DNA of 64,000 bases. Origin: a virus. The notes beneath the pieces were generated by a model that had not been told where the DNA came from, did not search any database, and was given only the letters and a program-made list of their open reading frames with translations. The DNA is taken from the IMG/VR virus record IMGVR_UViG_3300027777_000001, positions 10,080 through 74,079 of that record. The stretch is one strand, 5' to 3'. Made by a program: the position numbers and the translations under genes. Of the stretch, positions 1 through 64,000 are shown one piece after another. Numbering within the stretch: the first letter of the stretch is position 1; every line of letters begins with the position of its first letter.

Positions 1-1
1 G

Positions 2-3000
2 CCGTACTTCTTGGATTACTCAGTGTGGAAACAACACCGAGTCGGAATTGCGACGAATGGCTTTAACCCTAACTCGAGTAAAGCTCAGCGTCAACAGTCG
101 TACCAGCCTGATTGGGAAACCAAGATTGATAGGAATGACTCTGCACAAATGGATAATTTCTATTTGGGAGTTGCAGAGGGTTTTGGTATTGCAACAGACA
201 ATGTTCCAAATGCAGTAAGCCTCGTAACAATCAAAGATCGGTTTGCACAGGCCGATGTAGTAGAGGCGGTCGAGATATTGCGTCAACGTATGGTTAGTGT
301 TGATCCAGAACCGTTTACCGATGCTGAGCAACAGAAGATAGTTTCACTGGTTAAGAAAGGCAAAGAGAATCTTCATTCTCTGAATTCATTAATTGCTTTG
401 GCTCATTTCTCTGAAGCGGTTAAGACTAATTCAGATACATTCACGGTTCAGATCCCCGCAGAGCGTGATGGTAAGACGAATGGCCCAATGCTGGCTAATG
501 CCTTCTTTGGTGTGGGATCAAGCCCTGCAGAGCTCTTTAAGACCCTCAATCGTGGGGGATTCTTTGAAGTCGGTAATCCAGATACACAGTTCAATATCTG
601 GAAAGGTAAAGGCAATCTAGACCTGTACGAAAAAGGTACAGGGAATTTGCTTAGGACTCTTCAATGGTTGATCACAGAAAAGAAAGTCTTTGGTTTTATT
701 AAGGATACCGTTCAGGTATTCACCAAGAGTTTGACCGACCCTAAAACAGGGGGTGTCAATTCTGTCGGTCGAAACATGATGAAGAAGCCTACCCAAGAGG
801 TGGTCTATGGCTCGTCTTCTAAAACCACCGTGGATAACATGGCACAGGTTTTCATTGAAAGCGTCTACGCCCGTATCGAGGAAGTGGCTAAAGACGATCT
901 CTCTCACATGACGTTGGCTAAGTTGATCAAAGAATTAAACAGTCTTTTGTACGGAACAGACACAAAGTTTAACTCGAACGATACCGCACAAACAATCTTG
1001 GATAAAGACTTCAGTAGTGCGGATATAGCAGCAATGAAGGACAAGTTTATAAAGACTCTTGGCAAAGCAGTCAAAGAGACTGTGAAGAGTGACTTCCATG
1101 CATTCACATTTAGGACACAGATCTTTACAGCCACAGCTGGCTTGACCTTTTCAATCTATAAGGCAGTCTACGATACGGCTCGCAAAGACTACATCAAGGA
1201 GCTGACTGAGCTTGGGGAATTTGATGTTAATCCCGCCTTTGAACGTAGGGGTAAGAATGGGAAAATGTCTCAAATCTCTGCTAGGCAAACACACGATTTG
1301 AATGCTGCTCAGGAAAAGGTATTAAAAGAACGTGTCTTAGCAGTCTACCCAATCGTACATAGTTTGTTCTCTAAAGAAAGCAATCAACTAGAGGCAGGAT
1401 TGTTTATTAGTAAGACTGAAAGAAAGTTATCAAAAGATCCAAACTACCAAGTTGAAGTCCAATTTGGAACCCAAATTAAAGATTTGGGTAGATCCCGCGT
1501 CAACATGGCTGCAATGCAAACCAACCAAGTGGGCCCTGGTGTAGCAATGTTGCCTAACTTAATTCAGGCTTCAGATAGTTATATCTCGCATTCAGTACAG
1601 GCTGCGATGAATGCGCTTAACCAACATGATGCATTGATTACAGGGCTTGGAAAGACTAAAGAAACTGCACAGCTTCTTAATGCTGCTACGTGGAAACTGT
1701 TATTGAACTATTCCCCAGCCACAGAAATGTACGAGGCATTCGTACGTAACATTCTGGGTATGGAAAGTATGCTTGCCAAGAAGGAAGTCTCTAAAGATGT
1801 ACTAGCCCTCTTTGCTGCATCTATTGTCGAGCAGACTTACCGCTTTAATGGGCCAGATACGGATGTGCCAATTGATCCCCATGAGTTTCTAGGGATCCAT
1901 TTAGCCCTGATGAAGAATATGTCTTTTCGTGCTGACAGTATGAAGTTCTCTACTTTGGGTCTGACAGCATCAATTGACCAGTACACTTTTGAGGGTGGAA
2001 ACTTTGCAGTGGATGAGAAGTTACGAGAAGCGGCTCTAGCCAAGAAAGCTGAGCTGGTCTCTGAGATTGATCCTGAGACACAAGCTGCTGTTGATAGTCT
2101 TGAACAACGTCTCCAAACTGCGATCACTGCAGCAACAATCGCTGCGAATAAAAAGATTGCTCAGACTCTCAATATTGAACTCGATCCTGAAGGATATGGC
2201 GTAACTGAACAACAGTTGGAAGACCTGCGTACAGAGAGCCGAGAAGATGCAAGTATCAACGACACGGTTGCTGACCATTTAACTAACGCCCAAGCCTTTG
2301 CCTTACTCTCACACGCAGTCAAGGATAAGTCTTTGGGCGAGACTGTTGTTGAGATGCTTAAAGAGGTCATGACTAAGTTGCGAGAATCCAAGGGTGCCAT
2401 GAACTTGGTGACAGCCTTAAAGGTCTTACAGCCTGCTAACCGTGCAGAGATTGCTCAGTTACTCATGGATCGAGCCAGTAAGATTCCTGCTAACTTGTGG
2501 GGTATTCAAGGTACGCCAGACATTAAGAGTGAGGCTCACTGGGTAGACTTCTTTGAGAAACGGGGCAATGTTAAAGGCGAACAATTGGTTCGTGCTTTAA
2601 AAGATAGGTTGATTGAGCAAGGTGGCCCAAGTAACGTCAAAGACTTCAATTTGGAGATGCTTAACCGGATCAGTAAGTTGATTAGCCCAACGCTTACCAT
2701 TCGTTATGTCACGCCATTCACAGCACCTAGCCAAGTTATCCAGCAGGCCAAAGACAACGCACGGGCTTGGTACATTGCCACAACCGATGGTGTGGATACG
2801 ATCTACATTCTCTCTACAGACTTTAAACACTCTGGCTTAACCACGGAAACCCTCCTGCATGAGATTCTCCACAGTGCTGTAGCTCGAACCATTAAGTCTG
2901 AGCAAGATGCACGGAAAAGGAATCCAACCCGTAAGACTCCATTACTTGCCATCATCGATGACTTGGAGCTTCTTCGTTATTTGGCTAAGAAACATATCGA

Positions 3001-6000
3001 TGCTGACCCAGAGTTAGCCGCTAAATACGGGCCAGCAGTCAGTAGCATCGATGAGCTTATTGCTTGGGGAATGACAAACACAGCCTTCCAACAAGAAGTC
3101 TTAAACAAGATGCAAGGGGTTCCTTCTCGCACCAACAACAATGCAATCACTGGTTTAAAAGCCATGATTAATGCATTGGTCGCAATCCTGTTTAAGAAAA
3201 CAGAAGGTCGTGAGGCAGAGATTCTTGGTTCTGGTTTAAGTATCTTGATTACTAACGTGTCTGATTTATTTACTGAGGCCGAGAACAAGCAAAGCCAGAC
3301 CATTAACGAAACCCTGAATCGAAGCCAAACCCATACGGCTCCAGATCCAGCTTTCTATACCACCGCAGAGATATACGATTCCTTGGCAGGAGTCTCTCCC
3401 GCACCCCTAGCTTTTGATAGCCAGCTGCGAGACCTACTCAGCGGGATCGTCAATAAGCTGCATGGCACAGCGGGAGTCTTGCATGAATCCTTAATGGATC
3501 GTCAAGCCTTATCTGCTCAAGACGTATACCTCAAAGCACTGGCTACAGGACAAGCCCCCTTTGCATCAGCCACCATTGCCTCTGGCTTTCAGTTCAGCCA
3601 ACAGGAAGGGTTCGTCATCGAGCAGGTTGAGGCCACAGTCAGAGCAGCGATTGATCGTAATGAGAATACCCAGAGCTTTGCCTACAAAGGCTTGGATGCT
3701 CTGTACAACGAAGCCAAAGCGAACCTTGCGCCTAAGGACTTCCATCAGGGTGACTGGAACACAGCCACGCAGGTAGAGAAGGATACAGCCCAAGAGTTGT
3801 ATGACTTCTTATTTGTCATGGCTAAGGCTCTACCAAGCACCAACCCATCAACCGCAGGAAATACACATGCTAATTCAGATCGATTAGCCCATCTCAGCAG
3901 ATTCGCTGCAATGGGTCTTGCCCATGAAGGGGTTAATAAGCTCCTGCAGGGCATGACAGGATCTGGGCTGACTACCACGGCTACCCCTGCACCAACGAGC
4001 TTTCTAGCCCGTCTGAAGGCCTTGTTTGATCAGATCTTGGCTTGGTTCAGTGACAAGCAGACTGGAATCAAACCGGGTGACAAACCTGATGCCAGGTTAG
4101 AGAAATTAGTTGATACCTTGGTTGGGATTGAAGCTAAGAAACGTGCTGCAGCCATGGCTCGACAAAATGCTCTGTTCACAGGTCTACAGAATGTGTCCAA
4201 TAATGTTCTTAACGCGGCTAACACGGGTATCAATAAAGTAGGGGCAGCCGCCGCAAGAAGCAACAATGGGGCAGTGAAAGGCGTAGGGTTTGTGATTAAC
4301 GCGGTCTCTGGAGGTAGGGTTAACCAGATCATTAATAATGGCATGAACTACTACGCTACATTGAATGGTGGTAAGCCAGACCTCTTCACAGATACTGTGG
4401 CTTATGTGCGTGGGCCAACGTCTCAGATGGAGGAGTTGTTCCGTATGGGTAAGAAGCTAGAAGCGGATCGTCGAGCATTCATCGACAACACAGCTACGCT
4501 TCTCTTGGCTGCATATCGTAATGGTGGGCAGGATCTGACACAGATCCAGAAGAAAGCCATTACTTCCTTGGTACGTTCTGATGCCCAGTCACTCTTAGCA
4601 GCAGGCTACACCATGGCTCAGTTAGCTGAGTTCTTGGGCAACGGGACACAACGCCAAGACGAGATTACGAAGCTTGAAGATAGTCTGAAATCCTTACATC
4701 CCCAGTTCTATAAACAGTTCTTGGGTCAATCCAAGCAACTTGCATTCATCTTGGCTAATGGAAAAGCCACGCATGAGAACTCTATGCTGAACGCTTTGAA
4801 TATTGCACGGATGTACAACACACCCACAATGGGTCAGTTAACCGTAGCAGAAGAGGCTGCAGTCCAAGCCTTGGTAGATCCCTTGGTGTCTCTCTGGGCG
4901 ATTGAGTATTCACCCACAGTGCTTCGTGAGACATCCAGAGATGTGTTGCTCGATGAGTCAGCACGCTCCAATGGTGAGAACGGGATTGCCGCAACCCTTG
5001 CCATGCACGCACACTTACTCAAAGATTCAAAAGATAAGCTCTTTGATGGCAGCGAGGTATTGCGTACCAAGGGCTATTTACCAGAGGTATATAACCCAAG
5101 AACAGACATCCAAGTAGCAGGTGATGTCGAGGGTCGGAACTTAATTGACAAGGGCTACTCAGTGGGGGGTGTTTTGCCCAAAGATCCTAATGACCCCGAT
5201 CCTCAGACCGTAAAAAAATTGTATGTACGTGAGGACTCAGGGATGGTGGCTCATGTTACAGGGATGATTTCCTTGAAAGACATGAAAGCTAAAGGCTCTG
5301 CTCAGATTGGAAAAGAACGTAGGTTCTATAAACCTAAGGGAGATTGGAATGCCAGTGAAGTCGTAAGAGTCACTGGATCTCAAAGAAACGCCATTGCTTG
5401 GATGGCTCAAAATGGCGATACATTTGATCCACGAAACGTCACTGGGACGTTCATGATTCCTACACTAACAAGCGAAGGGGATATTTCTAACTATCGCTAT
5501 GAAATGAGCCATGCCCGTAAGGATTCAATCCTCGAGCGAAACAATAACTTTGAACACGTACTTGGGGTATTTGCTGGCAACACATTCGATAAGATTACCT
5601 CTGCCCAACATAACGCTAAGGTTATTCAAGCCTTGCATGACCACTACTCAGTGGACTATGCAGGACGGTCTGTGTCATACGTAGAAGTAGGCCCTAATAG
5701 CCGAGACCCAGCCATGCGGGAAGTCTACCGCTTGCTTCCTGAGGCCACAAAGAAGGAGATAAGAAGAGTGTGGGGAACGGAAGCCATGCTGGTTAGAAAC
5801 GACATGATGAATCTGACATTTGGGTATAGGAAATTTAGCCTGTCCGAGATGTTTGATAAAGACCCTTCTACAAGGAATGCTTATGAAGATCTGTTTGTCT
5901 CGATTGCTACCTTTGTCGTAGCAGGGTACGCTAGACTGCAACTTGGAATGGATCCAGCCCAAGCCATGCAGTATGCCAAGCGTACAGGGGTGATTGTTAA

Positions 6001-6916
6001 ACGAGCCGAGGATGCGTGGAAGACCATCTCTGATGAAACCAAGAATGCGATTGTGGTTAAGACTGGAATCGTGATGATGGGTAATGTCTGGAGTAATGCC
6101 ACGCTCTTAATGATGCACGATATCTCATTGGTGGATATTGCTAAGCACCATAAGACAGCATTTACCGCAGCCCGAGAGTATCAAGAGGTGAGCGAGGAGT
6201 TGTTTAAAGCTCAGACTCAATTGGATACTAACTACAACGTGGGTAATAGGAAAGCTTTAGAACAACGGATCTTAGTCCTAAAAGACAAGATCGCCCGTAA
6301 CCCAGTGACCGAACTTATGGACTCTGGCTTGATGCCTACCATCGTGCAAGACGTTAACATTAAGGATGACACATACGCTTATGACTCTAACTTTGTGAAG
6401 AACATTAAGGCTAATGTTGCTTCCCTTAATCCAACAGTCTTAAACATCGGTAAGCAGCTCTACATGACTAAGGACACGCCACACTACAAGATGTTGGCTA
6501 ACCTGACCCAGATGAGTGACTTCGTGGCTCGATACACTTTGTATCAACACTTGACCACAAAGAGCCAAGACCCCTTGAGCAAGAAAGAAGCTGCACGGGT
6601 ATCTTCTGAATCCTTTGTGAACTACGACATCCCGCTGCCTAAAGGTATCCAGTATCTAGATGACATCGGGATCTTGCCATTTACCAAGTACTTCTTATCG
6701 ATGCAAAGAGTGTTGGCTTCCTTGGTTCGAGAACATCCCGTAAAGGTGCTGATGACCTTGATGGGCAATAACTATTTAAACTTAATGCCAACAGTGATGG
6801 ATGGGTCAGCGTTTAGTCGCTTTGGGAATAACCCGTTTAGGTCAGGGCCATTACGATTCATTGGTGCGGTAGAACACATCCTACCCATCAAGTATGCGAT
6901 GGGGTTATTCAGGTAA
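2..6916 (+). CDS. Virion-encapsidated RNA polymerase (N4 gp50-like vRNAP), 5'-truncated by window edge
   Basis: >2300-aa ORF open from window start; T7-family motif A (ERDGKTNG), motif B (RNMMKKPTQEVVYG = Rx3Kx7YG), motif C (QHDA); no cysteine found, as in N4 vRNAP. Confidence 0.95.
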   Translation, partial: PYFLDYSVWKQHRVGIATNGFNPNSSKAQRQQSYQPDWETKIDRNDSAQMDNFYLGVAEGFGIATDNVPNAVSLVTIKDRFAQADVVEAVEILRQRMVSVDPEPFTDAEQQKIVSLVKKGKENLHSLNSLIALAHFSEAVKTNSDTFTVQIPAERDGKTNGPMLANAFFGVGSSPAELFKTLNRGGFFEVGNPDTQFNIWKGKGNLDLYEKGTGNLLRTLQWLITEKKVFGFIKDTVQVFTKSLTDPKTGGVNSVGRNMMKKPTQEVVYGSSSKTTVDNMAQVFIESVYARIEEVAKDDLSHMTLAKLIKELNSLLYGTDTKFNSNDTAQTILDKDFSSADIAAMKDKFIKTLGKAVKETVKSDFHAFTFRTQIFTATAGLTFSIYKAVYDTARKDYIKELTELGEFDVNPAFERRGKNGKMSQISARQTHDLNAAQEKVLKERVLAVYPIVHSLFSKESNQLEAGLFISKTERKLSKDPNYQVEVQFGTQIKDLGRSRVNMAAMQTNQVGPGVAMLPNLIQASDSYISHSVQAAMNALNQHDALITGLGKTKETAQLLNAATWKLLLNYSPATEMYEAFVRNILGMESMLAKKEVSKDVLALFAASIVEQTYRFNGPDTDVPIDPHEFLGIHLALMKNMSFRADSMKFSTLGLTASIDQYTFEGGNFAVDEKLREAALAKKAELVSEIDPETQAAVDSLEQRLQTAITAATIAANKKIAQTLNIELDPEGYGVTEQQLEDLRTESREDASINDTVADHLTNAQAFALLSHAVKDKSLGETVVEMLKEVMTKLRESKGAMNLVTALKVLQPANRAEIAQLLMDRASKIPANLWGIQGTPDIKSEAHWVDFFEKRGNVKGEQLVRALKDRLIEQGGPSNVKDFNLEMLNRISKLISPTLTIRYVTPFTAPSQVIQQAKDNARAWYIATTDGVDTIYILSTDFKHSGLTTETLLHEILHSAVARTIKSEQDARKRNPTRKTPLLAIIDDLELLRYLAKKHIDADPELAAKYGPAVSSIDELIAWGMTNTAFQQEVLNKMQGVPSRTNNNAITGLKAMINALVAILFKKTEGREAEILGSGLSILITNVSDLFTEAENKQSQTINETLNRSQTHTAPDPAFYTTAEIYDSLAGVSPAPLAFDSQLRDLLSGIVNKLHGTAGVLHESLMDRQALSAQDVYLKALATGQAPFASATIASGFQFSQQEGFVIEQVEATVRAAIDRNENTQSFAYKGLDALYNEAKANLAPKDFHQGDWNTATQVEKDTAQELYDFLFVMAKALPSTNPSTAGNTHANSDRLAHLSRFAAMGLAHEGVNKLLQGMTGSGLTTTATPAPTSFLARLKALFDQILAWFSDKQTGIKPGDKPDARLEKLVDTLVGIEAKKRAAAMARQNALFTGLQNVSNNVLNAANTGINKVGAAAARSNNGAVKGVGFVINAVSGGRVNQIINNGMNYYATLNGGKPDLFTDTVAYVRGPTSQMEELFRMGKKLEADRRAFIDNTATLLLAAYRNGGQDLTQIQKKAITSLVRSDAQSLLAAGYTMAQLAEFLGNGTQRQDEITKLEDSLKSLHPQFYKQFLGQSKQLAFILANGKATHENSMLNALNIARMYNTPTMGQLTVAEEAAVQALVDPLVSLWAIEYSPTVLRETSRDVLLDESARSNGENGIAATLAMHAHLLKDSKDKLFDGSEVLRTKGYLPEVYNPRTDIQVAGDVEGRNLIDKGYSVGGVLPKDPNDPDPQTVKKLYVREDSGMVAHVTGMISLKDMKAKGSAQIGKERRFYKPKGDWNASEVVRVTGSQRNAIAWMAQNGDTFDPRNVTGTFMIPTLTSEGDISNYRYEMSHARKDSILERNNNFEHVLGVFAGNTFDKITSAQHNAKVIQALHDHYSVDYAGRSVSYVEVGPNSRDPAMREVYRLLPEATKKEIRRVWGTEAMLVRNDMMNLTFGYRKFSLSEMFDKDPSTRNAYEDLFVSIATFVVAGYARLQLGMDPAQAMQYAKRTGVIVKRAEDAWKTISDETKNAIVVKTGIVMMGNVWSNATLLMMHDISLVDIAKHHKTAFTAAREYQEVSEELFKAQTQLDTNYNVGNRKALEQRILVLKDKIARNPVTELMDSGLMPTIVQDVNIKDDTYAYDSNFVKNIKANVASLNPTVLNIGKQLYMTKDTPHYKMLANLTQMSDFVARYTLYQHLTTKSQDPLSKKEAARVSSESFVNYDIPLPKGIQYLDDIGILPFTKYFLSMQRVLASLVREHPVKVLMTLMGNNYLNLMPTVMDGSAFSRFGNNPFRSGPLRFIGAVEHILPIKYAMGLFR

Positions 6917-6925
6917 CTAGGAATA

Positions 6926-6952
6926 AGAAAGCCCCCTTGTGAGGGGCTTTCC
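6926..6952. terminator. Bidirectional intrinsic terminator between convergent genes
   Basis: aagaaagcccc-cttgtga-ggggctttcc inverted repeat between vRNAP stop and the convergent - strand operon. Confidence 0.75.
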
Positions 6953-6963
6953 TCTTACCAGTT

Positions 6964-7149
6964 TTACTTCTTTTGTGATTGCATATAACCAAGAATACAC
7001 AGGTAGACGATACCTCCTGCCAAGGCAATGCTTAGGATAATACGCAAGAAGAAACCGACCACAATGACGAGTGCAATGAATGCCACTCCCACTATGGTCG
7101 CTATGATGGCGAGTACAACAGCACTCGCTCCTTTAAGGGAATCCATCAT
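6964..7149 (-). CDS. Small membrane protein
   Basis: 61 aa, two hydrophobic segments, last gene of the replication operon. Confidence 0.7.
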   Translation of the reverse strand: MMDSLKGASAVVLAIIATIVGVAFIALVIVVGFFLRIILSIALAGGIVYLCILGYMQSQKK

Positions 7150-7159
7150 AGGGTTTTAC

Positions 7160-7498
7160 TTAACTACCGAATAAGCTGGTAGGTTTCACTGGAGGAGCAT
7201 CTACTTCTGCAGGTGCATCTAGTAGGCTCTCCGCCGAGACTGCATTGTTGAAAGTATCTTGAGCAGAAGTAATGCTTCCGACCACGGTACCAACAACACC
7301 AGTTTGTACTTCTTCACTAGTGAAAACAGGAAAATCACTTGCATCATCACTGATGCACAGATCAGCACTAATTCCATTCTCTTTCCTTCCTGAAGTGAAC
7401 ACGATTTCAACCGAGCGACCTTGCAGGTTAATACCCTGCTTGATCACATAGTCTTTGAGGGCTGTGATGATTTCAGTTTGGTTTAATTGAATTTGCAT
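7160..7498 (-). CDS. Hypothetical protein of N4-like phages
   Basis: MQIQLNQTEI start and SLFG end resemble genes at this position in N4-like genomes; tight operon spacing. Confidence 0.7.
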   Translation of the reverse strand: MQIQLNQTEIITALKDYVIKQGINLQGRSVEIVFTSGRKENGISADLCISDDASDFPVFTSEEVQTGVVGTVVGSITSAQDTFNNAVSAESLLDAPAEVDAPPVKPTSLFGS

Positions 7499-7516
7499 GG
7501 TTTATGTGTTTAAGGT

Positions 7517-8131
7517 TTATAGAAAGGGCATCATTTGTTTAAACTGATTGCTGGCTAGTCCGGCATAGATCGCCGCAGTTGCATCAGCCATGTGCTCTGC
7601 TTTGGATTCTGTGACGCACACCTTTCCGTGTTGAATATAAGTAGGCCAGTCTGCTTCAGGGTGCTGAGCCATTGCCCAATGGATCATCTCCTGTTTAGTT
7701 GCAGTTTTCCTGCCTACGCTTACCAACTTAACTTCCGTTGGGGTAACTTCAAAGAAGGGAATCCCTGTGGCACGTAATGCCCCAAGGATCCCCACGCAGA
7801 TACCGTAAGAGGCCATCGCTCGAGCACTTTGGCTTCCTACTGGTACTTCTACGAATATTGCTTGAGCTCCCTGAGCCGCAGCCAAGGCACCCGCACAGAG
7901 TTGCTTGGCAGCTTCCAAGTCAACACTGTTTTGGCGCACCTGCTTGCCTTTGGGTAATTCAGGGTTAATGACATCCACACTCTGCAGAGTGAGTTTGCCT
8001 TGCCCATTCAAAGATAGAAGACCTCTGACCACACCCCAATGTCTGAGTGACGGATCGAACCCGACTACCTGAATGGGATCACGCATCAGAGGCTTCTGGT
8101 TCCAGCTCAGCCACGAAGGGTAATTTGCCAA
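7517..8131 (-). CDS. RuvC-like Holliday junction resolvase
   Basis: VVGFDPSLRHWG, IFVEVP, ATKQEMI and EHMADA motifs of the RuvC fold; true start probably MRDPIQ. Confidence 0.8.
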   Translation of the reverse strand: MANYPSWLSWNQKPLMRDPIQVVGFDPSLRHWGVVRGLLSLNGQGKLTLQSVDVINPELPKGKQVRQNSVDLEAAKQLCAGALAAAQGAQAIFVEVPVGSQSARAMASYGICVGILGALRATGIPFFEVTPTEVKLVSVGRKTATKQEMIHWAMAQHPEADWPTYIQHGKVCVTESKAEHMADATAAIYAGLASNQFKQMMPFL

Positions 8132-8372
8132 GAATGGCTAACCCCGTGGTGATGCCGATCAAAAATCCTACTCGGACATCTCCCGTTAGTATCACGGGTT
8201 GAGACTGAGAATCGAGAGTCGCCTCTGTATCCTCGGGAATATCCATGAGCTGATTCATCTGTGCTACACGATTACCATGCCACGCTGAGAGCATCGCTAC
8301 GAACTGATCAAGATCCGCAATGCCGATCAACTCAGACTGGGCAATCTTGGTTTCTGGTATAGATTGAGTCAT
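8079..8372 (-). CDS. Hypothetical protein
   Basis: 97-aa ORF tightly packed in operon. Confidence 0.65.
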   Translation of the reverse strand: MTQSIPETKIAQSELIGIADLDQFVAMLSAWHGNRVAQMNQLMDIPEDTEATLDSQSQPVILTGDVRVGFLIGITTGLAILGKLPFVAELEPEASDA

Positions 8373-8403
8373 GGGTTTACCTTATTAAAGTGAGGGTGAC
8401 TGC

Positions 8404-9156
8404 TTAGGCTGCGAAAAGGCTCTGTGAGGGCTTCTTAGCAATTGGAGTACCTGAGCCCTTCGGAGCATTTGCAACGCCTTGTCCTGAGCCAGGTTGAGCA
8501 CCCTTGGCACGCTCCTTGGTTTTGCCAGTCCACTTAGCATCCCAAGTGTTAGCAAATACGGCTTCCGTAGACTTGGCACGGACTTCAGCTACAGTCATGC
8601 GATCAGCAGCACGAAAGAACTTATCGATCTCGTTTTCATCACGGGTCTCACCCGTTGCTTCGTACACACCTGTTTGATCATTCTTACGGGTCTTGTCAAC
8701 ATTCTGTTTAATCAGACCTGTGACAATCTCTTTACCCAATAGATCCATCAAGACTTCGACCTTGGTAGGGACTTCCGCCTTAGCTTCGTATGAATACACA
8801 TTGACCACTTTGGTTTCTGTATCCATGCCTGAGATCTCTTTACCCACAGCAAGTAGACACAAGCTGTTAGCCAAGTTAAAGCCGGGGAGATAGTGTTTGA
8901 CACCATCTTTCTCGTAGTAGTTCTTGCCACCCTTGGCGGTGCCTGAGCTCATCCACAAGGTTTGACGCACTTCCTTGTTGTTCTGATCTTTCAGAGACAA
9001 CACTAAGCCCATCGCACCACCTGCTGACTTATTCAAATAAGCCATGGCTACGGTATGGTTATAAAGACCCGATTCAACTGGGCCACCACTACCACCGACG
9101 GAGTCTTTCTCTTCGCCAATGGTTTCGTCTGAGGTCAGATTTGCAAGCATATTCAT
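8404..9156 (-). CDS. Single-stranded DNA-binding protein (N4 gp45-like)
   Basis: NYYEKDG..YLPGF and ENEIDKFF motifs, SLF C-terminus, synteny after gp44. Confidence 0.85.
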   Translation of the reverse strand: MNMLANLTSDETIGEEKDSVGGSGGPVESGLYNHTVAMAYLNKSAGGAMGLVLSLKDQNNKEVRQTLWMSSGTAKGGKNYYEKDGVKHYLPGFNLANSLCLLAVGKEISGMDTETKVVNVYSYEAKAEVPTKVEVLMDLLGKEIVTGLIKQNVDKTRKNDQTGVYEATGETRDENEIDKFFRAADRMTVAEVRAKSTEAVFANTWDAKWTGKTKERAKGAQPGSGQGVANAPKGSGTPIAKKPSQSLFAA

Positions 9157-9205
9157 AGTTTGTATTTCCTGTGATTAATGTTTAAGGTTTTTGGTTAGGG
9201 GTTAC

Positions 9206-9934
9206 TTACGCGTAATAGGCGTGTAAGTGGTTCAAGGCTAATTGCATATTGTTGTCCATGTAGGTCTCTTTAGTATCGAAGAGTCCTAATGGGCCACGTA
9301 GCCTTTCGTTGACTGTGTCTTTGGTGAGCTTGCACTGGAAGACATACTTGAATCCAAGTGCTTGCTCTTCAGGGGTAATGGTCAACATACTCGAGGAGTA
9401 GTCTTTCAGAACTTTGAGCTGCACCTTCTTAGAGGCAATGACGACAGAGAAGTAACTCTCGATACCATTGTTCTTTAAAGAGCCTTTCACAGGAACCTTA
9501 GTTTCCATAATCATCTCGCCCTCATTGAGGGTGTCAGCGGTATGGGCTGTAAAGATCACGTTCTTTGTAGACTTGGCTACGTACTGTTGCATCAGGTTCT
9601 TGAAGTATTGGGAGAACTGACCCCAAGCCTGCATCGTGTTAGCTGCACCGTTGACGTAGACCGACTCGTACATATCCATGAGAAAGGTCACACTATCGAC
9701 AATGATTGTGTGGATCTCTGGCTTACTCTCAGCAGACTCAAATGCTTCATACACCTGCAATGGGTCTGTGATGACGTACTCTTTGAACTTGGATCGGAAG
9801 GGAAGCTTCTTACCAGATTCACAGTTCAGATACATCACCCCTTCTGGATTGGCTAGATCCATGAAAGAGGCTGACTTACCTGTAGCGGATTTCCCGCACA
9901 GTAAAACTAAGTGGTCGTTAAATTGAGTTGCCAC
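9206..9934 (-). CDS. AAA/Sak4-like ATPase (N4 gp44-like)
   Basis: Walker A GKSATGKS, Walker B IIVDS; synteny. Confidence 0.85.
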   Translation of the reverse strand: MATQFNDHLVLLCGKSATGKSASFMDLANPEGVMYLNCESGKKLPFRSKFKEYVITDPLQVYEAFESAESKPEIHTIIVDSVTFLMDMYESVYVNGAANTMQAWGQFSQYFKNLMQQYVAKSTKNVIFTAHTADTLNEGEMIMETKVPVKGSLKNNGIESYFSVVIASKKVQLKVLKDYSSSMLTITPEEQALGFKYVFQCKLTKDTVNERLRGPLGLFDTKETYMDNNMQLALNHLHAYYA

Positions 9935-9973
9935 TAATGGACTCCTTTATAAAAGTGTTTGTATGCCACGCAC

Positions 9974-12157
9974 CTAGCGCTTGGAAAGCGCCTTCATGGT
10001 TGTCATCATGATGGTTCCGATGATCTCTGCTTCAGGTAACTTGTCAGGGATCTTGTCGTTCAGTGCCATCACTCGAGTGCGAATCTCTTCATGGTCATAG
10101 TTGTCATCGACCAAGATCAAAGCAAAACGCAGCAACATATTGTTACGATTCCCATCGCCAATGTTGTTGATGACCCAACGCTCCAAGTTATCCATGGATT
10201 GCTGAGAGTCGTATTTAGCCTTGTATTCCTCATTTCTTGAAGTCTTAGGAATGAAGGGCAGGGCATCTAACACTTCACCATCGTTGTACTCATAGCTCCC
10301 GTTATGGGCGAGCCACTTGCGAGAACGCTGGTTGGTGGCAGTGTCTACAGCGAACGGCAACCATTGGTAGATATGCGTCATAAAACTCTTATAGTCCTTA
10401 GCATCAAGGGCTAGTTTGTAGTTAATTGGCATAATGATTCTGAATCGGTTTTCCTGATCCGTGTGACGCTTGGTGGTATGGAGTAAGAATTTGTAATCCT
10501 TGAGAGTCTCCTTAGCGGCTTTTATACTGACGCTTCCTTCTACGTCTAAGACCACCAAGTTAAATCCTGGGATTGCATTCTCTTCATTCCTGTACCCACC
10601 CGTTAGATGGTGAGATACCCAATGCAAGCCTTGGTGTTGGGTCAACACATGGAGCTGATCAAAGGGTGCGTACTCTGCACAGTAATCAGTAGTGATATCT
10701 GTGGAGTAACCCACAACCATCTTATTAATATCAGTCTCTTTGAGAGTCTCGCCACGAAAGAACTCGATTCCATCAGAGATTGTTTTCTTGATGATGATGT
10801 TGTTCCGGTAGCCATGAGAAATAGCTAAGGACATCATCTCAGCTCTAGCAGGGGCTGTCCCTTTATAGAAGGGCAAGTCTTCCACTAAATCTGCTTGGGT
10901 TGCATCACAACGAATGTTGGCTAAATGCTTAGCCAGTTTCATATGATTACGATCCCGAGTGAGCATCTTGTTAAAGGCTTCACCAGATTCTTCAGCCAAC
11001 TTGATTGCGTTATGGATATGGTCTGGTGTGACCGAAGGAGATTCATCTACAAAGGCATAGGCTCCTGCAAGCTTTAAGACTTTGAAATAGCGATGATAAA
11101 GTTCATGGGCATGAGACTCTTGGTTGTCGCTGTACTCTGCAGATTCCCGTTCACATTTTTGCTTGTATTCAATCAACAAGATACTAGTCTCTCTCGAGAT
11201 AGTCAGGTTGCGATACATATGGATTGGATCAGCAAGGTTTTCAAATATCTCAGAAATTTGATCAATGAGTGCATCATTCGCTGGGCTAGTTTGACGATCG
11301 TAGACTTCCTCAGGCGTGAGTTGATTTTGTGAATCAATACGTGGCGAGGAGCCAAAGAAACACCGTCTTGCATAGCCTGTATCTAATAGTGAGACAAAGC
11401 CTTCCTCAGTCTTACCACCATCAAACAATCGATTAGGTACACCAAACAACAACATATTGGTAGGCGTACGATCTGCGATCTCTTCGTTCCGAGATTTGAC
11501 TGCTGTTTCTAAGCGCAACCTTGGATCCATTAAACCAAGGTCATAGAGCTCTAAGAAAGAGGCCATGGCTTCGGTTTCATTAAGAAGGTGCGAACCAATC
11601 TCATCAATCTGTAGATTGACTGAACCCGCTTTAGCCATTAACAAGATGTGACGCATCTGGTCAATACCTGCACCCGTTGCTTTGTTAAAGCTAAATAGAA
11701 ACTTACCGCAGGCTTTGTATTCAGCCTGTACTTTCAGAAGGGAATCGTCAAAATCAATTCCATCTCTTGCAGCACGATACAAAGCGAGCTTGTTAAGATT
11801 GGCTTCTGCTACTTGGGGTAGGGTTTTTTCTAAGAAGCGAGTTTTAAACTTACCCAAAATATCATTCTTCATAATATTGCAGGACTTGGTTTTCCCCGTA
11901 CCTGAGGGGCCAAGAGCTAAGGCAAACATACTGACGGGAAGATCTCCATTACCTTTGGTGGCAATGTTGATTCGCATCTGTGCTGCTGCCATACAGAAGA
12001 AATACCCAACAATGACTCGAAAGAATAATCGGTTTGGATTATCCGTCTTGTCGCATAGCAAGGTAACTAACTTCTCAGCCATGGGATGAAAGGTCATCTG
12101 ATCAGGCGGCAGTAACATCGGAATGCGTGGTGCTACAGGTGCAAGGTTAGGTAGCAT
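9974..12157 (-). CDS. DNA primase / Dns protein (N4 gp43-like)
   Basis: 727 aa, P-loop GPSGTGKT, C-terminal PriCT-like GNRNNMLLRFA; synteny. Confidence 0.85.
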   Translation of the reverse strand: MLPNLAPVAPRIPMLLPPDQMTFHPMAEKLVTLLCDKTDNPNRLFFRVIVGYFFCMAAAQMRINIATKGNGDLPVSMFALALGPSGTGKTKSCNIMKNDILGKFKTRFLEKTLPQVAEANLNKLALYRAARDGIDFDDSLLKVQAEYKACGKFLFSFNKATGAGIDQMRHILLMAKAGSVNLQIDEIGSHLLNETEAMASFLELYDLGLMDPRLRLETAVKSRNEEIADRTPTNMLLFGVPNRLFDGGKTEEGFVSLLDTGYARRCFFGSSPRIDSQNQLTPEEVYDRQTSPANDALIDQISEIFENLADPIHMYRNLTISRETSILLIEYKQKCERESAEYSDNQESHAHELYHRYFKVLKLAGAYAFVDESPSVTPDHIHNAIKLAEESGEAFNKMLTRDRNHMKLAKHLANIRCDATQADLVEDLPFYKGTAPARAEMMSLAISHGYRNNIIIKKTISDGIEFFRGETLKETDINKMVVGYSTDITTDYCAEYAPFDQLHVLTQHQGLHWVSHHLTGGYRNEENAIPGFNLVVLDVEGSVSIKAAKETLKDYKFLLHTTKRHTDQENRFRIIMPINYKLALDAKDYKSFMTHIYQWLPFAVDTATNQRSRKWLAHNGSYEYNDGEVLDALPFIPKTSRNEEYKAKYDSQQSMDNLERWVINNIGDGNRNNMLLRFALILVDDNYDHEEIRTRVMALNDKIPDKLPEAEIIGTIMMTTMKALSKR

Positions 12158-12166
12158 TAAAGCTCC

Positions 12167-13150
12167 TTATAGAATGAGATCACCCTGAGCAATCAGGGCA
12201 TCTTTTTGTGTACATACAGGGAAGGCTTGGCAATACTTGCAAGCCGTGACTTGACCAGGGACTTCTTTAACAATGCCCACACTTTTGTCTTCGATGTACA
12301 TGAGCATGGCATCTTGGTAAGAAGTGAAATTTTTAGTGCTGCGAGTAGTCTTTGCTGGATTCTTGTAATACTTAAATACAGCTTCGCTTCGCCACAGATC
12401 TTCATCTGAGCACTGAGGAATCTCATCCTCATCAGCATCCCAATATTGTTCAATCTTGTGGAGCTTGCCTCGCACAAATGCGTCTGTTTCACTAACAGTC
12501 TTTAAATCTAAGACTCGAGTGAGGATGTCATTTTGTGGGTAGGTTGGATCAGCCTTGGCTTTATGGGGTTCCCAGTTTTTAAATAGGAACTGAATCGCCA
12601 TCTGATCTTCGGTAATGATGTCTGGCCTGAGCCAACGATAGATACTTCCTTGCAGGATGTAATTCGTATCGTTCGTATGTTTCATTGCAGTGTAGGTTTT
12701 GGTAGATTTGAAATCCTCTACTCGTCCATCACCTACGAAGTCAAACTTACCTGATACGGTATATTTGCCGACTTGTTTATGTCCCCGTTGCTCGAGATAC
12801 ACAGGGATACAACCCTCAAAGAGATCATCATTACTTGGATTGATACGGACTCGATCAATTACCTTTAAGGGGAATCCTAGAGACTGCATCGCTGAGTGAT
12901 GGTTGGTTAGCCAAGCACGCTCAATAGCGTCATGGATCGCTGAGCCAATGCGAGATGGTGCCATGCGTCTAAGATCCACAATCGAATCTGTAACAGGAAC
13001 TCGAGCACCTAGGATGATCTGACGTAAGGGTTTGATGAGGGTGGTAGCCGAGATCGTATTAGGATCTGGGTTGTAGTCATAGTTATCTGTGGCAAGGAAT
13101 ACCGCTAGTGATAGCGGCACCTCACTCACATTGGAGTAAAGCTGGGTCAT
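12167..13150 (-). CDS. PD-(D/E)XK exonuclease (N4 gp42-like)
   Basis: GSAIH, SGKFD...EDFKST, Q..IY and C-terminal CKYC...C. Confidence 0.85.
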   Translation of the reverse strand: MTQLYSNVSEVPLSLAVFLATDNYDYNPDPNTISATTLIKPLRQIILGARVPVTDSIVDLRRMAPSRIGSAIHDAIERAWLTNHHSAMQSLGFPLKVIDRVRINPSNDDLFEGCIPVYLEQRGHKQVGKYTVSGKFDFVGDGRVEDFKSTKTYTAMKHTNDTNYILQGSIYRWLRPDIITEDQMAIQFLFKNWEPHKAKADPTYPQNDILTRVLDLKTVSETDAFVRGKLHKIEQYWDADEDEIPQCSDEDLWRSEAVFKYYKNPAKTTRSTKNFTSYQDAMLMYIEDKSVGIVKEVPGQVTACKYCQAFPVCTQKDALIAQGDLIL

Positions 13151-13509
13151 TGGGTGTCCTTGCGTTGACTGTCATTGAGGTGAAGCCAACGGGTTAACGA
13201 ATCCCGAGCTTCTTTGATATTTGTGTAGGTGGATTGCCCAACAGTAAGGACTCCGGATAAAAGGAGTAATTTGCTGGCGTGGTGTAAGCAGCCTGAAAAA
13301 TCTTGGATTTGAAATAAGTGATGTACGGCGAATACATCTACTTCTGTCATATCCCCCACATCCCTGTAATAGGCTGGGTAGCGTGCTGAAAGACTTCGCT
13401 CTGAGAGCGTTTCATCTGCGTTAGCAGTGTTCTCTAGGCAGGTAGTGCAGAAGTCATTGGGTGGTGTTACAGGTGTAGTACAACCCATCGATTTGCATCT
13501 GGTGGTCAT
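13147..13509 (-). CDS. Hypothetical protein with N-terminal Cys cluster
   Basis: Probable start MTTRC; YYRDV..VDVF...F motif; the longer ORF call overlaps nrdA. Confidence 0.6.
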   Translation of the reverse strand: MTTRCKSMGCTTPVTPPNDFCTTCLENTANADETLSERSLSARYPAYYRDVGDMTEVDVFAVHHLFQIQDFSGCLHHASKLLLLSGVLTVGQSTYTNIKEARDSLTRWLHLNDSQRKDTQ

Positions 13510-13604
13510 TAGTGTCCCGGCGTCTTGGACGCTGTGTGGAGAGATCAGAATCGACCTCTCCCTTTGTTGTGCATACAAGCTCACGGAGTGAGCCTGTTTA
13601 CTAA

Positions 13605-15332
13605 CTATGCTGCACAAGCAATGCATTCATCTTTAACTACCACCCCGCTTCGGGAATAGATGTAATACTGACTCAAACAGTTTGGATCTAATAGAACAAG
13701 CGTCATTAGCTCGGCAATCAGATCCTCGCTTCCATCCTCAGGCACATAGAAATTCAGTGACTGACCTTGGCAGGTATGGAGTTGGCGTTGGGATGCATGG
13801 CGTAGAAGAATCTTTTGATCCATCTCGAATGCATTTAGAAAGACTAGTTTCTCTTCAGCGTTAAGCCAGAGAACGTGCTGCACACTTCCCAAGTGATCGA
13901 TGATGTCTTGGATCGTGGCTTCGTTATAAACACCCTTGGTTTTCATCAGCTCATAAATGATGGGGGTGATTCGACGAAGCTCTCCAACTGAGGAGCCTGC
14001 ATCAAAGACCATACCGGGGTCTGGGAACCACGATTCACTCACACCACCCATAAGTAGGGCTGTGGTCTTGGTCGGTGCATAGGCGGTTCTATGGGTGTTC
14101 CTGACCCCATAACCCACGCACCATTCAGGCTCACCATGAAATCTGGCTAACCATTCACTAGCCTCAAGAGATTGAGTTTGAATATGTCGAGCCATCTCGG
14201 TAGACAAGAACTGGGCTTCTAGTCCGATGTAAGGTATGCCCTTGGCTTGGAGGTAGGTATGAAAACCCATTGCTCCTAGACCCACTGCACGACCTTTGAT
14301 GGTGAACTCTCGAACCTTCTCCATGCCAGGGATATTTGCACTGGCTTGGATAAACTCTGAGCATAGGCAGTCTAGGAAGACCGTTGCTATAAACACAGAG
14401 TCTGTCTTTTTAATCCTGTCCCAATGCACTAGGTTCAGTGAGGACAGGATGCAAGAGTAAGTAAGCTCTTCGCTCGAGTGAAGCATGATCTCAGTACACA
14501 GGTTCGTAGCAACAATCTCTAAGCCATGGTCTTTGTACATCTGAGGACGATGACGGTTAGCCTTGTCTACGCAGAAGATATAACCCTTGCCTGTGATGAG
14601 CTTGACGTAGAGAGCCTTGGTGAATCGCTCCCGTGCTTCTGGATCATCGGCTAAGAGACGTTCGATAAACGTGTCTCGAACCACCCAGCCATAGTTACGA
14701 CCATTGGGTTCAGCCACAAGTTTATCGATAGCTTCATGCCAGTCAGGGTGTTCAATGTCTAGGTAAGCTGCGAAGCTTCCACGACGATTCCCACCTTGGC
14801 TGATCTTGCTGGCGCAGGTAAAGAAGTCTTCGATAACTTCTACAGGGCCATTAGCAAAGCCACCATGACTAATAGGAGTGCCCCTAGCTCGAATGGAGGA
14901 GAACTCTCCACTGGTTCCAAACGCTTGCTTAGATAGGAGCGCAGTCTCACGTAGGTTTGAATAAAAAGAGTCAACATCGTCTTCTACCTTTTGTCCAGAA
15001 CATGAAACCATGAGGCCTCGAGTGGTGCCTGTGTTAGACAGTGCTGGTGAAGCTGGAGATAAGACCCCATCCCAGAGCTCACGAAAGAATCTCCCTTCCC
15101 AGAGTTCTTCCTCACCCACCATATGGCGAGCCAGAGTCTTAGCAATAGTCTGGTGTCGGCCTTTGACTGCGGCCTCACCAACGACTGCGTACTTACTCTT
15201 AAACATCTGCCAGCCTTGGGTTGAATACCAGAGAGGTAAGTCACCCTTGGCTTGTAGTTCTTTACGTTCAATGCTTAGTCGTTCAAACTTATGAAGTGTT
15301 GCGGGATCTAGCCCTGTTGGATCAAATGACAT
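13605..15332 (-). CDS. nrdA: Ribonucleotide reductase class I alpha subunit
   Basis: SPASP, VSCS, NLCTEI, APT, YY and C-terminal CxxC. Confidence 0.92.
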   Translation of the reverse strand: MSFDPTGLDPATLHKFERLSIERKELQAKGDLPLWYSTQGWQMFKSKYAVVGEAAVKGRHQTIAKTLARHMVGEEELWEGRFFRELWDGVLSPASPALSNTGTTRGLMVSCSGQKVEDDVDSFYSNLRETALLSKQAFGTSGEFSSIRARGTPISHGGFANGPVEVIEDFFTCASKISQGGNRRGSFAAYLDIEHPDWHEAIDKLVAEPNGRNYGWVVRDTFIERLLADDPEARERFTKALYVKLITGKGYIFCVDKANRHRPQMYKDHGLEIVATNLCTEIMLHSSEELTYSCILSSLNLVHWDRIKKTDSVFIATVFLDCLCSEFIQASANIPGMEKVREFTIKGRAVGLGAMGFHTYLQAKGIPYIGLEAQFLSTEMARHIQTQSLEASEWLARFHGEPEWCVGYGVRNTHRTAYAPTKTTALLMGGVSESWFPDPGMVFDAGSSVGELRRITPIIYELMKTKGVYNEATIQDIIDHLGSVQHVLWLNAEEKLVFLNAFEMDQKILLRHASQRQLHTCQGQSLNFYVPEDGSEDLIAELMTLVLLDPNCLSQYYIYSRSGVVVKDECIACAA

Positions 15333-16344
15333 CAGCGAGTTCCTTCCTGAAAGTTAGACGGTGCTTAGCCCAATTACGGCTGTACTGAAGTTGGGTGGCT
15401 GCAAAGAAGTCTGGGACTTTCACAGAAGACAGTTGTTGGTAGAACCAGTTGGAGATGACACCATTGGTGTGATCAAACATAGGTGGCATCTCTAAGCGAC
15501 CCAAGACCACATTGATTCGATCCTCTAAGAAGTGGTTGAGTTCTTCCTTAGTCACGACTCGATTACCTGGGATCTCAAAGAGCAGATCATTGATTCGACG
15601 TTCATGGTCAGTCACGGTCTGAGCCATTTCCCAGATCTTGTCGTTCAGTAAGACGTTATCTAGAAGGCTGTGATTACCCTCTGACTTACGCTCAGCTTTG
15701 CACTGGCGATGCAGGTTGGCAGAAGCGATGGAATGAAAGTTCTCATCCTTAGCTGAGCCATCGATTCCAGCTACAAAGTGAGGGATCAGGTTGAACCCTC
15801 GACTGTTGAAACCTTTGAAGTATCCAAAGGCTGTGAACAACACAGCACCTTCAAGGAAGGCTAGAGCTGCTGTGACTTCTAATGGATTGTTACTTCCAGC
15901 AAAGCTCTTAATGAAGTCAATCCGATCTGAAAGGATTGGGTCTTTTTTCCATTGGGTGTAGAACTCATCGGTAGCGTTACCCATGACTTCATTGCCCAAG
16001 TTATAGAAAGGAGCGTGGCTGCCCAACTCTACGTTTGCAAAGCACGCACACATCCTTTGGATCTCTGGACGAGGAAAGAGTCGGGCAATCCTGTTACCCC
16101 ACATCTCTTCGCCACCGATCATCAGCTCATATTGGGTTAGAACAGATTGAGCTGTTAATACCCCATGACGCTCAGATTCGTTTAGCCCTACACGAAAGTC
16201 CTGCTCATCGTCCTCGACACCTAACTCCTCAGCAGGCCAGAAGATGGCTTGTTGGGAGATTGCCATTTCAGTAGCCCACGGGTATCGGGCAACATAAGAA
16301 TCTGTGGGAGATTCTATTTGGCTTGGATAGATTGTTTTATTCAT
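15322..16344 (-). CDS. nrdB: Ribonucleotide reductase class I beta subunit
   Basis: FWPAEE, E..H..FY, LEG..LF, DENFH, DFF...Y motifs. Confidence 0.92.
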   Translation of the reverse strand: MNKTIYPSQIESPTDSYVARYPWATEMAISQQAIFWPAEELGVEDDEQDFRVGLNESERHGVLTAQSVLTQYELMIGGEEMWGNRIARLFPRPEIQRMCACFANVELGSHAPFYNLGNEVMGNATDEFYTQWKKDPILSDRIDFIKSFAGSNNPLEVTAALAFLEGAVLFTAFGYFKGFNSRGFNLIPHFVAGIDGSAKDENFHSIASANLHRQCKAERKSEGNHSLLDNVLLNDKIWEMAQTVTDHERRINDLLFEIPGNRVVTKEELNHFLEDRINVVLGRLEMPPMFDHTNGVISNWFYQQLSSVKVPDFFAATQLQYSRNWAKHRLTFRKELADVI

Positions 16345-16374
16345 ACTGCTCCTTTAGATTATTGGGTTTATTTA

Positions 16375-17112
16375 TTAATACTGTCCCTGAGTGAGGGCGT
16401 GCCAACTCACGGGATATAAAGGAGCAATAATCTCGCCTACTGAATAGGCAAGTTCTTGAATCTCTCTTTGAGCGTGGGAGTCAGTACGTTGATTAAAGAA
16501 ATTAGCAAATGCGTACAGAGAACCAGTCCAGAGCCAATTAACTTCCGTACCTTGAGGTAGGATTAATCTGGCTTGTTCTGGACAAATACCGTCTAGGATC
16601 ATTTGGCTATATAGAATCAAACTGGTTTCACAATGAGATTCATACATTTTTAAATGCCAATCACTTTGAGGGTGTATACCTGCGCTACCTTGTTTAACTG
16701 ACTCGGCAGCTTGTCGAAAATGGGTAGGAATATATATCTCTGGAGTCGAGGAAATATACCTACGACTTTCCTCAGATTCCACAAAGCCAATCTTGTGTTT
16801 AAAGGCTTGTCTAGCTATGGGAACAGGGGCTTGCATACGGATGGAGATGTGTGGATGCCCGAATGGAACCCAGTGTTCTGGGATCGATCTGAGGTACACA
16901 GCGAGCTTTCTAGCCTCGCCTTGATCATCGGTATTAACCATTTGATCAATTAATCCTTCCCAATCACCTGAAGCCATCCCTCTGGCTAGGAATCGGATTA
17001 AGTTGTTATTCTGTTTTTCTGTGAAGTTCTCAGCTAGATTAGCGAAGCTTTGCCTAGCAAAGTTAGCGACGTCGGAGTCGCTGAGATAATGATTTTGATA
17101 CGTTGCTTTCAT
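16375..17112 (-). CDS. thyX: Flavin-dependent thymidylate synthase
   Basis: HWVPF, ARQAFKH, ESRRY, PEQARLILP, HAQREI. Confidence 0.93.
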   Translation of the reverse strand: MKATYQNHYLSDSDVANFARQSFANLAENFTEKQNNNLIRFLARGMASGDWEGLIDQMVNTDDQGEARKLAVYLRSIPEHWVPFGHPHISIRMQAPVPIARQAFKHKIGFVESEESRRYISSTPEIYIPTHFRQAAESVKQGSAGIHPQSDWHLKMYESHCETSLILYSQMILDGICPEQARLILPQGTEVNWLWTGSLYAFANFFNQRTDSHAQREIQELAYSVGEIIAPLYPVSWHALTQGQY

Positions 17113-17229
17113 GGAATTTGCTCTTGAAGATAATGCTTTGGATTATTATCGAGCGAGGTTTATTGTATATCTATTAATATAAACAGATATACTCTATTAA
17201 TCGCACAAAGCGTTCGCGGAGCGAAGCTA

Positions 17230-18825
17230 ATGATTAGTCAGGGCATGGTTTGTGGTACAGGTTTAAGTAATCAACCTAAACCCGGAGACCCTAGTAATTA
17301 TTCAATTCTGAGAGCCAGTCCCACATTTGGTGGGATTCATGTCTCTTGGACATTCCCTTTGCTTAATCCATTTGCAGTCGCTCATACCCTGTTATATCGG
17401 GGAACGAACGCTGACTTTAATAATGCAGCTGAATTATCTGTAGTCGCTGGAAGTTCTTATTTAGATCAATTCTCTGGTGGGGATCCAGTTCTTTATTATT
17501 ATTGGATTAAGTTTGTCTCAGTCAATGGAACCTATGGGGATGTAATAGGCCCAGCCTCTTGTTGGGCTAATCCCACGGTCGATAGCATTATGGAGTTACT
17601 CACCGATAGGATTGATAACGGAGTCTTAGCTCGGGCTTTAAAGGGTGAAATCGAACGCATTACATTCCTAGCTGATGGGTTGACGCAAGAGGTTACCTAC
17701 CGTCAAGAAGAGGATGCAACGCTTGCTCACGCCTATAACGGGCTTCAAGCCAGCTTTGATCAGACTGTGTCTTTGGTACTCACTGAGACCAATCTAAGGT
17801 CTACAGCAGATAGTTCCTTGGCTCAGCAGATCACCACAGTTCAATCTCAATTGGGGGATAACTTAGCCAGTGTTCAGCAATTGATGCAGACCAATGTTCA
17901 AGTGATCAACGGGAAGCTTGTTTCCATCGGTGCTCTCTATACGGTCAAGCTTTCGGTTAATGGTTTGGTAGGTGGGTTTGGAGCCTATAACGATGGACGG
18001 ACTGTTGAGGCTGGATTTGATGTAGATCTGTTCTGGATTGGTCGAACACAGGCTGATAAACGTAAGCCTTTTATTATTAATGATGGTATTGTTTATATTG
18101 ATAATGCCATGATTCATCAGCTAACGGCTGACAAGATTGATACCCGTAACCTCACGGTTAAAGATAATTCAGGCAATGTCATCCTTGGTTCTGGGATTTC
18201 ACTCAATCCTACTTACGCTGCTGATGGAACTCGCAATTCCGATTTGACCTCCAGTATTGCTAGTGCAGCACAACGAGCAATCTGGGCAAATGTATCGGGA
18301 GCTAATCGCCCTGAAGATAATGCAACATGGGGGGCTGACTTCGATAGGAATATGAAGGGCAAGATCCATGCTGGCAATATCTGGACGTATATAGATGCTG
18401 CAGTCATTGGTGGAGCGTTTATTGGGGATGCTGCCATTTCCAATGCCAAGATTGGTAATGCCGAAATATCTACTCTCAAAATTCAAGGTAATGCAGTGAG
18501 TTTTGGTGCATCAATTGGTTTAGGTGGGGCGGCAGACTTCGGTACCTCTGTTGGAGGCACATTAGTAGTTATTGGTTATTCAGACGGATCTAACAGCGAA
18601 TCAAATCTAGTAATTAATACTGACGCTGGGGGAAAGGGGGTTGCTCCGGGTGCCCCTATTATAATTTTTTATGATGATGGGTACATTCATGGGCAATATG
18701 TTGATCATTGGGGGCCATGTACGTGTGTAGCCTCTTTTAATATGGGCCCTGGAAATCATCATATTGAATTTTCACAAGATAATAATAGAGGTGGGCAAGC
18801 AATGTGGATGTTCTTCCAACGATGA
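17230..18825 (+). CDS. Tail tip / host-specificity protein (J-like C-terminal domain)
   Basis: Fn3-like YYYWIKFV, coiled-coil middle, LYTVKL..NG..GGFG and IGxAxIxNAKI repeats. Confidence 0.7.
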   Translation: MISQGMVCGTGLSNQPKPGDPSNYSILRASPTFGGIHVSWTFPLLNPFAVAHTLLYRGTNADFNNAAELSVVAGSSYLDQFSGGDPVLYYYWIKFVSVNGTYGDVIGPASCWANPTVDSIMELLTDRIDNGVLARALKGEIERITFLADGLTQEVTYRQEEDATLAHAYNGLQASFDQTVSLVLTETNLRSTADSSLAQQITTVQSQLGDNLASVQQLMQTNVQVINGKLVSIGALYTVKLSVNGLVGGFGAYNDGRTVEAGFDVDLFWIGRTQADKRKPFIINDGIVYIDNAMIHQLTADKIDTRNLTVKDNSGNVILGSGISLNPTYAADGTRNSDLTSSIASAAQRAIWANVSGANRPEDNATWGADFDRNMKGKIHAGNIWTYIDAAVIGGAFIGDAAISNAKIGNAEISTLKIQGNAVSFGASIGLGGAADFGTSVGGTLVVIGYSDGSNSESNLVINTDAGGKGVAPGAPIIIFYDDGYIHGQYVDHWGPCTCVASFNMGPGNHHIEFSQDNNRGGQAMWMFFQR

Positions 18826-19202
18826 ATAGGTACATATCTTTCTACGACCCAACTGGCAAAATCACTGGTATGACTTGGGGAAGTGACTATGTCATGGATA
18901 TGCATGACAAGTTACAAGGAACTCGAGAAGGGCAGAAGCCCTACGTCTCAGGAGAATGGCAAGATAAGCCTGTGTATGTATTGAATGGAGAAGTTACAGA
19001 TCGACCTGTTAATCCAATGGTTGTTTCCAATCACTATCTATCGGGCATGGTTCATCCCTGTACGATTGCAATTAATGGTACGGAGTACCACTGTGACTCT
19101 TCTACAGCTGACTTAGAGTTATTTCACCCCGGTGTATATAAAGTAAAAGTCACTGCTTGGCCTTATTTAGATAGGGAGTTCACAATTGAAAATCCAGCAT
19201 AA
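18822..19202 (+). CDS. Tail-associated hypothetical protein
   Basis: ATGA overlap with upstream stop; C-terminal PGVYKVKVTAWPY. Confidence 0.6.
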   Translation: MNRYISFYDPTGKITGMTWGSDYVMDMHDKLQGTREGQKPYVSGEWQDKPVYVLNGEVTDRPVNPMVVSNHYLSGMVHPCTIAINGTEYHCDSSTADLELFHPGVYKVKVTAWPYLDREFTIENPA

Positions 19203-19374
19203 AGAAGATTATCGATTATTAAGGTCTCGTAAATATCCCAATATTGGTAATCAATTAGATGCTGTTTTAAAGCTTACTCTTAGTTTAAAAGAGCAGGGAA
19301 TTAGTATTCCTGTAGAAACCCAAGACTGGTTAAACCAGTGTTTATTAGTTAAATCTACCTACAAGAAAGATTAA
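19186..19374 (+). CDS. Small tail-associated protein
   Basis: R...YP.IG.QLD motif typical of small tail-fibre-associated proteins. Confidence 0.6.
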   Translation: MKIQHKEDYRLLRSRKYPNIGNQLDAVLKLTLSLKEQGISIPVETQDWLNQCLLVKSTYKKD

Positions 19375-19514
19375 TTAGATAATCCAAGTTTATTATTAAC
19401 TTGATTATCTAGGGATTATCTTGCTTAATCGTATAGAATAAGACTATTAGATTATAAAAATCTATTATTTTATTTAATGTAGGTCTCTTTACTGATATAT
19501 AAAAGGGGTTTGAT

Positions 19515-19910
19515 ATGGGTGCTTTTAGCAATTACATGGAAGAGAAGATTGTTGAGCATTTCCTGCGAAACAATGCAATCACTCCTCCCGTTACTGTGTA
19601 TATGGGTTTATTTGAATCCGATCCCGGTGAGGGTACTTCGGGTACTGAGACAGCATTCTCTGGTTATGCACGCCAATCTACCGCTTGGACTGCTCTGGAT
19701 GTATCAGGTCAGACTAAGAATGTCGCAGCCTTGACTTTCCCAGCCAATGGTAATGCTTCAGCTTCGGTCACGATCTCACACATGGCTTTGTTTGATGCGT
19801 CCACTGCGGGTAATCGATTGTTCTATGCAGCACTCTCTGCCCCTAAAACCTTGAGTCCAGGGGATGTGTTGTCGTTCGCAAGTAACGCCATTGTGTTTGG
19901 TTTGGATTAA
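19515..19910 (+). CDS. Virion structural protein (tail-fibre associated)
   Basis: SNY.E..., VY.GLF..DP, GYARQ, FDA.T.GN.L motifs. Confidence 0.75.
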   Translation: MGAFSNYMEEKIVEHFLRNNAITPPVTVYMGLFESDPGEGTSGTETAFSGYARQSTAWTALDVSGQTKNVAALTFPANGNASASVTISHMALFDASTAGNRLFYAALSAPKTLSPGDVLSFASNAIVFGLD

Positions 19911-19929
19911 TTCTCACACAGGCGCTTAA

Positions 19930-21147
19930 ATGAGAACACTCAACGGCTCCTCAATTAACAGCACGCTTGCGCCTTCATGGGTTAAGCGTGCTTTGGTTGT
20001 GGCAGTCGTTGCAGCGGCCTCAGTTGTATCCACCAATTATGTACGTACAACCTTTGGGAATGTCAGCACTAGTGCTGTAGCTTCCTATGCGATTGTTCAT
20101 TCCCAGACCCATCAGGCTAGAGCTTCTGGTACGGCTTCAGCTGGAGTCTCGATTGCTCCCACATTCACAATGGCAGGGCGTGTCTCAGGACAAGCCTCTG
20201 CCTATGGTGTAGCACTAGTTCGACGCAACGTATTTGGTGAGGCAGGTGGTGATGCCAGAGCCTATGGTGAAGCCTTAACAGCTCAAGCCATTGGTAATGT
20301 ATCTAACCTGACTGCATCTAGCACGGTTGTCCTAGCCAATGCTCACAGGATTCGTCCTGCGAAGGGAATCAGCTATTCAATTAATAGTTCTATCCAAGCT
20401 GTGCCACATATCATAGTGGCTGCTCGGGTAGGAACCTCTTACGGACTCTCTGCTTACACACGTGCTGAAGCCAGTGTGAAGCGATCAGGCAATACTTACT
20501 TTAATCGTGATGGCTTCGTGCCTCTTGCTAAAGCAGGAGCTACTGGATACACCCTTCAAGATCGAACCAAGATCATTGCTACCTTTGGTGCCTTTGACTT
20601 TGCTCAATCAGTCGCATCGAGTCATGCTTTTGTATATCACCATGGCTTTGCGAATACGCTGTCTACCGCTACTGGAACGATTGCCTTAAGTACTCGCTTA
20701 GCCATTGGTCGAGCCAGTGGTACGGCTGCTGCCTCAGCTTCTTGTGTGGGAGTAAAGACTCGATACTCAGGTGCAACGTCTAACGCTACCAGCACCGCAT
20801 ACGCTCTTAAGAGCATCGCACGTTACTACCCTCGCCTGAGTATGTCTGCAGGAGCTACGGCTACTGTGCAGCCTCTGCGTACAGCGTATGCGTATGTGCC
20901 TATTACCCGTGGTGAGGCCACATCAAATACACCAGTCACAGGAAATCAATATCGAGCTACGGTTGCAAGTGCAGCTGCAGTAAGTGTTGTGGCAAAAGCA
21001 ACAGCGGTACGTCTGGGTCAAGTTCGAGCAACGGCTATGGTCATTAGCACTGAGATCTTTGCAGTGGCTAACTCGGATTCACTTGCTCCCCCATCACGTT
21101 ACATGAACGTGCCCTATGCCTCTCGGAGTATGGCACTCACCAGTTAG
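19930..21147 (+). CDS. Ala/Ser/Thr-rich virion structural protein
   Basis: 405 aa low-complexity beta-rich ORF in tail cluster. Confidence 0.6.
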   Translation: MRTLNGSSINSTLAPSWVKRALVVAVVAAASVVSTNYVRTTFGNVSTSAVASYAIVHSQTHQARASGTASAGVSIAPTFTMAGRVSGQASAYGVALVRRNVFGEAGGDARAYGEALTAQAIGNVSNLTASSTVVLANAHRIRPAKGISYSINSSIQAVPHIIVAARVGTSYGLSAYTRAEASVKRSGNTYFNRDGFVPLAKAGATGYTLQDRTKIIATFGAFDFAQSVASSHAFVYHHGFANTLSTATGTIALSTRLAIGRASGTAAASASCVGVKTRYSGATSNATSTAYALKSIARYYPRLSMSAGATATVQPLRTAYAYVPITRGEATSNTPVTGNQYRATVASAAAVSVVAKATAVRLGQVRATAMVISTEIFAVANSDSLAPPSRYMNVPYASRSMALTS

Positions 21148-21166
21148 TTTTTAAAAGGTAAGTGCG

Positions 21167-21445
21167 ATGAGACTAGGAACCTTCCCCAAGCAACCAATCG
21201 ATGTATTGGATTACGACATAGATTATGTCGCATGGTTGACTGTGGGTGACAACGTACAAAGTGCGGTGATCTTAGTTGAGCCAACAGGGTTAGTAGTGGA
21301 TGCCACATTCATCAATGATCCAAGGATCAAGATCTGGCTCTCAGGTGGAGCCAACTTAGTTACCTACAAAGTCACTGTAACCATGACCACAGCTGATGGA
21401 CGGATCAAGCAAGACGAGTTCCGTGTGAAAGTTAAAGACGTTTAA
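21167..21445 (+). CDS. Putative fibre-tail adaptor
   Basis: KQP.DVLDYDIDY..WL and IWLSGG motifs. Confidence 0.65.
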   Translation: MRLGTFPKQPIDVLDYDIDYVAWLTVGDNVQSAVILVEPTGLVVDATFINDPRIKIWLSGGANLVTYKVTVTMTTADGRIKQDEFRVKVKDV

Positions 21446-21456
21446 GGATAAAGGTA

Positions 21457-22506
21457 ATGACTCAACTCTTCACCAATAACGCTACCTCGGCTCTTGCTGC
21501 TACAACAACTACGACTGCAACAAGCCTAGTTCTTACCACTGGCTCAGGTGTTAAGTTCCCTGTGCTTGCTGGTGCAGACTTCTTCATGCTTACCTTGGTA
21601 GGATTGAACGCTGAGTTCAATGAATCAAGTTGGGAAGTGGTTAAGGTTACAGGTAGGTCTTCAGATACTCTGACAGTTGTACGAGCCCAAGACAACACTT
21701 CTGGTGTAGCTTGGACTTCAGGTACACGGGTTGAGCTTCGTGATACAGCAAATACTTTATCTGGCTTTGCACAGAACGTAGATAACTTATCTGGCTTAGC
21801 CAGTGCAGCCTCAGCAAGGGCAAATCTTGGTTTAGGTGCAGCTTATGGATATGCTGCTCTAGACTCAGGGAATAAGGTTCCATCAGCGAACCTTCCAAGC
21901 TATGTTGATGATGTGCTTGAGTATGCCAACCTTGCAGCATTCCCTGCGTCAGGTGAGACAGGCAAAATCTACACAGCGTTGGATACCAATAAGATCTATC
22001 GTTGGAGTGGATCTGCATACATTGTGATCTCAGATTCCCCTGGTTCAACAGACGTTGTTCCTGAGGGCTCGACCAACCTCTACTTCAGTGCTGCGAGAGC
22101 ATTGGCTGCAACGGTAGCCTCTTACCTAGGTCTTGCAGGAGGCACCCTTACAGGGGCTCTGATAGGCACAAGCATTACAGCTAAGAAGAATGTGTTGACA
22201 CCTGTAGCTTTGACAAGCTCAAGCGGATCCATTGCTGTAGATATGGTGGATAGTAATTTCACCCATACCCTCACAGAAAACACAGTCCTAGCCAACCCAA
22301 CCAACTTAGTCGCAGGACAATCAGGGCGCATCAAGTTTACGAACCATGCCTCTGCACCTAAGACTCTTGCATACGGTTCTTATTGGCTACCTGTAGGCGG
22401 AGTCGTGCAAGCCCTGACAGCCTCTAATAGCGCTGTCGATCTGCTTGTGTATGAAGTGGATTCGTCTACTACGATCACGTTTAAGCTGGTGAAGGATCGC
22501 AAATAA
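21457..22506 (+). CDS. Tail fibre protein
   Basis: FTNNA start, EVVKVTGRS.DTLTV.R, ARANLGL, LPSYVDDVLEY, EGSTNLYF modules. Confidence 0.75.
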   Translation: MTQLFTNNATSALAATTTTTATSLVLTTGSGVKFPVLAGADFFMLTLVGLNAEFNESSWEVVKVTGRSSDTLTVVRAQDNTSGVAWTSGTRVELRDTANTLSGFAQNVDNLSGLASAASARANLGLGAAYGYAALDSGNKVPSANLPSYVDDVLEYANLAAFPASGETGKIYTALDTNKIYRWSGSAYIVISDSPGSTDVVPEGSTNLYFSAARALAATVASYLGLAGGTLTGALIGTSITAKKNVLTPVALTSSSGSIAVDMVDSNFTHTLTENTVLANPTNLVAGQSGRIKFTNHASAPKTLAYGSYWLPVGGVVQALTASNSAVDLLVYEVDSSTTITFKLVKDRK

Positions 22507-24791
22507 TGACGCATCCTTTATTCTTGGCTGATGATGGTGATACAGGGTACAAACTTGCACGCTCGCTTAGGACGAGGGCGAGTGCGTCTGCGTATTTAAA
22601 TCGGACATTTGGTACGCCAACCAATCAAGCAAAATGGACATGGAGTGCTTGGGTCAAACTTGGGCAATTAGGTTCGTCTCAGGTTTTATTAAGTGGTAAT
22701 ACAGGTTCGACAGACACTACTACGTTTTATATGGCGTATGGTTCGGGCGGCAATTTATTTTTAAATGGTTCATCAACATCGTTTCGTCAAAGCAGTGCCG
22801 TTTACCGCGACCCTTCATCGTGGTATCACGTTGTTTTAGCTGTTGATACAACGCAAGCTACAGAAGCCAATAAATTATTGTTATGGATTAACGGTGTTGC
22901 TCAAACCTATGCTGCAACAAGTGCAATTACTACTTGCGGTTTAAACGCAAATGGTGCGACTGCAACTATTGGAAAATACTCGGCAGCAAGCAGCTCATAC
23001 TTTGATGGCTACATCACCGAAGTCAACTTCATCGACGGTCAAGCCCTAACCCCCTCATCATTCGGCTCAACCAACGCTCTCACAGGCGTATGGCAACCCG
23101 CACCCTATACGGGAACGTATGGAACCAATGGCACCCATCTTGAGTTCAAAGACAATAGCTCGCTGACTACATCATCGAATGTAGGCTTGGGTAAAGACAC
23201 TAGTGGCAATGGCAATTACTGGACTACAAATAACATCAGCATCACGGCTGGTGTGACGTATGACTCCATGCTCGATGTGCCTACGCTGACGAGTGCGAGT
23301 GCGAGTAATTTTTGTGTATTTAACCCGCTAGATAAAGGCAGCGCACTTACTGTTTCAAACGGTAATTTGTCTATAACGGGTAGTGCTTCAAACAACAGTA
23401 TGGGAAAGAGTAGTTTTTGGGTTACTTCAGGAAAATGGTATTGGGAATCTACTGCTACCGCAGGAAGCCTTGGAGCAGTAGTTGGAATCGGAGGATTAAC
23501 TTTTTCTCAAATTCCTTGGTCTGGTGATATGTATGGCTATGATGCAAACGGAAACAAAATTGTTAACGGAACATCATCTGCATACGGATCGACTTACGCA
23601 GTCAATGACGTTATTGGGGTAGCTTTAGATTTAACCGCTGGAACTATTACATTTTATAAAAACAATGTATCGCAAGGTGCTATTACAGGCGTGTCAACTT
23701 CTTTACTCTGGACTCCATTTAATCATGCAAATAACGGAGTTACGGTTCATTGGAATATGGGTCAACGCCCTTTCACCTACACACCACCGTCAGGCTTCCT
23801 ATCTTTAAACTCGTTTAATTTACCTGATGCTGCCATCGTCAAGGGCAGCGATAGCATGAGCATCGCACTCGCTTCAGGTGCGACTATCAAAGCTACGACT
23901 GAAGCCCTGTACACAGGACAGTTTCTAGAGTGGATTAAAGACAGAGCAAACGCTAATAACCATCAGCTACTAGATGGTGTCAGAGGTTTATCCGCTGTCT
24001 TGCAATCCAATACCACGGCTGCTGAAACAACGTACACAGCACCATCAGGAAGCTCTGTAGGCTTCGCATGGAAAGCAGGGGCATCAGCGGTATCAAACAC
24101 CAACGGCTCAATCACATCGACTGTGAGCGTTAATGCGTCTGCGGGGTTTAGTGTTATAACTTTTAACGGCACAGGCGCAGCAGCTACGGTTGGGCATGGG
24201 TTGGGTGTTGCACCTGCGTTCTACATTGCTAAGTACCGTAGCGGTTCTGCACCAAACATTGCAGGGTGGGCTTGTTACCATAGCGCATTAACATCTGCCG
24301 CTTACCGTATTGATTTAAATTCAACAAGCGGTCAGATTAGCGACACCAACGCTTTTAACAGCACAGCCCCCACATCATCCGTATTAAGTATTGGTACAAA
24401 CTTGTCGGTTAGCAGTACGCCAATGGTTGCCTACTGCTGGACACCCATAGCCGGATACTCAGCGTTTGGTAGCTACACGGGTAATGGATCGGCTGACGGT
24501 GCTTTTATATATTTAGGATTTAGACCAAAGTTTGTGATGATTAAGGCAGCAACTGCCGTATCCGGTGGTGATTGGGTGTTAATTGACACTGCTAGAAACC
24601 CCAACAACGTAGCTGTTAATTGGCAATTCCCAAATGCTTCGACAGCCGAATCAAACTATGTGAACGTAGCTGACATACTTTCCAACGGTTTCAAAATTAG
24701 AGCTACTTGGGACACAATTAACGCACCTGGTGCGACATACATCTACATGGCGTTCGCAGAAAATCCCCTGAAGCACTCCCTCGCACGTTAA
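22506..24791 (+). CDS. Receptor-binding fibre with ConA/LamG and SPRY-like domains
   Basis: WTWSAWVK, WYHVVLAVD, KDTSGNGN.W, SGKWYWE, DVIGVALDL, GFRPKFVMIK. Confidence 0.75.
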   Translation: MTHPLFLADDGDTGYKLARSLRTRASASAYLNRTFGTPTNQAKWTWSAWVKLGQLGSSQVLLSGNTGSTDTTTFYMAYGSGGNLFLNGSSTSFRQSSAVYRDPSSWYHVVLAVDTTQATEANKLLLWINGVAQTYAATSAITTCGLNANGATATIGKYSAASSSYFDGYITEVNFIDGQALTPSSFGSTNALTGVWQPAPYTGTYGTNGTHLEFKDNSSLTTSSNVGLGKDTSGNGNYWTTNNISITAGVTYDSMLDVPTLTSASASNFCVFNPLDKGSALTVSNGNLSITGSASNNSMGKSSFWVTSGKWYWESTATAGSLGAVVGIGGLTFSQIPWSGDMYGYDANGNKIVNGTSSAYGSTYAVNDVIGVALDLTAGTITFYKNNVSQGAITGVSTSLLWTPFNHANNGVTVHWNMGQRPFTYTPPSGFLSLNSFNLPDAAIVKGSDSMSIALASGATIKATTEALYTGQFLEWIKDRANANNHQLLDGVRGLSAVLQSNTTAAETTYTAPSGSSVGFAWKAGASAVSNTNGSITSTVSVNASAGFSVITFNGTGAAATVGHGLGVAPAFYIAKYRSGSAPNIAGWACYHSALTSAAYRIDLNSTSGQISDTNAFNSTAPTSSVLSIGTNLSVSSTPMVAYCWTPIAGYSAFGSYTGNGSADGAFIYLGFRPKFVMIKAATAVSGGDWVLIDTARNPNNVAVNWQFPNASTAESNYVNVADILSNGFKIRATWDTINAPGATYIYMAFAENPLKHSLAR

Positions 24792-24801
24792 GGAAAAACA
24801 A

Positions 24802-25311
24802 ATGTTCGCAATTATTAAAGACAACGCTATCGCCCTTTTAGTACCCGCTGGCACAGCCTTCACATGGAACGATATTTCTTATCCTTCAAATTGGCTAAAC
24901 CTGTCTAGCCCCGAAGAGAAAGCAAACATCGGCATGGTCGATGTAATCCATGAAGCTCGCCCTGATGATCGCTACTACTGGATCACAGAGGCTTCCCCTG
25001 CGCTTGTAGATGGAGTCGTGAGGATTGGGTACACCTCTTCACCTAAAGAGCTTGTAGGGCTTCAGAAGCAGCTTACAGACGCTATTGATGAGAAGATTTA
25101 TCTCACCCTTAAAACGAGTGACTACATCATGGTTCGTAACTTCCAAGACGCTACCTATAAACCAGAGTGGATTGTGTGGCGTGATTCAGTCTTGAGTACA
25201 GGACGCACAGCTAAAGATGAAATCGCAGCAGCTACAACAGTAGAAGCGCTGATCGCTGTGGCTTGGGTGATTCCGAATAATCCTGATTATGTAGGGGCAG
25301 CTAATGTTTAA
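24802..25311 (+). CDS. Tail fibre assembly-like protein
   Basis: YPSNWL..S..EK..IG and DDRYYW motifs; follows fibre gene. Confidence 0.6.
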   Translation: MFAIIKDNAIALLVPAGTAFTWNDISYPSNWLNLSSPEEKANIGMVDVIHEARPDDRYYWITEASPALVDGVVRIGYTSSPKELVGLQKQLTDAIDEKIYLTLKTSDYIMVRNFQDATYKPEWIVWRDSVLSTGRTAKDEIAAATTVEALIAVAWVIPNNPDYVGAANV

Positions 25312-25924
25312 GTCAACGGTACTCTGGTTTGTGAAGTCGGTAGCCTTGATCGTGCTGACTATTCTGGCTTATCCCTTGGCTTATATCTTCGCCCTCTTCA
25401 TCGTGAAAGAAGAAGAGAGTGAAGTGACAGGCTTTCCCGCGCTTCATGTTGGTATGCCAAGAGATTTCCTAATCCCTAGCCTTCGTATCTGGCAGACCCC
25501 TGACGCACCTGTGGATGAATTATGGTACGCACAGGACTATGACGTATGGCCTGTTAAAGGTAAGACTCAGGCTGATTATGATTCATCTGCTTGGCTTCGT
25601 TACCTATGCCGTGTGACTTGGCTACAACGTAATGCAGCCTACGGATTTGGCTCAGCATGGGGTTATGACGTTACTGGAATGGTGCCTGTAACTACTCACG
25701 ATAATGAAGCCAAGTGGAGAACAGGTAATAACTGTTTTAGTTACTGGACGGTTATCAATGCTGCAGGGGACAAAGCATGGTGCATTCGTGCTCAGCTTTA
25801 TTACTGGAAGCCTCATTGCTTGGAAATCTATCTTGGTTACAAGATCCAAGGTGACACCATGGGTGGCAAGAAGTTGGTAGCGATTCAGTTCACTCCGTTT
25901 CGTTCTTATCCAGTGACAGCTTAA
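25304..25924 (+). CDS. Membrane-anchored hypothetical protein
   Basis: N-terminal TM segment, W.QTPD and WL.RN.AYGF motifs. Confidence 0.6.
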   Translation: MFKSTVLWFVKSVALIVLTILAYPLAYIFALFIVKEEESEVTGFPALHVGMPRDFLIPSLRIWQTPDAPVDELWYAQDYDVWPVKGKTQADYDSSAWLRYLCRVTWLQRNAAYGFGSAWGYDVTGMVPVTTHDNEAKWRTGNNCFSYWTVINAAGDKAWCIRAQLYYWKPHCLEIYLGYKIQGDTMGGKKLVAIQFTPFRSYPVTA

Positions 25925-25937
25925 CTAGGAGATCAAT

Positions 25938-26300
25938 ATGATCGGCAAGCTAATCGGTATCTTGTTTCTAAGTCGTGAGCTTGCTCATCGTATGCATTTG
26001 GCTACCAAGTCATATGCTCAGCATATGGCTTTAGATGGATTCTATAACGCTATCGTAGAGAACGCTGACAGCATCACAGAGGCTTACCAAGGCCGACATG
26101 GAATCATTGATAACATTCCCTTGCTTAAGGATGAAAGCGTTTACAAGGAGCCTTGCGATATGTTACGCAAGCATCTCTCTTGGTTTGAGAAGATTCGTTA
26201 TGAGGCTGTCGAGAAATCAGATAGCCCAATCCAGAACCTAATTGATGAAGCAGTGCACACTTACCTAGTTGCTTTATATAAGTTAGAAAACTTGAAGTAA
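25938..26300 (+). CDS. Ferritin/Dps-like four-helix protein (DUF5856-like)
   Basis: H..HL.T.SYA.H.AL..FY......D...E.YQG pattern; SD ggag. Confidence 0.75.
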   Translation: MIGKLIGILFLSRELAHRMHLATKSYAQHMALDGFYNAIVENADSITEAYQGRHGIIDNIPLLKDESVYKEPCDMLRKHLSWFEKIRYEAVEKSDSPIQNLIDEAVHTYLVALYKLENLK

Positions 26301-26409
26301 TCCGCACTATCCCCAAGACACGCTTGACACTTGGGAACCAGTAAAGATATTGCACGGAATCACAGAGATGGTCTGAGGCTTCCCAAGATGCAATTCTTAC
26401 TGGAACCAT

Positions 26410-26676
26410 ATGAAATTCAAAACTCCCCAAATTGTTTTAATTGAGTGGACAGATGCTGCCCATGAATTTGGTTGGATGGAAGGTAACGATGTCAATCCAG
26501 TTGATATTGATCTGACTTGTTTATCTGTAGGTTGGGTCTTGGCTAAGACCCCTAAGTACATTAAGTTATGCCAAACATATTCTGGCGATAACCACGCACA
26601 AACAATCGTCATTCCCCGAGCCATGGTAAAGAACATTACCTCAATGAAAAAAGAGGGAGTTCACCATGTTAAGTAA
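26410..26676 (+). CDS. Hypothetical protein
   Basis: IEW.DA...W, SVGW, IP..MV motif pattern. Confidence 0.7.
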   Translation: MKFKTPQIVLIEWTDAAHEFGWMEGNDVNPVDIDLTCLSVGWVLAKTPKYIKLCQTYSGDNHAQTIVIPRAMVKNITSMKKEGVHHVK

Positions 26677-27622
26677 GACTATGAAGTTACCCGTCAGTGA
26701 TGAGATCTTCCTTGAAGCTTGGCAACGTCTGGGTAGCTCAGATCTTGTAGCGACTGAGCTAGGGGTAGGAAGACGCTCTGTTCAACGTAGAAAGAAAACC
26801 ATGGAAGCTATTTATCCAGAGGCTCCTCGGGTTCAGACCCCTACTGTTCCTCACTTCTATCGTCGTGAGCATAATGCTCGAACAGACTGCACGTTAGAGA
26901 ATGGAATCATTATTGTAGGAAGTGATGTTCATAAATGGCCGGGCCCGAATACAGTGGCTCAACAGGCATTCATAAACGTCATTGCTGAGTTACGTCCCCA
27001 GATGGTTGTCATCAATGGTGATCTCTTTGATGGAGCTGGTGTATCACGCTGGCCTAAGTCTTCATTCGGACACAAGCTTCCAACGGTCAAAGAAGAGCTT
27101 GATGCAGTCCACAAGTATCTCTCTGAGATCGAAGCTGTAGCTCGGGGAGCTAAGCGTTGGTGGACGATAGGCAACCATGATATGCGGTTTGAATCCAGAC
27201 TGGCTAACTTGGTGCCTGAGTTTGAGGGAGTCCCTGGATTCTCTTTACAAGAACAGTTCCCTCTCTGGCCTATGTCTATGTCGATGATGGTCAACGACAA
27301 CGTGATGATCAAGCATCGCTTCAGGAACGGTCTTCATGCCACCTATAACAACACCTTGGTTTCAGGTAAGAACATCGTCACGGGGCATTTACACCGTCTC
27401 CAAGCCACGGTCTTTACGGACTATGACGGAAGTAGGTGGGGTATCGATACAGGCACTCTAGGGGACACAGATGGCCCTCAGATGAGCTATGGCGAAGATA
27501 ATCCTGCCAATCATTGTTCTGGTTTCGCAGTATTAACAATCGTGAATGGCAAGTTGATCCACCCTGAGTTCTGTGCAGTCCAAGGTGATCGGGCATTCTT
27601 CAGGGGCAAGGATGTGACATGA
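26666..27622 (+). CDS. Calcineurin-like metallophosphoesterase with N-terminal HTH
   Basis: SDVH, NGDLFD, GNHD, GHLH; N-terminal VATELGVGRRSV. Confidence 0.85.
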   Translation: MLSKTMKLPVSDEIFLEAWQRLGSSDLVATELGVGRRSVQRRKKTMEAIYPEAPRVQTPTVPHFYRREHNARTDCTLENGIIIVGSDVHKWPGPNTVAQQAFINVIAELRPQMVVINGDLFDGAGVSRWPKSSFGHKLPTVKEELDAVHKYLSEIEAVARGAKRWWTIGNHDMRFESRLANLVPEFEGVPGFSLQEQFPLWPMSMSMMVNDNVMIKHRFRNGLHATYNNTLVSGKNIVTGHLHRLQATVFTDYDGSRWGIDTGTLGDTDGPQMSYGEDNPANHCSGFAVLTIVNGKLIHPEFCAVQGDRAFFRGKDVT

Positions 27623-27945
27623 ATGATTCCTTTAATTTTCACGAAATAGGAGTCATCAAGATCATCAGCGGAGTGGTTGGCGCTCTTGTGTCTCTACGCT
27701 TCGTGCAAGGAACTTGGCTTGAGAAATCATTTATGGCATTAGGGGGAAGTTGCTTGTCTTACTTTGCAACCAGCCCTGTTGCAGCTTGGTTAGACATCAA
27801 TAATACCGAGGGTCTGATTGGATTCATCATCGGACTCTTTGGTATGTCTATCGTAGCTAAGGGCTATGAATTGATTCAAGTTGTGGATGCAAAGCAAGCC
27901 ATGGGAATCTTCCTAGACTGGCTTGCTCGTAAATGGAGAGCGTAA
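27619..27945 (+). CDS. Putative holin
   Basis: Three TM segments, basic C-terminus, upstream of spanins and endolysin. Confidence 0.6.
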   Translation: MNDSFNFHEIGVIKIISGVVGALVSLRFVQGTWLEKSFMALGGSCLSYFATSPVAAWLDINNTEGLIGFIIGLFGMSIVAKGYELIQVVDAKQAMGIFLDWLARKWRA

Positions 27946-28211
27946 TGGATGCTGTATTTATTATCGCTTTAATCATCACCTCAGCACTGACCTTTGCAGG
28001 TGTGCTAAGTAATTACTTAAATGATTCCTTACTTCAAAGGATTGGCTTAAGTCTGATTGGCTTGGCTTCAACAGTAAGACTCTGGGATGTGATCCAAGAA
28101 GCTCAAGAGTTTGATCTTGATCCAATCTCAGTGACCTTCCTTGTGGGTGTCGCAGTCTACGGACTTAGCACCATGGTTAAGTTAATTCGTAGACGCAGCA
28201 TTGATGGATGA
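27933..28211 (+). CDS. Membrane protein (holin/antiholin candidate)
   Basis: Three hydrophobic segments, basic C-terminus. Confidence 0.55.
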   Translation: MESVMDAVFIIALIITSALTFAGVLSNYLNDSLLQRIGLSLIGLASTVRLWDVIQEAQEFDLDPISVTFLVGVAVYGLSTMVKLIRRRSIDG

Positions 28212-28449
28212 CACAACAGAAGTGTTGCTTGATCCAGTCATTGAAGTGGATCGTTGGAAGAACAGACGCAAGATGTCTTGGTTAGCCATGATCGCTGGTT
28301 TGTTATTCCCGCTTCTCCTGTTTACTAACTCTCCCCACTTGGGAGTCATTGCAGGGCCCTTCTATGTTTTTGTGGGGCTCGTAGTCACAGCCTACATCGG
28401 TGGTGCAGTGATCGATGATAAATGGAGTAGAGATAATGTTCGACATTAA
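28201..28449 (+). CDS. Membrane protein (holin-like)
   Basis: RWKNRRKM then two TM segments, YIGGA..DD. Confidence 0.55.
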   Translation: MMDDTTEVLLDPVIEVDRWKNRRKMSWLAMIAGLLFPLLLFTNSPHLGVIAGPFYVFVGLVVTAYIGGAVIDDKWSRDNVRH

Positions 28450-28939
28450 GATTTTTATCATTGGCTGTGGGATTGCCTTTGTTTCCGGCACAACCCTATC
28501 TTGGTGGCTGACTGCCGACTACAAGAATGCCAAGTTTGCAGAGACGATCTCCACCATTCGACTAGACGCTGCAGAAGCTGTACGTCTAGCAACGAATAAG
28601 GCTCGATCTATTGATGCAGAAAACTCCCGTATCGCAACCGAATTAGAGGTGGCTCATAATGAATTTAGACAGAATCTTGATACCGTTAAAGCTGACAATG
28701 CTCGTCTTGTTAGTGAGCTTGGGGGCTTGTACGACAGTCACGCCGCCGCAAGTAATAGCAACGTGCCCAGTTCCACCACCCCCTCCAGCAGCGCTCCTGT
28801 CGCCCCCACCACAGGCAAACTTTCAAGAGAACTTACGCAGCTACTTCTTTCCGAATCAGCAAGGGCAGACGAAGCTGCAGCCTACGCCCGTACCTGCTAC
28901 GACTTTTTCCAAGTAAGGAAGAACAATGTACCTAACTAA
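28436..28939 (+). CDS. Inner-membrane spanin (Rz-like)
   Basis: N-terminal TM, coiled-coil, C-terminal RADE...C; contains embedded lipoprotein ORF. Confidence 0.75.
   Translation: MFDIKIFIIGCGIAFVSGTTLSWWLTADYKNAKFAETISTIRLDAAEAVRLATNKARSIDAENSRIATELEVAHNEFRQNLDTVKADNARLVSELGGLYDSHAAASNSNVPSSTTPSSSAPVAPTTGKLSRELTQLLLSESARADEAAAYARTCYDFFQVRKNNVPN
28659..28916 (+). CDS. Outer-membrane spanin (Rz1-like lipoprotein), embedded in +1 frame
   Basis: Lipobox LGAC, Pro-rich CPVPPPPPAALL. Confidence 0.75.
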   Translation: MNLDRILIPLKLTMLVLLVSLGACTTVTPPQVIATCPVPPPPPAALLSPPPQANFQENLRSYFFPNQQGQTKLQPTPVPATTFSK

Positions 28940-29543
28940 AGAAATGTTAGTAGCAGCAGATCTATGTAGCACAGCCAATGCAGCCTTGTATGAAGCTCCA
29001 CTCAATAACGTGTGTACTCGTTATGAGATCAATACTCCGTTAAGAATGGCAGGGTTCTTGTCTCAAATTGCACATGAATCTGGAGGCTTTACAGCTACGG
29101 TAGAAAACCTCTATTACCAAGCCTCAGCATTGAACCGGAGCTGGCCTCAGTTATTCCCTGGGGATGTGGCTCAACAGTACGCCATGCAGCCTGAGAGGAT
29201 TGCAAATAGAGCTTACGGGAACCGTATGGGTAACGGAGACGAAGCCAGTGGGGAGGGGTGGTTGTACAGAGGTCGGGGTCTTATTCAGCTGACTGGCAAA
29301 AATCAGTATCTCAATTTTGCTATGTCTGAGGATGTAGATACCTTGGTTCATCCTGAACTAGTCGAGCTTCCAGAGTTGGCTGCAATGTCTGCAGGATGGT
29401 TCTGGCACACCAATGACTTGAATACTCTGGCTGATTTGGGCTATGTAGAAGCCATGACCAGACGTATTAATGGAGGATTGAATGGGCTGGCTGATCGCCA
29501 AGCTAAGTACAACGCAGTCTTAAAAGTCTTAGCTTGGGAGTAG
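28926..29543 (+). CDS. Glycoside hydrolase family 19 endolysin
   Basis: FLSQIAHESG, YRGRGLIQLTG, TRRINGGLNGL.DR. Confidence 0.9.
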   Translation: MYLTKEMLVAADLCSTANAALYEAPLNNVCTRYEINTPLRMAGFLSQIAHESGGFTATVENLYYQASALNRSWPQLFPGDVAQQYAMQPERIANRAYGNRMGNGDEASGEGWLYRGRGLIQLTGKNQYLNFAMSEDVDTLVHPELVELPELAAMSAGWFWHTNDLNTLADLGYVEAMTRRINGGLNGLADRQAKYNAVLKVLAWE

Positions 29544-29547
29544 AACC

Positions 29548-29829
29548 ATGAAGATCTTGTTTGGATTACTGGTATTGCTTGGTTTAAATGTCTCAGCAGA
29601 GACGCTAGATAAGCCCGTACGGTGTGCATCCCTTGAGACCGTACAAGAGAAGATGAAAGAGTTTGGTGAGAGCGTACTCTGGACATCCCCAAGTGTCCTT
29701 GAGGAGTCTGATTACGCTTTCTACGGTAACCGTGAGACAGGCTCATGGTCACTGGTTCAGATCATTCATGGGATCGGTTGCTTGGTAGCTTTCGGTGAAG
29801 CAGGTAAGCAAGTCCGAGCAGGATCTTGA
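29548..29829 (+). CDS. Secreted hypothetical protein
   Basis: Signal peptide MKILFGLLVLLGLNVSA, two Cys. Confidence 0.7.
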   Translation: MKILFGLLVLLGLNVSAETLDKPVRCASLETVQEKMKEFGESVLWTSPSVLEESDYAFYGNRETGSWSLVQIIHGIGCLVAFGEAGKQVRAGS

Positions 29830-29900
29830 TTAGTCTGTGTGAATTGCGTGTGAATCCTGTGTGAATTCACACACCGCTTGGTACCGTTTAGTGGGGGTAG

Positions 29901-29940
29901 AAAAGAAAAACCGCTGTGCCTTCAAGGGGCTACAGCGGTT
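29901..29940 (-). terminator. Intrinsic terminator downstream of att core
   Basis: aaccgctgt...acagcggtt inverted repeat followed by U-rich tract on - strand. Confidence 0.7.
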
Positions 29941-29955
29941 AAAAGCGGTTTGTAA

Positions 29956-29981
29956 TGGTGGAGCCGGGGGGAATTGAACCC
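29956..29981 (-). other. att core: 3'-terminal fragment of tmRNA (ssrA) or tRNA-Ala
   Basis: Minus strand GGGTTCAATTCCCCCCGGCTCCACCA = T-loop, T-stem 3' side, alanyl-type acceptor strand and CCA; no 5' half present. Confidence 0.85.
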
Positions 29982-30067
29982 TGCGGTGATTTACCTGTTT
30001 ATGCGGGTCTCGAGCCAGTAAAACCTAATCTGTGTGAATTCTGTGTGAATTCATTTTGAGAAGGGTT

Positions 30068-31285
30068 TTACGCCTCATTTCCATAGGCACTAGGCAAGGA
30101 TTTCTGAAAGTTCTTGGGTATCCATTTGCCATATCTCTTGAACACCATCTCGGCATCCACATGACCCATCTGCTGAGCCAACCAGAAAGGGTTAGCACCA
30201 TTGGTCAGTAAAGTCGATGCGTAAGTATGCCTGATTTGGTAGAGGTTACGGTAGCGGATCTTAGAGCGTTCAAACAAAGGTTCCCAAAAGGTACGAACGA
30301 TCTGCTGTTCTCGAGCCCATGGTTGACCGGATCGAGGGTTCATCCAGACTCTGCCATTGTCCTCATGCTCAAGCTCTTGTTGCTGAGCCAGTGCCTCAAT
30401 CGCTGAGACATTCAGATCAATCTCGCGGGCTCCTGAAGAGGTCTTAGGAGCTTTCTCAAACTGTCCCACCACATCCCCACGCCTGCCTGTGACCTCGTTG
30501 GTCGAGATCCTGACAAGCTTCTTATCCATGTCGATTGACTCCCAACGCAGAGCAATAAACTCTCCTGGTCGCAATCCTGTGGCAAACCAGAACTGAAGGG
30601 TAGAGCGTTCGTCTGACCGACAAGCTTTAAGTAAAGCTGCAACCTCTTCATGGTCAAAGGGTTCAATGGCTCCACGTTTGGACTTGGTGCTGGTCTGGCT
30701 AAGTAGCTTCTTGAGTGCAACATTATCCAATGGATTGGATTCAATCAAGTCATCGTTCAGAGCATCCTCTAGTGCTGATCGAAGTGGGGTAAGCCTGTTC
30801 CTTACGGTCTTGGCAGTTACCCCAAGCCCAGCAATCCATGTTCTTAATACAGGTGCTGTCAGTTCGTTGATCGGTAGCTTGTCAAAAGCAGGGATCAAGA
30901 TCGAGTTAATGATCTTGTAATAGCCCTGATATGACGAAGGTGACAACGTATCGTTCTCAGTCTGCTTGTCATAGATCCCAAGCTGAGCCCTAAGTAAATC
31001 ACCAATGGTTCGTTTGTGGATAACCTTGACTACACCCTTAGTGACCTTGGGTGAGTCAGGGAAATACTTAGCGTATTCAAACGTACCATCAGCAATCTTT
31101 CGACGGATTTCACTTCTCAAACTAGCTGCATAATCAATGTTTGTTTTATTGATCTTGCAGACTGGTAATAACTCACGACATTGCTGACTCTCGAAACTGA
31201 ACGCAATCTGAATGCGTTGAATCTCTCGGTCAGTCCTTATTGCTATGCCAACTGGCGTTTCAGGGGAACCTGACTCTCGACCCAT
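30068..31285 (-). CDS. int: Tyrosine integrase with N-terminal arm-binding domain
   Basis: TGLRPGE (R), PKT (K), YQIRHTYAS, QMGH, RYGKW (Y); DUF3596-like N-terminus. Confidence 0.95.
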   Translation of the reverse strand: MGRESGSPETPVGIAIRTDREIQRIQIAFSFESQQCRELLPVCKINKTNIDYAASLRSEIRRKIADGTFEYAKYFPDSPKVTKGVVKVIHKRTIGDLLRAQLGIYDKQTENDTLSPSSYQGYYKIINSILIPAFDKLPINELTAPVLRTWIAGLGVTAKTVRNRLTPLRSALEDALNDDLIESNPLDNVALKKLLSQTSTKSKRGAIEPFDHEEVAALLKACRSDERSTLQFWFATGLRPGEFIALRWESIDMDKKLVRISTNEVTGRRGDVVGQFEKAPKTSSGAREIDLNVSAIEALAQQQELEHEDNGRVWMNPRSGQPWAREQQIVRTFWEPLFERSKIRYRNLYQIRHTYASTLLTNGANPFWLAQQMGHVDAEMVFKRYGKWIPKNFQKSLPSAYGNEA

Positions 31286-31446
31286 TTCTCAACCTCGGTG
31301 GGATTAATCCAAATGCTACCTTCGCGTTTGACCCACTGTACTCCTTCTGTCCATTTACGGTTTCTACGCCTTGCTCGGACAGCCTCGGAGGTATCTCCTG
31401 AGAGATCACAATACTTATTGATCTTGACCCATTTCATTGCAAGCAT
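31243..31446 (-). CDS. xis: Excisionase / recombination directionality factor
   Basis: Small basic winged-helix-like KWV...KYC..SGDT..AV......W.EG..W....IWIN...VEKWVE; overlaps int start. Confidence 0.8.
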   Translation of the reverse strand: MLAMKWVKINKYCDLSGDTSEAVRARRRNRKWTEGVQWVKREGSIWINPTEVEKWVESQVPLKRQLA

Positions 31447-31448
31447 GG

Positions 31449-31754
31449 TTATTTTCCTCGAGTGTTAGGGTTGGTACTTGAGTTAGGGTTCTGGTTTGAG
31501 TTGGTGTCAGGAGTCGTACTTGACCCTTTAGGTGCAGCAGGCTTGGCACCATCAGCAGGGGTAATGATTGAGATACCTTTGCCAGTGTTGTTGTAGATCA
31601 TGCTGGAGGTATTGTCATCGTTGATGATGAGGGAGTTCTCACCCATGGGTAAGACCATCCCACTCTTGCCCGTACGTTCATCGAAGAAGAACTGGGCTTG
31701 AACCATTGATGATGCACCAAGGCTCAAAAGTATCATTAATAGAACACGTTTCAT
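31449..31754 (-). CDS. Secreted hypothetical protein
   Basis: Signal peptide ending VQA; low-complexity C-terminus. Confidence 0.65.
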   Translation of the reverse strand: MKRVLLMILLSLGASSMVQAQFFFDERTGKSGMVLPMGENSLIINDDNTSSMIYNNTGKGISIITPADGAKPAAPKGSSTTPDTNSNQNPNSSTNPNTRGK

Positions 31755-31760
31755 TTTTAA

Positions 31761-32006
31761 CTACCTTGAAAGATTAGACAGACGCACAGCTGCACGGTGA
31801 ATCCGAGCATTGAACCAGCGTCTGATTGCGTATGATCTAGCGACTGAGATCACGGTGTAGATACCTCCCATCAATAGGTTGTCAGAAAGACTGATATGCA
31901 TATTGAAGAGAGGGAAGATCAAAAGATTGGCCACATAATTAATACTGAAACCAATGGCTACGTTGATCCAAGCCTCGATAAAGCTTCCCGTCTTAGTCTG
32001 AGACAT
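31761..32006 (-). CDS. Small two-TM protein
   Basis: Start MSQTK; S.IEA..NV.IG...RSY..RRWFN pattern. Confidence 0.7.
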   Translation of the reverse strand: MSQTKTGSFIEAWINVAIGFSINYVANLLIFPLFNMHISLSDNLLMGGIYTVISVARSYAIRRWFNARIHRAAVRLSNLSR

Positions 32007-32397
32007 TGAATACTCCCTTAGGACGATCATCCCCTTCGGGATAGAACTTTTCATAATGAGCCAACATCATCACATTGCACATCATGTGTGCTGTGTGAGG
32101 TAAGCCAGACTCAGGATCTAAGTGCTCACCATTTTGCCAAGCAGTTAGATGACGTTGAAGTGAGTCGTACGGGACAGACCAATCTGCACCCTTAGCCCAG
32201 TTCCAAGCAGCGTACTTCTTGGCTCCGTATTCCCAGACCCGAGCTGTGTCCTCGAGCAGGCTCATGGGGATGAGATGAAACTTAGGCTTACCGAAGTTGT
32301 ACCTAGCGCCTGATCCTTTGGCTGTGCTCGTTACGTCACCTATACCGGAACCGTGCTTCGCATTGATGTTCACAATGCCACCGTTAATGGTACTCAT
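31993..32397 (-). CDS. dATP/dGTP diphosphohydrolase-domain protein (DUF5664-like)
   Basis: GKP...LIP, YGAKKY..WNW.KG, RHL.AW..GE..DPESGLPH.AH. Confidence 0.85.
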   Translation of the reverse strand: MSTINGGIVNINAKHGSGIGDVTSTAKGSGARYNFGKPKFHLIPMSLLEDTARVWEYGAKKYAAWNWAKGADWSVPYDSLQRHLTAWQNGEHLDPESGLPHTAHMMCNVMMLAHYEKFYPEGDDRPKGVFNVSD

Positions 32398-32582
32398 TGT
32401 TGTTTCTTATAACGGGTTTCATTAGCAGCAGTCTGGGTGTTAGCAAGATGCACCACAGACTGATTCAAACGAATCTGATTCACAGCAGCATCCCATCCTG
32501 CACACCAGAAGTCATACGCCAAGACTTCATTCTTGATACCCATGTGAGCATCGTAGGTCTTGCGGTAGAGTCGATCTTTCAT
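32394..32582 (-). CDS. Hypothetical protein
   Basis: 62 aa, ATGA-coupled. Confidence 0.5.
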   Translation of the reverse strand: MKDRLYRKTYDAHMGIKNEVLAYDFWCAGWDAAVNQIRLNQSVVHLANTQTAANETRYKKQQ

Positions 32583-32585
32583 GGT

Positions 32586-32972
32586 TTAGCTCCGGTGAAC
32601 GTCTTGAGCAGCCAAACTTCTAGCGGCTGATTCAGACAGGGTTTTAAGTTTCTGGGTAACATACTCTTGAGCTTGCACCCGACTGTTATCATTAAAGAGA
32701 GCTTTAATGAGAAGCAGAAACTGATCGGGTTCAAGAACATCTCGCAGATACTCTGCAAAGCTGTCTTGGGTGTACTCAATCAAATCGAGCATCACAGACT
32801 CACGGTTCTGAGCTGCGAGGTCTAGAAGCTCATCCTTGAGCTCCTCTTGATATACGCCCACCTGGGACTCGTAATACTTTTCCTCTGCCAAGCTAAGCTC
32901 TTGTGCATCGCCCGTGCGTGAGGGGTCATCAGGACAGGCCGAGGGGCCATCCCGTTCATATACATAGGACAT
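32586..32972 (-). CDS. Hypothetical protein
   Basis: 128 aa acidic ORF with SD ggag. Confidence 0.65.
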   Translation of the reverse strand: MSYVYERDGPSACPDDPSRTGDAQELSLAEEKYYESQVGVYQEELKDELLDLAAQNRESVMLDLIEYTQDSFAEYLRDVLEPDQFLLLIKALFNDNSRVQAQEYVTQKLKTLSESAARSLAAQDVHRS

Positions 32973-33000
32973 GGTGTTTCTCCGATTGGAGGGTGTGGGT

Positions 33001-33246
33001 CTAGCTAGGGATGTAACCGTCTTCTTCGTCGTAAGAGGTCACTGTGAAATCCCCTTGATTGCCAAGGATGGGATCATCATGTTGGAAGTAGTAGAAGACT
33101 TCTTCATCATCTAGGATGGGGGAACTGGATTCAGAGGCATCTTGCTTGCTATCTTTACCCCAGACTACACAGCTACGATCAAAGGATTCTGATGGATGAG
33201 TGTCGTTCCAATAACACGTAATGTAGATAATTCGATCAGTGTTCAT
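33001..33246 (-). CDS. Hypothetical protein
   Basis: 81 aa, ATGA-coupled to upstream ORF. Confidence 0.6.
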   Translation of the reverse strand: MNTDRIIYITCYWNDTHPSESFDRSCVVWGKDSKQDASESSSPILDDEEVFYYFQHDDPILGNQGDFTVTSYDEEDGYIPS

Positions 33247-33395
33247 GGTTTAAACGACTCTTGCCACGCTATAAAGATCCGATCAGCTTCAGTTAGACTC
33301 AAGCCAAACTTATTGACAAGATATTCAGGGGCTCCCCACATATTGGTCACTCCAGAATCACGGAGCTTAACTAGGTACTCAAAATACTTATCCAT
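33243..33395 (-). CDS. Small phage protein (not in ORF track)
   Basis: MDKYFEYLVKLRDSGVTNMWGAPEYL..., 50 aa, fills the gap exactly. Confidence 0.7.
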   Translation of the reverse strand: MDKYFEYLVKLRDSGVTNMWGAPEYLVNKFGLSLTEADRIFIAWQESFKP

Positions 33396-33915
33396 GGTTT
33401 TTATTCCTTAATAAGAGTTCGATGGCGTGGGCAATCAATAATTCATAATCTCCAGAAAAAATTTGAATTTCATCAATCAATTTTATGCATTCAACGTCCG
33501 TCAGCCCGACCCATTTACGCTTGGGTGGTGCAAGATACAGTGGCTTCATGTGGTGCTTGTCAAAGCTGTACTCGGTCAACCACTCAAACTTAGCCTCGTT
33601 CCAATTAAACCTAGCAACAGGCTCTTGCTCAGGCTTGGCTAACTCTGTAATGGGGTCGCACCAGCAAGGAGTACCGTCTGTGCTATGCACTCTCGGTTCT
33701 GTAAATAGCGTTTCAATACGCCTCGCAAGTTCTCTTCGACTTCGCTTTCCACTGCTGTCCCATCGGATAATGATCTCGTAAATTTGTTCTTGTGTTGGCT
33801 CAGGCTTGGCTAACGCTTCTTGATACTCAGCCCTAGTAATCGTGATGCGCTCAACTTCAACACTATTGCCTGAAGTAAATTTCTCGCTGATTAATTTCAT
33901 AATTTCACGGCTCAT
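33388..33915 (-). CDS. Mosaic hypothetical protein
   Basis: Start MSREIM; repeated LAKPE..EPVA and WVGLTD.E segments. Confidence 0.6.
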   Translation of the reverse strand: MSREIMKLISEKFTSGNSVEVERITITRAEYQEALAKPEPTQEQIYEIIIRWDSSGKRSRRELARRIETLFTEPRVHSTDGTPCWCDPITELAKPEQEPVARFNWNEAKFEWLTEYSFDKHHMKPLYLAPPKRKWVGLTDVECIKLIDEIQIFSGDYELLIAHAIELLLRNKNHG

Positions 33916-34154
33916 TTCGTCACCTCGTCTAGTGCGTAGAGTGGAATGCAATACTCAACATCTTTATCGGTAGTGCAATCCATAATTTGATCGTTTAAAC
34001 CTTTAAACCCGTAGCCCACAGGCTTTAACTCCCGCAACTCACGGGCTGCGGTGAGGGCAACATCGTGGCGTAATTTTGTCAGCCCCAAAACGCCTGTGTC
34101 GTTTGTGTGATGTGCTGATTCAAACGCATTGATAATTAAATCAAGTTTGTTCAT
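33912..34154 (-). CDS. Hypothetical protein
   Basis: 80 aa, ATGA-coupled. Confidence 0.6.
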   Translation of the reverse strand: MNKLDLIINAFESAHHTNDTGVLGLTKLRHDVALTAARELRELKPVGYGFKGLNDQIMDCTTDKDVEYCIPLYALDEVTK

Positions 34155-34312
34155 GTCAAACCTTTTTCTTTTATCTTCTCAACGTATCGATTGAGAGCTT
34201 CAAGTACAGCAGGTTCTAGTGCAATCACAATATTCGTGTGATTGTTAACTGCAAGCCATACGTGATAACCATCTGTGCTTGCATAGACTCCATCACCTAA
34301 ATATGTTTCCAT
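34151..34312 (-). CDS. Small hypothetical protein (not in ORF track)
   Basis: METYLGDGVYASTDGYHVWL..., 53 aa, SD ggag, fills the gap. Confidence 0.65.
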   Translation of the reverse strand: METYLGDGVYASTDGYHVWLAVNNHTNIVIALEPAVLEALNRYVEKIKEKGLT

Positions 34313-34315
34313 TTC

Positions 34316-34717
34316 TTACTCCAAAATTGTTTGTGCGATTAGATCTTTGTAACCAGACCAAGCAGGGTGAATACCATCAGGTTGCATGAGCTTGGTACCG
34401 ATAATCTTGTCACCATAGAAAGCAGCAAGCACCATGACCATCTCTTGAATCTCTGGCTTGATGTTAGGCATGATCCAATAGACATGGTTTGATTGCACAC
34501 GCTCACGGATAGCAACTAACTCAGCGTAGGTCTCAACCCCTTTATGGTCATTGGTTCCTAAGCTGATAATCACCACACCTGCTGTGAGTACGTTATTTGC
34601 GTACAGATGATTGAACTGTGAAGTGTTGATTCCAGTCTGCCCAACCAGTTGACATTGACGGGCTACCATCTGAGTACCCACAGCAATGCTGTCACCTAGG
34701 ATTAAGCATTCAATCAT
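34316..34717 (-). CDS. SGNH/GDSL hydrolase-like protein
   Basis: GDSIA, GTND, DGIHP blocks. Confidence 0.8.
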   Translation of the reverse strand: MIECLILGDSIAVGTQMVARQCQLVGQTGINTSQFNHLYANNVLTAGVVIISLGTNDHKGVETYAELVAIRERVQSNHVYWIMPNIKPEIQEMVMVLAAFYGDKIIGTKLMQPDGIHPAWSGYKDLIAQTILE

Positions 34718-35042
34718 CAGACACCTCGTACATAGCGCTTAACTTAACTTCTCCCCTAGTTTCTCTTGTAGCAATTAAAAGCTTCCCCATACCTTCAGCT
34801 TGTTTAAATGCATCCTCTTGGTTAAGGGCATTAATTCGATAAATCTGTTTAAAACCAAAGCAAACTTCAACGGTAAATGGCTGATGATTTAACTCGGGGA
34901 ATGTTGTTTCTAATCCTTGGATAGTTATTAGATGGGCATCCCAATCATGGAATGAATCGTGATTACCTTTCTTGTAATCCTCAAGACTACCTTGCAGATC
35001 TGCATAGGCACACTTGATAGCAAACATCTGTTCTTGGTTCAT
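34710..35042 (-). CDS. Hypothetical protein with C-terminal DpnD/PcfM-like repeat
   Basis: FTVEV......I.A.NQEDA...AE. Confidence 0.55.
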   Translation of the reverse strand: MNQEQMFAIKCAYADLQGSLEDYKKGNHDSFHDWDAHLITIQGLETTFPELNHQPFTVEVCFGFKQIYRINALNQEDAFKQAEGMGKLLIATRETRGEVKLSAMYEVSDD

Positions 35043-35392
35043 TCTGAAATCTCCTCAACGCCTACGACTTGAACCAAACGAATTTCGGATTCGGTTAGTC
35101 CATCGCAATTGGCTAAGTCGTGAATACTGTTCCCAGCTGACTTTTCATCTGTGCTCACAATTTCGTAGAATTTACGTCCTACGAAATCTACTTCGACTCT
35201 AAACTTTCGTTTATCATCTAGATCTTCCACGGCATAATGTGCGTCAGAATAAAAGTCCAACTCAAGAAGCTCCTGTTTGGCTGCAAGCTCATCACCTAAA
35301 GCGCGGGCATCACAAGCGTCCTCGGCTTCAACTTCATAAGTCGTATCAGCACTGAACGTGACATGAACGGTGTATTTCTTTTTGGTTGTCAT
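35039..35392 (-). CDS. Protein with two DpnD/PcfM-like repeats
   Basis: KKYTVHV......EVEAED and RKFRVEV......EIVSTD. Confidence 0.6.
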   Translation of the reverse strand: MTTKKKYTVHVTFSADTTYEVEAEDACDARALGDELAAKQELLELDFYSDAHYAVEDLDDKRKFRVEVDFVGRKFYEIVSTDEKSAGNSIHDLANCDGLTESEIRLVQVVGVEEISE

Positions 35393-35577
35393 CTCGTGAT
35401 TTCCTGTGCGTCACCAATCTCAGTAGATACGTGAGTACCAGCAACGAAATTGATGGGGTCGTGTTGAGCTAAGTCAGCAGCAATGTCTTCAGCTTGGGTA
35501 GAGTTATCAGCCTCGATCTCATAAGATGCATAAGCCAAGAACGTAACGTCTACTAGGTATTTCGTTTTGGTTGTCAT
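35389..35577 (-). CDS. DpnD/PcfM-like small protein
   Basis: KYLVDVTF....YEIEADN..QAEDIA. Confidence 0.6.
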   Translation of the reverse strand: MTTKTKYLVDVTFLAYASYEIEADNSTQAEDIAADLAQHDPINFVAGTHVSTEIGDAQEITR

Positions 35578-35747
35578 TCTTTGACCTCATTCAATTCATA
35601 GATGTCAACGTCTGCCGTTTCAATATTGATGGGTGCGTCCTCATCCCATAATCCGTAAGCTTTCGTATCAGCTTCATTCCTATCTTCAGCTTCAAAGATA
35701 ATTTCTTGATAATTTGTCATTACCAGTACGACTTTAAATTTAGGCAC
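35574..35747 (-). CDS. DpnD/PcfM-like small protein (not in ORF track)
   Basis: GTG start with SD aagga; MPKFKVVLVMTNYQEIIFEAEDRNEA..., 57 aa. Confidence 0.6.
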   Translation of the reverse strand: MPKFKVVLVMTNYQEIIFEAEDRNEADTKAYGLWDEDAPINIETADVDIYELNEVKE

Positions 35748-35765
35748 GTTTTGTTTCCTTGGTTG

Positions 35766-35996
35766 TCATTCTGGTATCTCCACAACTTTGTAATCACTCA
35801 GGGAATAAGCTTCTTCCATATCGCCATCTAAGACTGCTTGGCGTACATCGTTTAAGAAGCTACGCAGCTCAAGGGTGGCTGCTAGTCGGGTAGGGTAAGT
35901 TGATGGGCACTCTTTATCGTTGTCATCAATGTCTGACCAACAGTTAATAAACCCGTCACAGAGCGTGTACGTGTGAACCTCGAAATGGCTCATCAC
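35766..35996 (-). CDS. Hypothetical protein
   Basis: 76 aa, coupled to neighbour. Confidence 0.6.
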   Translation of the reverse strand: MMSHFEVHTYTLCDGFINCWSDIDDNDKECPSTYPTRLAATLELRSFLNDVRQAVLDGDMEEAYSLSDYKVVEIPE

Positions 35997-36208
35997 TTCC
36001 TCGCTTTAATCGTAGAGATTGCATCAGAAACAGTTTCCCAATTGATACCATCGTTAGCGTCAAACGTCTCAACGAGGTACTCCATGACAAGGAGTACTTG
36101 TTTCTTAGAAAGCTTCACCTCATCCAACTCTGCTTGACTGAGAATATCTTCAACATCCCAGTCATCACGAATAAAGGTGCGACCGTTTTCAGTAACAATA
36201 TGTGCCAT
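35993..36208 (-). CDS. Hypothetical protein
   Basis: W..EDI...DAN.GINWE motif; SD ggag. Confidence 0.65.
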   Translation of the reverse strand: MAHIVTENGRTFIRDDWDVEDILSQAELDEVKLSKKQVLLVMEYLVETFDANDGINWETVSDAISTIKARK

Positions 36209-36226
36209 ATCAACTCCAATAGACGT

Positions 36227-36252
36227 AAAAAAACCAGCAGGATGCTGGTTTG
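36227..36252 (-). terminator. Intrinsic terminator after DNA polymerase
   Basis: aaaccagca-gga-tgctggttt with U-tract on - strand. Confidence 0.7.
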
Positions 36253-36294
36253 TATAAATAAGTCCCGGCCTTTCACCGGGGTGGGGCGAGTCGA

Positions 36295-38910
36295 TCAGAC
36301 CAACTTATGCTCCGCCTTAGCCGCATCACAGAGCTCTCGAATGCCATCTTCGCTTGCTCCGTTAGGTAAGGTGACAGCATGAGCCCAAGAGGGCCAGTAC
36401 AGGTCTAACGCTGCGCCTAGCTTGACCGTGTCATGTAAGAGCTCGGGAAGCTCTTGCCATTGCATCGATTTAATCAATTCCGTATTCGCCCAATGCACAG
36501 TTTCGGCTACATCACGAACTAGGATGTAGATAGCATCATGTATCATGGCTGTCGGTTTGATATCCAGACGATATTTAGAAGCCCAGACCTTCTGCATGAA
36601 GTCCACAGCAGCACGGTTATTCAATAAGCCATAACTCTGACCCATTGCATTACCCGCTGTGCGTCCCTCGGCCTGTGCCTCAAAAGGAATGTGAGTACTA
36701 CCAAAGATCACTTGTTTAAGAAGTGGGGTACGTACTCTTAATCCAAAAGCAACTTCTACAAATCCATCTTTACTGGCTTGTTCAAGACGGGCTTGAATAA
36801 AGTCATCACTGGCTTTGTATAACGTGTGATACCCAGCTTCGATATCTTTGGCTTTGGCTTCAGAGAAACCAAGGCTATTAACCAAGGTTCTCCAAGTGCC
36901 TTGATAAGACAATGCAAAGGTAGCAGTCTTGGATTCTTGACGAAACTCAGGATAGAGTTTCTTCATAGAATTGATTGACGCTACCGTATCCACAATGTCA
37001 GGGCACAAGTCTTTGAAGTACGAATACGCTCTTAGACAGTGACCATCGTAGCCATCGGTATAGACCTTTAGCTTGTTTGGATCCTTGGTGGTAAGCGCAG
37101 ACACATAATCCTCGAGAGAATTAAAGTCAGCCCCTGCAAGAATCCAACCAGGTGGAGCTTGGAAACATTCCTTTACAGACTTACCAAAGGTAGAGTTTGC
37201 AGGTAGATTTTGCATATTCGGGTCTGAGCTCGATAACCTACCAGACACAGTGCCACCAAGATTGAAGCTGCCATGTAGATACCGCATCCCATCGTCTTTA
37301 ACCAAGCCTCTTTCAAAGGCAGGGATAAAGGTAGACAGGATCTTAGTGACTTTCCCGTAGCCAATGATGGCTTCAAGGAGAGTCTTATAAGAAGGTATCT
37401 GTGTATGGTTCAGTAGCTTCTCAATGGTGTCAGCACCCGTAGATGGTTGCTTAGTCTCAGTCAGATCAATCACAGGTAAACGCATTTGCTCGTACAGCAA
37501 GACCTGCAGCTGAGGGTTGCTGTTAGGGTTGAACGCCACATCACTGTACTTGGACAATGGATGTTGCTTGGTCTTCAACTTAGCGTTAGCAGCTTGCATC
37601 ACACTGGTTTGATGGATTAGGTTGAAAGCCTTAATCAAACCATTGTTATCAAAGACCGCTAAGTGCTTAGCCTGTTCAGCCAGCAGATCAGCTTTGACAT
37701 CGATGATCGCTTGCTCAGACATAGGCATCCCTGTGAGCTCCATCTGAATAATGAGCTTCAGACTTGGTAGCATCAAAGACTTGTACAGTTCCTCTTGGTT
37801 ATCAGCTTGCATGATTGGGTAATACTTAGCCAACACATAGTTCGTAGACAACGCATCCACCAAGTTGTATTGCAAGAGCTCAGGTAAAGGGATACGGGTG
37901 ATATCTTTGATATCTTCCTTAGCCCAATTCCCTGCATACCCATGCGCCAAGGATTTCAATCCAAGCACATTACCTGCAGTAGAGTTGGTTGCAAGATAAG
38001 CCACGATCTTCGTATCATTGAAGTGTCGGGTCATAATATCTAACCCAACCAGCAAGCCTTCCGTATCCAGAGGATTCTTCATCCAAAGGGTATAAATCAG
38101 AACCTTCAAATCGTAGGTTGCATTGTGCCAAGTGATGGTGCCTTTGTATTCGGTAAAGAACTCCTTGAGTAATCGTTTAACAGAGGGATTGTTCCAATAC
38201 TCTCCGAAGCCTTGCTCTGATGCAGCACGGACTCCAAAGTTAATATAATCACAAGCAAAGGCTATGCCATTATGTTGATCCCAAGCAAAGGCAATGGTAC
38301 CAATCCCAGCCTCGTTAAATCGAAGCGAGAAGGCCTCGATGTCACAGGACAGGGATTCGTATGAGTGCAGGTGTTGCAGAGCGCTGGAGATAGCTTGGAG
38401 GGTCTCAGGGTACTGTGCAGAGTGAATGATTCCATGGCCCAACGCGACATAGGAATTATCCATGGCTGAGGCCAAGGTCGACAGACTCAGATTTAGTTTC
38501 CCAATTAAGGCTGGGTTATAAATCAGAGCCTGATGGTTCAATCCAAGCACGACCATGAAATGTTCGTAGCCCGGATATTTACAAGGTAAGACATAGCCAA
38601 AATGTGGCTCAGTCTTGCCAAGTTTTGTGAGGATCTTAAAGTACGTGGGTTCAGCCACATAGAGGATCTTCACACCTAACCCATCGAGGACAGGCAAGAG
38701 TTGTTCAAGATAGTCTCTGGCTAACTTGTTCGGAATCGTTTTAGTCTGACCCGTTTTAAGTGTGAAAGCGATGAGTCTATTTGACGCTATCTTGGCTGCA
38801 TTCAATGGCTGCACATAATTAACCAACAGTTCATGCTGATTAAAGTTTGTATCTTTGATGAGTAAAGCAGTCTGATAAGAGGGCGCACTATCAAAGATGA
38901 AATGTCGCAT
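36295..38910 (-). CDS. Family A DNA polymerase (N4 gp39-like)
   Basis: Exo DIE, HNATYD; GRLSSSDPNMQN, DFNSLE, RQESKTATFALSYQG, IHDA. Confidence 0.95.
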   Translation of the reverse strand: MRHFIFDSAPSYQTALLIKDTNFNQHELLVNYVQPLNAAKIASNRLIAFTLKTGQTKTIPNKLARDYLEQLLPVLDGLGVKILYVAEPTYFKILTKLGKTEPHFGYVLPCKYPGYEHFMVVLGLNHQALIYNPALIGKLNLSLSTLASAMDNSYVALGHGIIHSAQYPETLQAISSALQHLHSYESLSCDIEAFSLRFNEAGIGTIAFAWDQHNGIAFACDYINFGVRAASEQGFGEYWNNPSVKRLLKEFFTEYKGTITWHNATYDLKVLIYTLWMKNPLDTEGLLVGLDIMTRHFNDTKIVAYLATNSTAGNVLGLKSLAHGYAGNWAKEDIKDITRIPLPELLQYNLVDALSTNYVLAKYYPIMQADNQEELYKSLMLPSLKLIIQMELTGMPMSEQAIIDVKADLLAEQAKHLAVFDNNGLIKAFNLIHQTSVMQAANAKLKTKQHPLSKYSDVAFNPNSNPQLQVLLYEQMRLPVIDLTETKQPSTGADTIEKLLNHTQIPSYKTLLEAIIGYGKVTKILSTFIPAFERGLVKDDGMRYLHGSFNLGGTVSGRLSSSDPNMQNLPANSTFGKSVKECFQAPPGWILAGADFNSLEDYVSALTTKDPNKLKVYTDGYDGHCLRAYSYFKDLCPDIVDTVASINSMKKLYPEFRQESKTATFALSYQGTWRTLVNSLGFSEAKAKDIEAGYHTLYKASDDFIQARLEQASKDGFVEVAFGLRVRTPLLKQVIFGSTHIPFEAQAEGRTAGNAMGQSYGLLNNRAAVDFMQKVWASKYRLDIKPTAMIHDAIYILVRDVAETVHWANTELIKSMQWQELPELLHDTVKLGAALDLYWPSWAHAVTLPNGASEDGIRELCDAAKAEHKLV

Positions 38911-38918
38911 AAATACCT

Positions 38919-39437
38919 TTAAAGGATTAGGTTCTTAGCCATACGCTGACCCATGAGACTTAAGGATTCAGAGTTCTTAGCCAGTAGGGTTTCGATCTTC
39001 TCCTCAGAGGCAGTACATACCCTACAAGGACAAGTGCTAATTAACTTGTTCAAGGGTGCGTGCATATAAGTGGGAAGCATCCGAAGGTAGTCTTTCAGAC
39101 TGTCAGAGCTGTTGAGCACTTGGTTAAAGAAGTTCAAGACATAGGGCAGCTCATGGTCATTGAGTACTTTGATATCTTTAAGATATGTTTCCATCACAGA
39201 ACGAAGCTCAGGCACCAAGCGATTGAATTTCACAGGTGGTTTAGAGGTCTCTAGGGTATAGAGGTCTCCCCGATAGATAAATGACCTATGAGGGCTATTG
39301 ATCAAGCCACTGTTCTGAGTGATGAGAGCATCAATACGCTTCTTAAAATGCCTATCAATAGGAGCGTATAAGGTGTTGTAAAGCAGCTCCTTGATTTGCA
39401 TCTTGGTTCTGGGGTCGTACTGTAGTGGGTCTGACAT
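38919..39437 (-). CDS. Hypothetical protein between helicase and polymerase
   Basis: 172 aa in operon. Confidence 0.7.
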   Translation of the reverse strand: MSDPLQYDPRTKMQIKELLYNTLYAPIDRHFKKRIDALITQNSGLINSPHRSFIYRGDLYTLETSKPPVKFNRLVPELRSVMETYLKDIKVLNDHELPYVLNFFNQVLNSSDSLKDYLRMLPTYMHAPLNKLISTCPCRVCTASEEKIETLLAKNSESLSLMGQRMAKNLIL

Positions 39438-39444
39438 ATATTGC

Positions 39445-40686
39445 CTAGGAGAAATCTCCGGTTAAGATCACTTGATGACGAGCACGACTGACTGAGACAT
39501 ACAGCATTCGAGCTATCTGATCGCCTGAGTTACAGCGAGAGATATCATCAAGATCAATAAAGACACGGTCAAAGGTGGAACCCTGTGACTTATTAACGGT
39601 GCAGGCATACGCTGCACGTAGATCGATCCATCTGTTCTCGATGGTTTCAATCAATGAGTAATCATCTTGTGCTCGAGCTAACTTAATTCGAGCACGTTTA
39701 GAAGCCAAGGTAATTGGACTAAACAAGGTAGCTGCGTTATCAAGGGTAAAGTAATGACCCATTACACCTGCCACTTCCTGTGGGTCTGAGATCTCAGTGA
39801 TCTGAACCATTTGATCAGTCTTAAAGGATCGACTTCCATCACCCACGTATTTATTGCAGATAGCGTAATCACCAACTTGGAAATCAGGATCTCCTTTCAC
39901 AGAGTCCCTGATAGCGTGGTTGTAATTAATGACACACTTGTTTGTCCAAGCCAAGACTTTGCTATCTTTGAAGTTCCAGTTTGGTTTGTTGAACTCGAGC
40001 TCCACAGCCGCATCAAAGTCTGCTCGAGACATATGGGTGATCGCTGTCCCATCAGGTTTAAAGCTAAAGAAGACCCCAGTGTTCACGGTCTCTCTGAACT
40101 TGGTTGAGAGATCGATAATGGGATGCCCCTCAGCTTGTCTAACCACTTGGCTCAAATGAGCCCCAGGGAAATTGCATTCAAAGACTGGAGTGTGGGTAGA
40201 CCTCACAGGGGTAAGTTGAGCAGGATCGCCCATAAAGACAATCTTGCAATTCTTGGTGGTCTTAAAGATTAGATCCAAGAGGTTCTTATCGACGTAACTG
40301 GCTTCATCAATAAAGATGAGCGTGTCTTCCACAATAGCCTTGGTTCGGGCTACAAGGGTTGTGACGTTGGTTGTGTAGTCGGTCTTCACAATCAGCCCTA
40401 GGAAGGCATGGATCGTCTGTGCGGGCTGGCCTGTGACGTAGGCCAAGGCTTCTGCTGCCTTGTTAGTGGTAGCGGTTAAAGCCACACTCAAGGATTTAAC
40501 CTTTGGGTTCAGTAGACGAGCTACTTTGAGAATCCCGTCATACTTTTCTAGGATGACACGGGTTAAGGTAGATTTCCCCGTGCCACTGTAGCCAGACAAG
40601 ACCCACACAGGTTCTGTTGGATCAACAAGAAAGGTGACAAACGAATCCAGTGCAGCTTGCTGGTCGGTGGTAAGGGTAATTGCCAT
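39445..40686 (-). CDS. Dda/RecD-like SF1 helicase (N4 gp37-like)
   Basis: GYSGTGKS, IDEAS, GDPAQL, VVRQ, KSQGSTFD, YV.VSRA. Confidence 0.92.
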   Translation of the reverse strand: MAITLTTDQQAALDSFVTFLVDPTEPVWVLSGYSGTGKSTLTRVILEKYDGILKVARLLNPKVKSLSVALTATTNKAAEALAYVTGQPAQTIHAFLGLIVKTDYTTNVTTLVARTKAIVEDTLIFIDEASYVDKNLLDLIFKTTKNCKIVFMGDPAQLTPVRSTHTPVFECNFPGAHLSQVVRQAEGHPIIDLSTKFRETVNTGVFFSFKPDGTAITHMSRADFDAAVELEFNKPNWNFKDSKVLAWTNKCVINYNHAIRDSVKGDPDFQVGDYAICNKYVGDGSRSFKTDQMVQITEISDPQEVAGVMGHYFTLDNAATLFSPITLASKRARIKLARAQDDYSLIETIENRWIDLRAAYACTVNKSQGSTFDRVFIDLDDISRCNSGDQIARMLYVSVSRARHQVILTGDFS

Positions 40687-40689
40687 GGG

Positions 40690-41013
40690 TTACTCCGTAG
40701 TCACTAATTCTGGTTGAGGGTTCTCGATTTGTTCCAACGCATCAATGGTGACATTTAATAATGCAGCCATCTTGCGTTTGCGATAATCAGATCGAGAAAT
40801 AATGGTGACTCGGACATCATCTTTAGTTAATGGTCTTACTGGGCTACCAGAACCATAATCATCAATTTTCTCGGCATTAGATAATGTATCTAGTAATGCT
40901 AAGCCTTCTTTATAAGGCAAAATAACGGATAGTGAGTAACCAAAGTTAATTGATAAATAGCCACTAATTGGTTTATTCTCGTCAACTATTTTTAATGCCT
41001 GTGCATAATCCAT
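40690..41013 (-). CDS. Hypothetical protein
   Basis: 107 aa AT-rich ORF in operon. Confidence 0.65.
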   Translation of the reverse strand: MDYAQALKIVDENKPISGYLSINFGYSLSVILPYKEGLALLDTLSNAEKIDDYGSGSPVRPLTKDDVRVTIISRSDYRKRKMAALLNVTIDALEQIENPQPELVTTE

Positions 41014-41018
41014 AATAA

Positions 41019-42122
41019 TTAACCTTTAATTTCGTAATGAATAACTTTCCCGAATGGGGCTTTGAATTTCTTATTATTATGTATTAACCAGATAACCTTA
41101 GATTTAATAATCGGATTATCAGCATGGAAATGAAAATGACCATCGGTGAATATTAATAATAACTGTGGTTTATTAATAACTGCCCAATTTAATAATGGGC
41201 CAATCTCTGTCCCGCCTCGTCCTTCAAAGCGAACCTTGCGTAGATCATTAATAGATTTCAATACAGAAACTTCTTTAATCTTTGTATCGAATTGGATTAA
41301 TGAAATCTTGCTTGGCTTCATGGTTTTAAATATAGAAGCGGTCTCAGTAATAATCATCGAGTAATCGTGATCTGAGACTGAGCCTGACGTATCTGTACCT
41401 ACAGCGATATCGAGTAACGCCTCGCTATACAGGCTAGGCAAGTAATGGTCTGGGTAATACCTACGATTAGGCTTGGCATAGCTGTAATCATTCTTGGCTA
41501 AGCTTTTGAGGTCTCGTTTGAATATCCGGTTCCAAGGAAGCTTCGGAGTGAGTAAGTTATCCAAGAAGATTTGAACTTCCCCAGGAATAGTCCCAGGCTT
41601 ATCTTCAGCCATCTTGGATTGAATGGATGCACGGATGAGGATGTCTTTAATAGCCTCATCAAAGTCCTCAGGAGGGCTTTCTAGGTCAGGCCATGGACAT
41701 CCTTTGGGAATGTCTGGATCCTCTAAGAGGAGCCTGTAGACCTCCTCTGTGGACATCCCTTTATACTTGGCATCATATAGACCCATCTTAGGCATCTTGT
41801 AGCCCAGAGAGATGAGCAAAGCATTGATCACATAATCAGCAGCAATGTTCCATAATTGTGGGTCTCGATCCGCTAAGCGGCTCATATGTACCAGTACTAC
41901 ATGGAGCGTCTCATGAAGGAGTAGGAATAGACGTTCTTCAGCATCCAGAGACATGAAGAAGTCGGAGTTAAATTTGATGTACTTACCATTTGTGCAAGCC
42001 GTGGCTTGGGTGTTATCCCAAAGATGCACCAAGCTAAATAAGACAGTGGTAAAGAAAGTTGAATCTGGATGCAGCATCAACTGAATCTTGGCTTTATTTA
42101 ATGCAAGTTGATGGGCTTCCAT
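41019..42122 (-). CDS. Metallopeptidase-like / VWA-domain protein (N4 gp25-like)
   Basis: HETLH, WNIAAD..IN, MIDAS DTSGS, GGT, FTDG. Confidence 0.88.
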   Translation of the reverse strand: MEAHQLALNKAKIQLMLHPDSTFFTTVLFSLVHLWDNTQATACTNGKYIKFNSDFFMSLDAEERLFLLLHETLHVVLVHMSRLADRDPQLWNIAADYVINALLISLGYKMPKMGLYDAKYKGMSTEEVYRLLLEDPDIPKGCPWPDLESPPEDFDEAIKDILIRASIQSKMAEDKPGTIPGEVQIFLDNLLTPKLPWNRIFKRDLKSLAKNDYSYAKPNRRYYPDHYLPSLYSEALLDIAVGTDTSGSVSDHDYSMIITETASIFKTMKPSKISLIQFDTKIKEVSVLKSINDLRKVRFEGRGGTEIGPLLNWAVINKPQLLLIFTDGHFHFHADNPIIKSKVIWLIHNNKKFKAPFGKVIHYEIKG

Positions 42123-42139
42123 TATGTGCTCTTTATAAT

Positions 42140-42164
42140 AAAAAAAGAGAGCACTAGGCTCTCT
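42140..42164 (-). terminator. Probable intrinsic terminator
   Basis: agagagc-actag-gctctct with U-tract on - strand. Confidence 0.55.
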
Positions 42165-42209
42165 ACGGGATTATGTGCGGGGAGCGCACCTGATTAATAT
42201 TAATAATAA

Positions 42210-42659
42210 CTAACCTGTGATTAATCGTCTGGCTCTATATATTCTGCCATATTCGATTTGATTATCCCAAGAGGGTTCTGCAACACTTTCACTGAAGGTA
42301 TTAATATAATAAATTAATCCAGCGTGATCATTCTTTAATTCTTCAAGAGTATTTAAACTTGGATAACGCTCATTTTGTAGAACCATTTTTCTAATGAGTT
42401 TACCTGTACTAGAGAACCTTACATAATGATCTTCCCCATCCATGGATCTATCACTATCGGCAGATATATTAAATGGAATACCTAATTTACATATTCTTGT
42501 ACAAAGGTCGGGTTCAAGACTTTCACTATCAGAACTAAAATAATATGTATTAATACCTTGCCATGCTTGCCAACTATCTTTTCTATCACCTAATCGACTT
42601 TTAATCATAGGAAAGATAATCGGGTGTAATACAGACAACGTAGATAATGTAGTATCCAT
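42210..42659 (-). CDS. Hypothetical protein (AT-rich)
   Basis: 149 aa, SD aagga. Confidence 0.6.
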   Translation of the reverse strand: MDTTLSTLSVLHPIIFPMIKSRLGDRKDSWQAWQGINTYYFSSDSESLEPDLCTRICKLGIPFNISADSDRSMDGEDHYVRFSSTGKLIRKMVLQNERYPSLNTLEELKNDHAGLIYYINTFSESVAEPSWDNQIEYGRIYRARRLITG

Positions 42660-42725
42660 AACAATCCTTATTATTAATAATGGGGAATTAATAATCTATT
42701 ATTAATATTATTAATCCCCACTGTA

Positions 42726-43742
42726 TTAAGTAAATATGTCCACACTTGTTTTCTGAGACCATGTAATGATGGCGATGTGTCCAGCTAAAGCCACATTTCG
42801 TTTAATGGTTTCCCTCAGACAGACCACTTGAAACTCGGTAGGGAACCTATAGATGTAGCGCATCAAGGTGGTCAGGTTCTTATCCGTAGCGTTATGAGCC
42901 ATGGAGCTACACATTGCCCAGACAATTGAAGGCTCAGTTGGTACGGCAATCAGATCAGGGCTTGCCATGACTTCGATGATCGTAGGAATACTTGCGAACA
43001 TCTTGCGATGGGACATGAATTCCCGTGCAGCACCCTCAGCAATGCAGCCTGAGATCAAGCGCAGCATATTGGGGTCATTGGGTACAGCAGTCTTTAAGAC
43101 ACGATCCACAAAGCCCCAAGTCCTTGGGCAAGCAAAGGTCTTGTCTGAGTGATCAGGATCAAAGTTATGCAGGATTCCGGGTTTGAACTTGATAAAGGAG
43201 GTAATACTTGGATCGATATGATGGGTTGCTGCCCAATCCAACCATTCCAAGTGATTCCCTTCCAACTCAATGTGAACCAGCCTAGATTGCAAGGCTGTAC
43301 TCATGGGTTCAACCAAGGCGTTGTCTGAATCCTTATTACCTGCACAGACGATGGCTACTTTGGAATGCAGACGCTTTTGCCCGACCATCTTATCCAAGAC
43401 AATCTTGTAACTAGCTTTCTGTACGTTCTCGGTAGCCCCGTTGAACTCATCCAAGAAGAGCAGCCAACCTGAGTAACCCTCAGGAAGAGGATCACCTTCA
43501 AGAGGGAAGGTATCCATAGGCACATAAGATGCACGATCTACGCCTAGCTTAGGAAAGCCATTGAGATCACTTGGATCACATTGGGAGAGCCTAAGATCGA
43601 TGACCAGTAGGTTGAAATCAGCAGCGATCTGTTTGATCATGTCTGACTTACCCATCCCTGGGCTGCCTGTCATCATCGGCACCAAACCTGCTTTGATGTA
43701 GGTGACAAGCATTGATGATGCTTGGCTAATATAAGTTTCCAT
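42726..43742 (-). CDS. MoxR-like AAA ATPase (N4 gp24-like)
   Basis: GSPGMGKS, LFLDE, AGN, AL.SR, PRTW. Confidence 0.9.
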   Translation of the reverse strand: METYISQASSMLVTYIKAGLVPMMTGSPGMGKSDMIKQIAADFNLLVIDLRLSQCDPSDLNGFPKLGVDRASYVPMDTFPLEGDPLPEGYSGWLLFLDEFNGATENVQKASYKIVLDKMVGQKRLHSKVAIVCAGNKDSDNALVEPMSTALQSRLVHIELEGNHLEWLDWAATHHIDPSITSFIKFKPGILHNFDPDHSDKTFACPRTWGFVDRVLKTAVPNDPNMLRLISGCIAEGAAREFMSHRKMFASIPTIIEVMASPDLIAVPTEPSIVWAMCSSMAHNATDKNLTTLMRYIYRFPTEFQVVCLRETIKRNVALAGHIAIITWSQKTSVDIFT

Positions 43743-43745
43743 GGT

Positions 43746-43964
43746 TTAGTCCAGATTTAATTGATGGATAACGGGGAGCTTGAGCTTTAAATTAAGCTGC
43801 AAGAAGTTGATACTGTCGGTCTTGAATTCCATGTCTTCACGGTTGCTAAGACACTGACCGAGGTAAGTGTGTAAGCCCTCGAGGTATTCCCAAGCGAGAG
43901 CGTCTGTCTTATATTTCTCAGTAATGGCTTCGTATCTGAAGCTATGGGTTACGGGCATAATCAT
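43746..43964 (-). CDS. Hypothetical protein
   Basis: 72 aa, coupled. Confidence 0.5.
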   Translation of the reverse strand: MIMPVTHSFRYEAITEKYKTDALAWEYLEGLHTYLGQCLSNREDMEFKTDSINFLQLNLKLKLPVIHQLNLD

Positions 43965-44131
43965 TCACCTGCATTAAGTTTGGTTAATCCACGATGCATG
44001 GCCTTGATTGCTTGGCGTTTCATTCGACGCTTCGCACAGGCTGCATACTTGTTTCCTGATTGGGGAGCACAACAGTGACACTTCATTCCCCCCGGCCCCA
44101 CTAGGGTGAAGCGTTTAAAGAGACCTTTCAT
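43961..44131 (-). CDS. Small basic protein
   Basis: Start MKGLFKR; GPGG.KC.CC motif. Confidence 0.55.
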   Translation of the reverse strand: MKGLFKRFTLVGPGGMKCHCCAPQSGNKYAACAKRRMKRQAIKAMHRGLTKLNAGE

Positions 44132-44463
44132 GCTTCTTGCCTTAGTTCTTGGATCATCCATTCGATCCATGCAATGCGTCCTAGCTGAAACATGAGCTCT
44201 TTGTTTGGTGATTGGTTCAGTAATGCTGGATGGTTAACTGCAATCCAATCTACATAGGTATTTTGATCTCCAAGAGACTTTAATATCCAGTCTCGTAAAT
44301 ACCTGTAATCAGCTAATACTCCACTAAATTCTCTTAACTCTTGCGCTGCATAGTGGAGTGCATAGCAAATGTAGAGACCCCGATTAGCCGAAATTAACTT
44401 TTTTGAGTAGTTAAGGAGGTAAATACATACCATCCTGTCGTGCTCAATAAGCTTTCGTTTCAT
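44128..44463 (-). CDS. Hypothetical protein
   Basis: YIC.AL and R.AW..W motifs; SD gagg. Confidence 0.6.
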   Translation of the reverse strand: MKRKLIEHDRMVCIYLLNYSKKLISANRGLYICYALHYAAQELREFSGVLADYRYLRDWILKSLGDQNTYVDWIAVNHPALLNQSPNKELMFQLGRIAWIEWMIQELRQEA

Positions 44464-44471
44464 GGATCACC

Positions 44472-44636
44472 TCATTCAAAGAAAGCAACGATTCCAATCA
44501 GAGACAGGAATCCAAGGGCAATCAAGATTCCCTGGCCAACACGGGCTACCCCTGTACTAATCTTGGATTCAAGATGGGTTTGTTGAGCGAGTCTGTCTAA
44601 CTCATGCCAGCCTTGGCTATGGTGGCTGCGCTTCAT
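44472..44636 (-). CDS. Small membrane protein (not in ORF track)
   Basis: MKRSHH..., 54 aa, C-terminal TM. Confidence 0.5.
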   Translation of the reverse strand: MKRSHHSQGWHELDRLAQQTHLESKISTGVARVGQGILIALGFLSLIGIVAFFE

Positions 44637-44812
44637 CGATCGATCGACTCACGACCACCCATAGAACGGGTGTAGAGCAGGCCTGTGGAGCCAATGGACA
44701 TGACACTAGGTTGCGCCAGTGCAGCACGCTGGGCGTTGATCTGCATGGCTAGGTTGTGGCTATAAGCCTTTGGTGGGGAGACTGTCTGATTCAGGGCTGT
44801 GGTTGTTTTCAT
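44633..44812 (-). CDS. Hypothetical protein
   Basis: Probable start MKTTTA; coupled downstream. Confidence 0.45.
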   Translation of the reverse strand: MKTTTALNQTVSPPKAYSHNLAMQINAQRAALAQPSVMSIGSTGLLYTRSMGGRESIDR

Positions 44813-45065
44813 CTTGGACTCGAAGTAGGGTGTTGTGATAGGTGTACAGAATCGCTGCCATGTCATTGGGCTTGGCGATAGGAAGCATGGATTGAGCAAG
44901 GTCGATCACATCTTGCAACTTATCGAGAGTCGGATAGACTCCCATGGCATGAGGGACTGGATTAGTGCTGTGTTTCAAGATGGATCTGCTCCGGTGTTGA
45001 TTCAGCAGGCAAGCCTTCTTGAACACGTTGAGCTTTGATCTGCTCGATGATCTTGGCAATCCCAC
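44760..45065 (-). CDS. Hypothetical protein of N4-like phages (start uncertain)
   Basis: PI...N....L.TYHNTLL motif. Confidence 0.6.
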   Translation of the reverse strand: MGLPRSSSRSKLNVFKKACLLNQHRSRSILKHSTNPVPHAMGVYPTLDKLQDVIDLAQSMLPIAKPNDMAAILYTYHNTLLRVQDENNHSPESDSLPTKGL

Positions 45066-45393
45066 TGGAATAGAACAAGCCAGCCAATTGACCTGAGGTG
45101 CAACTGTTTAGATACTCTTGGACATTTGCAGGGGTTAAGGCAGGCGTTGAGAGGGCTCTGGCAAGGCCTTCTGGCTCCAAGCTGTATTCATCCACGATAG
45201 CCATGAAAGACCGGATACGGTCTGTTATACGGTTCACAGGAGGTGGTGAGATTCCAGCCTCTACGAGCACACGGTTGACAGTCCGTTTAGAGGTCTTAAA
45301 CTTTTCTGCGAGCTCGGTTTGGTTGAATATATCAGCCCGAAACCAGTCGGCAAGGAGTTGCTTTTCAGCAAGGGAAATACACTTTACGGTCAT
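44962..45393 (-). CDS. HTH DNA-binding protein
   Basis: NQTELAEKFKTSKRTVNRVL helix-turn-helix. Confidence 0.7.
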   Translation of the reverse strand: MTVKCISLAEKQLLADWFRADIFNQTELAEKFKTSKRTVNRVLVEAGISPPPVNRITDRIRSFMAIVDEYSLEPEGLARALSTPALTPANVQEYLNSCTSGQLAGLFYSSGIAKIIEQIKAQRVQEGLPAESTPEQIHLETQH

Positions 45394-45504
45394 TTTGAAA
45401 TCCTAGTTAGGGTATCGGTCGCTTTAGTCAAAAATCAGATTTTTGAAAAGTTAGACTATGTATTGGGGCAAAATAGAAGTCTGCTAAAACTTCTATAAAT
45501 GGAC

Positions 45505-45531
45505 AAAAAAAAAGAGACCCCGAAGGGTCTC
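45505..45531 (-). terminator. Intrinsic terminator after RNAPII (UUCG loop)
   Basis: - strand gagaccc-ttcg-gggtctc-ttttttttt. Confidence 0.85.
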
Positions 45532-45584
45532 AATCTATATTTCACCGACTTCCCGGAGGGAAGCTCTGTGAGTACTTCTAATAG

Positions 45585-46411
45585 TTATGACAAGGCATAG
45601 TTCCCTAGCCTGATGTGTACGCCTAGGTCTTTACTCTTCTTCATCCACTTTCCCTTGTAGCCAGTGATCTGGGTAAGAACATCGGACAAGATCTCACTCT
45701 CGGCTAGATCAGCCATCACGTAGATGTACTGTTGACGAAGATGGTTCAGGTTATTAGGGTGACACTTGAACTCATCATGGATCGTCACTAGAGGGAAGGG
45801 TGCATACATCTGCATCTGGTCGATGAGAGTAGACAACTTCTCTAAGTGTGCTGTGGATAACTGATCCACAGTCTTGGTTGTTAGATGAGGCAGGATCACC
45901 ACATCAGCTAACTTGCTACGGTTGAACTGCTCGATGTAATACATTGTTTTACCTGACAAGGCAGGTGAGCTGAAGTTTGGATACATTCTTCGGACATCTA
46001 ATGTGTCCTTGATTAGAGCCTGAGCATTGCTGACAACTACTGGATCGTAGTTACAACGCCTGTGCATAGCCCGTAATACGTAACCATCGATGCTATGTAT
46101 ACAATTCGCCGCCAGTGATAATCCCTTCTTAGTCCCTACATTGTCATAGTAGGTATAGGTGAAGGTGGCATGATCTAACTCATCAACCTCGATGCGTGCA
46201 TCGATCTTGTCCATGACTTTGACCTTGGCATCATACCCATCGGGTAATTGCCAAGCGTGCTCCAAAGCCCATGGTTGCCATGATGCAAGCAGGTCTTGGA
46301 GAAGCTCCCAAGGCCCGGGTGCCACGATCTGAGCTGCCTGATAGAAGGCATCCAGTTCAGGACTATCCTCGCCAAATATGGCTTTGGGAGTCTTTTTACT
46401 ACCGTAGAAAG
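45585..46411 (-). CDS. RNA polymerase II large subunit (N4 gp16-like), exon 2
   Basis: (S)FYGSKK..., AN.IHSIDG, IHDEF motif C; in frame with exon 1 after splicing. Confidence 0.9.
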
Positions 46412-47247
46412 CAATGTGTTCAGGATAGTTCGTTAAGCTATCCCCGCTTTATTCAAGCTGCTATGTATTCCTACATAGATCAGACTATATCTTCACCCAT
46501 CACTGGGGTTCTGCGCTTCCACCCACTTGGGTGTACTCCCTTACGGGATAGTCGTTGCACCTTTTACAACAGCTTTACACATCTGGATAAATAGTTCTTC
46601 ATCCAAATCGCCTTTTGCTCTATTAACAGCCCATGCTACCCATTGAACATTACCCTGTGTGTACCCTAATTTAGGTTGCAGTTTGTCAATTGACAATCCA
46701 GCAGGGTGTTCTTTTTCAACGAATAGTGATTGGTTGGTGTATTTACACTTCCCATTTTGCTGTTTCCAGAGGTCAAGCATATATTCCATAGTGATATTAA
46801 ATGGGCGTTCGTTTCGTTTGTTGTTGGTTTTTGCTGAAGATATCCTCTGGCAAATAGCAGAAACTAACTTACGTTCGTCCCCTTTATATGGTGCAAATCG
46901 GCCTGTGCCATCGTAGCCTTTATGTTTAGCTCGCCATTCTCTAGCTTCTTTTGCTAGACACACACGACATTCTGGTTTGAAATCAGCAATGACGTTGGCG
47001 TTGAATTGTGAGCTGTTTTTACTTTTGGCGGGGCCGTATGCATTTAAAGGTTTAATTTCATTACAGATCCGACAGGTTTTCATCGTATTCCTATAGGTAA
47101 AGTCATAGAAGTATTTTACGATTATTTCTACGGAATAGCTATCATAACTTGGCTCAGGATTGTCCTTATTTTTCAATAGTGGGATGTTCCCTGAGTTCAC
47201 AGAATTGCGTATTTCTAGTTGCCTAGAAAGTGACCCCTTTTATTCTA
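46412..47247 (-). mobile_element. Group I intron (IA-like), 836 nt
   Basis: 5' exon ends in U paired with G in P1; terminal G; P aactcagggaac (47186-97), Q aatcctgagc (47152-61), R gtgcaacgacta (46549-60), S aagatatagtc (46483-93). Confidence 0.9.
46541..47083 (-). CDS. Intron-encoded homing endonuclease (HNH/His-Me-like)
   Basis: Start MKTCRIC with SD agga; CxxC pairs; SIDK....GY..GNVQWV...VN.AK. Confidence 0.8.
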   Translation of the reverse strand: MKTCRICNEIKPLNAYGPAKSKNSSQFNANVIADFKPECRVCLAKEAREWRAKHKGYDGTGRFAPYKGDERKLVSAICQRISSAKTNNKRNERPFNITMEYMLDLWKQQNGKCKYTNQSLFVEKEHPAGLSIDKLQPKLGYTQGNVQWVAWAVNRAKGDLDEELFIQMCKAVVKGATTIP

Positions 47248-47659
47248 AGGTCATTAGACACTTCTTGGCATCTGCTCGAGGGATTGTGATGTTGCTCCCC
47301 AAGATGGCATTCATCGTATCTGTGGTCAGGGTGTATGCGTCTGCTCGGACATTGGGGTTCGTTAAGCCCGTAGACGCAGCACCCGCAGGGCATCCTGTGA
47401 TAGCAGCCATGATCTGAATGCCTGAACATACAGCATCAAATCCAACCAAGTGTCCAGAGGGTTCCCCCCTCTGTGCTGCTCGGATAGCTTGGCAAGCCTT
47501 CATGTACAAAGGCTTCTTATCAGCCTGATCTACTAGGCTCTCTAAGATATCCAAGTTAGCCTCGGCCCATGTAATACGTTCCTCGAATAGAAGTTTGTCG
47601 ATACCGAATTGGTTTGCGACATCAATGAGTAAGTACTGCCAGCCTGTGAAGGTTTGCAT
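47248..47659 (-). CDS. RNA polymerase II large subunit (N4 gp16-like), exon 1
   Basis: MQTFTGWQYLLID.AN.FG.DK, motif A FDAVCSGIQ, first half of motif B RADAKKCLMT. Confidence 0.9.
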
Positions 47660-47669
47660 GATTAGACCT

Positions 47670-47888
47670 TTATGGGAATAGAATTGCCATGGCACGGATG
47701 TGCTTGGGTATGTTGTCGTGATTGGGTATCCACTGCCAATCGTATCCGCCGATACCTTTATCCATACAGAGGTACCAATTTTCTCCAAATTTCTTATATG
47801 TTCCTAAAATCCGTTCGGTACCCCAATCATCCCCATTGGGGAAGACTAGAACCTCACCGTTGGGACTGAAGTGATACTTTGATTTCAT
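47670..47888 (-). CDS. Small hypothetical protein between RNAPII subunit genes
   Basis: 72 aa, ATGA-coupled, SD ggag. Confidence 0.6.
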   Translation of the reverse strand: MKSKYHFSPNGEVLVFPNGDDWGTERILGTYKKFGENWYLCMDKGIGGYDWQWIPNHDNIPKHIRAMAILFP

Positions 47889-48793
47889 GTTGGAACTCCT
47901 GTAACAACCTCTTCATTGAAGAGCTCGATGCTTGCCTTCTTGAAGGGTGTGCCTTGGGTGTTGATGTGATAGCCGCAGGAATAGATACGGCCTCTCTTGT
48001 CAACCTTGTGGGTTAACCAGAACTTATTACCTTGGTTCACTAAGAGACTGTAGAAGCCATAAGACTGAGTCTTAAAGTCTTGCCATAGACTGATCTGCTC
48101 TTGGTTCTTGGCTACGAACGTAGGCTCCTCTTCAACACTAGATAAGAACTCAGTGTTGATCTTTAGAGGAACTTGGTTCATTAGATTCAGAACATCTAAG
48201 CAGATGTCTCCACCATGGTGATTACCTTGACCCAGTATCAATGAATCATTGTGGGTCAAGTAACCTGAGCTGTAGTTGCTAGTGAGCTCCAGTGGACTAC
48301 ACACCATGGGTGGTAAGTAGCTACTGTTACGCACAAAGTCTAGAGTCTGCTTGGTTAAGAAGATCCTAGACACCACTGTTAAGCTCGCTGTCCTACCTAC
48401 CTTACCAATGTCAAAGGCATCGGTTAAGCATAGTATGGCTAAGATCTCAGCGACTGTTGTGACTGCTTGTACTCGGTCACTGAACTTCAATCGACTCGCC
48501 ATCTGTGCTGCAACAGAAGACAACATCTCTTCTTTCTGGAAGTAACAGATACCTACGAAGATGTCTGTCACCAAGGTCTCGAAGTCTAGCCCTTCAAGCT
48601 GGGCTATCCTTCTATTCTTGGATTCATAGTAGGTACCTGCTGCATACTTCTCCAGAAGTTCTACACCTTCTTGTATCTTGGCTTGAGTATCAGGGTTGTC
48701 CCTGATGTCACCAGAGATATAACCGTCAATGAACTTACGGCTATATCTTTCCTCATTGGCTTCTTGCATGAAGATCTGCTTCAAAGTATCCAT
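47885..48793 (-). CDS. RNA polymerase II small subunit (N4 gp15-like)
   Basis: LPPMV..P, SGY, THKVDKRGRIY..GYH...QG (T/DxxGR motif). Confidence 0.92.
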   Translation of the reverse strand: MDTLKQIFMQEANEERYSRKFIDGYISGDIRDNPDTQAKIQEGVELLEKYAAGTYYESKNRRIAQLEGLDFETLVTDIFVGICYFQKEEMLSSVAAQMASRLKFSDRVQAVTTVAEILAILCLTDAFDIGKVGRTASLTVVSRIFLTKQTLDFVRNSSYLPPMVCSPLELTSNYSSGYLTHNDSLILGQGNHHGGDICLDVLNLMNQVPLKINTEFLSSVEEEPTFVAKNQEQISLWQDFKTQSYGFYSLLVNQGNKFWLTHKVDKRGRIYSCGYHINTQGTPFKKASIELFNEEVVTGVPT

Positions 48794-48806
48794 GCCTACT
48801 CCAAGA

Positions 48807-49181
48807 TTAGTAATGAACTACGTGAACGAACTTACCGAGCTTCTTCATGGTTTGAATCATGTGGGCTGTGCCTCTTGATTTTTGATCCCAAAAGGCTACG
48901 AGACCATCTGCTGCTTTACTCATGGCATCGTTACGGATGAACCCTGCACGCTTGCCATAGGTATCCCAATCTGCAGGGAACTTAATCAAAGGTACGTGGT
49001 ATTCCTCTGCGAACAGGACACCCAATCTGTCTGCACCTCTTGCCATGCCACTGACAATGCTCACTGAGACTTCGGCTAAAGCGTGATCCCCTAAGCCTAA
49101 GAGGACTAGTTGCATAGTCGTATAGTCCTCAAAGTCTCTACCGCCCGCTACAATCAATTTAAAGTCATTCATGGTACGCAC
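48807..49181 (-). CDS. YspA/SLOG-family (DUF2493-like) protein
   Basis: IVAGGRDF, SG.ARGAD, ADW..YGK.AG..RN..M, FWD..SRGT.HMI. Confidence 0.85.
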   Translation of the reverse strand: MRTMNDFKLIVAGGRDFEDYTTMQLVLLGLGDHALAEVSVSIVSGMARGADRLGVLFAEEYHVPLIKFPADWDTYGKRAGFIRNDAMSKAADGLVAFWDQKSRGTAHMIQTMKKLGKFVHVVHY

Positions 49182-49213
49182 CCCTTAACTGTGAATATGG
49201 AAGGCAGGAAGGC

Positions 49214-49232
49214 CCTATACAGAGGCGTAGCC
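49214..49232 (-). promoter_or_regulatory. vRNAP-type hairpin promoter (template = + strand)
   Basis: cctatacagaGGC-GTA-GCC. Confidence 0.75.
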
Positions 49233-49256
49233 CCCCATGCATCACCCGCAGCGAGG

Positions 49257-49292
49257 GAAAAGAACCCAGCCCTCCCGAAGGAAGACTGGATT
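49257..49292 (-). terminator. Intrinsic terminator (UUCG loop)
   Basis: - strand ccagtcttcc-ttcg-ggagggctgg-gttctttt. Confidence 0.7.
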
Positions 49293-49296
49293 AGGT

Positions 49297-49665
49297 TTAC
49301 TTTGAGCCAAGACGATTTGATTCTTTGAGTCGGTAATAATCGTTGGTGGCAATGACTAGCTCACGTTGCAAGCTATCGACCTCTGTATTAATTATCGTGA
49401 ACATCTCTTCTATGCCCAGCTGTTTGATTCTCTCAAGGCCGTAACCTAAAGTGGTTAAGATACGATGCGTACCTGTCTCAACTCGGTCATTTACCTTCCC
49501 GCATAATTCATCTACTACTTCTAGCTGGGCTTTTAAATTTGCAATAACAGCTAATGCTGTTTTGTGGTCATCGATTGCGATGTTGTTCATGTTGATTCCT
49601 TTGGATTGAGCCCAATCATCTCGAAAGATGACTGGATTAGGGTTAAGGCGTGATGTTTCCTGCAA
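49297..49665 (-). CDS. Hypothetical early protein (start uncertain)
   Basis: Coiled-coil-like ORF. Confidence 0.55.
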   Translation of the reverse strand: MQETSRLNPNPVIFRDDWAQSKGINMNNIAIDDHKTALAVIANLKAQLEVVDELCGKVNDRVETGTHRILTTLGYGLERIKQLGIEEMFTIINTEVDSLQRELVIATNDYYRLKESNRLGSK

Positions 49666-49855
49666 GTTTGAGCTCTAGCACTTCAAGACGAATCTGGTTC
49701 GCTCGGTCTTTGATGTGTGCAACACAAGCAGGGGTGAAATCGCAAACACCAATTACCATTTCATTCTCGATCCCGAGGATGTACTCGTTGATGTATCGAA
49801 TGTGTAATTTCATTGCTGAGAGATGTTCGTTCATCTGTTCGGTACGTGCGCTCAT
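49643..49855 (-). CDS. Hypothetical early protein
   Basis: 70 aa, SD aagga. Confidence 0.6.
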   Translation of the reverse strand: MSARTEQMNEHLSAMKLHIRYINEYILGIENEMVIGVCDFTPACVAHIKDRANQIRLEVLELKLAGNITP

Positions 49856-49876
49856 AATGATTCCTTTGGATGTGAG

Positions 49877-50206
49877 TTACCAAATACCTCTAGTTATTAG
49901 CTTTGCAAATTCATGGTTTTCTTTTTCTAATTCTTCAGCAGTGACATCGTTTGGTGCTTGGCGACGGTAGCTTGCGTACATAGCTGCACCATCTCGTTCT
50001 TGTTGCAAGTTATCGACTTGTTCAAGGATCAAGATGAGTTTGCCCAAGGTAGTCGAATGCTCTCTGGTTTCGGCTGTGAAGTTGAGTTTGATCATGATGC
50101 GATCAATAGCTTCTTCGGTATAGTCTCGAACAAGTGCTTCTGCTCGGTCTATCTTGGCTTGAAGACTGGCGTTAATTCGAGCTTGTTGTTCTTCGGTCAG
50201 TTTCAT
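49877..50206 (-). CDS. Hypothetical early protein
   Basis: 109 aa, SD aagga. Confidence 0.65.
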   Translation of the reverse strand: MKLTEEQQARINASLQAKIDRAEALVRDYTEEAIDRIMIKLNFTAETREHSTTLGKLILILEQVDNLQQERDGAAMYASYRRQAPNDVTAEELEKENHEFAKLITRGIW

Positions 50207-50239
50207 GATGGTTCCTTTGGATTGTGTAATCGGGGATAT

Positions 50240-50271
50240 AAAAAAACCTACAACCCCGAAGGGAAGTAGGC
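50240..50271 (-). terminator. Intrinsic terminator (UUCG loop)
   Basis: - strand cctacttccc-ttcg-gggttgtagg-ttttttt. Confidence 0.7.
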
Positions 50272-50288
50272 TTATCAGTGCTGAGGCA

Positions 50289-50807
50289 TTAAGCCAGACT
50301 GAATTTAGGACGGGCTGCTTTCTCTCCGGGGCGATAATCCCAGGTGAGGTTTGTTAAGAACTCAACAATGTTCTTTGGATCAGCTTCGAGATAGTGCATC
50401 AGACCTGCGTGCTGAGTGTTATCAGCCTTCAGTTCGATAAAGCCAAGCTTCGCTGTGCCGCCGCCCTCTGCTGGAAGGTGAAAGTTCAGATAACCCGAAG
50501 TGTTGGCTTCTGTAGCAACTGCTGGTACTGGAGAAATCATCTTGATCTGTGATTTCTGGTTGCGGCGGGGCGATTGGTAATCAACCGTCACCTTAGCTGC
50601 GAAGATAGCCAAATTAGCTGGGTTCGCTTCAAGGTATTCGCGCAACATCTTCTGGTTCTCAACAGCGTCTTTGAGACCGATAAAGCCTAACTTGTACAAA
50701 CTATCTTCTTGTGCAGGAAGATAGGAATTCAGAAAACCACTTGCTTTCCAGTCTTGGTCAGAAGATGACGATGAACGTGGAGCTTTGTTGGCATAGGGAG
50801 AAGCCAT
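50289..50807 (-). CDS. Early protein with internal tandem duplication
   Basis: Start MASPY; two copies of SG(F/Y)LN..LPA......KLGFI.LK......(L)..YLEA.P.N.......T.DY. Confidence 0.7.
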   Translation of the reverse strand: MASPYANKAPRSSSSSDQDWKASGFLNSYLPAQEDSLYKLGFIGLKDAVENQKMLREYLEANPANLAIFAAKVTVDYQSPRRNQKSQIKMISPVPAVATEANTSGYLNFHLPAEGGGTAKLGFIELKADNTQHAGLMHYLEADPKNIVEFLTNLTWDYRPGEKAARPKFSLA

Positions 50808-50849
50808 GATGATTCCAATATGAGAGATATGACAGGCACAGGATTTGTG

Positions 50850-50869
50850 CTGTAACAGAGGCGTAGCCT
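50850..50869 (-). promoter_or_regulatory. vRNAP-type hairpin promoter
   Basis: ctgtaacagAGGC-GTA-GCCT. Confidence 0.75.
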
Positions 50870-51481
50870 TGGTGGAGAACACGCAGACGTACCGAACCGA
50901 AGCAAGGCTCGTGGCTATGCGGGCAGGAAGGTACTTGTTTGGATTATGTATAACGAAGCTTAAGTGCGGCGATGAGATAGATAACGATGATTTTGAGTAA
51001 ATCGTTTCTTTGTGAAAACTTCTAACATTCCTTGGATTAGGTAGAAGACAAAGGCCTTGTCATTCTTACCTTTACAGAGTGTACGGAGTACACCTCAGTG
51101 TATTAAGTAGTACTTAGTATTAAGTAGTATATTTTAAACATTACTGTTTGGTAATGAAATGTAATCCTTAACCTTAAATGATGTATGTAAGTCCTTAAAA
51201 CCTTACGTGTATTACCGAACATATGATTATTGAGTCTATCTATATCCATACCTTCGGCCCTCTTATATAAGAGAACTAAACCTATAGGTAAATAAGGAGT
51301 TATATATAACTACTTGTAGGTATCTATATATGTATAGATAAGTAGTATTAAGTATGTATATAAGTCTTATAAGACTATATATAAGATCGCAGGGTAGGGT
51401 CAGGGGTTTGGAACCGATGTCTGCAGTCTAGCCGATGGATTATTCAAACTATCTAATAGCCTATTTATATTAGGGGTATTA

Positions 51482-51510
51482 GAAAAGAAAGACATACCCC
51501 GAAGGGTATG
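51482..51510 (-). terminator. Intrinsic terminator (UUCG loop)
   Basis: - strand cataccc-ttcg-gggtatg-tctttctttt. Confidence 0.75.
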
Positions 51511-51515
51511 CATTG

Positions 51516-51680
51516 TTAGTACGGTGTTTGGCTTGAGAGATACCAGGTGTAAAGATGGTGTTGGTGATCCTTTTCCAAGAACCTACTCTCCTCAGTATCT
51601 TTAGCAATTATTGCTTCCCAACGAGCATCTTGTTGACGCTCATACTCATACTCATCGAAGTCTTCTTTAGTAGTGACCAT
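51516..51680 (-). CDS. Small acidic early protein (not in ORF track)
   Basis: MVTTKEDFDEYEYE..., 54 aa, SD aagga, ends just before terminator. Confidence 0.6.
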   Translation of the reverse strand: MVTTKEDFDEYEYERQQDARWEAIIAKDTEESRFLEKDHQHHLYTWYLSSQTPY

Positions 51681-51682
51681 GG

Positions 51683-51844
51683 TTATTCCTTAATTGGTTT
51701 AGAAGGCCTTAAACGGAGGCACAAGGCGATTGCAGCTCCAAGGGTAGTAAGTAGTCCAACCCAGTAAAAGAACTGTGAGAGGGCTACTGCAAGGGCTAGG
51801 ATGAGCACTAGTGTCAGTGCTCCAAGAAGGAGATAGGATTTCAT
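51683..51844 (-). CDS. Small two-TM early protein
   Basis: Start MKSYLLLG, ATGA-coupled. Confidence 0.55.
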   Translation of the reverse strand: MKSYLLLGALTLVLILALAVALSQFFYWVGLLTTLGAAIALCLRLRPSKPIKE

Positions 51845-52026
51845 AAGGAATCCATCCAAGCATTTGCTGTAACCCAAGCTGCAAGTTCTGCATCTTGCTT
51901 GGCAAGGACACTGAGGTAATAAGCCTCAGCCTCTGCTGCATCAGCATCTGTACGATGCCAGAAGTAATGCTCCTCTCTGGAGAGGTCTTCAGCTTTAACT
52001 GTGTCGATCTCTGTGATCTGGTTCAT
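51841..52026 (-). CDS. Small early protein
   Basis: 61 aa, SD gagg. Confidence 0.6.
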   Translation of the reverse strand: MNQITEIDTVKAEDLSREEHYFWHRTDADAAEAEAYYLSVLAKQDAELAAWVTANAWMDSL

Positions 52027-52029
52027 GGC

Positions 52030-52188
52030 TTAATCCTCAAGCATAGCTGTTGAGAACATGAGAGAAGTCTCACGCTCTTGACCCGATACTTCTAATTCGT
52101 AGAGATAGTTCTCGAGACTGACGAGATCCGCACGGTCTTCAAACTCACCAGACCAGGCTTCTTGTTCGTGGTTGTATTGGCTAGTCAT
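52030..52188 (-). CDS. Small acidic early protein
   Basis: Start MTSQY with SD ggag, downstream of hairpin promoter. Confidence 0.6.
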   Translation of the reverse strand: MTSQYNHEQEAWSGEFEDRADLVSLENYLYELEVSGQERETSLMFSTAMLED

Positions 52189-52219
52189 GGTGCTACTCCA
52201 GAGAAGTAGACAAAATTGT

Positions 52220-52238
52220 CTATGACATACGCGTAGCG
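52220..52238 (-). promoter_or_regulatory. vRNAP-type hairpin promoter (variant stem)
   Basis: ctatgacataCGC-GTA-GCG, compensatory stem change. Confidence 0.65.
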
Positions 52239-52249
52239 AACAGCAAGGG

Positions 52250-52403
52250 AAAAAAAACACCCAACCATCCCGAAGGATGATTGAGTGTTAGATGTCTGCT
52301 ATCCCTAGCACATGAGTTGGATAAGCCTCATGCTCGCTGTCTGCCATGCTACCGGGCAGACTCAGTTGGAATAGACGCAAATACTTCTTTCTTTTGCTAT
52401 TCC
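52250..52403 (-). ncRNA. Candidate structured small RNA (about 150 nt) including terminator
   Basis: Bounded by hairpin promoter and UUCG terminator; three consecutive stem-loops; no ORF with SD. Confidence 0.5.
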
Positions 52404-52423
52404 GTTACAGAGGCGTAGCCTCT
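52402..52423 (-). promoter_or_regulatory. vRNAP-type hairpin promoter
   Basis: ccgttacAGAGGC-GTA-GCCTCT. Confidence 0.8.
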
Positions 52424-52444
52424 TGGATATGTACAGGTGCATAT

Positions 52445-52475
52445 AAAAAAAGGGGATAACCCATAAGGGTTATCC
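52445..52475 (-). terminator. Intrinsic terminator
   Basis: - strand ggataaccc-ttat-gggttatcc then cc and a U-tract. Confidence 0.75.
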
Positions 52476-52484
52476 ACTCTTGTG

Positions 52485-52679
52485 TTACCAATTCTTCATA
52501 CGTTCTTCAAGACGAGCTAAACGAAGCTCAAACTCTTTAGCGTAATGAGCCTCAGCTTCAGCACGACAAGCCTTTGTGTACTGACGATCTTTAATAAACT
52601 TAGGCATACTTACCTTAGGCAAGTTAAACTTAGGTAAAGTAATAGACTTAAACGACATCGTAGGGATAGTGATATTCAT
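52485..52679 (-). CDS. Small basic early protein (paralog A)
   Basis: Start MNITIP with SD ggag; repeated xLPK/xMPK. Confidence 0.65.
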   Translation of the reverse strand: MNITIPTMSFKSITLPKFNLPKVSMPKFIKDRQYTKACRAEAEAHYAKEFELRLARLEERMKNW

Positions 52680-52721
52680 GTGATGCTCCGAAAGGGGAAA
52701 GAGATGTCGGGACGACATCTT

Positions 52722-52740
52722 CTATAACTGAGGCGTAGCC
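52722..52740 (-). promoter_or_regulatory. vRNAP-type hairpin promoter
   Basis: ctataactgaGGC-GTA-GCC. Confidence 0.75.
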
Positions 52741-52751
52741 AATAGCTTAGG

Positions 52752-52791
52752 AAAAAATACACACACCATCCCCTAAGAGGGATGATGTGTT
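52752..52791 (-). terminator. Intrinsic terminator
   Basis: - strand acacatcatccc-tcttag-gggatggtgtgt-gtatttttt. Confidence 0.7.
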
Positions 52792-52894
52792 TACATCTAT
52801 GGTGTTGCTGGGTTGGTTTGAGAAACCGTATACATATCTGCCATATCTCATGCACAAAACAGATAAGTGAAGAGCCTCGTAATGCATTTGCTTT

Positions 52895-52916
52895 CCATTA
52901 CATAGGCGTAGCCTAT
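52895..52916 (-). promoter_or_regulatory. vRNAP-type hairpin promoter
   Basis: ccattacATAGGC-GTA-GCCTAT. Confidence 0.8.
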
Positions 52917-52934
52917 TAGATGTATACGGGTATT

Positions 52935-52976
52935 AAAAAAGAAACCAACACACACCCAGTTAGGATATGTGCTGGT
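52935..52976 (-). terminator. Intrinsic terminator
   Basis: - strand accagcacatatcc...gggtgtgtgttggt-ttctttttt. Confidence 0.65.
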
Positions 52977-52981
52977 ATCGA

Positions 52982-53200
52982 TTAACGAGATAACATTGAC
53001 TTCAGTTCTTTGACTCGAGCTTGAGCTGATGGAGTAGACATGAACTCTTTGTACATAGACTCAGTAGTAGGAGTAACAACAGTAGCCTTAACAGTGCGAG
53101 CCTTAGTGGTACGAGTGAAGCAGCTAGGCATAGCAAGCTTAGGCAGTGTGATGTTGAATGACTTCAACGAGACTGATACAACTGGGAGTGTGATCTTCAT
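52982..53200 (-). CDS. Small basic early protein (paralog B)
   Basis: Start MKITLP with SD ggag; ITLPKLAMP. Confidence 0.65.
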   Translation of the reverse strand: MKITLPVVSVSLKSFNITLPKLAMPSCFTRTTKARTVKATVVTPTTESMYKEFMSTPSAQARVKELKSMLSR

Positions 53201-53238
53201 GGTGTATTGCTCCAATGATTAAGTAGATGAACATTCAT

Positions 53239-53258
53239 CCATCACATTGGCGTAGCCA
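53239..53258 (-). promoter_or_regulatory. vRNAP-type hairpin promoter (first early promoter)
   Basis: ccatcacatTGGC-GTA-GCCA. Confidence 0.75.
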
Positions 53259-53542
53259 TGTAGTTAACTGAACTCAACTCGCTCTGAGTTAAGGAGGCAG
53301 GAGTCGAGCTGTCCTCTCCTCCCCCAGTGGACTGGGGTAAATCCAAATAAGGAAAGGTAGGGGGGGTACTTTCCTTTTTTCGTCTTTGCTGCCTCAGCCC
53401 TACACCCGTACCCATTTTATAAATTTCCTCAAAACCCTAATTAATTTTCTCTAAAAAATTATTATAAAAATAATAGAGTATTAGTTTGGATTATGGCTTT
53501 ACCATATAATGTCTTTATATAATCCTACTGGATATAAACATT

Positions 53543-54238
53543 ATGTCGGTATTAACTGTTGAACAGTTTAAACAGGTACTTCCTGATAAAGTTAAGAAGT
53601 CTGTTAACCAAGAACTGATTGATCAGGTTAATAACACCTTGTCTGATCCAGAGATGTTCGAGGCGTATAGGGATAATCTATTGTCCTATACCCGTGTCAT
53701 GTCAGATGGCAGGTTTAAGATTACTAGTTATATTGAAGCCATTAAGTATGTGAGCCATAAGTTAATGGGAGCCACGAATATCGAGGCTTATATTAAAACC
53801 TTTACAGATAAATATAATAGGTTCTTGGCTCAGGGTGTTACACCTAAAGATATTGCTAGTTATGTCACTGCTTATAATAAATCCAAGTTAGTGAACCTAA
53901 TCTTTGAACAAACATTAATCCCTAGTTATGTTCTAAACCAAGATCTTTATCAGAAGGCTTTGAATGTTCAGGCCGATCTAATGATTACCTCTAAATCTGA
54001 CAAGGTTCGCTGCGATGCAGCAAATAGTCTGTTAACGCACCTGAAGATGCCCGAGGTTACGAAGGTGGAGTTAGAGATTGGGGTGCGTGAGGATAGCTCG
54101 ATTGCAGCGCTCAGAGAGACCACCTTGGCCTTGAGTGCTCAGCAAAGGCTCATGGTTGAGGCGGGGATGATGAACGCTCAGCAGGTGGCACACAGCAAGC
54201 TGATGGTGATCGATGTCGAAGCCAAGGAGATTCACTAA
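53543..54238 (+). CDS. Terminase small subunit-like (N4 gp69-like)
   Basis: A.KYVSHKLMG, YNKSKLVN.I.EQ, AA.SLLTHLK.PE; synteny. Confidence 0.8.
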   Translation: MSVLTVEQFKQVLPDKVKKSVNQELIDQVNNTLSDPEMFEAYRDNLLSYTRVMSDGRFKITSYIEAIKYVSHKLMGATNIEAYIKTFTDKYNRFLAQGVTPKDIASYVTAYNKSKLVNLIFEQTLIPSYVLNQDLYQKALNVQADLMITSKSDKVRCDAANSLLTHLKMPEVTKVELEIGVREDSSIAALRETTLALSAQQRLMVEAGMMNAQQVAHSKLMVIDVEAKEIH

Positions 54239-54996
54239 TGGCAAAGCCTACCAAAGCAGAATTGTTTGAAGGTTATCTAGCCAAGGAAGGAATGACAGGT
54301 CGGCTTGCTGACTTGGCTCGAAGTATCTATGGGCAAGAGTCAGGTGGTGGGGCGAATGAAACTACTAGCAATGCAGGCGCTGTCGGTGGAATGCAGATCA
54401 TTCAATCTACCTTTAATGCCATGGCTGATAAGAATTGGGATATTAAGAATGCCGAACACAATGCCCGAGGTGGGTTGAGGTATATCAAACATCTTGATGG
54501 ATTGTCAGGTGGTGATCATGGCTTGACTGCTGTGGGTTACTACGGTGGGCCGGGGGCTATGAATAAGGCAAGGAACGGAGAAGCAGTCTCTGATCCAAGG
54601 AACCCTAATGCCCCCGATACGATTGCCTATGCAGATCAAGTCTTAGGACGGATGCCTGATAACAGTGGCTATGCACGGATTGCCCGTACTCCTGCAGCCG
54701 TAGCGTATCCAGTACCTGCTGCTCCTCAAGGGGATGGGATTCCTACAGAGATCCCTGCCTACCATGGCAAGCCAGATGAATGGAGCAAGTTTGGTAGGGC
54801 TATGCCACAAGCCCCTGTTGCACCGACGGACATGAACTACGGCAGACGAGTGGAGAATGCACCTGCATTACAACCCGAGGCTCCTGTGCTGGCTGCACAG
54901 TCTTATGAAATGGATCCAAGGGTAATGGCGCAATATATGCCCAAGTCTAACCAGCCCATGATGCAAGCCTTTCAGGGTTGGGGTAGCCCAGTATGA
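54238..54996 (+). CDS. Lytic transglycosylase (SLT) domain protein with Pro-rich tail
   Basis: QESGG, GA.G.MQI, N..GG.RY, YYGGPG. Confidence 0.8.
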   Translation: MAKPTKAELFEGYLAKEGMTGRLADLARSIYGQESGGGANETTSNAGAVGGMQIIQSTFNAMADKNWDIKNAEHNARGGLRYIKHLDGLSGGDHGLTAVGYYGGPGAMNKARNGEAVSDPRNPNAPDTIAYADQVLGRMPDNSGYARIARTPAAVAYPVPAAPQGDGIPTEIPAYHGKPDEWSKFGRAMPQAPVAPTDMNYGRRVENAPALQPEAPVLAAQSYEMDPRVMAQYMPKSNQPMMQAFQGWGSPV

Positions 54997-56603
54997 GTGA
55001 CAGCGTAGCCGAGGTGTTGGCACCATGGACTGTTGAACAGTACCTAAACAACACTTCGTATACGGTGACAGCGGGGTATGTACCGAGTGCCTTTGCCTTG
55101 CAGTTTGTGACCTTCATTAAGCTTGTGAATGGTGAGCAAGGTGAGGAGCATCAAACCCCCTTGGTTCACTATCGAATGCTCGATACCCTGACCGAGGATG
55201 GGAGGAGGGTTGTGAACCTCTGCCATCGAGGGATTGCTAAGACCACCCTGATGGGTGAGTACTTGTTTCTATATATCGCAGTCTTTGGTGAGATCCCTGG
55301 ATTCGGTAAGATTGACCTAGCCTTGTATGTGTCTGACTCCATCGAGAACGGGGTCAAGAACATGAGAAAGAACCTAGAGTTCCGATGGGAGAACTCAGAG
55401 TTCTTAAAGGAGTATGTCCCAAGGATTCGATTCACAGATATCCGTTGGGAGTTTGAGAACGTCGATGGCAAGCTGTTTATCGTAAAAGGTTACGGAGCCA
55501 AGACTGGAGTTCGTGGAGCCAAGGAGTTAGGTACCCGCCCACAGCTTGCAGTCTTAGATGACTTGATTAGTGATGAGGATGCTCGCTCGGTGACTGTGAT
55601 TAGTGCGGTAGAAGATACCGTATACAAGGCTGTGGACTACGCCTTGCACCCAAGTAAGAACATGGTGATCTGGTCGGGCACACCTTTTAATGCTAAGGAT
55701 CCACTGTACAAGGCAGTCGAATCTGGGGCATGGACAGTTAACGTGTTCCCTGTGTGTGAACAGTATCCCTGTTCGAGAGAAGAGTTTAAAGGGAGCTGGC
55801 CTGATCGCTTTACCTATGACTACGTCAAGACCCAGTATGACTCAGCCATCAAACTAGGTAAGGTCGATACCTTTAACCAAGAGTTGATGCTACGCATTAT
55901 GTCTGATGAGGATCGGATGATCCAAGACAGTGACATCTGTTGGTACAAGCTAGGCAATGTGCTGCAGAACCGTTCAAGGTTTAACTTCTATATCACCACA
56001 GACTTTGCGGTATCAGAGAAGCAACGGGCTGACTATTCGGTGATCAGTGTCTGGGCATATAACAACATTGGAGATTGGCTCTGGGTTGATGGAGTCTGCA
56101 AGCGCCAGTTGATGGACAAGAACATTGATGATCTGTTTAGACTGGCTCAGGAATATAAGCCTCAGAGCGTAGGGGTGGAAGTCTCAGGTCAACAAGCAGG
56201 CTTCATCCAATGGATTCAGAACCAGATGATGGAGAGGAATAACTACTTTGCTCTGGCCTCAGACGGGAATGATACGAAGCCAGGTATCAGACCCAACACC
56301 AACAAGCTGGTTAGGTTCAATACCATGGTGCCAATGTTCAAGTCACACAAGATGTTCTTCCCTATTGAGAGGAAGCTCGAACCTGCAATGCTAGAAGCCA
56401 TGAATGAATTGAGCTTGGCTTCAGCAGGTGGATTTAGAAGTAAGCATGATGACTTTATCGACACGATCTCACAGCTTGCCTCGCTCACACCTTGGAAGCC
56501 AAGCAACGAAGCCCCGATGTCTCCGTCTAGTAAAGACCACGGGATGTGGGAGCTTGAGTTAACCGACGAAGTGGTAGATCGCATGGCCTCTTACATTGTT
56601 TAA
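54993..56603 (+). CDS. Terminase large subunit (N4 gp68-like)
   Basis: HRGIAKTT, VLDD, GTP, TTDFA, KHDDFID. Confidence 0.93.
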   Translation: MSDSVAEVLAPWTVEQYLNNTSYTVTAGYVPSAFALQFVTFIKLVNGEQGEEHQTPLVHYRMLDTLTEDGRRVVNLCHRGIAKTTLMGEYLFLYIAVFGEIPGFGKIDLALYVSDSIENGVKNMRKNLEFRWENSEFLKEYVPRIRFTDIRWEFENVDGKLFIVKGYGAKTGVRGAKELGTRPQLAVLDDLISDEDARSVTVISAVEDTVYKAVDYALHPSKNMVIWSGTPFNAKDPLYKAVESGAWTVNVFPVCEQYPCSREEFKGSWPDRFTYDYVKTQYDSAIKLGKVDTFNQELMLRIMSDEDRMIQDSDICWYKLGNVLQNRSRFNFYITTDFAVSEKQRADYSVISVWAYNNIGDWLWVDGVCKRQLMDKNIDDLFRLAQEYKPQSVGVEVSGQQAGFIQWIQNQMMERNNYFALASDGNDTKPGIRPNTNKLVRFNTMVPMFKSHKMFFPIERKLEPAMLEAMNELSLASAGGFRSKHDDFIDTISQLASLTPWKPSNEAPMSPSSKDHGMWELELTDEVVDRMASYIV

Positions 56604-56611
56604 GGATTGAT

Positions 56612-57361
56612 ATGAAACTTGCAGAAATCTTTGCCCAACTTACGCACGGTGAACTCTCACAGATTAGTCTGGGAGGTGCAGCCGCAGGGGAGGTGAATAA
56701 GTCTGGCTACCTGCAGTTGGTGTCCCATGTGAACTTGGGGCTGACAGCCTTGCATAAACGGTTTCAGATCAAAGAGAATCGCCTGATCTTAAAGCTCACA
56801 CAGGGGGTGATTAGTTATCCCTTGAAGAGTAGCTATGCTGTGAATGGATTGGCTTCCTTTGTCCCTGTGCGTACCATTCAGGATACAACCCTTGATCCCT
56901 TCAGGGATGACATCCTGAAAGTGGAGCGTGTGATCTCTAATTTGGATTGGGAGTTTGAGCTTAATAATGAAAGCGAGAAGTATTCGGTATTCACCCCAAC
57001 CTTTAATACTCTAAGGATCCATAAAGACTTGGTGACAGGCTCCAAGGACTTACCCGCATGGCTGCGTACAGAATCCATGACGGTGATCTACAGAGCGAAC
57101 CACCACATCCTGACATCCGATGATGATATCGATTCACCGGACGATCAAGAAGTCGAGTTGCCAGACAGTTATCTGGAACCCTTGTTGTACTTCATTGCCT
57201 CGAGGATTATGAATCCCATTGGCTCAGGCCAAGGGGAGATGAACATGGGGAATAACTACGCAGCCAAGTACGAGCAAGCGTGTCAGGCTATTGAGTTAGC
57301 GAACCTGAGGGTCGATCAGGGAAGCCAGAGTACGAACCTTAGACGAAACGGTTGGGTGTAA
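56612..57361 (+). CDS. Virion adaptor/tail protein (N4 gp67-like)
   Basis: L..GELS, NLGLTALHKRF, L.YFIASR, GWV C-terminus. Confidence 0.8.
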   Translation: MKLAEIFAQLTHGELSQISLGGAAAGEVNKSGYLQLVSHVNLGLTALHKRFQIKENRLILKLTQGVISYPLKSSYAVNGLASFVPVRTIQDTTLDPFRDDILKVERVISNLDWEFELNNESEKYSVFTPTFNTLRIHKDLVTGSKDLPAWLRTESMTVIYRANHHILTSDDDIDSPDDQEVELPDSYLEPLLYFIASRIMNPIGSGQGEMNMGNNYAAKYEQACQAIELANLRVDQGSQSTNLRRNGWV

Positions 57362-57395
57362 ACAACTTTCAATGTTCGGTAGCGCACATAAGAAC

Positions 57396-57421
57396 AAGCC
57401 CCTTAACTGGGGCTTTGTTTT
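57396..57421. terminator. Bidirectional terminator
   Basis: aagcccc-ttaact-ggggctt between convergent genes. Confidence 0.7.
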
Positions 57422-57656
57422 ATCTGCTGGAATCGTAGGGATAAATTAAATCAATACGTTTATCCAGTTTATCGAGGTAAGCGGTCATGGCTCGGGATTG
57501 AGAGATTAATAATTCACGCTCAGTATGGGGGACAGCCAAGAAGTTAGGGCGGCGAGTAAAGTTCAAGAGTTTAAATAGTTTGTTATTTAAATCTTCCCGT
57601 TCAATTAACAGTCTTTGCTTATATGGAGATATCTCTGAGGGGTCAGAATTGCTCAT
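57420..57656 (-). CDS. Small coiled-coil protein (crAss001_48-like)
   Basis: QRL..E...L...L.KL..F ... LL..Q..AM..Y...L..RI. Confidence 0.7.
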   Translation of the reverse strand: MSNSDPSEISPYKQRLLIEREDLNNKLFKLLNFTRRPNFLAVPHTERELLISQSRAMTAYLDKLDKRIDLIYPYDSSR

Positions 57657-57775
57657 TATTAATTCCTAGGTATTAACAATTAACGAGGGAGATAATCAAG
57701 TCATTTAATATTATTAGTAATAATATATTAGAATAGGTATTAACATGGGCATTATATATACATACTGGGAAAGAT

Positions 57776-59941
57776 ATGAATATGAAAGGTCAAGGGGTTA
57801 ATACGGACGTAGAGAATGCTCCATTAACTAAATGGAAGAATGCGCCCAATATCCGTGACTTAAAGCAAGATCTGGAAGATTCAAAGGCATCCCATAGCGC
57901 CCAAGTTACTAAGGTAGCGATCTGGTTAGATAATCTAAATGTCACCGGAACAGCCAAGATTAAGGGCTCGGATGGTAACTCCAAGATGGTGCCCAAGTTA
58001 ATCCGTAAGCAAGCAGAGTGGCGTTACGCTGCATTATCTGAACCCTTCCTATCTACCGAGGATGTCTTTAATGTCAACCCAATTACTTGGGAAGATAAGA
58101 AGGCGGCATACCAGAACCAATTAGTCTTGGCTCACCAATTTAATACCCAGATTGATAAGACCCGATTCATTGATGAGTACGTACGCACAGGCGTAGACGA
58201 AGGCACCATCATTGTTCGAGTGGGTTGGAGGTTTGAGGAAGAGGATTATCAGGAACAAGTTCCTGTGGTGGAGTTTAGGGTTAACCCTGAGGTAGCAGAA
58301 CTCCATCAATATCTGATGCAGCTTCAAACTGAGTCGCCAAGCCAGTACGACACAGATGTTCCAGACGAGATTAAACAAGCGCATGAGTTAACCATGCAGC
58401 AAGGCCAGCCCATTGAGGCCATCGTCACAGGCTACAAAGAAGAGACGCGGGTAAGAACGGTTAAGAACCAACCTACGCTCGAGGTATGTGATTATCGCAA
58501 CGTCTACATTGACCCGACTTGTATGGGCAATATCGAGCGTGCTGGGTTTGTGATCTATAGCTTTGAATCCAATCTGACTGAATTGAAGAAGGACGGAAAG
58601 TACAAGAATCTCGGTAACATTAATGTGACCAATGCCACCATCTTAGGTGAGCCAGACCATGCCACAGCCACAGGTACGCAGACCTTTAACTTCAGTGACG
58701 AGCCTCGCAAGAAGTTCGTGGTCTATGAGTACTGGGGTTATTGGGACATCGATGGCACAGGAATCGTTAAACCCTTTGTAGCCGCTTGGGTTGGTAACAT
58801 CCTAATCCGGTTAGAAGAGAATCCATATCCAGATAAGCAGATCCCATTTGTCGTGGTTCAGTACCTGCCAGTACGACGAGGTGTGTACGGTGAGCCCGAT
58901 GGTGCGCTGCTAGAAGATAACCAGAAGATTGCGGGGGCTGTGACCCGAGGCATGATTGATCTCATGGGTAAATCAGCCAACGGTCAGTCGGGTATTCGCA
59001 AAGATGCGCTAGATCCCACCAATCGACGCAAGTTCGATAAGGGCTTGGATTACGAGTTCAACGTGAACATCGATCCAAGGCAAGGGATGTATATGCACGT
59101 ATATCCCGAGATCCCTCAGTCTGCACAGTTCATGCTGCAGCTCCAGAACATGGAAGCTGAGTCGATCACAGGAGTCAAAAGCTACTCACAAGGCGTATCC
59201 GGTGCAACCCTTGGGGATGTTTCCGTAGGCGTACGGGGAGCCTTAGATGCAGCCTCCAAGAGGGAACTAGGAATCCTTCGCAGACTGGCTCAGGGAATGG
59301 TTCAGGTAGGACGAAAGATCATCAGCATGAATGCTGAGTTCCTGTCCGAGGAAGAGACGGTACGGGTCACAAACGAAGAGTTTGTGAAGATCCGTAAGGA
59401 TGACCTCCCAGGTAATTTTGATTTAACCCTGTCGATCAGCACAGCCGAGGAAGACAACAACAAGGCTGAGCAACTGGCTTTCATGTTGCAAACCATGGGT
59501 AACAACATGGATCCAGACCTCTCCAAGATGATCCTAAGTGACATCGCCAAGCTTCGTAAGATGCCTGATCTGGCTCAGAAGATTGAGAAGTATCAGCCCC
59601 AACCCGATCCAATGGTTGAGCAAATGAAGCAATTGCAGATGCAATTACTCCAAGCCCAGATTGCTACTGAACAGTCTAAGGCTCAGATGAATATGGCTAA
59701 TGCACAGCTTGATCAATCTAAAGCTGGGACAGAGGGTGTTAAGCAAGGGCACATTCAATCGGATACTGATCTGAAGAACCTTGAGTTTGTCGAGCAAGAG
59801 AAGGGCGTTACCCAAGAGCGAGAGATGCAGCTTCATGGGGAACAGGCTCGATCACAAGGCCAGTTAAAGATGATGGATCACCAGATGAAACAGGAAGATA
59901 AAGTTAATGATGTACTGGCGGATTACTTAAAGAATAGATAA
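57776..59941 (+). CDS. Portal protein (N4 gp59-like)
   Basis: LT.WKN.P....LK.D, PKLIRKQAEWRY.ALSEPFL, ILRRL. Confidence 0.93.
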   Translation: MNMKGQGVNTDVENAPLTKWKNAPNIRDLKQDLEDSKASHSAQVTKVAIWLDNLNVTGTAKIKGSDGNSKMVPKLIRKQAEWRYAALSEPFLSTEDVFNVNPITWEDKKAAYQNQLVLAHQFNTQIDKTRFIDEYVRTGVDEGTIIVRVGWRFEEEDYQEQVPVVEFRVNPEVAELHQYLMQLQTESPSQYDTDVPDEIKQAHELTMQQGQPIEAIVTGYKEETRVRTVKNQPTLEVCDYRNVYIDPTCMGNIERAGFVIYSFESNLTELKKDGKYKNLGNINVTNATILGEPDHATATGTQTFNFSDEPRKKFVVYEYWGYWDIDGTGIVKPFVAAWVGNILIRLEENPYPDKQIPFVVVQYLPVRRGVYGEPDGALLEDNQKIAGAVTRGMIDLMGKSANGQSGIRKDALDPTNRRKFDKGLDYEFNVNIDPRQGMYMHVYPEIPQSAQFMLQLQNMEAESITGVKSYSQGVSGATLGDVSVGVRGALDAASKRELGILRRLAQGMVQVGRKIISMNAEFLSEEETVRVTNEEFVKIRKDDLPGNFDLTLSISTAEEDNNKAEQLAFMLQTMGNNMDPDLSKMILSDIAKLRKMPDLAQKIEKYQPQPDPMVEQMKQLQMQLLQAQIATEQSKAQMNMANAQLDQSKAGTEGVKQGHIQSDTDLKNLEFVEQEKGVTQEREMQLHGEQARSQGQLKMMDHQMKQEDKVNDVLADYLKNR

Positions 59942-60050
59942 TCCAAGATAGTTAATATCTATTAATTATTATTTATTAATTAATATAATGTATTATGTGT
60001 ATAAATAAGCTGTTTATTAATTTAGTTAATGTGTACATATAAAGGCTTTC

Positions 60051-60392
60051 ATGTCGCTTGAAACGATACAAGAAATTGAATCGAGTATTAAAGAAGCCAA
60101 GATAATGGTGGATAAGGGTAGGGCTTTAGAACGCTTAATGACTAATCAGGACTTTAAGAAACTGATTACTGTTGGGTACTTAGAGACTGCTGCTATCCAG
60201 CTAGTGTTATTAAAAGCTCAAGCGAATATGCAGACTGATGCACTACAAAGTGTGATTATTAAACAGATTGATTCAATTGGTTCATTGAATGAGTACTTCG
60301 AGGAAATTCGTCACCAATCATTATTAGCGGCAACGTCCATAATTAATAATGAAGAAACCCGTGATGAAATTATTGCAGAGGGACTTGAATAA
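60051..60392 (+). CDS. N4 gp58-like protein
   Basis: AL.RL..N.DFKKLI..GY; synteny. Confidence 0.75.
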   Translation: MSLETIQEIESSIKEAKIMVDKGRALERLMTNQDFKKLITVGYLETAAIQLVLLKAQANMQTDALQSVIIKQIDSIGSLNEYFEEIRHQSLLAATSIINNEETRDEIIAEGLE

Positions 60393-61552
60393 TGAGTGAA
60401 GTAATCAAAGACAAAGACGAAGCAAAGTCTTACTTAGAGATGTCAGATGAGGAGATGTTGAACTTACCTCCTCCGAGTATGGAAGATTTTAGTGGTGAGG
60501 CCAAAGAGCCCGCCAATGACGATGTAGCAGAACCCGTAGAACCCACAGAAGATGCATCTGCAGAAGATGCCACTGAGGATGCCGAGGACGAGGCTGCAGA
60601 AGGCGCAGCCGATGCTGCTGACGAGGACGAAGGCGAAGAGTCTGACGATGCTGAGAAGCCTGAGGCTCGAGCAGATGTCGATGTAACAGAGAAAGATGAC
60701 GGGCCTGAAGATCGGTCTGAGGTGGATTACAAGACCGAATACGAGAAGGTGTTTGCACCCTTCAAAGCGAACGGTAAAGATATTAGTGTGAAGAGCGCAG
60801 AGGATGCGATCTCGCTCATGCAGATGGGGGCTAACTACAACAAGAAGATGGCGGCTTTAAAACCGAATCTTAAATTGTTGAAGATGCTCGAGAAGCATGA
60901 GTTGTTAGACGAATCGAAATTAAGTTACTTGATTGACTTGGATAAAAAGAATCCTGAAGCAATCAATAAGTTAGTGAAAGACAGCGGTTTAGATCCAATG
61001 GATTTTGACGCTGAGAAGGCAAGCGAGTACAAGCCGAAAACTTACACGGTTGATGAACGTGAGATGGAGTTGGATACGGTTCTAGGGGATCTTAAAGATA
61101 CCCCTGCGTATACCCGAACACTCGAGGTCGTTGGCAATAAGTGGGACGGTGCAAGCAGACAGGTGATCGCAGATGCGCCACAACTGTTGAAGGTGATTAA
61201 CGGACACATCACAAGTGGCGTCTACGACATCATCTCAACACAGGTAGATCAAGATCGCACGTTTGGACGCTTGGATGGTTTAACGGATATTGAAGCTTAT
61301 CGGAAAGTTGGCGATGCGATTCAAGCCAGAGGTGGGTTTGACCACTTGGGATTATCCCAAGGGAAACAAACACCAAAGGGGACGATTGTGACACCACCAA
61401 AACCAAAGGTCGATAGCGTTGAATTGCGGGACAAAAAGCGGGCTGCAAGCTCCACTAAACCTGCTGCTGCTAAGTCTGAAGCCAAGGAATTTAACCCCCT
61501 TGCGATGTCAGATGAAGAGTTCAGCAAACAGGGTATTGACAAGTTCCTCTAA
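60392..61552 (+). CDS. N4 gp57-like protein (scaffold / 'tape measure')
   Basis: MSDEE repeats, acidic N-terminus, PFKANGK, MQMGANY.KKM. Confidence 0.85.
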   Translation: MSEVIKDKDEAKSYLEMSDEEMLNLPPPSMEDFSGEAKEPANDDVAEPVEPTEDASAEDATEDAEDEAAEGAADAADEDEGEESDDAEKPEARADVDVTEKDDGPEDRSEVDYKTEYEKVFAPFKANGKDISVKSAEDAISLMQMGANYNKKMAALKPNLKLLKMLEKHELLDESKLSYLIDLDKKNPEAINKLVKDSGLDPMDFDAEKASEYKPKTYTVDEREMELDTVLGDLKDTPAYTRTLEVVGNKWDGASRQVIADAPQLLKVINGHITSGVYDIISTQVDQDRTFGRLDGLTDIEAYRKVGDAIQARGGFDHLGLSQGKQTPKGTIVTPPKPKVDSVELRDKKRAASSTKPAAAKSEAKEFNPLAMSDEEFSKQGIDKFL

Positions 61553-61569
61553 TTTAAAAGGTGTTTACC

Positions 61570-62973
61570 ATGTCAGCACAACAATATAACGACCCAGCAG
61601 GCGGCACAGCCTCTACTGTTGGTTCACAGCTCCTTACCCAGTTCTATCAGAAACAAGCTCTGGTTGAACTCAAGAAACTCCAGTTCTTCAGTCAATTGGC
61701 TGATGTGACCTCGATGCCTAAGAATATGGGCAAAAAGATCAAACGGTACCACTACCTTCCAATGCTTGATGATCGCAACATCAACGATCAAGGTCTGGAT
61801 GCGGCTGGTGTAGTCATCGATATGTCAAAGTTTGAAGTCACTTTGAGTCGCTTGGTTCAGACCTTTGCTGTGGAAGCTAATGCTACTGCAGCCGCTGCTG
61901 CTGTGAATGCAGTGACCGCAGGTGTAGCAACCAAGTCTGGTTCAGTTACACCTTGGACAGTGACATTCACCAAAGTCGCTCTGGGTTACACCACAAGCGC
62001 ATTAGCTGCAGCTGTTGTGGCTGCGATCCCCGGCACACAGAGTGCTCAAGGTTCTGGCTACTTGTATGGCTCATCCAAAGACATCGGTACGATCTCAGGC
62101 AAGTTGCCTGTGCTCTCGGAAACTGGTGGACGAGTTAACAGGGTTGGTTTCAAGCGTATCGAACTCGAAGGCTCAATCGAGAAGTTTGGTTTCTTCGATG
62201 AGTACACCCAAGAGTCGATGGACTTTGACACTGATGCCGAACTTGCTCAGCACATCAACCGTGAGATGCTTTACGGTGCTGCTGAAATGACAGAGGATTC
62301 ACTGCAGATCGATTTGATCAACAGTGCTGGTGTCATTAAGTACGCTGGTTCAGCAACCACGAACGCCACTATCGATGCGACATCGCTTGTGACTTACAGT
62401 GACTTGCTGCACCTCTCGATCACTTTGGACAACAACCGTACGCCTAAGCAAACTACCTTAATCACAGGTACACGCATGGTGGACACCAAGACCTTGCCAG
62501 CCGCACGTATTCTGTACTGTGGCTCAGAGCTCTTGCCTACCTTGAAGGCCATGAAGGATCTGCACGACAATCCAGCCTTTGTCTCTGTTGAGAAGTATTC
62601 AGCAGGTGGCATTACCTCTACAGGTGAAGTTGGTGCAATCGATCAGTTCCGTGTGGTGATCGTTCCTGAGATGCAGAAGTGGGCAGGTGCGGGTGCTGCA
62701 GTCGGTAGCAATACTGCCAACTACAGTGACGGTGCTTTCTTCGATGTGTTTCCAATGTTGTGTGTGGGTGATGCATCATTCACCACCATCGGTTTCCAAA
62801 CTGACGGTAAGACTGTGAAGTTTGTGGTCACACACAAGAAGCCTGGTGTCGAGACTGCAGATCGTCTGGATCCATATGGTGAGACTGGCTTTATGAGTAT
62901 CAAGTGGTACTACGGCTTCATGGTTCTGCGTCCAGAACGTATTGGCTTGATCAAGACTGTTGCCCGTCTGTAA
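61570..62973 (+). CDS. Major capsid protein (N4 gp56-like)
   Basis: [51 protein letters not shown]. Confidence 0.95.
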
Positions 62974-62988
62974 GCAGGGTGTTTGAAC

Positions 62989-63018
62989 GGGAGGGGGGAA
63001 ACCCTCTCCCTCTTTTTT
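62989..63018 (+). terminator. Intrinsic terminator after capsid gene
   Basis: gggagggggg-aaa-ccctctccc hairpin followed by tctttttt. Confidence 0.75.
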
Positions 63019-63035
63019 AATCTCTCGGAGATACC

Positions 63036-63608
63036 ATGTCAGAACACGACGATCAGGAAGTCATCCAAGACGAACTCTCGGCTCTTAAAGACCGTGCAGA
63101 TTTGATGGGTCTTTCATATCATCCGTCCATTGGTCTGGAAAAGCTACGAACCAAAGTACAAGAAGCTTTATCGGATACCCCTCCCAAGGCTGTAGCCGTG
63201 GCGGTACCCACCTCTGAAGGCCTACCCCACGTTGAGTCAGCTGATGAGTTTAGGGGACGCAAGCGTAAGGAAGCCTCAGAGCTTGTGCGTATTCGTTTGT
63301 CATGCATGAACCCAAACAAGAAAGACTGGGCAGGAGAGATCATCACCACAGGGAATTCCTTGGTGGGAACCTTTGCCAAGTATGTCCCCTTTGCTGCGGA
63401 AGATGGTTGGCACGTTCCTCGGATCATCTACGATCAATTGGCAGAACGTAAGTGTCAGATCTTTGTGTCTTCACGGGACAGCAAAGGCAACACCACACGC
63501 AAGGGTAAGTTGATCCGTGAGTTTGCTATCGAGATTCTTCCAGCCTTGACTATTGAAGAGTTAAAGGAGTTGGCTCAACGTCAGGCTCTTGCTAACGCAA
63601 TCGACTAA
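63036..63608 (+). CDS. N4 gp55-like protein
   Basis: LK.RAD.MG..YHP.IG.EKLR, CMNP.K.D..GEI, LP.LT..EL..LA..Q. Confidence 0.85.
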   Translation: MSEHDDQEVIQDELSALKDRADLMGLSYHPSIGLEKLRTKVQEALSDTPPKAVAVAVPTSEGLPHVESADEFRGRKRKEASELVRIRLSCMNPNKKDWAGEIITTGNSLVGTFAKYVPFAAEDGWHVPRIIYDQLAERKCQIFVSSRDSKGNTTRKGKLIREFAIEILPALTIEELKELAQRQALANAID

Positions 63609-63620
63609 GGAAACAATCCA

Positions 63621-64000
63621 ATGAGTGCAATTCTTACTTCTGCTCTGACTGATGCCACCCTTGAAGGGTCAGGGGTGTTTGATGTATTGATGCGTGCAAA
63701 CAAAGCACACCTCGAGGCAGAGTTTAGTAAGAATCGTATCAAAGGCCCAGAGTATGCAACCGTCTACCTTGGAGCCCTCACACAGGTGCTTCAAGTTTCA
63801 GCCAGCTTTGCCTTGGCTCAACATAAGGCTGGGTTAGAAGCAGATCTTTTAGCCGAGCAGATCGCATTGTCTACGGCTCAACGTGAGTTGGTTGTTCAGC
63901 AGAAACTTCAGATCCAAGATGCCATGCTAACGGCAGCTCTTCAACGTACAGAAGTAACAGCTCAAATTGCACAGATCAATGCACAAACTATTGGGGTGAC
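63621..64000 (+). CDS. N4 gp54-like structural protein, 3'-truncated
   Basis: G.GVFD.LM.A.KAHL..EF...RI.G.EYA.VY; SD aagga; open to window end. Confidence 0.8.
   Translation, partial: MSAILTSALTDATLEGSGVFDVLMRANKAHLEAEFSKNRIKGPEYATVYLGALTQVLQVSASFALAQHKAGLEADLLAEQIALSTAQRELVVQQKLQIQDAMLTAALQRTEVTAQIAQINAQTIGV

Follow-up and report, generated by a model that had tools for sequence, protein, structure and literature searches.

A lambda-type integration module with a predicted ssrA target in a complete N4-like phage genome

The complete genome of an N4-like phage in IMG/VR probably carries a working lambda-type module for site-specific recombination. The module occupies positions 29836-31446, on the minus strand, of the window (the whole 64-kb stretch of DNA analyzed here) and consists of an overlapping xis-int gene pair followed by a non-coding 217-bp attP region. 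N4-like phages have long been treated as purely lytic, and they are chosen for therapy and as models on that assumption; a defined target, host, and set of junctions makes it testable. These phages need an injected virion polymerase for early transcription and so pose the distinct question of how a prophage would be silenced and woken; the module offers a handle on entry into and exit from lysogeny for a phage of this kind.

The presence of integrases in some N4-like genomes is already known. Zheng et al. 2023 (mSystems 8:e00197-23, PMC10654107) report lysogeny hallmark genes in 54 N4-like genomes, 14 of them marine and the others from freshwater or elsewhere, along with 40 integrated N4-like proviruses, mostly in Moraxella. 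An initial annotation of the window, which called integrase-bearing relatives uncommon and poorly studied, understated this prior work. Like the window, the genomes of Zheng et al. (PMC10654107) combine an N4-like backbone from IMG/VR with an integrase; the accessible text deals with gene presence alone, without att sites, targets, or junctions, all of which are worked out here. We add the ssrA target, an attP with covarying arms, the host genus, natural attL and attR forms of the module, and its sharing with conventional temperate phages, a gain in mechanistic detail and not a new kind of phage. Integrase-bearing members of "lytic" podovirus groups are also described for T7-like pelagiphages (bioRxiv 10.1101/410191) and LUZ100 (PMC10134795). 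These resemble the window phage in that a "lytic" family with its own RNA polymerase has int and tRNA-type att sites in some members, but they belong to a different family.

The N4-like genome and its xis-int genes

The source record, IMGVR_UViG_3300027777_000001, is a 74,079-base contig with a CheckV completeness of 100%, and its first 99 nt recur at its end, so that the contig closes on itself. Its virion RNA polymerase (vRNAP), encoded by an ORF of about 4,000 aa, matches phrog_2206 with E = 0. Further backbone genes encode RNAPII (both subunits), primase, RNR, DNAP, a Dda-like helicase, TerL, portal, and MCP. At least 11 core genes are syntenic with Pseudomonas phage phCDa (Schitoviridae), with identities of 53% for DNAP, 64% for TerL, 68% for MCP, and 51% for the portal; both RNAPII subunits, the primase, the helicase, and the tail fiber are also matched in phCDa. 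The nearest isolates by DNAP are all N4-like, at 52-54% identity, and a megablast search of window positions 28-33 kb against GenBank phages returned no match and no close cultured relative. With a giant vRNAP, a two-subunit RNAPII, and N4-type DNAP, TerL, portal, and MCP in synteny, the phage belongs with the Schitoviridae. The backbone is truly N4-like, as the initial annotation had proposed from the letters of the window, and the genome is complete.

The int module is placed where the replication-gene arm and the lysis/tail-fiber arm converge, within a block between the tail fiber (18.8 kb) and DNAP (36.3 kb) that lacks a phCDa counterpart; the same convergent variable zone in phCDa holds holin, spanin, and fiber genes. 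The left-hand neighbors of the module are an endolysin-like gene and a small secreted protein, and those on its right are DUF7220, a dGTP diphosphohydrolase domain, and DNAP, in agreement with the earlier statement that phage genes flank it on both sides. A search of IMG/VR with the endolysin found a sole relative, at 48%. Because the part of the block at 26.4-34.2 kb has relatives in non-N4 contigs and none in phCDa, one may ask whether the 74-kb contig is a chimera in which part of a temperate phage has been wrongly fused to an N4-like genome. We consider this highly improbable: the contig is self-closing, judged complete, and of typical N4-like size, GC is even across the int-module block, the strand layout is continuous with the block sitting in the very zone that is variable in phCDa, and an insert would require two false joins.

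The int gene (30068-31285, minus strand) encodes a tyrosine integrase of 405 aa whose N-terminal arm-binding domain, SAM-like domain for core binding, and catalytic domain are matched by the Pfam families PF12167 Arm-DNA-bind_2 (5e-20), PF14659 Phage_int_SAM_3, and PF00589 Phage_integrase (1.5e-17), respectively. The PF00589 catalytic set and an arm-binding domain that has repeats on both sides of a core to go with it mark the protein as a lambda-type integrase. We aligned the window Int with 12 relatives, including two chromosomal genes that adjoin tmRNA genes. Arg239, Lys278/Lys281, Arg352, His375, and the nucleophile Tyr385 are invariant in all 13 family members. Where the HxxR motif has its first His, all 13, the chromosomal proteins included, have Tyr349 instead, and because it is present in every aligned member this residue is a family trait and not a defect. 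The earlier description of an intact integrase with all catalytic motifs therefore holds, with this family-wide substitution at the first His of HxxR. The nearest named homologs (50-54% identity) are chromosomal integrases of Bordetella, Comamonas, and Acidovorax, and the closest Int clusters include P0001, which is 95% identical and comes from a contig of up to 9.9 kb. Comparison of the window Int with that of the relative L002 gives a dN of 0.035, a dS of 0.53, and a dN/dS of 0.066, so that int is under strong purifying selection.

The upstream gene, xis (31243-31446, minus strand), overlaps the start of int by 43 nt and encodes a predicted 67-aa excisionase (recombination directionality factor). 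The protein matches three PHROG excisionase families, phrog_9668 (2e-9), phrog_2917 (8.6e-9), and phrog_539 (1.1e-7), while a Pfam match to DUF1233 is weak and below the cutoff. A small protein of excisionase families encoded beside int is what the initial annotation had described as an overlapping excisionase-like gene, and the overlap is kept in all relatives (L002-L006, L148, L149, and L151). A simple scan of the 1.3 kb upstream of xis-int found no sigma-70-like promoter.

Anatomy of attP and its match to host ssrA

Read in the direction of int, the int stop is followed by two tandem GAATTCACACA repeats (30052-30031), the core, TTACAAACCGC, a hairpin with a U-tract, and the P arm. The two repeats make up the P′ arm (30031-30052), in which the 11-bp arm-type sequence reads TGTGTGAATTC twice in tandem on the plus strand between the int stop and the core. 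The core (29952-29981, minus strand) is a 26-nt copy of the host ssrA 3′ end, covering the T-loop, the 3′ acceptor strand, and CCA, followed by TTAC; the reverse complement of 29956-29981, GGGTTCAATTCCCCCCGGCTCCACCA, is a tmRNA 3′ end. ARAGORN and Rfam searches across the window found no whole tRNA or tmRNA, so that the core represents a gene fragment, which is what an attP should contain. Beyond it lies a predicted replacement terminator (29899-29951, minus strand), which begins with AAACCGC, the seven conserved nucleotides after TTAC, and continues into the hairpin and U-tract (29940-29899; predicted -24 kcal/mol, z -2.7). The same hairpin stands directly after an intact tmRNA in two metagenome contigs, L146 and L147, described below. 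The P arm (29836-29873) contains three tandem arm-type repeats and a fourth, inverted copy that overlaps the last. Octamers of the sequence GTGTGAAT occur six times in the whole 64 kb, counting both strands, and all six fall within the 214 bp around the core (29837-30050), two repeats of this type on one side and four on the other. An att site directly downstream of int had been claimed at the outset, and the tmRNA 3′ end at 29956-29981 with its six flanking octamers bears this out. The accompanying claim of a free attP form is borne out as well, since the core is flanked by phage DNA on either side and the ends of the 74,079-bp contig overlap. Similarity between the window and either L002 or L146 stops exactly at 29832-29834, and the 26-mer is invariant in all attP relatives.

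These relatives fall into three attP classes, which have in common the core, the next 11 nt, and the hairpin, and which each carry a class-specific repeat on both arms at the same two plus three positions. The repeat is ATTCACAC in class 1 (the window, L002, and L147), ATTCGCAC in class 2 (L150, L146, and G782), and AAATCGACG in class 3 (L148, L149, and L151). The class-specific sequence fills the two-repeat P′ position in L150 (ATTCGCAC) and in L148, L149, and L151 (AAATCGACG), and the three-repeat P arm is likewise kept, in the sequence of each class, in L002, L150, L148, L149, L151, L146, and L147. The hairpin is preserved through compensatory changes in L150 and L148. Where the integrases of the attP classes were compared, they are 58-59% identical to the window Int, and the class-wise covariation of the arms is as expected if arms co-evolve with their Int.

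The 30-nt core (the 26-mer plus TTAC) is 100% identical to the ssrA 3′ end and flank, the native attB, in the predicted host genus. It is matched in 41 of 55 genomes of this one freshwater Burkholderiales genus, in many of them over 30 nt. Intact tmRNA genes end in this sequence, which marks the site as a tmRNA-targeting attP. Immediately upstream of the 26-mer the two sequences part, with GGACGG in the host versus CACCGCA in the phage. Among the matches listed (at least 120), the 26-mer forms the ssrA 3′ end in many Burkholderiales. The affinities of Int and the identity of the core are two independent lines that lead to the same order, Burkholderiales, and the core narrows the assignment to the genus. 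The host is accordingly predicted, from sequence matches, to be a freshwater Burkholderiales genus of about 50% GC at the loci concerned, with members that include "Burkholderiaceae bacterium GE-14," "Alcaligenaceae Baikal-G1," and lake MAGs. This host group represents common freshwater Burkholderiales with few known phages.

In phage lambda, a heterobivalent Int carries an arm-binding N-domain, a small Xis of winged-helix type is encoded just upstream and overlaps it, and xis-int is read toward an attP of about 220-240 bp in which arm repeats flank a 15-bp intergenic core. The window module has an attP of about that length and the same arm-binding Int, overlapping upstream xis, direction of xis-int toward attP, and two-sided arm repeats. 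It differs from lambda in its target, the end of an RNA gene with a 30-nt block of identity as opposed to a 15-bp intergenic core, in the terminator that the phage supplies, in the Tyr that replaces the first His of HxxR in Int, and in its N4-like backbone, where CI/Cro was not found.

This architecture suggests how the module would act. The N-terminal domain of Int would contact the five to six arm repeats, its central and catalytic domains would engage the core, and strand exchange would take place between the 30-nt attP core and the host tmRNA gene at its identical 3′ end. Insertion would rebuild ssrA at attL with a terminator supplied by the phage and leave xis-int beside a 30-nt partial copy at attR, while Xis would direct excision. 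Elements that integrate into ssrA insert at the 3′ end of the gene and restore it from their own copy of that end. They reportedly include E. coli CP4-57 and Vibrio islands, and are said to be the subject of Williams' "Traffic at the tmRNA gene." The window phage would resemble CP4-57 and the Vibrio islands in both respects, inserting at the ssrA 3′ end and restoring the gene. The chromosomal homologs of Int (L143 and L144) are arranged differently, with int 3′-to-3′ (convergent) against an intact tmRNA gene, whereas in the window phage int would end at the far junction, attR. Within the window, int and the ssrA fragment are co-directional, and all phage attP relatives and the attR contig described below have the same orientation. 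We had taken up this co-directional arrangement as an argument against function and set it aside, since every one of these phage relatives and the attR contig shares it.

Natural attL and attR junctions

Metagenome contigs were searched for a pattern that only attL would have, namely host GGGGG followed by the core and phage TTACAAACCGC, and two contigs matched. The first, L147 (1,143 nt), is an attL: its first 56 nt match the 3′ part of host tmRNA exactly, after which it continues through the core and then runs for 0.9 kb at 89.6% identity to window positions 29981-29062. Its phage part encodes the endolysin (93% aa identity) and a 93-aa gene (87% aa identity). The second match, L146, lies within a 103-kb contig and has an intact tmRNA (tag ANDERFALAA) followed by a phage-type terminator and three arm repeats. 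Beyond these repeats come 2.4 kb that encode a lipoprotein and a Fic/HTH protein, and then the host genes folB, psiE, and COQ7. Some 330 nt of the native flank present in related genomes is replaced in L146, where no second copy of the core remains; we read the locus as a decayed attL scar.

The opposite junction came from a DNA search of the host genus. The contig G782:C40 begins inside int and proceeds through the P′ arm and the core into native flank TTACCGCACATACCAACCCTTCGGGGTTGG, as an attR should. The C-terminus of its Int is identical to that of the window in 73 of 73 aa, although 23 of 219 nt differ, and the contig goes on with the native terminator region of the host and 30 kb of further host DNA. 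In L147, host ssrA runs into sequence from the left of 29956, and in G782:C40 the int end leads through the core into native host flank; both junctions that the initial annotation had predicted are thus present in nature. The attL, the attR, and the scar all come from relatives of the module at 85-92% nucleotide identity and not from the exact window genome. The junction contigs are not assignable to the N4-like backbone, being short or cut at int, and the module is shared with conventional temperate phages.

A 30-nt repeat common to attP and ssrA might, in principle, lead an assembler to create such junctions by false joins, in which case no integration would have been observed; each junction piece is indeed found either at the end of a contig or on a contig of 1.1 kb. 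This explanation strikes us as very unlikely. A 30-nt repeat misleads solely k-mers of 30 or less, and three independent data sets yield a complementary attL, attR, and scar, the last of these inside a 103-kb contig. A scar in which native flank is replaced by phage arm DNA cannot be a join artifact. Moreover, G782 has no separate intact ssrA contig. We therefore take the contigs as natural recombination products of relatives of the module.

Module sharing and lysogeny by the N4-like backbone

The neighborhood of int is itself shared with other phages. The relative L150/L003 has in common with the window, on both sides of int, the metallophosphatase, DUF7220, the dGTP diphosphohydrolase, and a pair of small genes of the lysis region. 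Its large genes match nothing in the window, it has no N4 gene, and its 1181-aa protein is tape-measure-like with siphovirus relatives; on these grounds L003/L150 was rejected as a syntenic N4-like relative. In L148, RecE/RecT-type genes lie upstream of xis-int in lambdoid style. The gene content of these contigs indicates that the module is mosaic and common to conventional temperate phages, and the window phage probably gained it through mosaic exchange with such phages of the same hosts.

For the phage as a whole, the initial annotation had stated that it can integrate site-specifically. At the level of the module this is supported by the natural attL and attR of relatives; at the level of the phage, neither an N4-like prophage nor a repressor was found. 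A Pfam scan of 48 window ORFs, many of them small and without any family, detected no CI/Cro/S24-type repressor, and the lone HTH match in the repressor scan was a sub-threshold HTH_24 at 44962-45393. N4-like TerL was not found in 55 genomes of the host genus, nor was the N4-like portal in 401 genomes of the family and four genomes with att-like matches, both sets being samples made up mostly of drafts and MAGs. The 55 host-genus genomes likewise contained no full-length N4-like prophage, and no contig linking a junction to an N4 core gene was found. We infer that the N4-like genome itself integrates, circularizing first, and that stable lysogeny by the N4-like backbone is likely.

How such a prophage would be kept quiet is a matter for conjecture. 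One rather doubtful proposal is lysogeny that needs no repressor: the prophage would be silent since its early genes are readable solely by vRNAP, a late product that would be absent from the lysogen. If this were true, establishment and induction would hinge on a switch as yet unseen, such as xis-int or RNAPII being expressed by the host.

The same nulls bear on a different account, in which the module works in conventional temperate phages and is a mere passenger in the N4-like genome that acquired it. That phage would be effectively lytic, with integration rare or abortive and the vRNAP-driven lytic program unhalted. The mosaic module common to non-N4 phages, the lack of a repressor among the 48 scanned ORFs and of an N4-like prophage in the 55 + 401 + 4 genomes, and the junction contigs too short to name their backbone are all compatible with it. 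We nevertheless regard it as unlikely, for purifying selection on int is strong among variants, the N4-like genome has the attP architecture in full and intact, and integrated N4-like proviruses are reported in the literature (PMC10654107). In addition, recombinases are retained at this locus in several N4-like relatives, one of which abuts host-like DNA. A module that serves the N4-like phage itself remains the reading we favor.

The relatives in question are several IMG/VR contigs with DNAPs 58-65% identical to that of the window phage, which carry their recombinases in the zone downstream of DNAP. Four of them (L176, L181, L182, and L191) have a common 363-366-aa protein, with weak Phage_integrase matches below the cutoff in L176 and L182, and L195 encodes a 423-aa integrase. 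In L174, a gene with Arm_2 and Phage_integrase domains lies 5.7 kb downstream of DNAP, with a ybiT-like ABC-F gene 29 nt further on. GC climbs from about 0.50 to 0.62 toward this host-like ABC-F gene, and the boundary looks like a prophage end.

Recombinase genes in N4-like relatives

Genes for tyrosine recombinases also occur in other N4-like phages related to the window. In the contig L174 (IMGVR_UViG_3300011753_000047), whose DNA polymerase shares 61% identity with that of the window, a gene with Arm_2 and Phage_integrase domains is followed after 29 nt by the start of a ybiT-like ABC-F ATPase gene (L174:18288-21093). The GC content steps up from about 0.50 to 0.62 at this region, which probably marks where an integrated N4-like prophage ends. 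In five further relatives, the recombinase lies a few kilobases downstream of the DNA polymerase gene. One of these, L195, encodes a clear integrase of 423 aa (L195:17025-18296), and the other four contigs (L176:12080-13171, L182:15013-16113, L181, and L191) carry a conserved protein of 363-366 aa, for which Phage_integrase matches fall below the cutoff in the two contigs scanned (L176 and L182).

Mosaic and other features of the window

An xis-int-attP module of the window's type is also found in two conventional-looking phage contigs, at L150:10697-14242 and L148:6354-8671. The former also encodes a siphovirus-like tape-measure protein and the latter RecE/RecT-type genes. L150 and the window have metallophosphatase and dGTP-diphosphohydrolase genes in common, so some 8 kb form a mosaic block. 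The tail-fibre zone is mosaic as well: the best relatives of a 761-aa virion protein (22506-24791, plus strand) are found not in N4-like phages but among the SPRY or tail-fibre proteins of Methylophilales phage MEP301 and pelagiphage HTVC011P, which are small podoviruses.

Directly upstream of xis, the minus strand encodes a 101-aa protein (31449-31754). It carries a signal peptide, and its tail is a low-complexity stretch of Ser, Thr, Asn and Pro; no family was found for it, and it may be a prophage-expressed surface or exclusion factor. The RNAPII large subunit, a single gene in Pseudomonas phage phCDa, is matched by two separate ORFs in the window (45585-46325 and 47240-47788; region 45585-47788). 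A 219-aa ORF without a family lies between them, a layout compatible with an intron in this gene. The "direct terminal repeat" of the source record is an exact 99-nt overlap between contig ends (window 63902-64000 and G000:C1:1-99), a sign of a self-closing contig and not a measured N4-type terminal repeat.

Phage-type segments in host DNA

On a 103-kb host contig (L146, Ga0192658_1027), a 2.4-kb insert 3′ of ssrA (L146:2770-5246) contains the terminator of phage type and three arm repeats, and it encodes a lipoprotein as well as a Fic/DOC protein that carries an HTH. An attR copy is absent, and the native flank has lost about 330 nt.

P-arm-like segments of terminator plus arm sequence were also found at further loci in four host-genus genomes (L163:10725-10843, L165:4850-4974, L166 at G683:C69:14356-14472, and L167:6696-6759). 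In every case a degenerate core (..CGCCTCCACCATTA.. or ..CTCACCACCATTAC..) lies ahead of the segment, and in three of the four a gene ending ..GLRxAF stands directly before it. One possible reading is that integration at secondary attachment sites left these segments as scars, in which case the crossover would fall near CCACCATTA.

Follow-up and report, generated by a model that had tools for sequence, protein, structure and literature searches.

Results

An attP site beside an integrase gene

A 217-bp segment of the phage genome (29835-30051) very probably forms a lambda-style, arm-dependent attP, predicted from its sequence to direct integration into the 3' terminus of ssrA, the host tmRNA gene, which would be rebuilt in the process. 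It lies in a 64-kb window comprising bases 10080-74079 of a 74,079 bp virus record with direct terminal repeats, and the positions given are those of the window unless a contig is named. Read on the minus strand, a 405-aa tyrosine integrase gene (Int, 30068-31285) is followed by two tandem repeats (30051-30030), a 48-nt spacer and a 26-nt core located 86 nt downstream of the integrase gene. Beyond the core come 15 nt, a hairpin with a T-rich tail (29940-29900), a 26-nt spacer, then a palindrome with three tandem repeats (29873-29835), after which the end of a convergent lysis cassette is reached. ARAGORN finds neither a tRNA nor a tmRNA gene in the window, a tmRNA model search of the whole phage genome shows that a full tmRNA gene is absent, and a megablast of 28500-32000 against cultured phages returned zero matches.

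The integrase matches the Pfam families Arm-DNA-bind_2 (PF12167, 5e-20, residues 13-79) and Phage_integrase (PF00589, 1.5e-17), together with a SAM-like domain (5e-7) and the PHROG integrase family (7.5e-51), and its translation shows the Arg, Lys, Arg-His, His and Tyr motifs. An adjacent catalytic recombinase, an arm-type domain at its N-terminus and repeats on both sides that are distinct from the core, three features that mark an arm-dependent attP, are found here. Overlapping the integrase start is a candidate excisionase (Xis) of 67 aa (31243-31446, minus strand), which matches PHROG excisionase families at 2e-9 to 1e-7 and Pfam DUF1233 under the cut-off. The nearest integrase from a cultured phage, that of Ralstonia phage YO077_2, is 44% identical, and its att site is not readable because the record stops at the integrase stop codon. 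The lysis cassette on the other side comprises a holin, a spanin-like gene, a GH19-type endolysin and a 93-aa ORF (29548-29829, plus strand). This ORF, the last gene before the attP, has a signal-peptide-like N-terminus and is kept next to the attP in several relatives (60-88% amino acid identity), whilst Pfam and PHROG searches with it gave no match.

The core matches the end of tmRNA genes

The core (29956-29981, minus strand) is present as a single copy in the 74,079 bp record and corresponds to the last part of a tmRNA: it opens with base three of the 5' T-stem strand and closes with the CCA. It is composed of three G (29981-29979), a 7-nt T-loop (29978-29972), five C forming the 3' T-stem strand (29971-29967), the 7-nt 3' acceptor strand (29966-29960), the discriminator A (29959) and CCA (29958-29956), all on the minus strand. 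An earlier sequence-only reading had described just such a 26-nt core, starting 3 nt before a 7-nt loop with three G and three C placed symmetrically around it, and the element is real. That reading had proposed an exact-match search of the 26-mer against tmRNA and tRNA genes, leaving the alanyl-type end to be either tmRNA or tRNA-Ala, and had suggested a betaproteobacterial tmRNA. A scan of one genome per prokaryotic species recovered the exact 26-mer at 120 loci or more, and it forms the very 3' end of an ARAGORN-predicted tmRNA gene in at least 103 of them (103 of 120 among the matches listed, with 14 further loci cut by the locus end, three displaced fragments with no gene attached, and no case of a tRNA), which decides for tmRNA. 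Among the matches listed the carriers are nearly all Burkholderiales, that is betaproteobacteria as had been proposed, with a handful labelled as other groups; they include Achromobacter, Bordetella, Castellaniella, Paenalcaligenes, Aquabacterium, Roseateles, Ideonella, Aromatoleum and many lake and groundwater MAGs.

The limits of the shared sequence are sharp. Every host tmRNA gene compared has GGACGG as the six bases preceding the 26-mer, where the phage is unrelated, so phage and host become identical precisely from base three of the 5' T-stem strand onwards. On the 3' side it extends by up to 4 nt (TTAC), reaching 30 nt in total (to 29952) in two members of one genus. It might be argued that the resemblance to tmRNA arose by chance, or that the piece is expressed as an RNA mimic and does not serve recombination, given that Rfam scores only the 13-nt T-arm (E = 0.047, far under the gathering score). 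We regard this as having a negligible probability: 26 exact bases lie at a conserved position after the integrase gene, repeats that covary with the integrase flank them, and junctions of both types, which already contradict such an explanation, are present in genomes (see below).

Arm repeats, terminator and spacer

The P' arm (29835-29867, minus strand) consists of three tandem 11-bp arm-type repeats at 29835-29845, 29846-29856 and 29857-29867, the middle one degenerate, which read CTGTGTGAATT on the plus strand and AATTCACACAG in the orientation of the integrase and ssrA. An inverted copy at 29864-29873 pairs with the last P' repeat, and the two form a 16-bp palindrome (29858-29873) that is present too in a related contig (L135). 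The P arm (30030-30051, minus strand) holds two more tandem 11-bp repeats of arm type, at 30030-30040 and 30041-30051, between the integrase stop codon and the core. The arrangement described from the sequence alone, with three repeats on one side (the last palindromic) and two on the other, is therefore present. The exact 10-mer of the repeat occurs five times, always within 29836-30051 and nowhere else in the 64-kb window, against about 0.1 exact copies expected by chance by our own estimate. When up to one mismatch was allowed, eight repeats were found against 6.75 expected from shuffled sequence, so the signal resides in the exact, clustered copies.

Between core and P' arm lies a predicted intrinsic terminator (29900-29940, minus strand), in which a T-rich stretch comes after a hairpin on the minus strand; it would serve as the replacement terminator of the regenerated ssrA. 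The stem has an outer 9 bp (29909-29917 with 29932-29940) and an inner 3 bp, and a 96-nt piece containing it folds at -24 kcal/mol (z = -2.6). The interruption in the stem explains why the hairpin is missing from the output of a simple terminator scan. A replacement terminator after the core had been predicted by the earlier reading, and the same sequence follows the tmRNA gene in two attL junctions described below. On the other side of the core, 35 nt of the spacer (29982-30016, minus strand) are conserved among relatives, and this block is a candidate site for an accessory factor, either Xis or a host bending protein; inspection by eye showed no canonical IHF consensus in it.

Relatives share the core and differ in their repeats

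Relatives of the integrase from viral contigs were aligned on the core. Contigs with integrases 95%, 58% and 57% identical to that of this phage all share the 26-mer and the 11 nt after it, and then have a hairpin and T-run of differing sequence where this phage has its terminator. All relatives, with integrases 45-95% identical, exhibit the same layout of two repeats between integrase and core and three beyond the terminator. The repeat sequence itself differs by lineage, being of AATTCACACAG, AATTCGCACCG or AAATCGACG type, and changes with the integrase. A constant core flanked by repeats that are conserved in position and covary with the integrase is what would be expected of arm-type integrase sites. 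In this phage, 3 nt separate the start of the block identical to tmRNA from the T-loop; in relatives the distance is 3-5 nt.

Two further arrangements were seen outside this group. Contig L128 (IMGVR_UViG_3300049197_000009, 4122-4500) encodes an integrase of 40% identity, followed by two TTTCGCCAAA-type repeats, a tRNA-like 3' end and two more repeats; the tRNA-like fragment begins at a T-loop, the layout is alike and the target gene apparently different, and the target pattern is absent from 201 Burkholderiales genomes. In Castellaniella daejeonensis (L002/L123, on contig 20, and L122), an intact ssrA is found on one contig and a displaced 26-nt fragment on another. The spacer before this fragment is clearly related to the P-side spacer of this phage, no homologue of the integrase was detected with it, and a gene for an AAA_15/AbiEii-like ATPase lies nearby.

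Integrated forms and regeneration of ssrA

Both types of junction expected of an integrated element are present in relatives, where an attL with an intact ssrA and an attR with a displaced 3' fragment form the bounds. A Burkholderiaceae MAG holds two copies of the 26-mer, on separate contigs: the attL joins an intact tmRNA gene to a new terminator and three repeats, and in the attR an integrase of 45% identity is followed by two repeats, the core and a host flank with its own terminator. A search pattern for attL, made of the six host-specific bases, the core and 11 phage-specific nt, matched two contigs from lake metagenomes. The first (L132, 103 kb) contains a complete tmRNA gene, a terminator identical to that of this phage, and three repeats. 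The second (L133) joins a tmRNA 3' end to the identical terminator and three repeats, and runs on into homologues of the 93-aa ORF (88% amino acid identity) and the endolysin (93%) of this phage. The P' repeats adjoin the regenerated tmRNA gene in three attL junctions (L130, L132 and L133), whilst the P-arm pair is present in two attR junctions (L131 and L139). Along 364 nt, the L132 tmRNA shows 100% identity with the uninterrupted genes of four genomes in the genus identified below, which bears out the earlier proposal that integration regenerates the gene.

Among 55 species genomes of the host genus, one has an attR at a contig edge. There, the C-terminal end of an integrase (99% protein identity) is succeeded by the repeat pair, the spacer conserved among relatives, the core and, lastly, the flank and terminator native to ssrA in this genus. 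The rest of the prophage is not in this genome, only the junction at the contig edge, as is typical of a MAG. The attL pattern is absent from the 55 species genomes, the host-flank attR pattern is absent from viral contigs, and the searches yielded no integrated copy of the phage itself. About 4.5 kb downstream of the attR junction there is also a decayed half site that resembles an attL (L143, 1500-1630; G054:C40:4850-4974). It consists of a degenerate end of ...CACCACCA, the 11 nt of phage type, a hairpin of the terminator and two arm repeats, and is probably a scar of an earlier ssrA integration or of a deletion.

The host

The sequence-only reading had expected the attP to identify the host. 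This holds to about the level of order for the 26-mer, which does not resolve below that because at least 120 loci already match, a few of them outside the Burkholderiales; the genus came from the junction searches. Judged by their sequences, the junctions point to a single freshwater "Alcaligenaceae/Burkholderiaceae" genus as the probable host. The tmRNA of the junction contig is identical to that of four lake MAGs (Alcaligenaceae bacterium Baikal-G1, TE-Jun18-5, MiE-16apr19-156 and Kiruna2_bin-0444), and its flank is 95% identical to one of these; Burkholderiaceae bacterium GE-14 falls in the same genus. Sampled loci of host-genus genomes have 49-53% GC, close to the 45.5% of the phage. A host genus is thereby assigned to an uncultured viral genome by junction sequences and not by composition.

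An N4-like phage carries the module

The lineage of N4-like phages is usually regarded as strictly lytic. The phage described here is assigned by gene content to this lineage (Schitoviridae-type), as it carries its hallmark, a giant virion-encapsidated RNA polymerase, at 11-6916 (phrog_2206, E = 0, 1289 bits). The block from about 26.4 to 31.5 kb, which contains the integrase, Xis and attP together with a phosphoesterase and the lysis genes, is common to contig L137 (IMGVR_UViG_3300046329_000023) at 57-65% amino acid identity. As L137 encodes a tape-measure protein it belongs to a long-tailed phage, so the module looks like a mosaic that spans phages of widely differing virion type. A late structural protein links this phage to 80 other loci (41-51% identity), and not one of these carries a homologue of the integrase, or the core, within 10 kb. 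Taken together with the shared tape-measure contig, this makes the module look horizontally acquired. Since a tape-measure phage carries the same module, the integrated relatives need not be N4-like, and no N4-type genes are linked to an integration junction among the junctions found.

Discussion

Mechanism and the point of exchange

We propose that the N-terminal domain of Int binds the five direct 11-bp arm repeats, two on the integrase side and three on the far side, and we infer likewise that its core domains would bind the imperfect inverted G/C runs around the heptamer that codes for the T-loop. Int would then bring the attP into synapsis with the matching 26-30 nt that lie at the 3' end of ssrA in the host, and strand exchange would take place within this block. 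After integration, the 5' 338 nt of the host ssrA would be joined to the 26 nt borne by the phage. As read from L132, both the CCA end and U70, one half of the G3-U70 identity pair for alanine, derive from the portion that the phage contributes. With these 26 nt and a new terminator both coming from the phage, the tmRNA would stay intact. The displaced 3' fragment of the host would land beside the integrase gene, at the other end of the prophage, and Xis (31243-31446) would reverse the reaction.

The junctions confine the crossover to the 26-30 nt block and no finer, and within it we consider the 7-nt T-loop segment the likeliest point; exchange across this heptamer rather than at the 3' end of the gene is probable. 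Exchange could instead take place at the asymmetric 3' end of ssrA (the acceptor strand and CCA), with the same attP and target, which we judge rather unlikely. The identity block does run through the CCA, and in some hosts 4 nt further, sequence alone leaves the crossover unplaced inside the block, and the 3' end is an established sublocation class (Williams 2002, as summarised in bioRxiv 10.1101/2020.11.02.365908). Yet in four diverged lineages identity starts 3-5 nt before the T-loop and the phages are unrelated to tmRNA upstream of it, a sharp 5' boundary that would be expected only if the phage must supply everything 3' of the loop. Moreover, the G/C runs are symmetric around the loop, a flanking symmetry typical of core-type sites, and in phage Ms6, which has a comparable 26-bp core from T-loop to 3' end, altering the loop heptamer lowers the efficiency of integration (PMC1762012).

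Is the phage temperate?

Whether the module is used by its present carrier is a separate matter from the anatomy of the site. We consider it about an even prospect that an N4-like podovirus carrying a virion RNA polymerase lysogenises an uncultured freshwater genus of Burkholderiales by arm-dependent insertion at the T-loop of ssrA, with a module swapped with long-tailed temperate phages of the same hosts. If true, this would be the first description of lysogeny in an N4-like phage at the level of its att sites. The module could also be an unused passenger that an N4-like phage, lytic in essence, acquired by recombination from a temperate phage of conventional type and that confers no lysogeny, an explanation favoured by the stretch shared with the tape-measure contig, by the 80 structural-protein relatives that lack both integrase and core, and by junctions none of which is tied to N4-type genes. 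We think this improbable, as the integrase and xis genes are intact, the core matches the host perfectly, the five arm repeats and the terminator are preserved here and likewise in the relative with the 95% identical integrase, and the attL contig L133 has lysis genes about 90% identical to those of this phage. Furthermore, N4-like genomes bearing integrases, and proviruses of this kind, have already been reported, with freshwater among their habitats (PMC10654107).

The wider interest of the site lies in a defined attP/attB pair for a lineage usually held to be strictly lytic. The relatives constitute a natural series of integrases that share a core and differ in their arm repeats, and so offer a system for the evolution of arm specificity.

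Comparison with known systems

The site resembles the attP of lambda in spanning some 220-240 bp beside int and xis, in placing a short core shared with the host between two arms, in having five arm-type sites (2 + 3), and in being served by an integrase with a separate N-terminal arm-binding domain. It differs from lambda in that the core, which is intergenic there, is here the terminal part of an RNA gene, the two P-arm sites are adjacent, tandem and oriented as the P' sites, no site for an accessory factor was identified, and the arm domain is of the Arm-DNA-bind_2 type. Closer in its core is the attP of Ms6, of the T-loop class at tRNA-Ala, which shares with it the length of 26 nt, the extent from T-stem to acceptor end, an alanine-accepting RNA gene as target, the regeneration of that gene on integration and the implication of the T-loop heptamer in exchange. 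The target of Ms6 is a tRNA-Ala in actinobacteria whereas here it is tmRNA in Burkholderiales, and the Ms6 core ends before the CCA, which is included here (PMC1762012).

The mechanism of integration is itself textbook, as insertion into tRNA and tmRNA genes with regeneration is well known (Williams 2002, as given in summaries of that work). As in other elements that use ssrA in the Williams 2002/2003 classification, the single-copy tmRNA gene serves as attB, its displaced 3' fragment lies at the far end, and the gene is restored by sequence that the element brings (PMC3146451, PMC5148205). The examples in those two papers are islands and conventional prophages from other phyla or classes; the carrier here, in contrast, encodes an N4-type virion RNA polymerase and has an uncultured freshwater genus as its probable host. 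The N4-like genomes of PMC10654107 share with this phage the hallmark genes of lysogeny on an N4-like genome. A search of the text of that paper gave no mention of tmRNA, and att sites are undescribed in the passages of it that we consulted; the anatomy of the attP, its target gene and the junctions in relatives are defined here.

Follow-up and report, generated by a model that had tools for sequence, protein, structure and literature searches.

The window analysed here is a 64,000-nucleotide stretch (positions 10,080 to 74,079) of the virus record IMGVR_UViG_3300027777_000001, which holds the complete 74,079-bp genome of an uncultured freshwater phage with direct terminal repeats that is present in at least two metagenome runs. 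On the minus strand of the window, the gene for the large subunit of an N4-like RNA polymerase II (RNAPII) is divided by an insert of 836 nucleotides. Read from its sequence, this insert is a group I intron with a complete, covarying ribozyme core. The features of the locus are as follows.

47885..48793, minus strand: RNAPII small subunit (N4 gp15 / RNAP1-like), 302 amino acids, matching phrog_2166 ("N4-like RNA polymerase", E 8.1e-97); partner gene upstream of exon 1
47248..47659, minus strand: exon 1 of the gene for the RNAPII large subunit (N4 gp16-like), with 137 codons and one base, the first, of a split Ser codon
45585..46411, minus strand: exon 2, which supplies the other two bases of the Ser codon, then 274 codons and a stop
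46412..47247, minus strand: predicted group I intron of IA2-like architecture with P7.1 and P7.2, beginning UAGAAUAAAAGGGGUCA and ending ...CACAUUG, with its terminal G at 46412
47231..47253, minus strand: P1, exon UGACCU (47253..47248) with guide GGGUCA (47236..47231), U.G at the 5' splice site
47240..47237 with 46411..46408, minus strand: P10, AAAG directly 5' of the guide with CUUU, the opening four bases of exon 2
47212..47229, minus strand: P2 hairpin, UUUCUAG, GCAA loop, CUAGAAA
47204..47198, minus strand: 5' strand of P3, UUCUGUG, then J3/4 AAC
47194..47154, minus strand: P4-P5-P5a domain with a GAAA tetraloop, placed by Rfam model positions 60-138, RNAalifold and the minimum free energy (MFE) fold
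46541..47083, minus strand: intron ORF of 180 amino acids in the P6 loop, a putative HNH-fold homing endonuclease by PHROG matches and predicted fold
46483..46561, minus strand: 3' half of the catalytic core (P6' to P7')
46561..46559, minus strand: P6', GGU
46553..46548 and 46488..46483, minus strand: P7 GACUAU and P7' AUAGUC, with J8/7 before P7'
46548..46537, minus strand: P7.1, UCCC-GUAA-GGGA
46533..46520, minus strand: P7.2, CACCC-AAGU-GGGUG
46515..46509, minus strand: 3' strand of P3, CGCAGAA
46507..46496, minus strand: P8
46478..46461, minus strand: P9 with a GGAA loop
46458..46446, minus strand: P9.1
46443..46423, minus strand: P9.2 with the conserved loop UUAACGAA
to 46412, minus strand: 3' tail of the intron, UGAACACAUUG, ending in the terminal G

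The interrupted gene is, judging from its motifs and family matches, a subunit of a T7-like single-subunit RNA polymerase, the N4 gp16 or RNAPII large subunit that serves middle genes. Exon 1 matches Pfam PF00940 (E 7.6e-12), and the two exons divide the phrog_2051 profile between them, exon 1 covering positions 1-139 of 401 (E 1.9e-54) and exon 2 positions 141-401 of 401 (E 4.6e-83). In tblastn searches, exon 1 is 53% identical to RNAP2 of LUZ7 and LIT1, and exon 2 aligns over 100% of its length to Pseudomonas N4-like RNAP2 at 48% identity. The joined product has both palm motifs, with motif C (HD) contained in exon 2 as ...VTIHDEF, a length close to the ~400 amino acids of N4 gp16, and a gp15-like partner encoded alongside. 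A 72-codon ORF (47670-47888) without a family match lies between the gp15 homologue and exon 1.

Removal of 46412-47247 joins 47659..47248 to 46411..45585 and yields a coding sequence of 1239 nucleotides that translates into 412 amino acids with a single terminal stop. Exon 1 ends ...AAG TGT CTA ATG ACC T at 47248 and exon 2 starts CT TTC TAC GGT at 46411, which gives a predicted spliced junction of ATGACCT followed by CTTTCTAC. The junction peptide becomes ...RADAKKCLMT-S-FYGSK, restoring motif B as R-x3-K-x7-YG within the stretch RADAKKCLMTSFYG. By this reading the intron splits the Ser codon of ...K-x-x-x-M-T-S-F-Y-G behind its first base. Homologues lacking the intron place the boundaries independently. 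In the intact RNAP2 gene of LUZ7, exactly 3 nucleotides separate the tblastn matches of the two exons, and exactly one codon lies between them in all 79 of 79 intron-less homologues, whose consensus is MTSFYGSK. One of these, an IMG/VR locus, has the identical site, ATGACCT followed by CTTTCTACGG, with the identical joined sequence ATGACCTCTTTCTACGG. Boundaries displaced by 1 nucleotide violate the U.G and terminal-G rule and alter the junction codon, and were discarded on those grounds. The initial annotation had called an RNAPII large-subunit gene split in motif B, with these exon ends, this excision and a 412-aa product, and had proposed alignment to intron-less gp16 homologues as a check. 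The family matches support its gene call, and the alignment and the joined coding sequence bear out its boundaries to the base.

The interrupted frame does not lend itself to independent translation of the two halves. The frame of exon 1 runs into UAA two codons inside the intron. Ahead of the YG of motif B, exon 2 offers neither a start codon nor a ribosome-binding site; its first in-frame start is a GTG at 46325, 28 codons downstream. A functional subunit would thus need splicing.

All helices from P1 to P10 could be located and are base-paired, among them those that had been read from the letters at the outset (P1 with its U-G pair, P2, P4, P7 and P10, together with the terminal G). P4 pairs as UCAGG(G)/(U)CCUGA, and three helices are short, P5 and P6 with 3 bp each and P10 with 4 bp. 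P7.1 and P7.2 are situated between P7 and the 3' strand of P3, and the assignment to subgroup IA2 is read from these hairpins. MFE folds recover P1, P2, P4, P5, P7, P7.1, P9, P9.1 and P9.2, with z scores of -3.6 for the 5' domain and -2.2 for the 3' domain. The core tract AAGAUAUAGUC and GACUA are conserved in the Rfam RF00028 alignment.

Comparison with homologous introns in RNAP2 genes lends the fold evolutionary support. RNAalifold analysis of five such introns revealed both-sided changes in 16 of 28 and 12 of 17 predicted pairs; P7 is invariant, P7.2 covaries, P4 and P5 carry compensatory changes, and P9 and P9.2 are recovered. P3 is compensatory throughout the five introns (UUCUGUG/CGCAGAA, CAUCGUG/CGCGAUG, CUUCGUG/CGCGAAG and CUACGUG/UGCGUAG). 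P3, P7.2, P8, P9 and P9.2 differ in sequence yet pair in five of five introns, and in P9 and P9.2 both sides have changed in most of them. The introns of the Acinetobacter phage XC38 and of L097 share the window's exact insertion site and P1 guide. P2 of XC38 covaries (UAUCUAG/CUAGAUA), and that of L097 is a different stem with a GUAA loop. A further candidate, in PJNP053, gave a two-piece tblastn match to RNAP2 and was rejected, since its insert is an in-frame GFP domain and hence no intron.

When the whole window was compared with Rfam at the gathering threshold (50 bits for RF00028), no match was obtained, and the two intron halves emerged only in a permissive scan. In that scan the 3' core (46461-46684) scored 33.5 bits (E 1.8e-6) and the P4-P6 half (47118-47194) 18.1 bits (E 0.075); searches of the phage's own record gave 35.6 bits (E 5.9e-9) for the former and E 9.9e-4 for the latter. 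The search with group I models that the initial annotation had suggested therefore succeeds in part: RF00028 matches both halves, and neither reaches the threshold. The scores are low because the 543-nucleotide ORF (180 codons) in the P6 loop splits the model. The homologous intron of XC38 scores 38 bits, whereas a second L097 intron, whose core matches RF00028 contiguously, scores 76 bits.

The intron ORF is preceded by AGGA 7 nucleotides upstream of its ATG, encodes an N-terminal four-Cys zinc motif, and ends in a stop codon that overlaps P7.1. Its product matches phrog_1035 (E 3.8e-28), phrog_3322 (E 2.2e-23) and the HNH family phrog_3118 (E 2.2e-11); the Pfam HNH models and NCBIfam gave no match to it, and a PDB sequence search with the endonuclease profile returned nothing useful. 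An AlphaFold2 model (mean pLDDT 88) indicates that the protein has the beta-beta-alpha-metal (HNH) fold. The top Foldseek matches of this model are all HNH nucleases, namely PacI, the HNH domains of Cas9 and the Gme HNH nickase, with E values from 4e-3 to 0.1 and probabilities of up to 1.0. The ORFs in the RNAP2 introns of XC38, JWAlpha, HN04, phi 1 and L097 are 37-43% identical, and homologues P0002-P0014 are 61-75% identical; a search for related loci by the endonuclease alone gave weak partial matches only. Across 35 endonuclease homologues 21 columns are invariant, and S131, D133, N145 and N154 are among the invariant residues. An invariant His was sought across the 35 and none was found. 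The canonical general-base His of HNH nucleases is absent; where Cas9 has its D-H dyad, the aligned residues are D-K in this protein and D-Q in those of JWAlpha and HN04. The missing catalytic His makes nuclease activity, and hence current mobility, uncertain.

The intron is distributed sporadically. Among the best 80 IMG/VR RNAP2 matches not carrying it, all 78 evaluable loci lack it. In the lake DNA runs X2 and X4, contigs of a related intron-less allele have 93 letters separating 46373 from 47303; these correspond to 38 plus 55 exon bases, so that exactly 836 nucleotides are missing. Run X2 also contains the intron form at 100% identity, and one lake sample thus holds intron-plus and intron-minus alleles together. 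In X3, a lake run and the one metatranscriptome run with any part of the stretch, contigs identical to 46471-46707 and 46791-47085 only were present at a depth of 2-3, with no exon contigs or exon-exon joint and with possible DNA carry-over. The sporadic distribution, together with an intron-less allele in the same habitat, points to a mobile selfish element. Cleavage of intron-less alleles by the putative endonuclease has indirect support in this presence/absence polymorphism among relatives and in X2 and X4.

Introns of this kind have precedents in the same gene. The G7C-like (N4-like) coliphages N4G2 and Sz33 carry a g16 insertion of ~800 bp with an endonuclease ORF in motif B (bioRxiv 10.1101/542787). 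RT-PCR on Sz33-infected cells, sequencing of the junction and a recombinant protein of spliced size demonstrated splicing in vivo, and the junction peptide QAVMTAFYGSEAK was detected by MALDI; Rfam likewise gave no significant match to that intron (bioRxiv 10.1101/542787). The premise of the initial annotation, that phage group I introns are mostly found in nucleotide-metabolism, DNA polymerase and some structural genes, does not hold up against this intron. Compared at the motif level through QAVMTAFYGSEAK, the N4G2/Sz33 element and the window's intron interrupt the same gene in the same motif B. N4G2 and Sz33 are horse-gut coliphages, whereas the window comes from an uncultured freshwater phage of another lineage and host, for which splicing is predicted from sequence.

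Other phages have the homologous intron core and ORF (39-43% amino-acid identity) in RNAP2 motif B under a different annotation. These are XC38, JWAlpha and JWDelta (Achromobacter), HN02, HN04 and HN05 (Burkholderia) and phi 1 (Vibrio), whose GenBank records list two CDSs plus an "endonuclease". The split genes of JWAlpha and JWDelta were noted in 2014 (PMC3915230), and papers on such phages asked whether RNAP2 is still functional and called no intron (PMC3915230, PMC4193335). Splicing these split genes by the U.G and terminal-G rule gives clean products of 404-415 amino acids. The introns of JWAlpha, HN04 and phi 1 lie 8 nucleotides upstream of the window's site (GT/T ATG ACG, the slash marking the site), and those of JWAlpha and HN04 are without P2 and have a longer P7.1 region. 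Homologous RNAP2 introns thus occupy two sites 8 nucleotides apart in motif B, and another intron, in other lineages, is in motif C.

The 3' core of the intron is 70-78% identical to elements in some 500 phage records, and the matches listed lie at DNA polymerase, thymidylate synthase or HNH endonuclease genes. The core match in Shigella phage B2 is a DNA polymerase intron; Pseudomonas phage CRC2 also has a core match, in a record without annotation. In a megablast comparison of the locus with phages, the match was limited to ~150 nucleotides of the intron core, and the phage therefore appears to be without a close cultured relative. The classical phage IA2 introns (T4 td / I-TevI and the DNA polymerase introns of T7-like phages, PhAPEC5 and PhAPEC7) belong to the same core family, with that 70-78% identity over P7-P9.2. 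Like the window's intron, they loop an ORF from a peripheral helix and interrupt an essential gene at a conserved catalytic motif; they move by homing, as the window's intron would. The window's intron differs from them in its host gene, which encodes a single-subunit-type RNA polymerase where theirs serve DNA metabolism, and in its endonuclease, which belongs to a distinct HNH-fold family without a Pfam model.

We consider the element to be, with a probability of roughly 0.9, a mobile, self-splicing IA2-like phage group I intron whose P6 loop contains a gene for an HNH-fold homing endonuclease and which is inserted in motif B of the RNAPII large subunit. The insert boundaries, the covarying core, the intact ORF and the precise absence in relatives come directly from the sequence; we infer the steps of splicing and homing. 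The early transcript would fold so that P1 offers its U.G pair, and an exogenous G would attack at 47248/47247. The terminal G (46412) and P10 would then position exon 2 for ligation. The ligated mRNA would encode the 412-aa subunit, which would pair with the gp15 homologue and support middle-gene transcription. The product of the intron ORF may cut or nick intron-less alleles of co-infecting relatives, and repair would copy the intron in. Its location in motif B may be explained by the conservation of that sequence, where imprecise loss would not be tolerated.

The insert could instead be an unspliced homing-endonuclease cassette in a gene that works in pieces. Such a case was found for the g39 DNA polymerase insertion of coliphage 10Gb (bioRxiv 10.1101/542787), GenBank annotates RNAP2 as two CDSs in JWAlpha, phi 1, HN04 and XC38, and N4-type RNAPII is already a natural gp15/gp16 split of a T7-like enzyme (PMC5418858). 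We regard it as highly improbable here. Exon 2 has neither a start nor a ribosome-binding site before YG, and the break falls between K and YG within one catalytic helix; an unspliced insert would have no use for a full covarying core with U.G, terminal G and P10, and the comparable g16 element of N4G2 and Sz33 does splice (bioRxiv 10.1101/542787). Still less credible is a decayed intron that has lost both splicing and homing, with the contig representing a defective phage or a pseudogene. The endonuclease without its canonical catalytic His and the sub-threshold Rfam score would fit decay, but no core helix is broken, the conserved J8/7-P7 sequence is preserved, the conserved ORF has an uninterrupted frame, and the complete genome with terminal repeats was found in two separate runs. 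With a complete genome in at least two runs, gp16 is presumably functional.

The initial annotation went on to propose that middle transcription depends on splicing and that the intron acts as a regulatory gate. The dependence is upheld to the extent that a functional subunit would require splicing: exon 1 meets a stop and exon 2 has no start, which places RNAPII activity strictly downstream of splicing by gene structure. A gate would further require that splicing efficiency respond to a signal such as the GTP level, translation or a phage factor, thereby timing or throttling RNAPII and the early-to-middle switch. The in-frame stop two codons into the intron would set up a coupling of translation and splicing of the kind known from the T4 td intron. 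The sequence, however, gives no sign of regulated splicing, and no riboswitch-like or protein-binding extra domain was seen in the intron. The 78 evaluable intron-less loci manage the same programme with no intron, and an allele lacking it is found in the same lake samples. Two sites 8 nucleotides apart plus the motif C intron are the signature of opportunistic invasion and not of a conserved regulatory device. The gate is in our judgment unlikely. The intron need not regulate anything; a selfish homing element, perhaps useful in phage-phage competition, fits better.

Competition between phages has been linked to such an element in PhiPA3 (Chimalliviridae), where a homing endonuclease in an intron interrupting an RNA polymerase subunit gene targets the intron-less allele of a co-infecting relative (PMC12908238). 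The polymerase in that case is the multisubunit beta/beta'-like enzyme of a jumbo phage, in contrast to the T7-like enzyme of the window, and a competitive advantage was shown for the PhiPA3 intron and is only conjectured for the window's. It is tempting to speculate, though we hold it doubtful, that the N4-like RNAPII gene is a recurrent battlefield for intron-borne endonucleases, with one intron and ORF family at its two motif B sites and a second intron type at its motif C site, and that the intron serves as a weapon against co-infecting schitoviruses, as PhiPA3 acts against PhiKZ, by way of an atypical HNH-fold protein without the canonical His.

The intron call is sound and not new in kind, since splicing of such an intron from this gene is already known in related coliphages, and it opens no new mechanism. 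What it adds to the known intron-bearing RNA polymerase genes is a freshwater, possibly temperate, schitovirus. It also exposes a gap in detection, in that the Rfam group I model at threshold misses ORF-bearing phage introns. The RNAP2 fragments and "endonuclease" of this phage, JWAlpha, JWDelta, phi 1, XC38, HN02, HN04 and HN05 should be annotated as one spliced gene with an intron ORF. The intron-plus and intron-minus forms in one habitat constitute a natural pair that may be used in studies of homing or competition. If read as intron-containing, the split RNAP2 genes whose activity has been questioned since 2014 (PMC3915230, PMC4193335) would be functional.

The gene for the large subunit of RNA polymerase II (RNAP2) is interrupted on the minus strand of the window by an insert that contains an ORF. 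The window comprises most of a 74,079-bp IMG/VR virus record that bears direct terminal repeats. Its RNA polymerase genes share 45–54% amino-acid identity with those of N4-like phages (Schitoviridae), and its source habitats are freshwater and lake metagenomes.

Features of the RNAP2 locus
47659..47248 (-), exon 1 of the RNAP2 gene
47247..46412 (-), insert, 836 nt
46411..45585 (-), exon 2 of the RNAP2 gene
47083 to 46541 (-), intron ORF; plausible start ATG at 47083 with AGGA 7 nt 5′ of it; stop at 46541 overlaps P7.1
47885-48793, gp15 homologue (phrog_2166)
47670-47888 (-), 72-codon ORF between the gp15-like and gp16-like genes

Pfam and PHROG searches with the 72-codon ORF returned no match; LUZ7, phi 1, and XC38 have a small, unrelated ORF at the same interval.

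Joining of the exons generates a CDS of 1239 nt (412 amino acids) with its sole stop codon at the end and a junction, RADAKKCLMT-S-FYGSK, that corresponds to motif B of T7-like polymerases (R-x3-K-x7-YG). Exon 1 matches Pfam PF00940. Exons 1 and 2 cover positions 1–139 and 141–401, respectively, of the phrog_2051 profile, which indicates that exactly one residue is absent between them. In the intact RNAP2 of LUZ7, the match to exon 1 extends as far as 7398, and that to exon 2 begins at 7402. We measured this gap in the 80 best-matching IMG/VR RNAP2 loci, 79 of which could be evaluated; it is exactly 3 nt in 78, and Acinetobacter phage XC38 is the sole locus with an insertion. Together with LUZ7, 79 homologues precisely lack the insert. 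The consensus over the site in intron-less loci is ...K-x-A-x-M-T-S-F-Y-G-S-K, and one of them has, letter for letter, the junction that splicing of the window gene would create, ATGACCT/CTTTCTACGG. The 3-nt gap and this identical site establish that the initial annotation placed the intron boundaries correctly to the base, and the 412-residue protein with restored motif B that it predicted is borne out.

The insert had been assigned to the group I introns, a reading that is strongly supported (probability about 0.9) by matches to both halves of the Rfam group I model RF00028, the pairing of all helices, and compensatory changes. An Rfam search at the gathering threshold (50 bits for RF00028) gave no match. 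A permissive scan gave two minus-strand matches, one to the 3′ core at 46461-46684 (33.5 bits, E 1.8e-6) and one to the P4-P6 half at 47118-47194 (18.1 bits, E 0.075); a search of the phage's own record gave 35.6 bits (E 5.9e-9) for the 3′ core and E 9.9e-4 for the P4-P6 half. The model is split in two because the 543-nt ORF lies between the two strands of P6. Each helix was located and its pairing checked, including the P1 with U.G, P2, P4, P7, terminal G, and P10 named in the initial annotation.

Intron positions of the helices (window coordinate = 47248 minus intron position)
P10, 8-11, AAAG pairs with exon 2 CUUU
P1 guide, 12-17, GGGUCA pairs with exon UGACCU, U.G at the splice site
P2, 19-36
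P3, 44-50 / 733-739
P4-P5-P5a, 54-94
P6, 95-97 / 687-689
P7, 695-700 / 760-765
P7.1, 700-711
P7.2, 715-728
P8, 741-752
P9, 770-787
P9.1, 790-802
P9.2, 805-825
Terminal G, 836

Single-sequence folding recovered P1, P2, P4, and P5/P5a in the 5′ domain (z = -3.6) and P7, P7.1, P9, P9.1, and P9.2 in the 3′ domain (z = -2.2). The presence of P7.1 and P7.2 between P7 and P3′ is an architecture shared with classical phage IA2 introns. About 500 phage records contain elements with 70–78% identity to the region from P7 to P9.2; host genes among the matches listed are DNA polymerase (T7-like phages, PhAPEC5, PhAPEC7), thymidylate synthase (T4-like phages), and HNH endonuclease.

ORFs 39–41% identical to the intron ORF (tblastn) lie between N-terminal and C-terminal RNAP2 fragments in XC38, Achromobacter phages JWAlpha and JWDelta, Burkholderia phages HN02, HN04, and HN05, and Vibrio phage phi 1. 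When spliced in silico by the U.G and terminal-G rule, the genes of XC38, JWAlpha, HN04, and phi 1 yield clean products of 404–415 amino acids with motif B restored. RNAalifold predicted the same helices for the five introns, with both-sided changes in 16/28 pairs of the 3′ half and 12/17 of the 5′ half. The two strands of P3 lie on either side of the ORF and show compensatory changes in each lineage (UUCUGUG/CGCAGAA, CAUCGUG/CGCGAUG, CUUCGUG/CGCGAAG, CUACGUG/UGCGUAG). The window's exact insertion site and guide sequence are also used by XC38 and by an uncultured phage (loci L097 and L098) found through a P1 pattern search. JWAlpha, HN04, and phi 1 harbor a homologous intron and ORF 8 nt upstream (GT/T ATG ACG) with another P1, and P2 is absent from the JWAlpha and HN04 introns. 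GenBank lists two RNAP2 CDSs and an "endonuclease" for these three phages; the C-terminal CDS is annotated to begin at what is simply the conserved Met of motif B. Spliced phi 1 motif B reads ...KDPLMTHFYFS, with YF in place of the family's near-invariant YG. In the uncultured N4-like phage represented by L097 (IMGVR_UViG_3300011253_000949) and L098, the motif B intron occupies the window's site, and a further insert of about 980 nt separates exon 2 residues 212 and 214 within motif C (IHD). This insert is a group I intron that exceeds the gathering threshold (RF00028, 76 bits), so that two catalytic motifs of a single RNAP2 gene are each interrupted by an intron.

In the G7C-like coliphages N4G2 and Sz33, g16 is interrupted by about 800 bp that contain a homing-nuclease ORF and have no Rfam match; splicing was demonstrated by RT-PCR on Sz33-infected cells and junction sequencing, and both a recombinant protein of the spliced size and the junction-spanning peptide QAVMTAFYGSEAK were detected (bioRxiv 10.1101/542787). 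The interrupted gene and motif are the same as for the window intron, and neither insertion reaches an Rfam match at threshold. JWAlpha and JWDelta RNAP2 were reported as interrupted and their function questioned (Wittmann et al. 2014, PMC3915230; Chan et al. 2014, PMC4193335). In Pseudomonas phage ZC08, RNAP2 has been reported to contain an HNH endonuclease (Amgarten et al. 2017, PMC5418858). There (KU356691, locus 24702-25715), the RNAP2 match is unbroken through motif B and ends at VHD of motif C, the end of CDS ZC08_054; this insertion directly follows VHD, whereas the window intron lies in motif B. An I-HmuI-like endonuclease gene is located farther downstream. Other introns in N4-like genomes include td in pVa5 and suspected cases in DNA polymerase, gp24, and gp43 of JA-1 and VCO139. 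Pseudomonas phage PJNP053 (OR941788, CDS 1108-3069) encodes a 653-aa "RNA polymerase" in which an in-frame Pfam GFP domain (residues 203–390, E 8.7e-9) interrupts the RNAP2 sequence; the entry, filed as a natural isolate, presumably stems from an engineered reporter phage or a chimeric assembly.

The intron ORF matches PHROGs annotated as endonuclease VII, endonuclease, and HNH endonuclease; it has no match among Pfam or NCBIfam models. The top Foldseek matches of its structural model (35 homologues, mean pLDDT 88) are HNH nucleases (PacI, Cas9 HNH domains, Gme nickase), at modest E values of 4e-3 and weaker. Invariant among the 35 homologues are four Cys, then S-x-D, N, and N-R-A-K-G. The family has no invariant His; at the position of the D-H dyad, the invariant Asp is followed by K in the window and by Q in JWAlpha and HN04. 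The predicted structure is thus an HNH fold that departs from the textbook catalytic dyad, and the product may act as a nuclease. The family also matches PHROGs "decoy of host sigma70" (E 1e-10) and "Srd anti-sigma factor" (E 9e-9), and some homologues are free-standing, such as that of Agrobacterium phage OLIVR1.

Anatomy and precedent suggest how the intron may work. The RNAP2 gene would be transcribed early, jointly with the gp15 homologue, and ribosomes on unspliced RNA would halt at a UAA two codons inside the intron. The ribozyme would fold, exogenous G would attack after U47248, and the terminal G and P10 would place exon 2 for ligation. Because of the UAA and because exon 2 has no start codon ahead of the motif B YG, an active subunit would need splicing.

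The initial annotation went further, proposing that splicing acts as a regulatory gate on middle transcription. This proposal is unsupported, and three observations stand against it. The intron is missing from all 78 evaluable non-carriers among the 80 best-matching IMG/VR RNAP2 loci, and related introns occupy several nearby sites. Moreover, in contigs from two public lake DNA runs, X4 (a contig of 247 nt) and X2, positions 46373 and 47303 are separated by 93 letters, which correspond to the 38 + 55 exon bases on either side of the insertion site; a related allele therefore lacks exactly 836 nt. X2 also contains the intron-bearing form at 100% identity over both exon-intron junctions. Since both are DNA runs, they provide evidence for an intron-less allele, not for splicing. 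The patchy distribution, multiple insertion sites, and co-occurring intron-less allele point instead to a selfish homing element. In a 1405-nt contig of X4 (record 18), the parts of the intron core that lie to either side of the ORF (window 46512-46563 and about 47148-47165) are both matched, and the intervening 584 nt are replaced by 14 letters (CCTAATTTCTTAGG) that form a small hairpin. The contig appears to carry an ORF-less relative of the intron; given its different flanks, this relative probably resides in another gene or phage.

In practice, these results provide the right annotation for the window phage and several published phage genomes, and they are a reminder that ORF-bearing phage introns score under Rfam's threshold. 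In PhiPA3, a homing endonuclease in an RNAP-subunit-gene intron confers a competitive advantage over PhiKZ (PMC12908238); the window intron, as a putative selfish homing element, may possibly be useful in competition between phages.

Follow-up and report, generated by a model that had tools for sequence, protein, structure and literature searches.

A candidate immediate-early non-coding RNA with a covarying hairpin in the early cassette array of an N4-like freshwater phage

The early region of an N4-like freshwater phage contains a unit of about 150 nt, unit B (predicted RNA at about 52403-52250, minus strand), which has its own hairpin promoter and terminator. The most likely reading, at about even odds, is that unit B gives rise to an abundant immediate-early non-coding RNA acting through one of its stem-loops, hairpin 2. 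A second gene-less cassette, unit A, carries a homologous hairpin, and the combination of two gene-less cassettes, the best promoter hairpins and one covarying hairpin makes a compact, directly testable candidate. The preliminary description of this DNA had proposed a dedicated non-coding RNA. The self-contained build of the unit, the absence of an SD-led ORF and the covariation in hairpin 2 speak for that proposal, while the specific functions it suggested found no support.

The phage and its early cassettes

The window, that is the whole stretch of 64,000 nt that was analysed, covers bases 10080-74079 of a 74,079-bp IMG/VR virus record (99-bp overlapping ends; 45% GC). The source genome is that of an N4-like phage (Schitoviridae), 74 kb long and complete; it is assigned to this family on account of its genes for a virion RNA polymerase (phrog_2206, E = 0) and an N4-type RNAPII subunit (phrog_2166, E = 8e-97). 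The RNAPII subunit is less than 50% identical to those of all GenBank phages, the nearest being Pectobacterium phiA41 and the LUZ7 group. The sequencing runs that contain the phage are freshwater metagenomes, and none of those listed is an RNA run. Judging by its GC content and its GGAG ribosome sites, freshwater Proteobacteria are candidate hosts. A divergent non-coding region at 53260-53560 of the window separates the first early promoter, on the minus strand, from the first gene on the plus strand, which has a weak small-terminase likeness (phrog_2109). The physical genome ends are probably located in this region, and the 99-bp end overlap of the record looks like an assembly overlap rather than a true terminal repeat.

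The early region is an array of promoter-cargo-terminator cassettes. Seven such cassettes, one of them unit B, lie on the minus strand, and each has an early hairpin promoter of the LUZ7/N4 type (GGCTACGCC...GT....G), a small inverted repeat around a TAC loop. The pattern [CG]GCTACGC[CG]NNNG[AT]NNNNG occurs seven times, always on the minus strand from 53257 to 49214 (49.2-53.3 kb), and nowhere else in the 74-kb genome. A perfect 6-bp stem is found in two of the seven copies, precisely those of units A and B; the preliminary description had rightly counted the unit B promoter among these two. Such stems hint at strong transcription of both units.

Known early units of N4 (P1-P3) and LUZ7 resemble these cassettes in several respects: they have a hairpin promoter with a 3-nt loop, lie at the early genome end of phages with a vRNAP gene, and are short, terminator-bounded and highly modular (PMC4496689, PMC9163698). 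The LUZ7 early promoters also have the CTACG hairpin core of the promoters described here, and the nine early starts mapped in LUZ7 have a G at 13-14 nt past the centre of the hairpin (PMC9163698); a G stands 14 nt from the loop centre in all seven copies of our phage. In contrast, the known units encode proteins (e.g. LUZ7 gp01, Drc), whereas two of the present ones have no SD-led ORF, and the start sites, mapped in LUZ7, are placed in unit B by analogy. LUZ7-type phages carry tandem hairpin promoters with the same CTACG core, 32 nt apart, before the Drc gene (5988 and 6020 in L006; 3667 and 3699 in LUZ7, L227). Given this core both there and in the freshwater phage, the promoter hairpin is conserved across very distant Schitoviridae (RNAPII <50% identical).

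The transcribed parts of the cassettes also have features in common. An RNA stem-loop starting at +12 to +14 is found in five of the seven early cassettes (53257, 52740, 52420, 52238 and 50868), and a 5'-terminal stem-loop at or near the predicted +1 is present in four of the five coding ones and in unit B. Most early units end in long, strong intrinsic terminators; the region has 13 terminator-like sites where 3.7 would be expected. The terminator of unit B is separated from the next promoter by 18 nt. Units A and B sit within ~1.2 kb of the presumed left (entering) genome end. During N4 infection, entry begins with the first 500 bp and is then driven on by early transcription (PMC4496689).

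Several early proteins are encoded in the array. The 172-aa protein at 50289-50807 (minus strand) is a tandem duplication of a Drc-like domain; each of its halves can be aligned with LUZ7 gp14 (Drc, annotated 'toxin'; E = 1e-9 and 3e-4), and phrog_6271 is a further match. The last early cassette encodes a 102-aa protein (48807-49115, minus strand), directly upstream of the RNAPII subunit, that matches phrog_289 ('GTP-binding domain', E = 5e-24).

The layout around units A and B looks duplicated, with the cassette of a 72-aa protein (53200-52982, minus strand) followed by unit A and that of a 64-aa protein followed by unit B. The 64-aa gene (52485..52679, minus strand; promoter 52740-52722, terminator 52475-52454) lies directly upstream of unit B. 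The two proteins are paralogues, 46% identical over their N-terminal 28 aa (E = 6e-5), and neither matches a known family. Both contain repeated hydrophobic-x-hydrophobic-P-K motifs (ITLPK, NLPK, SMPK), and a 15-nt period is detected by TRF at 52595-52634 within the 64-aa gene. A homologue of the 64-aa protein (P0002, 88% identical) is encoded on a 73,814-nt contig.

Structure of unit B and its relation to unit A

The preliminary description had reported three stem-loops and a UUCG terminator on the minus strand, and folding finds all of them. The promoter P_B (52402..52423) has its hairpin at 52423-52409, with a stem AGAGGC/GCCTCT and a TAC loop, followed by GTAACGG. The predicted start is G52403/G52402, 13-14 nt past the loop centre. 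Hairpin 1 (52403-52368) is formed by GGAAUAG/CUAUUCC, with an inner GCAAA/UUUGC stem and the purine-rich loop AAAGAAAGAAG. Hairpin 2 (52361-52339) pairs GUCUGCC with GGCAGAC around a 9-nt loop ending in AU; together with the flank ACUGA it makes up the module (52339..52366) that is the core common to unit A and to a variant from sequencing run X5. Hairpin 3 (about 52333-52310) consists of (G)CAUGAG/CUCAUG(U) around the loop GCUUAUCCAA; it has no clear counterpart in unit A, and the X5 contig stops before it. The terminator T_B (52250..52289) has a hairpin at 52289-52256, with a 15-bp stem, a UUCG loop and a T-run.

Base-pair probabilities are 0.78 for hairpin 1, 0.8 for hairpin 2 and 0.99 for hairpin 3. 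An alternative fold, in which CUAUUCC pairs with a downstream GGGAUAG and closes a three-way junction, has a nearly equal energy (-53.3 vs -53.7 kcal/mol) and takes 21% of the ensemble, against 78% for the fold described above. Whole unit B folds with z = -3.9 to -4.1; its body without the terminator reaches z = -1.7 (13 of 200 shuffles fold as well), hairpins 2 and 3 alone z = -1.25, and the body of unit A z = +0.47. The folding z-score of unit B comes mostly from the 15-bp terminator. Two Watson-Crick stems of at least 7 bp occur in 0.6% of dinucleotide shuffles by a perfect-stem count. The stems of unit B are real and somewhat beyond chance, and its body is not exceptionally stable.

The three stems do not carry equal weight as a signature of the unit. 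Hairpin 1 is a generic 5'-terminal, cap-like stem-loop rather than unit-B-specific cargo, because similar stems stand on other early cassettes and it is absent from the X5 variant. It is hairpin 2 that is specific.

Unit A occupies 52752..52916 on the minus strand, 500 nt upstream of unit B, with a predicted RNA of ~145 nt (about 52896-52752). Its promoter (52916-52895) has the 6-bp stem ATAGGC-TAC-GCCTAT, its hairpin-2 homologue (52864-52836) pairs AUCUGUU with GGCAGAU, its ORF MADMYTVSQTNPATP has 15 codons from AUG 52844 and no SD, and its terminator lies at 52790-52761. In a MAFFT alignment, units A and B match convincingly only at the promoter, at AUGGCAGA and at the terminator, and the overall alignment is poor. 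Both carry the hairpin at nearly equal distances from the start, 52 nt in unit A and 56 nt in unit B, with a 3' arm that begins in AUGGCAGA. A search for ATGGCANAN with a complementary arm 4-24 nt upstream finds this motif type at 52361 and 52864 only in the whole genome. In 4.1 Mb of unrelated viral DNA, the same search gives 11 matches (~2.7e-6 per nt), and relatives L002-L007 and LUZ7 have no hairpin-2-like module.

A third copy of hairpin 2 comes from run X5. The promoter in the X5 contig is identical from 52430 to 52400, then follow GGAA and a different 5' end; the RNA has no hairpin 1 and runs straight into ACUUA-GUAUGC-GAGGUAU-GGCAUAC-AGCGAA. The consensus of the three copies is ACUKA, a 6-7-bp stem, a loop ending in AU, and GGCAKAY. 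Pair position 1 is G-C in unit B and A-U in unit A; pair position 3 is C-G in unit B and A-U in X5, the arms being otherwise unchanged. Both changes are compensatory, so that covariation is seen in two of the seven pairs; the sample is very small, with three copies, of which one is a 34-nt fragment. At two inner positions, C-G in unit B corresponds to U·G in unit A, and pairing fails only at the innermost position of a single copy. All three copies retain the unpaired flank ACU(G/U)A. By estimate, two random substitutions in 14 arm positions would hit partners and restore pairing in about 3% of cases. These pairs were read by hand, as the three-way MAFFT alignment misplaced the 5' arm of unit A.

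Both units are variable in their occurrence. The closest IMG/VR relative found, L002 (RNAPII 93% identical), has neither and is presumably viable; one different small gene replaces ~950 nt there, equal to three cassettes including units A and B, and the two units are therefore dispensable for that phage or host-specific. The replacement gene (3986-4167 in L002, against 53198-52251 of the window) is membrane-like, a cassette-level exchange at the entering genome end. Unit B is unchanged in run X2. In X5 contig 18 (window 52221-52248), 384 extra bases lie between a T_B-like terminator and the start of a 52-aa gene, and they are probably one more cassette in this related freshwater population. 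In another X5 contig, the 64-aa gene differs in its C-terminal part.

Wider searches returned no further relative of the locus. The surrounding 2 kb had no blastn match among GenBank phages (INPHARED) in near or distant mode, and a related-locus search with the two flanking small proteins gave nothing. Scans of viral contigs found nothing for the promoter plus start pattern; for the 3' arm of hairpin 2 they gave 98 chance matches, none with a promoter or wider similarity, and for two promoters 150-180 nt apart at least 120 matches, all unrelated. A scan of metagenome contigs with the promoter 19-mer hit one contig, high in GC and unrelated, and direct-repeat scans of L003, L004, L005 and L007 showed no comparable cassette motif.

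Coding potential, known RNAs and rival explanations

Unit B contains a short ORF on the minus strand, MADSEHEAYPTHVLGIADI plus stop (52347-52288), of 19 codons (MADSEH...); a longer version from UUG 52380 has 30 codons. The AUG of the 19-codon ORF lies across the junction between the hairpin-2 loop and the 3' arm, and the preliminary description was correct in placing it in hairpin 2 and in finding no SD. Pairing with the anti-SD amounts to -3.0 kcal/mol at a spacing of 2 for AUG 52347 and -1.3 kcal/mol for UUG 52380, and start codons across the gene-less units reach only -1.3 to -3.3 kcal/mol at spacings of 1-2. The neighbouring early genes have GGAG or GAGG at spacings of 4-9 (-5.6 to -6.0 kcal/mol). 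The Drc-like gene, a real early gene, also has a weak SD (-3.3), and the missing SD in unit B is therefore not decisive. The ORFs of units A and B, on either strand, are absent from a collection of 15 billion proteins, in which the flanking 64-aa protein is present, and the unit B ORF has no Pfam or PHROG match. In tblastx, both unit bodies gave a best E of 0.13 against the early regions of relatives and of the phage itself; there is thus no sign of a decayed early gene as the source of the units.

Unit B has an intrinsic terminator with a U-run and lacks an SD-led ORF. Like the candidate small RNAs sRNA1-3 of LUZ7, its predicted transcript is shorter than 250 nt, has no coding potential of the usual kind and belongs to an N4-like phage; unlike it, the LUZ7 RNAs lie between orf69 and orf70 of the late region and are made late (PMC9163698). 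No hairpin promoter has been reported for them, and blastn against phages shows no similarity between their sequences and unit B. Rfam gave no family for the whole window at gathering thresholds (thus no Intron_gpI at 46412-47247, in the RNAPII large subunit) and no match for 52200-52950 at E up to 10 with the CRISPR repeat (CRISPR-DR) families included, so that the Rfam search named in the preliminary description yields no family for the unit. ARAGORN found no tRNA or tmRNA. An Hfq class-II-like RNA was considered on account of the (ARN)4 loop of hairpin 1 and the U tail, and was dropped, since the X5 variant lacks hairpin 1 and no tract of this kind occurs in unit A. No feature supports a 6S-like RNA, a tRNA-like RNA or a CsrA sponge (GGA loops). 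The suggested role as a lysogeny regulator is implausible, since one account describes the Schitoviridae as obligately lytic (PMC11445570).

That unit B is instead a micro-protein gene, an mRNA for an acidic MAD peptide of 19 aa (15 aa in unit A) with hairpin 2 as its translational operator, is unlikely, though it deserves some weight. AUGGCA is invariant at the junction of loop and 3' arm in all three copies, G-rich purines precede the AUG in the loop (GGUAGC, GAGAU, GAGGU), the ORFs of both units stop before their terminators, small acidic early proteins of 33-52 aa occur in the phage and in L002, and a weak SD is tolerated by the Drc-like gene. However, these SD-like purines are 1-2 nt from the AUG, far too close, and the peptides of units A and B have only MAD in common, which is encoded by the conserved stem arm. 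Five codons of the X5 ORF are known, with one radical and one silent change. The radical one, a G-to-U change, replaces Asp by Tyr at the third codon, and its pairing partner lies upstream of the ORF; being compensated outside the ORF, it fits selection on structure, not on peptide. By chance alone, about half of all random AUGs would open an ORF of at least 15 codons, and no gene caller predicts the micro-ORF. The replicase operator of phage MS2 is a translational operator hairpin containing the start codon. Hairpin 2 resembles operators of this type in its small size, in its AUG at the loop/3'-arm junction and in its conservation by covariation; in contrast to them, unit B has no substantial downstream gene or known binding protein, and its 'ORF' of 15-19 codons is not conserved. 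Hairpin 2 might also act as DNA, with the RNA incidental; it could, for instance, be bound by the Drc-like regulator as ssDNA, or serve as a replication signal or middle promoter. A DNA hairpin would account for the compensatory changes just as well, the middle promoters of LUZ7 have been reported to be hairpins (PMC9163698), and the phage encodes the tandem Drc-like protein; yet there are only two copies of hairpin 2, both inside early cassettes and not before middle genes, and a role as DNA is highly improbable.

The cassettes could also be product-less, either remnants left after cargo loss or promoter 'stations' that help a membrane-anchored vRNAP to pull the genome end in. This is doubtful. 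Cassettes are indeed gained and lost between close relatives, as the ~950 nt replaced in L002 and the 384 extra nt in the X5 relative illustrate; the units lie near the presumed left end, N4 early transcription drives entry (PMC4496689), and the folding energy of the body is unremarkable. Against a product-less cassette, units A and B have a common specific hairpin with compensatory changes and a single-stranded flank, and their promoter hairpins are the two best; ending transcription after 150 nt would work against a pulling role, and translated similarity to an early gene as decayed ancestor is missing. A further possibility, a sub-case of the non-coding RNA reading, is that the unit specifically imitates an RNA of a host defence system. 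It would then be an RNA anti-CRISPR or an antitoxin mimic, as the preliminary description suggested, the antitoxin being of type III. The CUGCC/GGCAG stem of hairpin 2 vaguely recalls type I-F CRISPR repeats, but the loop has 9 nt, not 5, and X5 changes the stem to UAUGC/GCAUA. As for the anti-CRISPR, neither Rfam nor its CRISPR-repeat families match and the genome scan found no repeat array; as for the antitoxin mimic, TRF found no tandem arrays in units A and B and hence no ToxI-type repeats of about 36-45 nt. A search of 185,579 prokaryote species, one genome each, for hairpin 2 and its flanks gave a single match, inside a Rhodoferax ORF, which is a chance number. A small hairpin made immediate-early from a strong promoter would suit such mimics, and Racr solitary repeat units (PMC10651486) and pseudo-ToxI (PMC3475682) are likewise small early phage ncRNAs that act as hairpin protein decoys; unit B does not show the resemblance to host CRISPR repeats or tandem antitoxin repeats that defines them, and a specific mimic has very little probability.

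Proposed action and significance

If unit B does act as a non-coding RNA, the injected virion RNA polymerase would start at P_B and stop ~150 nt later at T_B, and the released small RNA would not be translated in the ordinary manner. Its working part would be the hairpin-2 module, also carried by the sister unit A. Hairpin 1 at the 5' end and the terminator hairpin at the 3' end might stabilise the RNA, the 5' stem-loop being clear in unit B and weak in unit A. The RNAs of both units would be among the very first made, in large amounts, from the first ~1.2 kb to enter the cell. They may work in trans by offering a host or phage RNA-binding protein a structured decoy or binding site, rather than as a long antisense; antisense matches within the phage window are no better than chance (11 nt exact or 14 nt with a mismatch at the longest). 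A trans-acting RNA that serves as a protein-binding decoy or in the manner of an operator is favoured because the unit has no long complementarity and no ordinary translation signal, and has a conserved flank next to a covarying stem. That units A and B form a decoy RNA family which neutralises a host RNA-binding defence or regulatory protein before any phage protein is made is a long shot.

Small RNAs of phages are already known, and LUZ7 has late intergenic candidates (PMC9163698). No description was found in the literature of an early ncRNA made by the injected virion polymerase in an N4-like phage or any of the Schitoviridae. Should the units prove to be remnants or micro-ORFs, they would still document the free exchange of promoter-cargo-terminator cassettes at the entering genome end. 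Such early RNAs, if real, would already be there before translation begins, and no phage effector could come earlier; if the decoy family exists, it would amount to an RNA-only first line of host takeover in the Schitoviridae, exerted via the ACUKA-hairpin-AUGGCA module.
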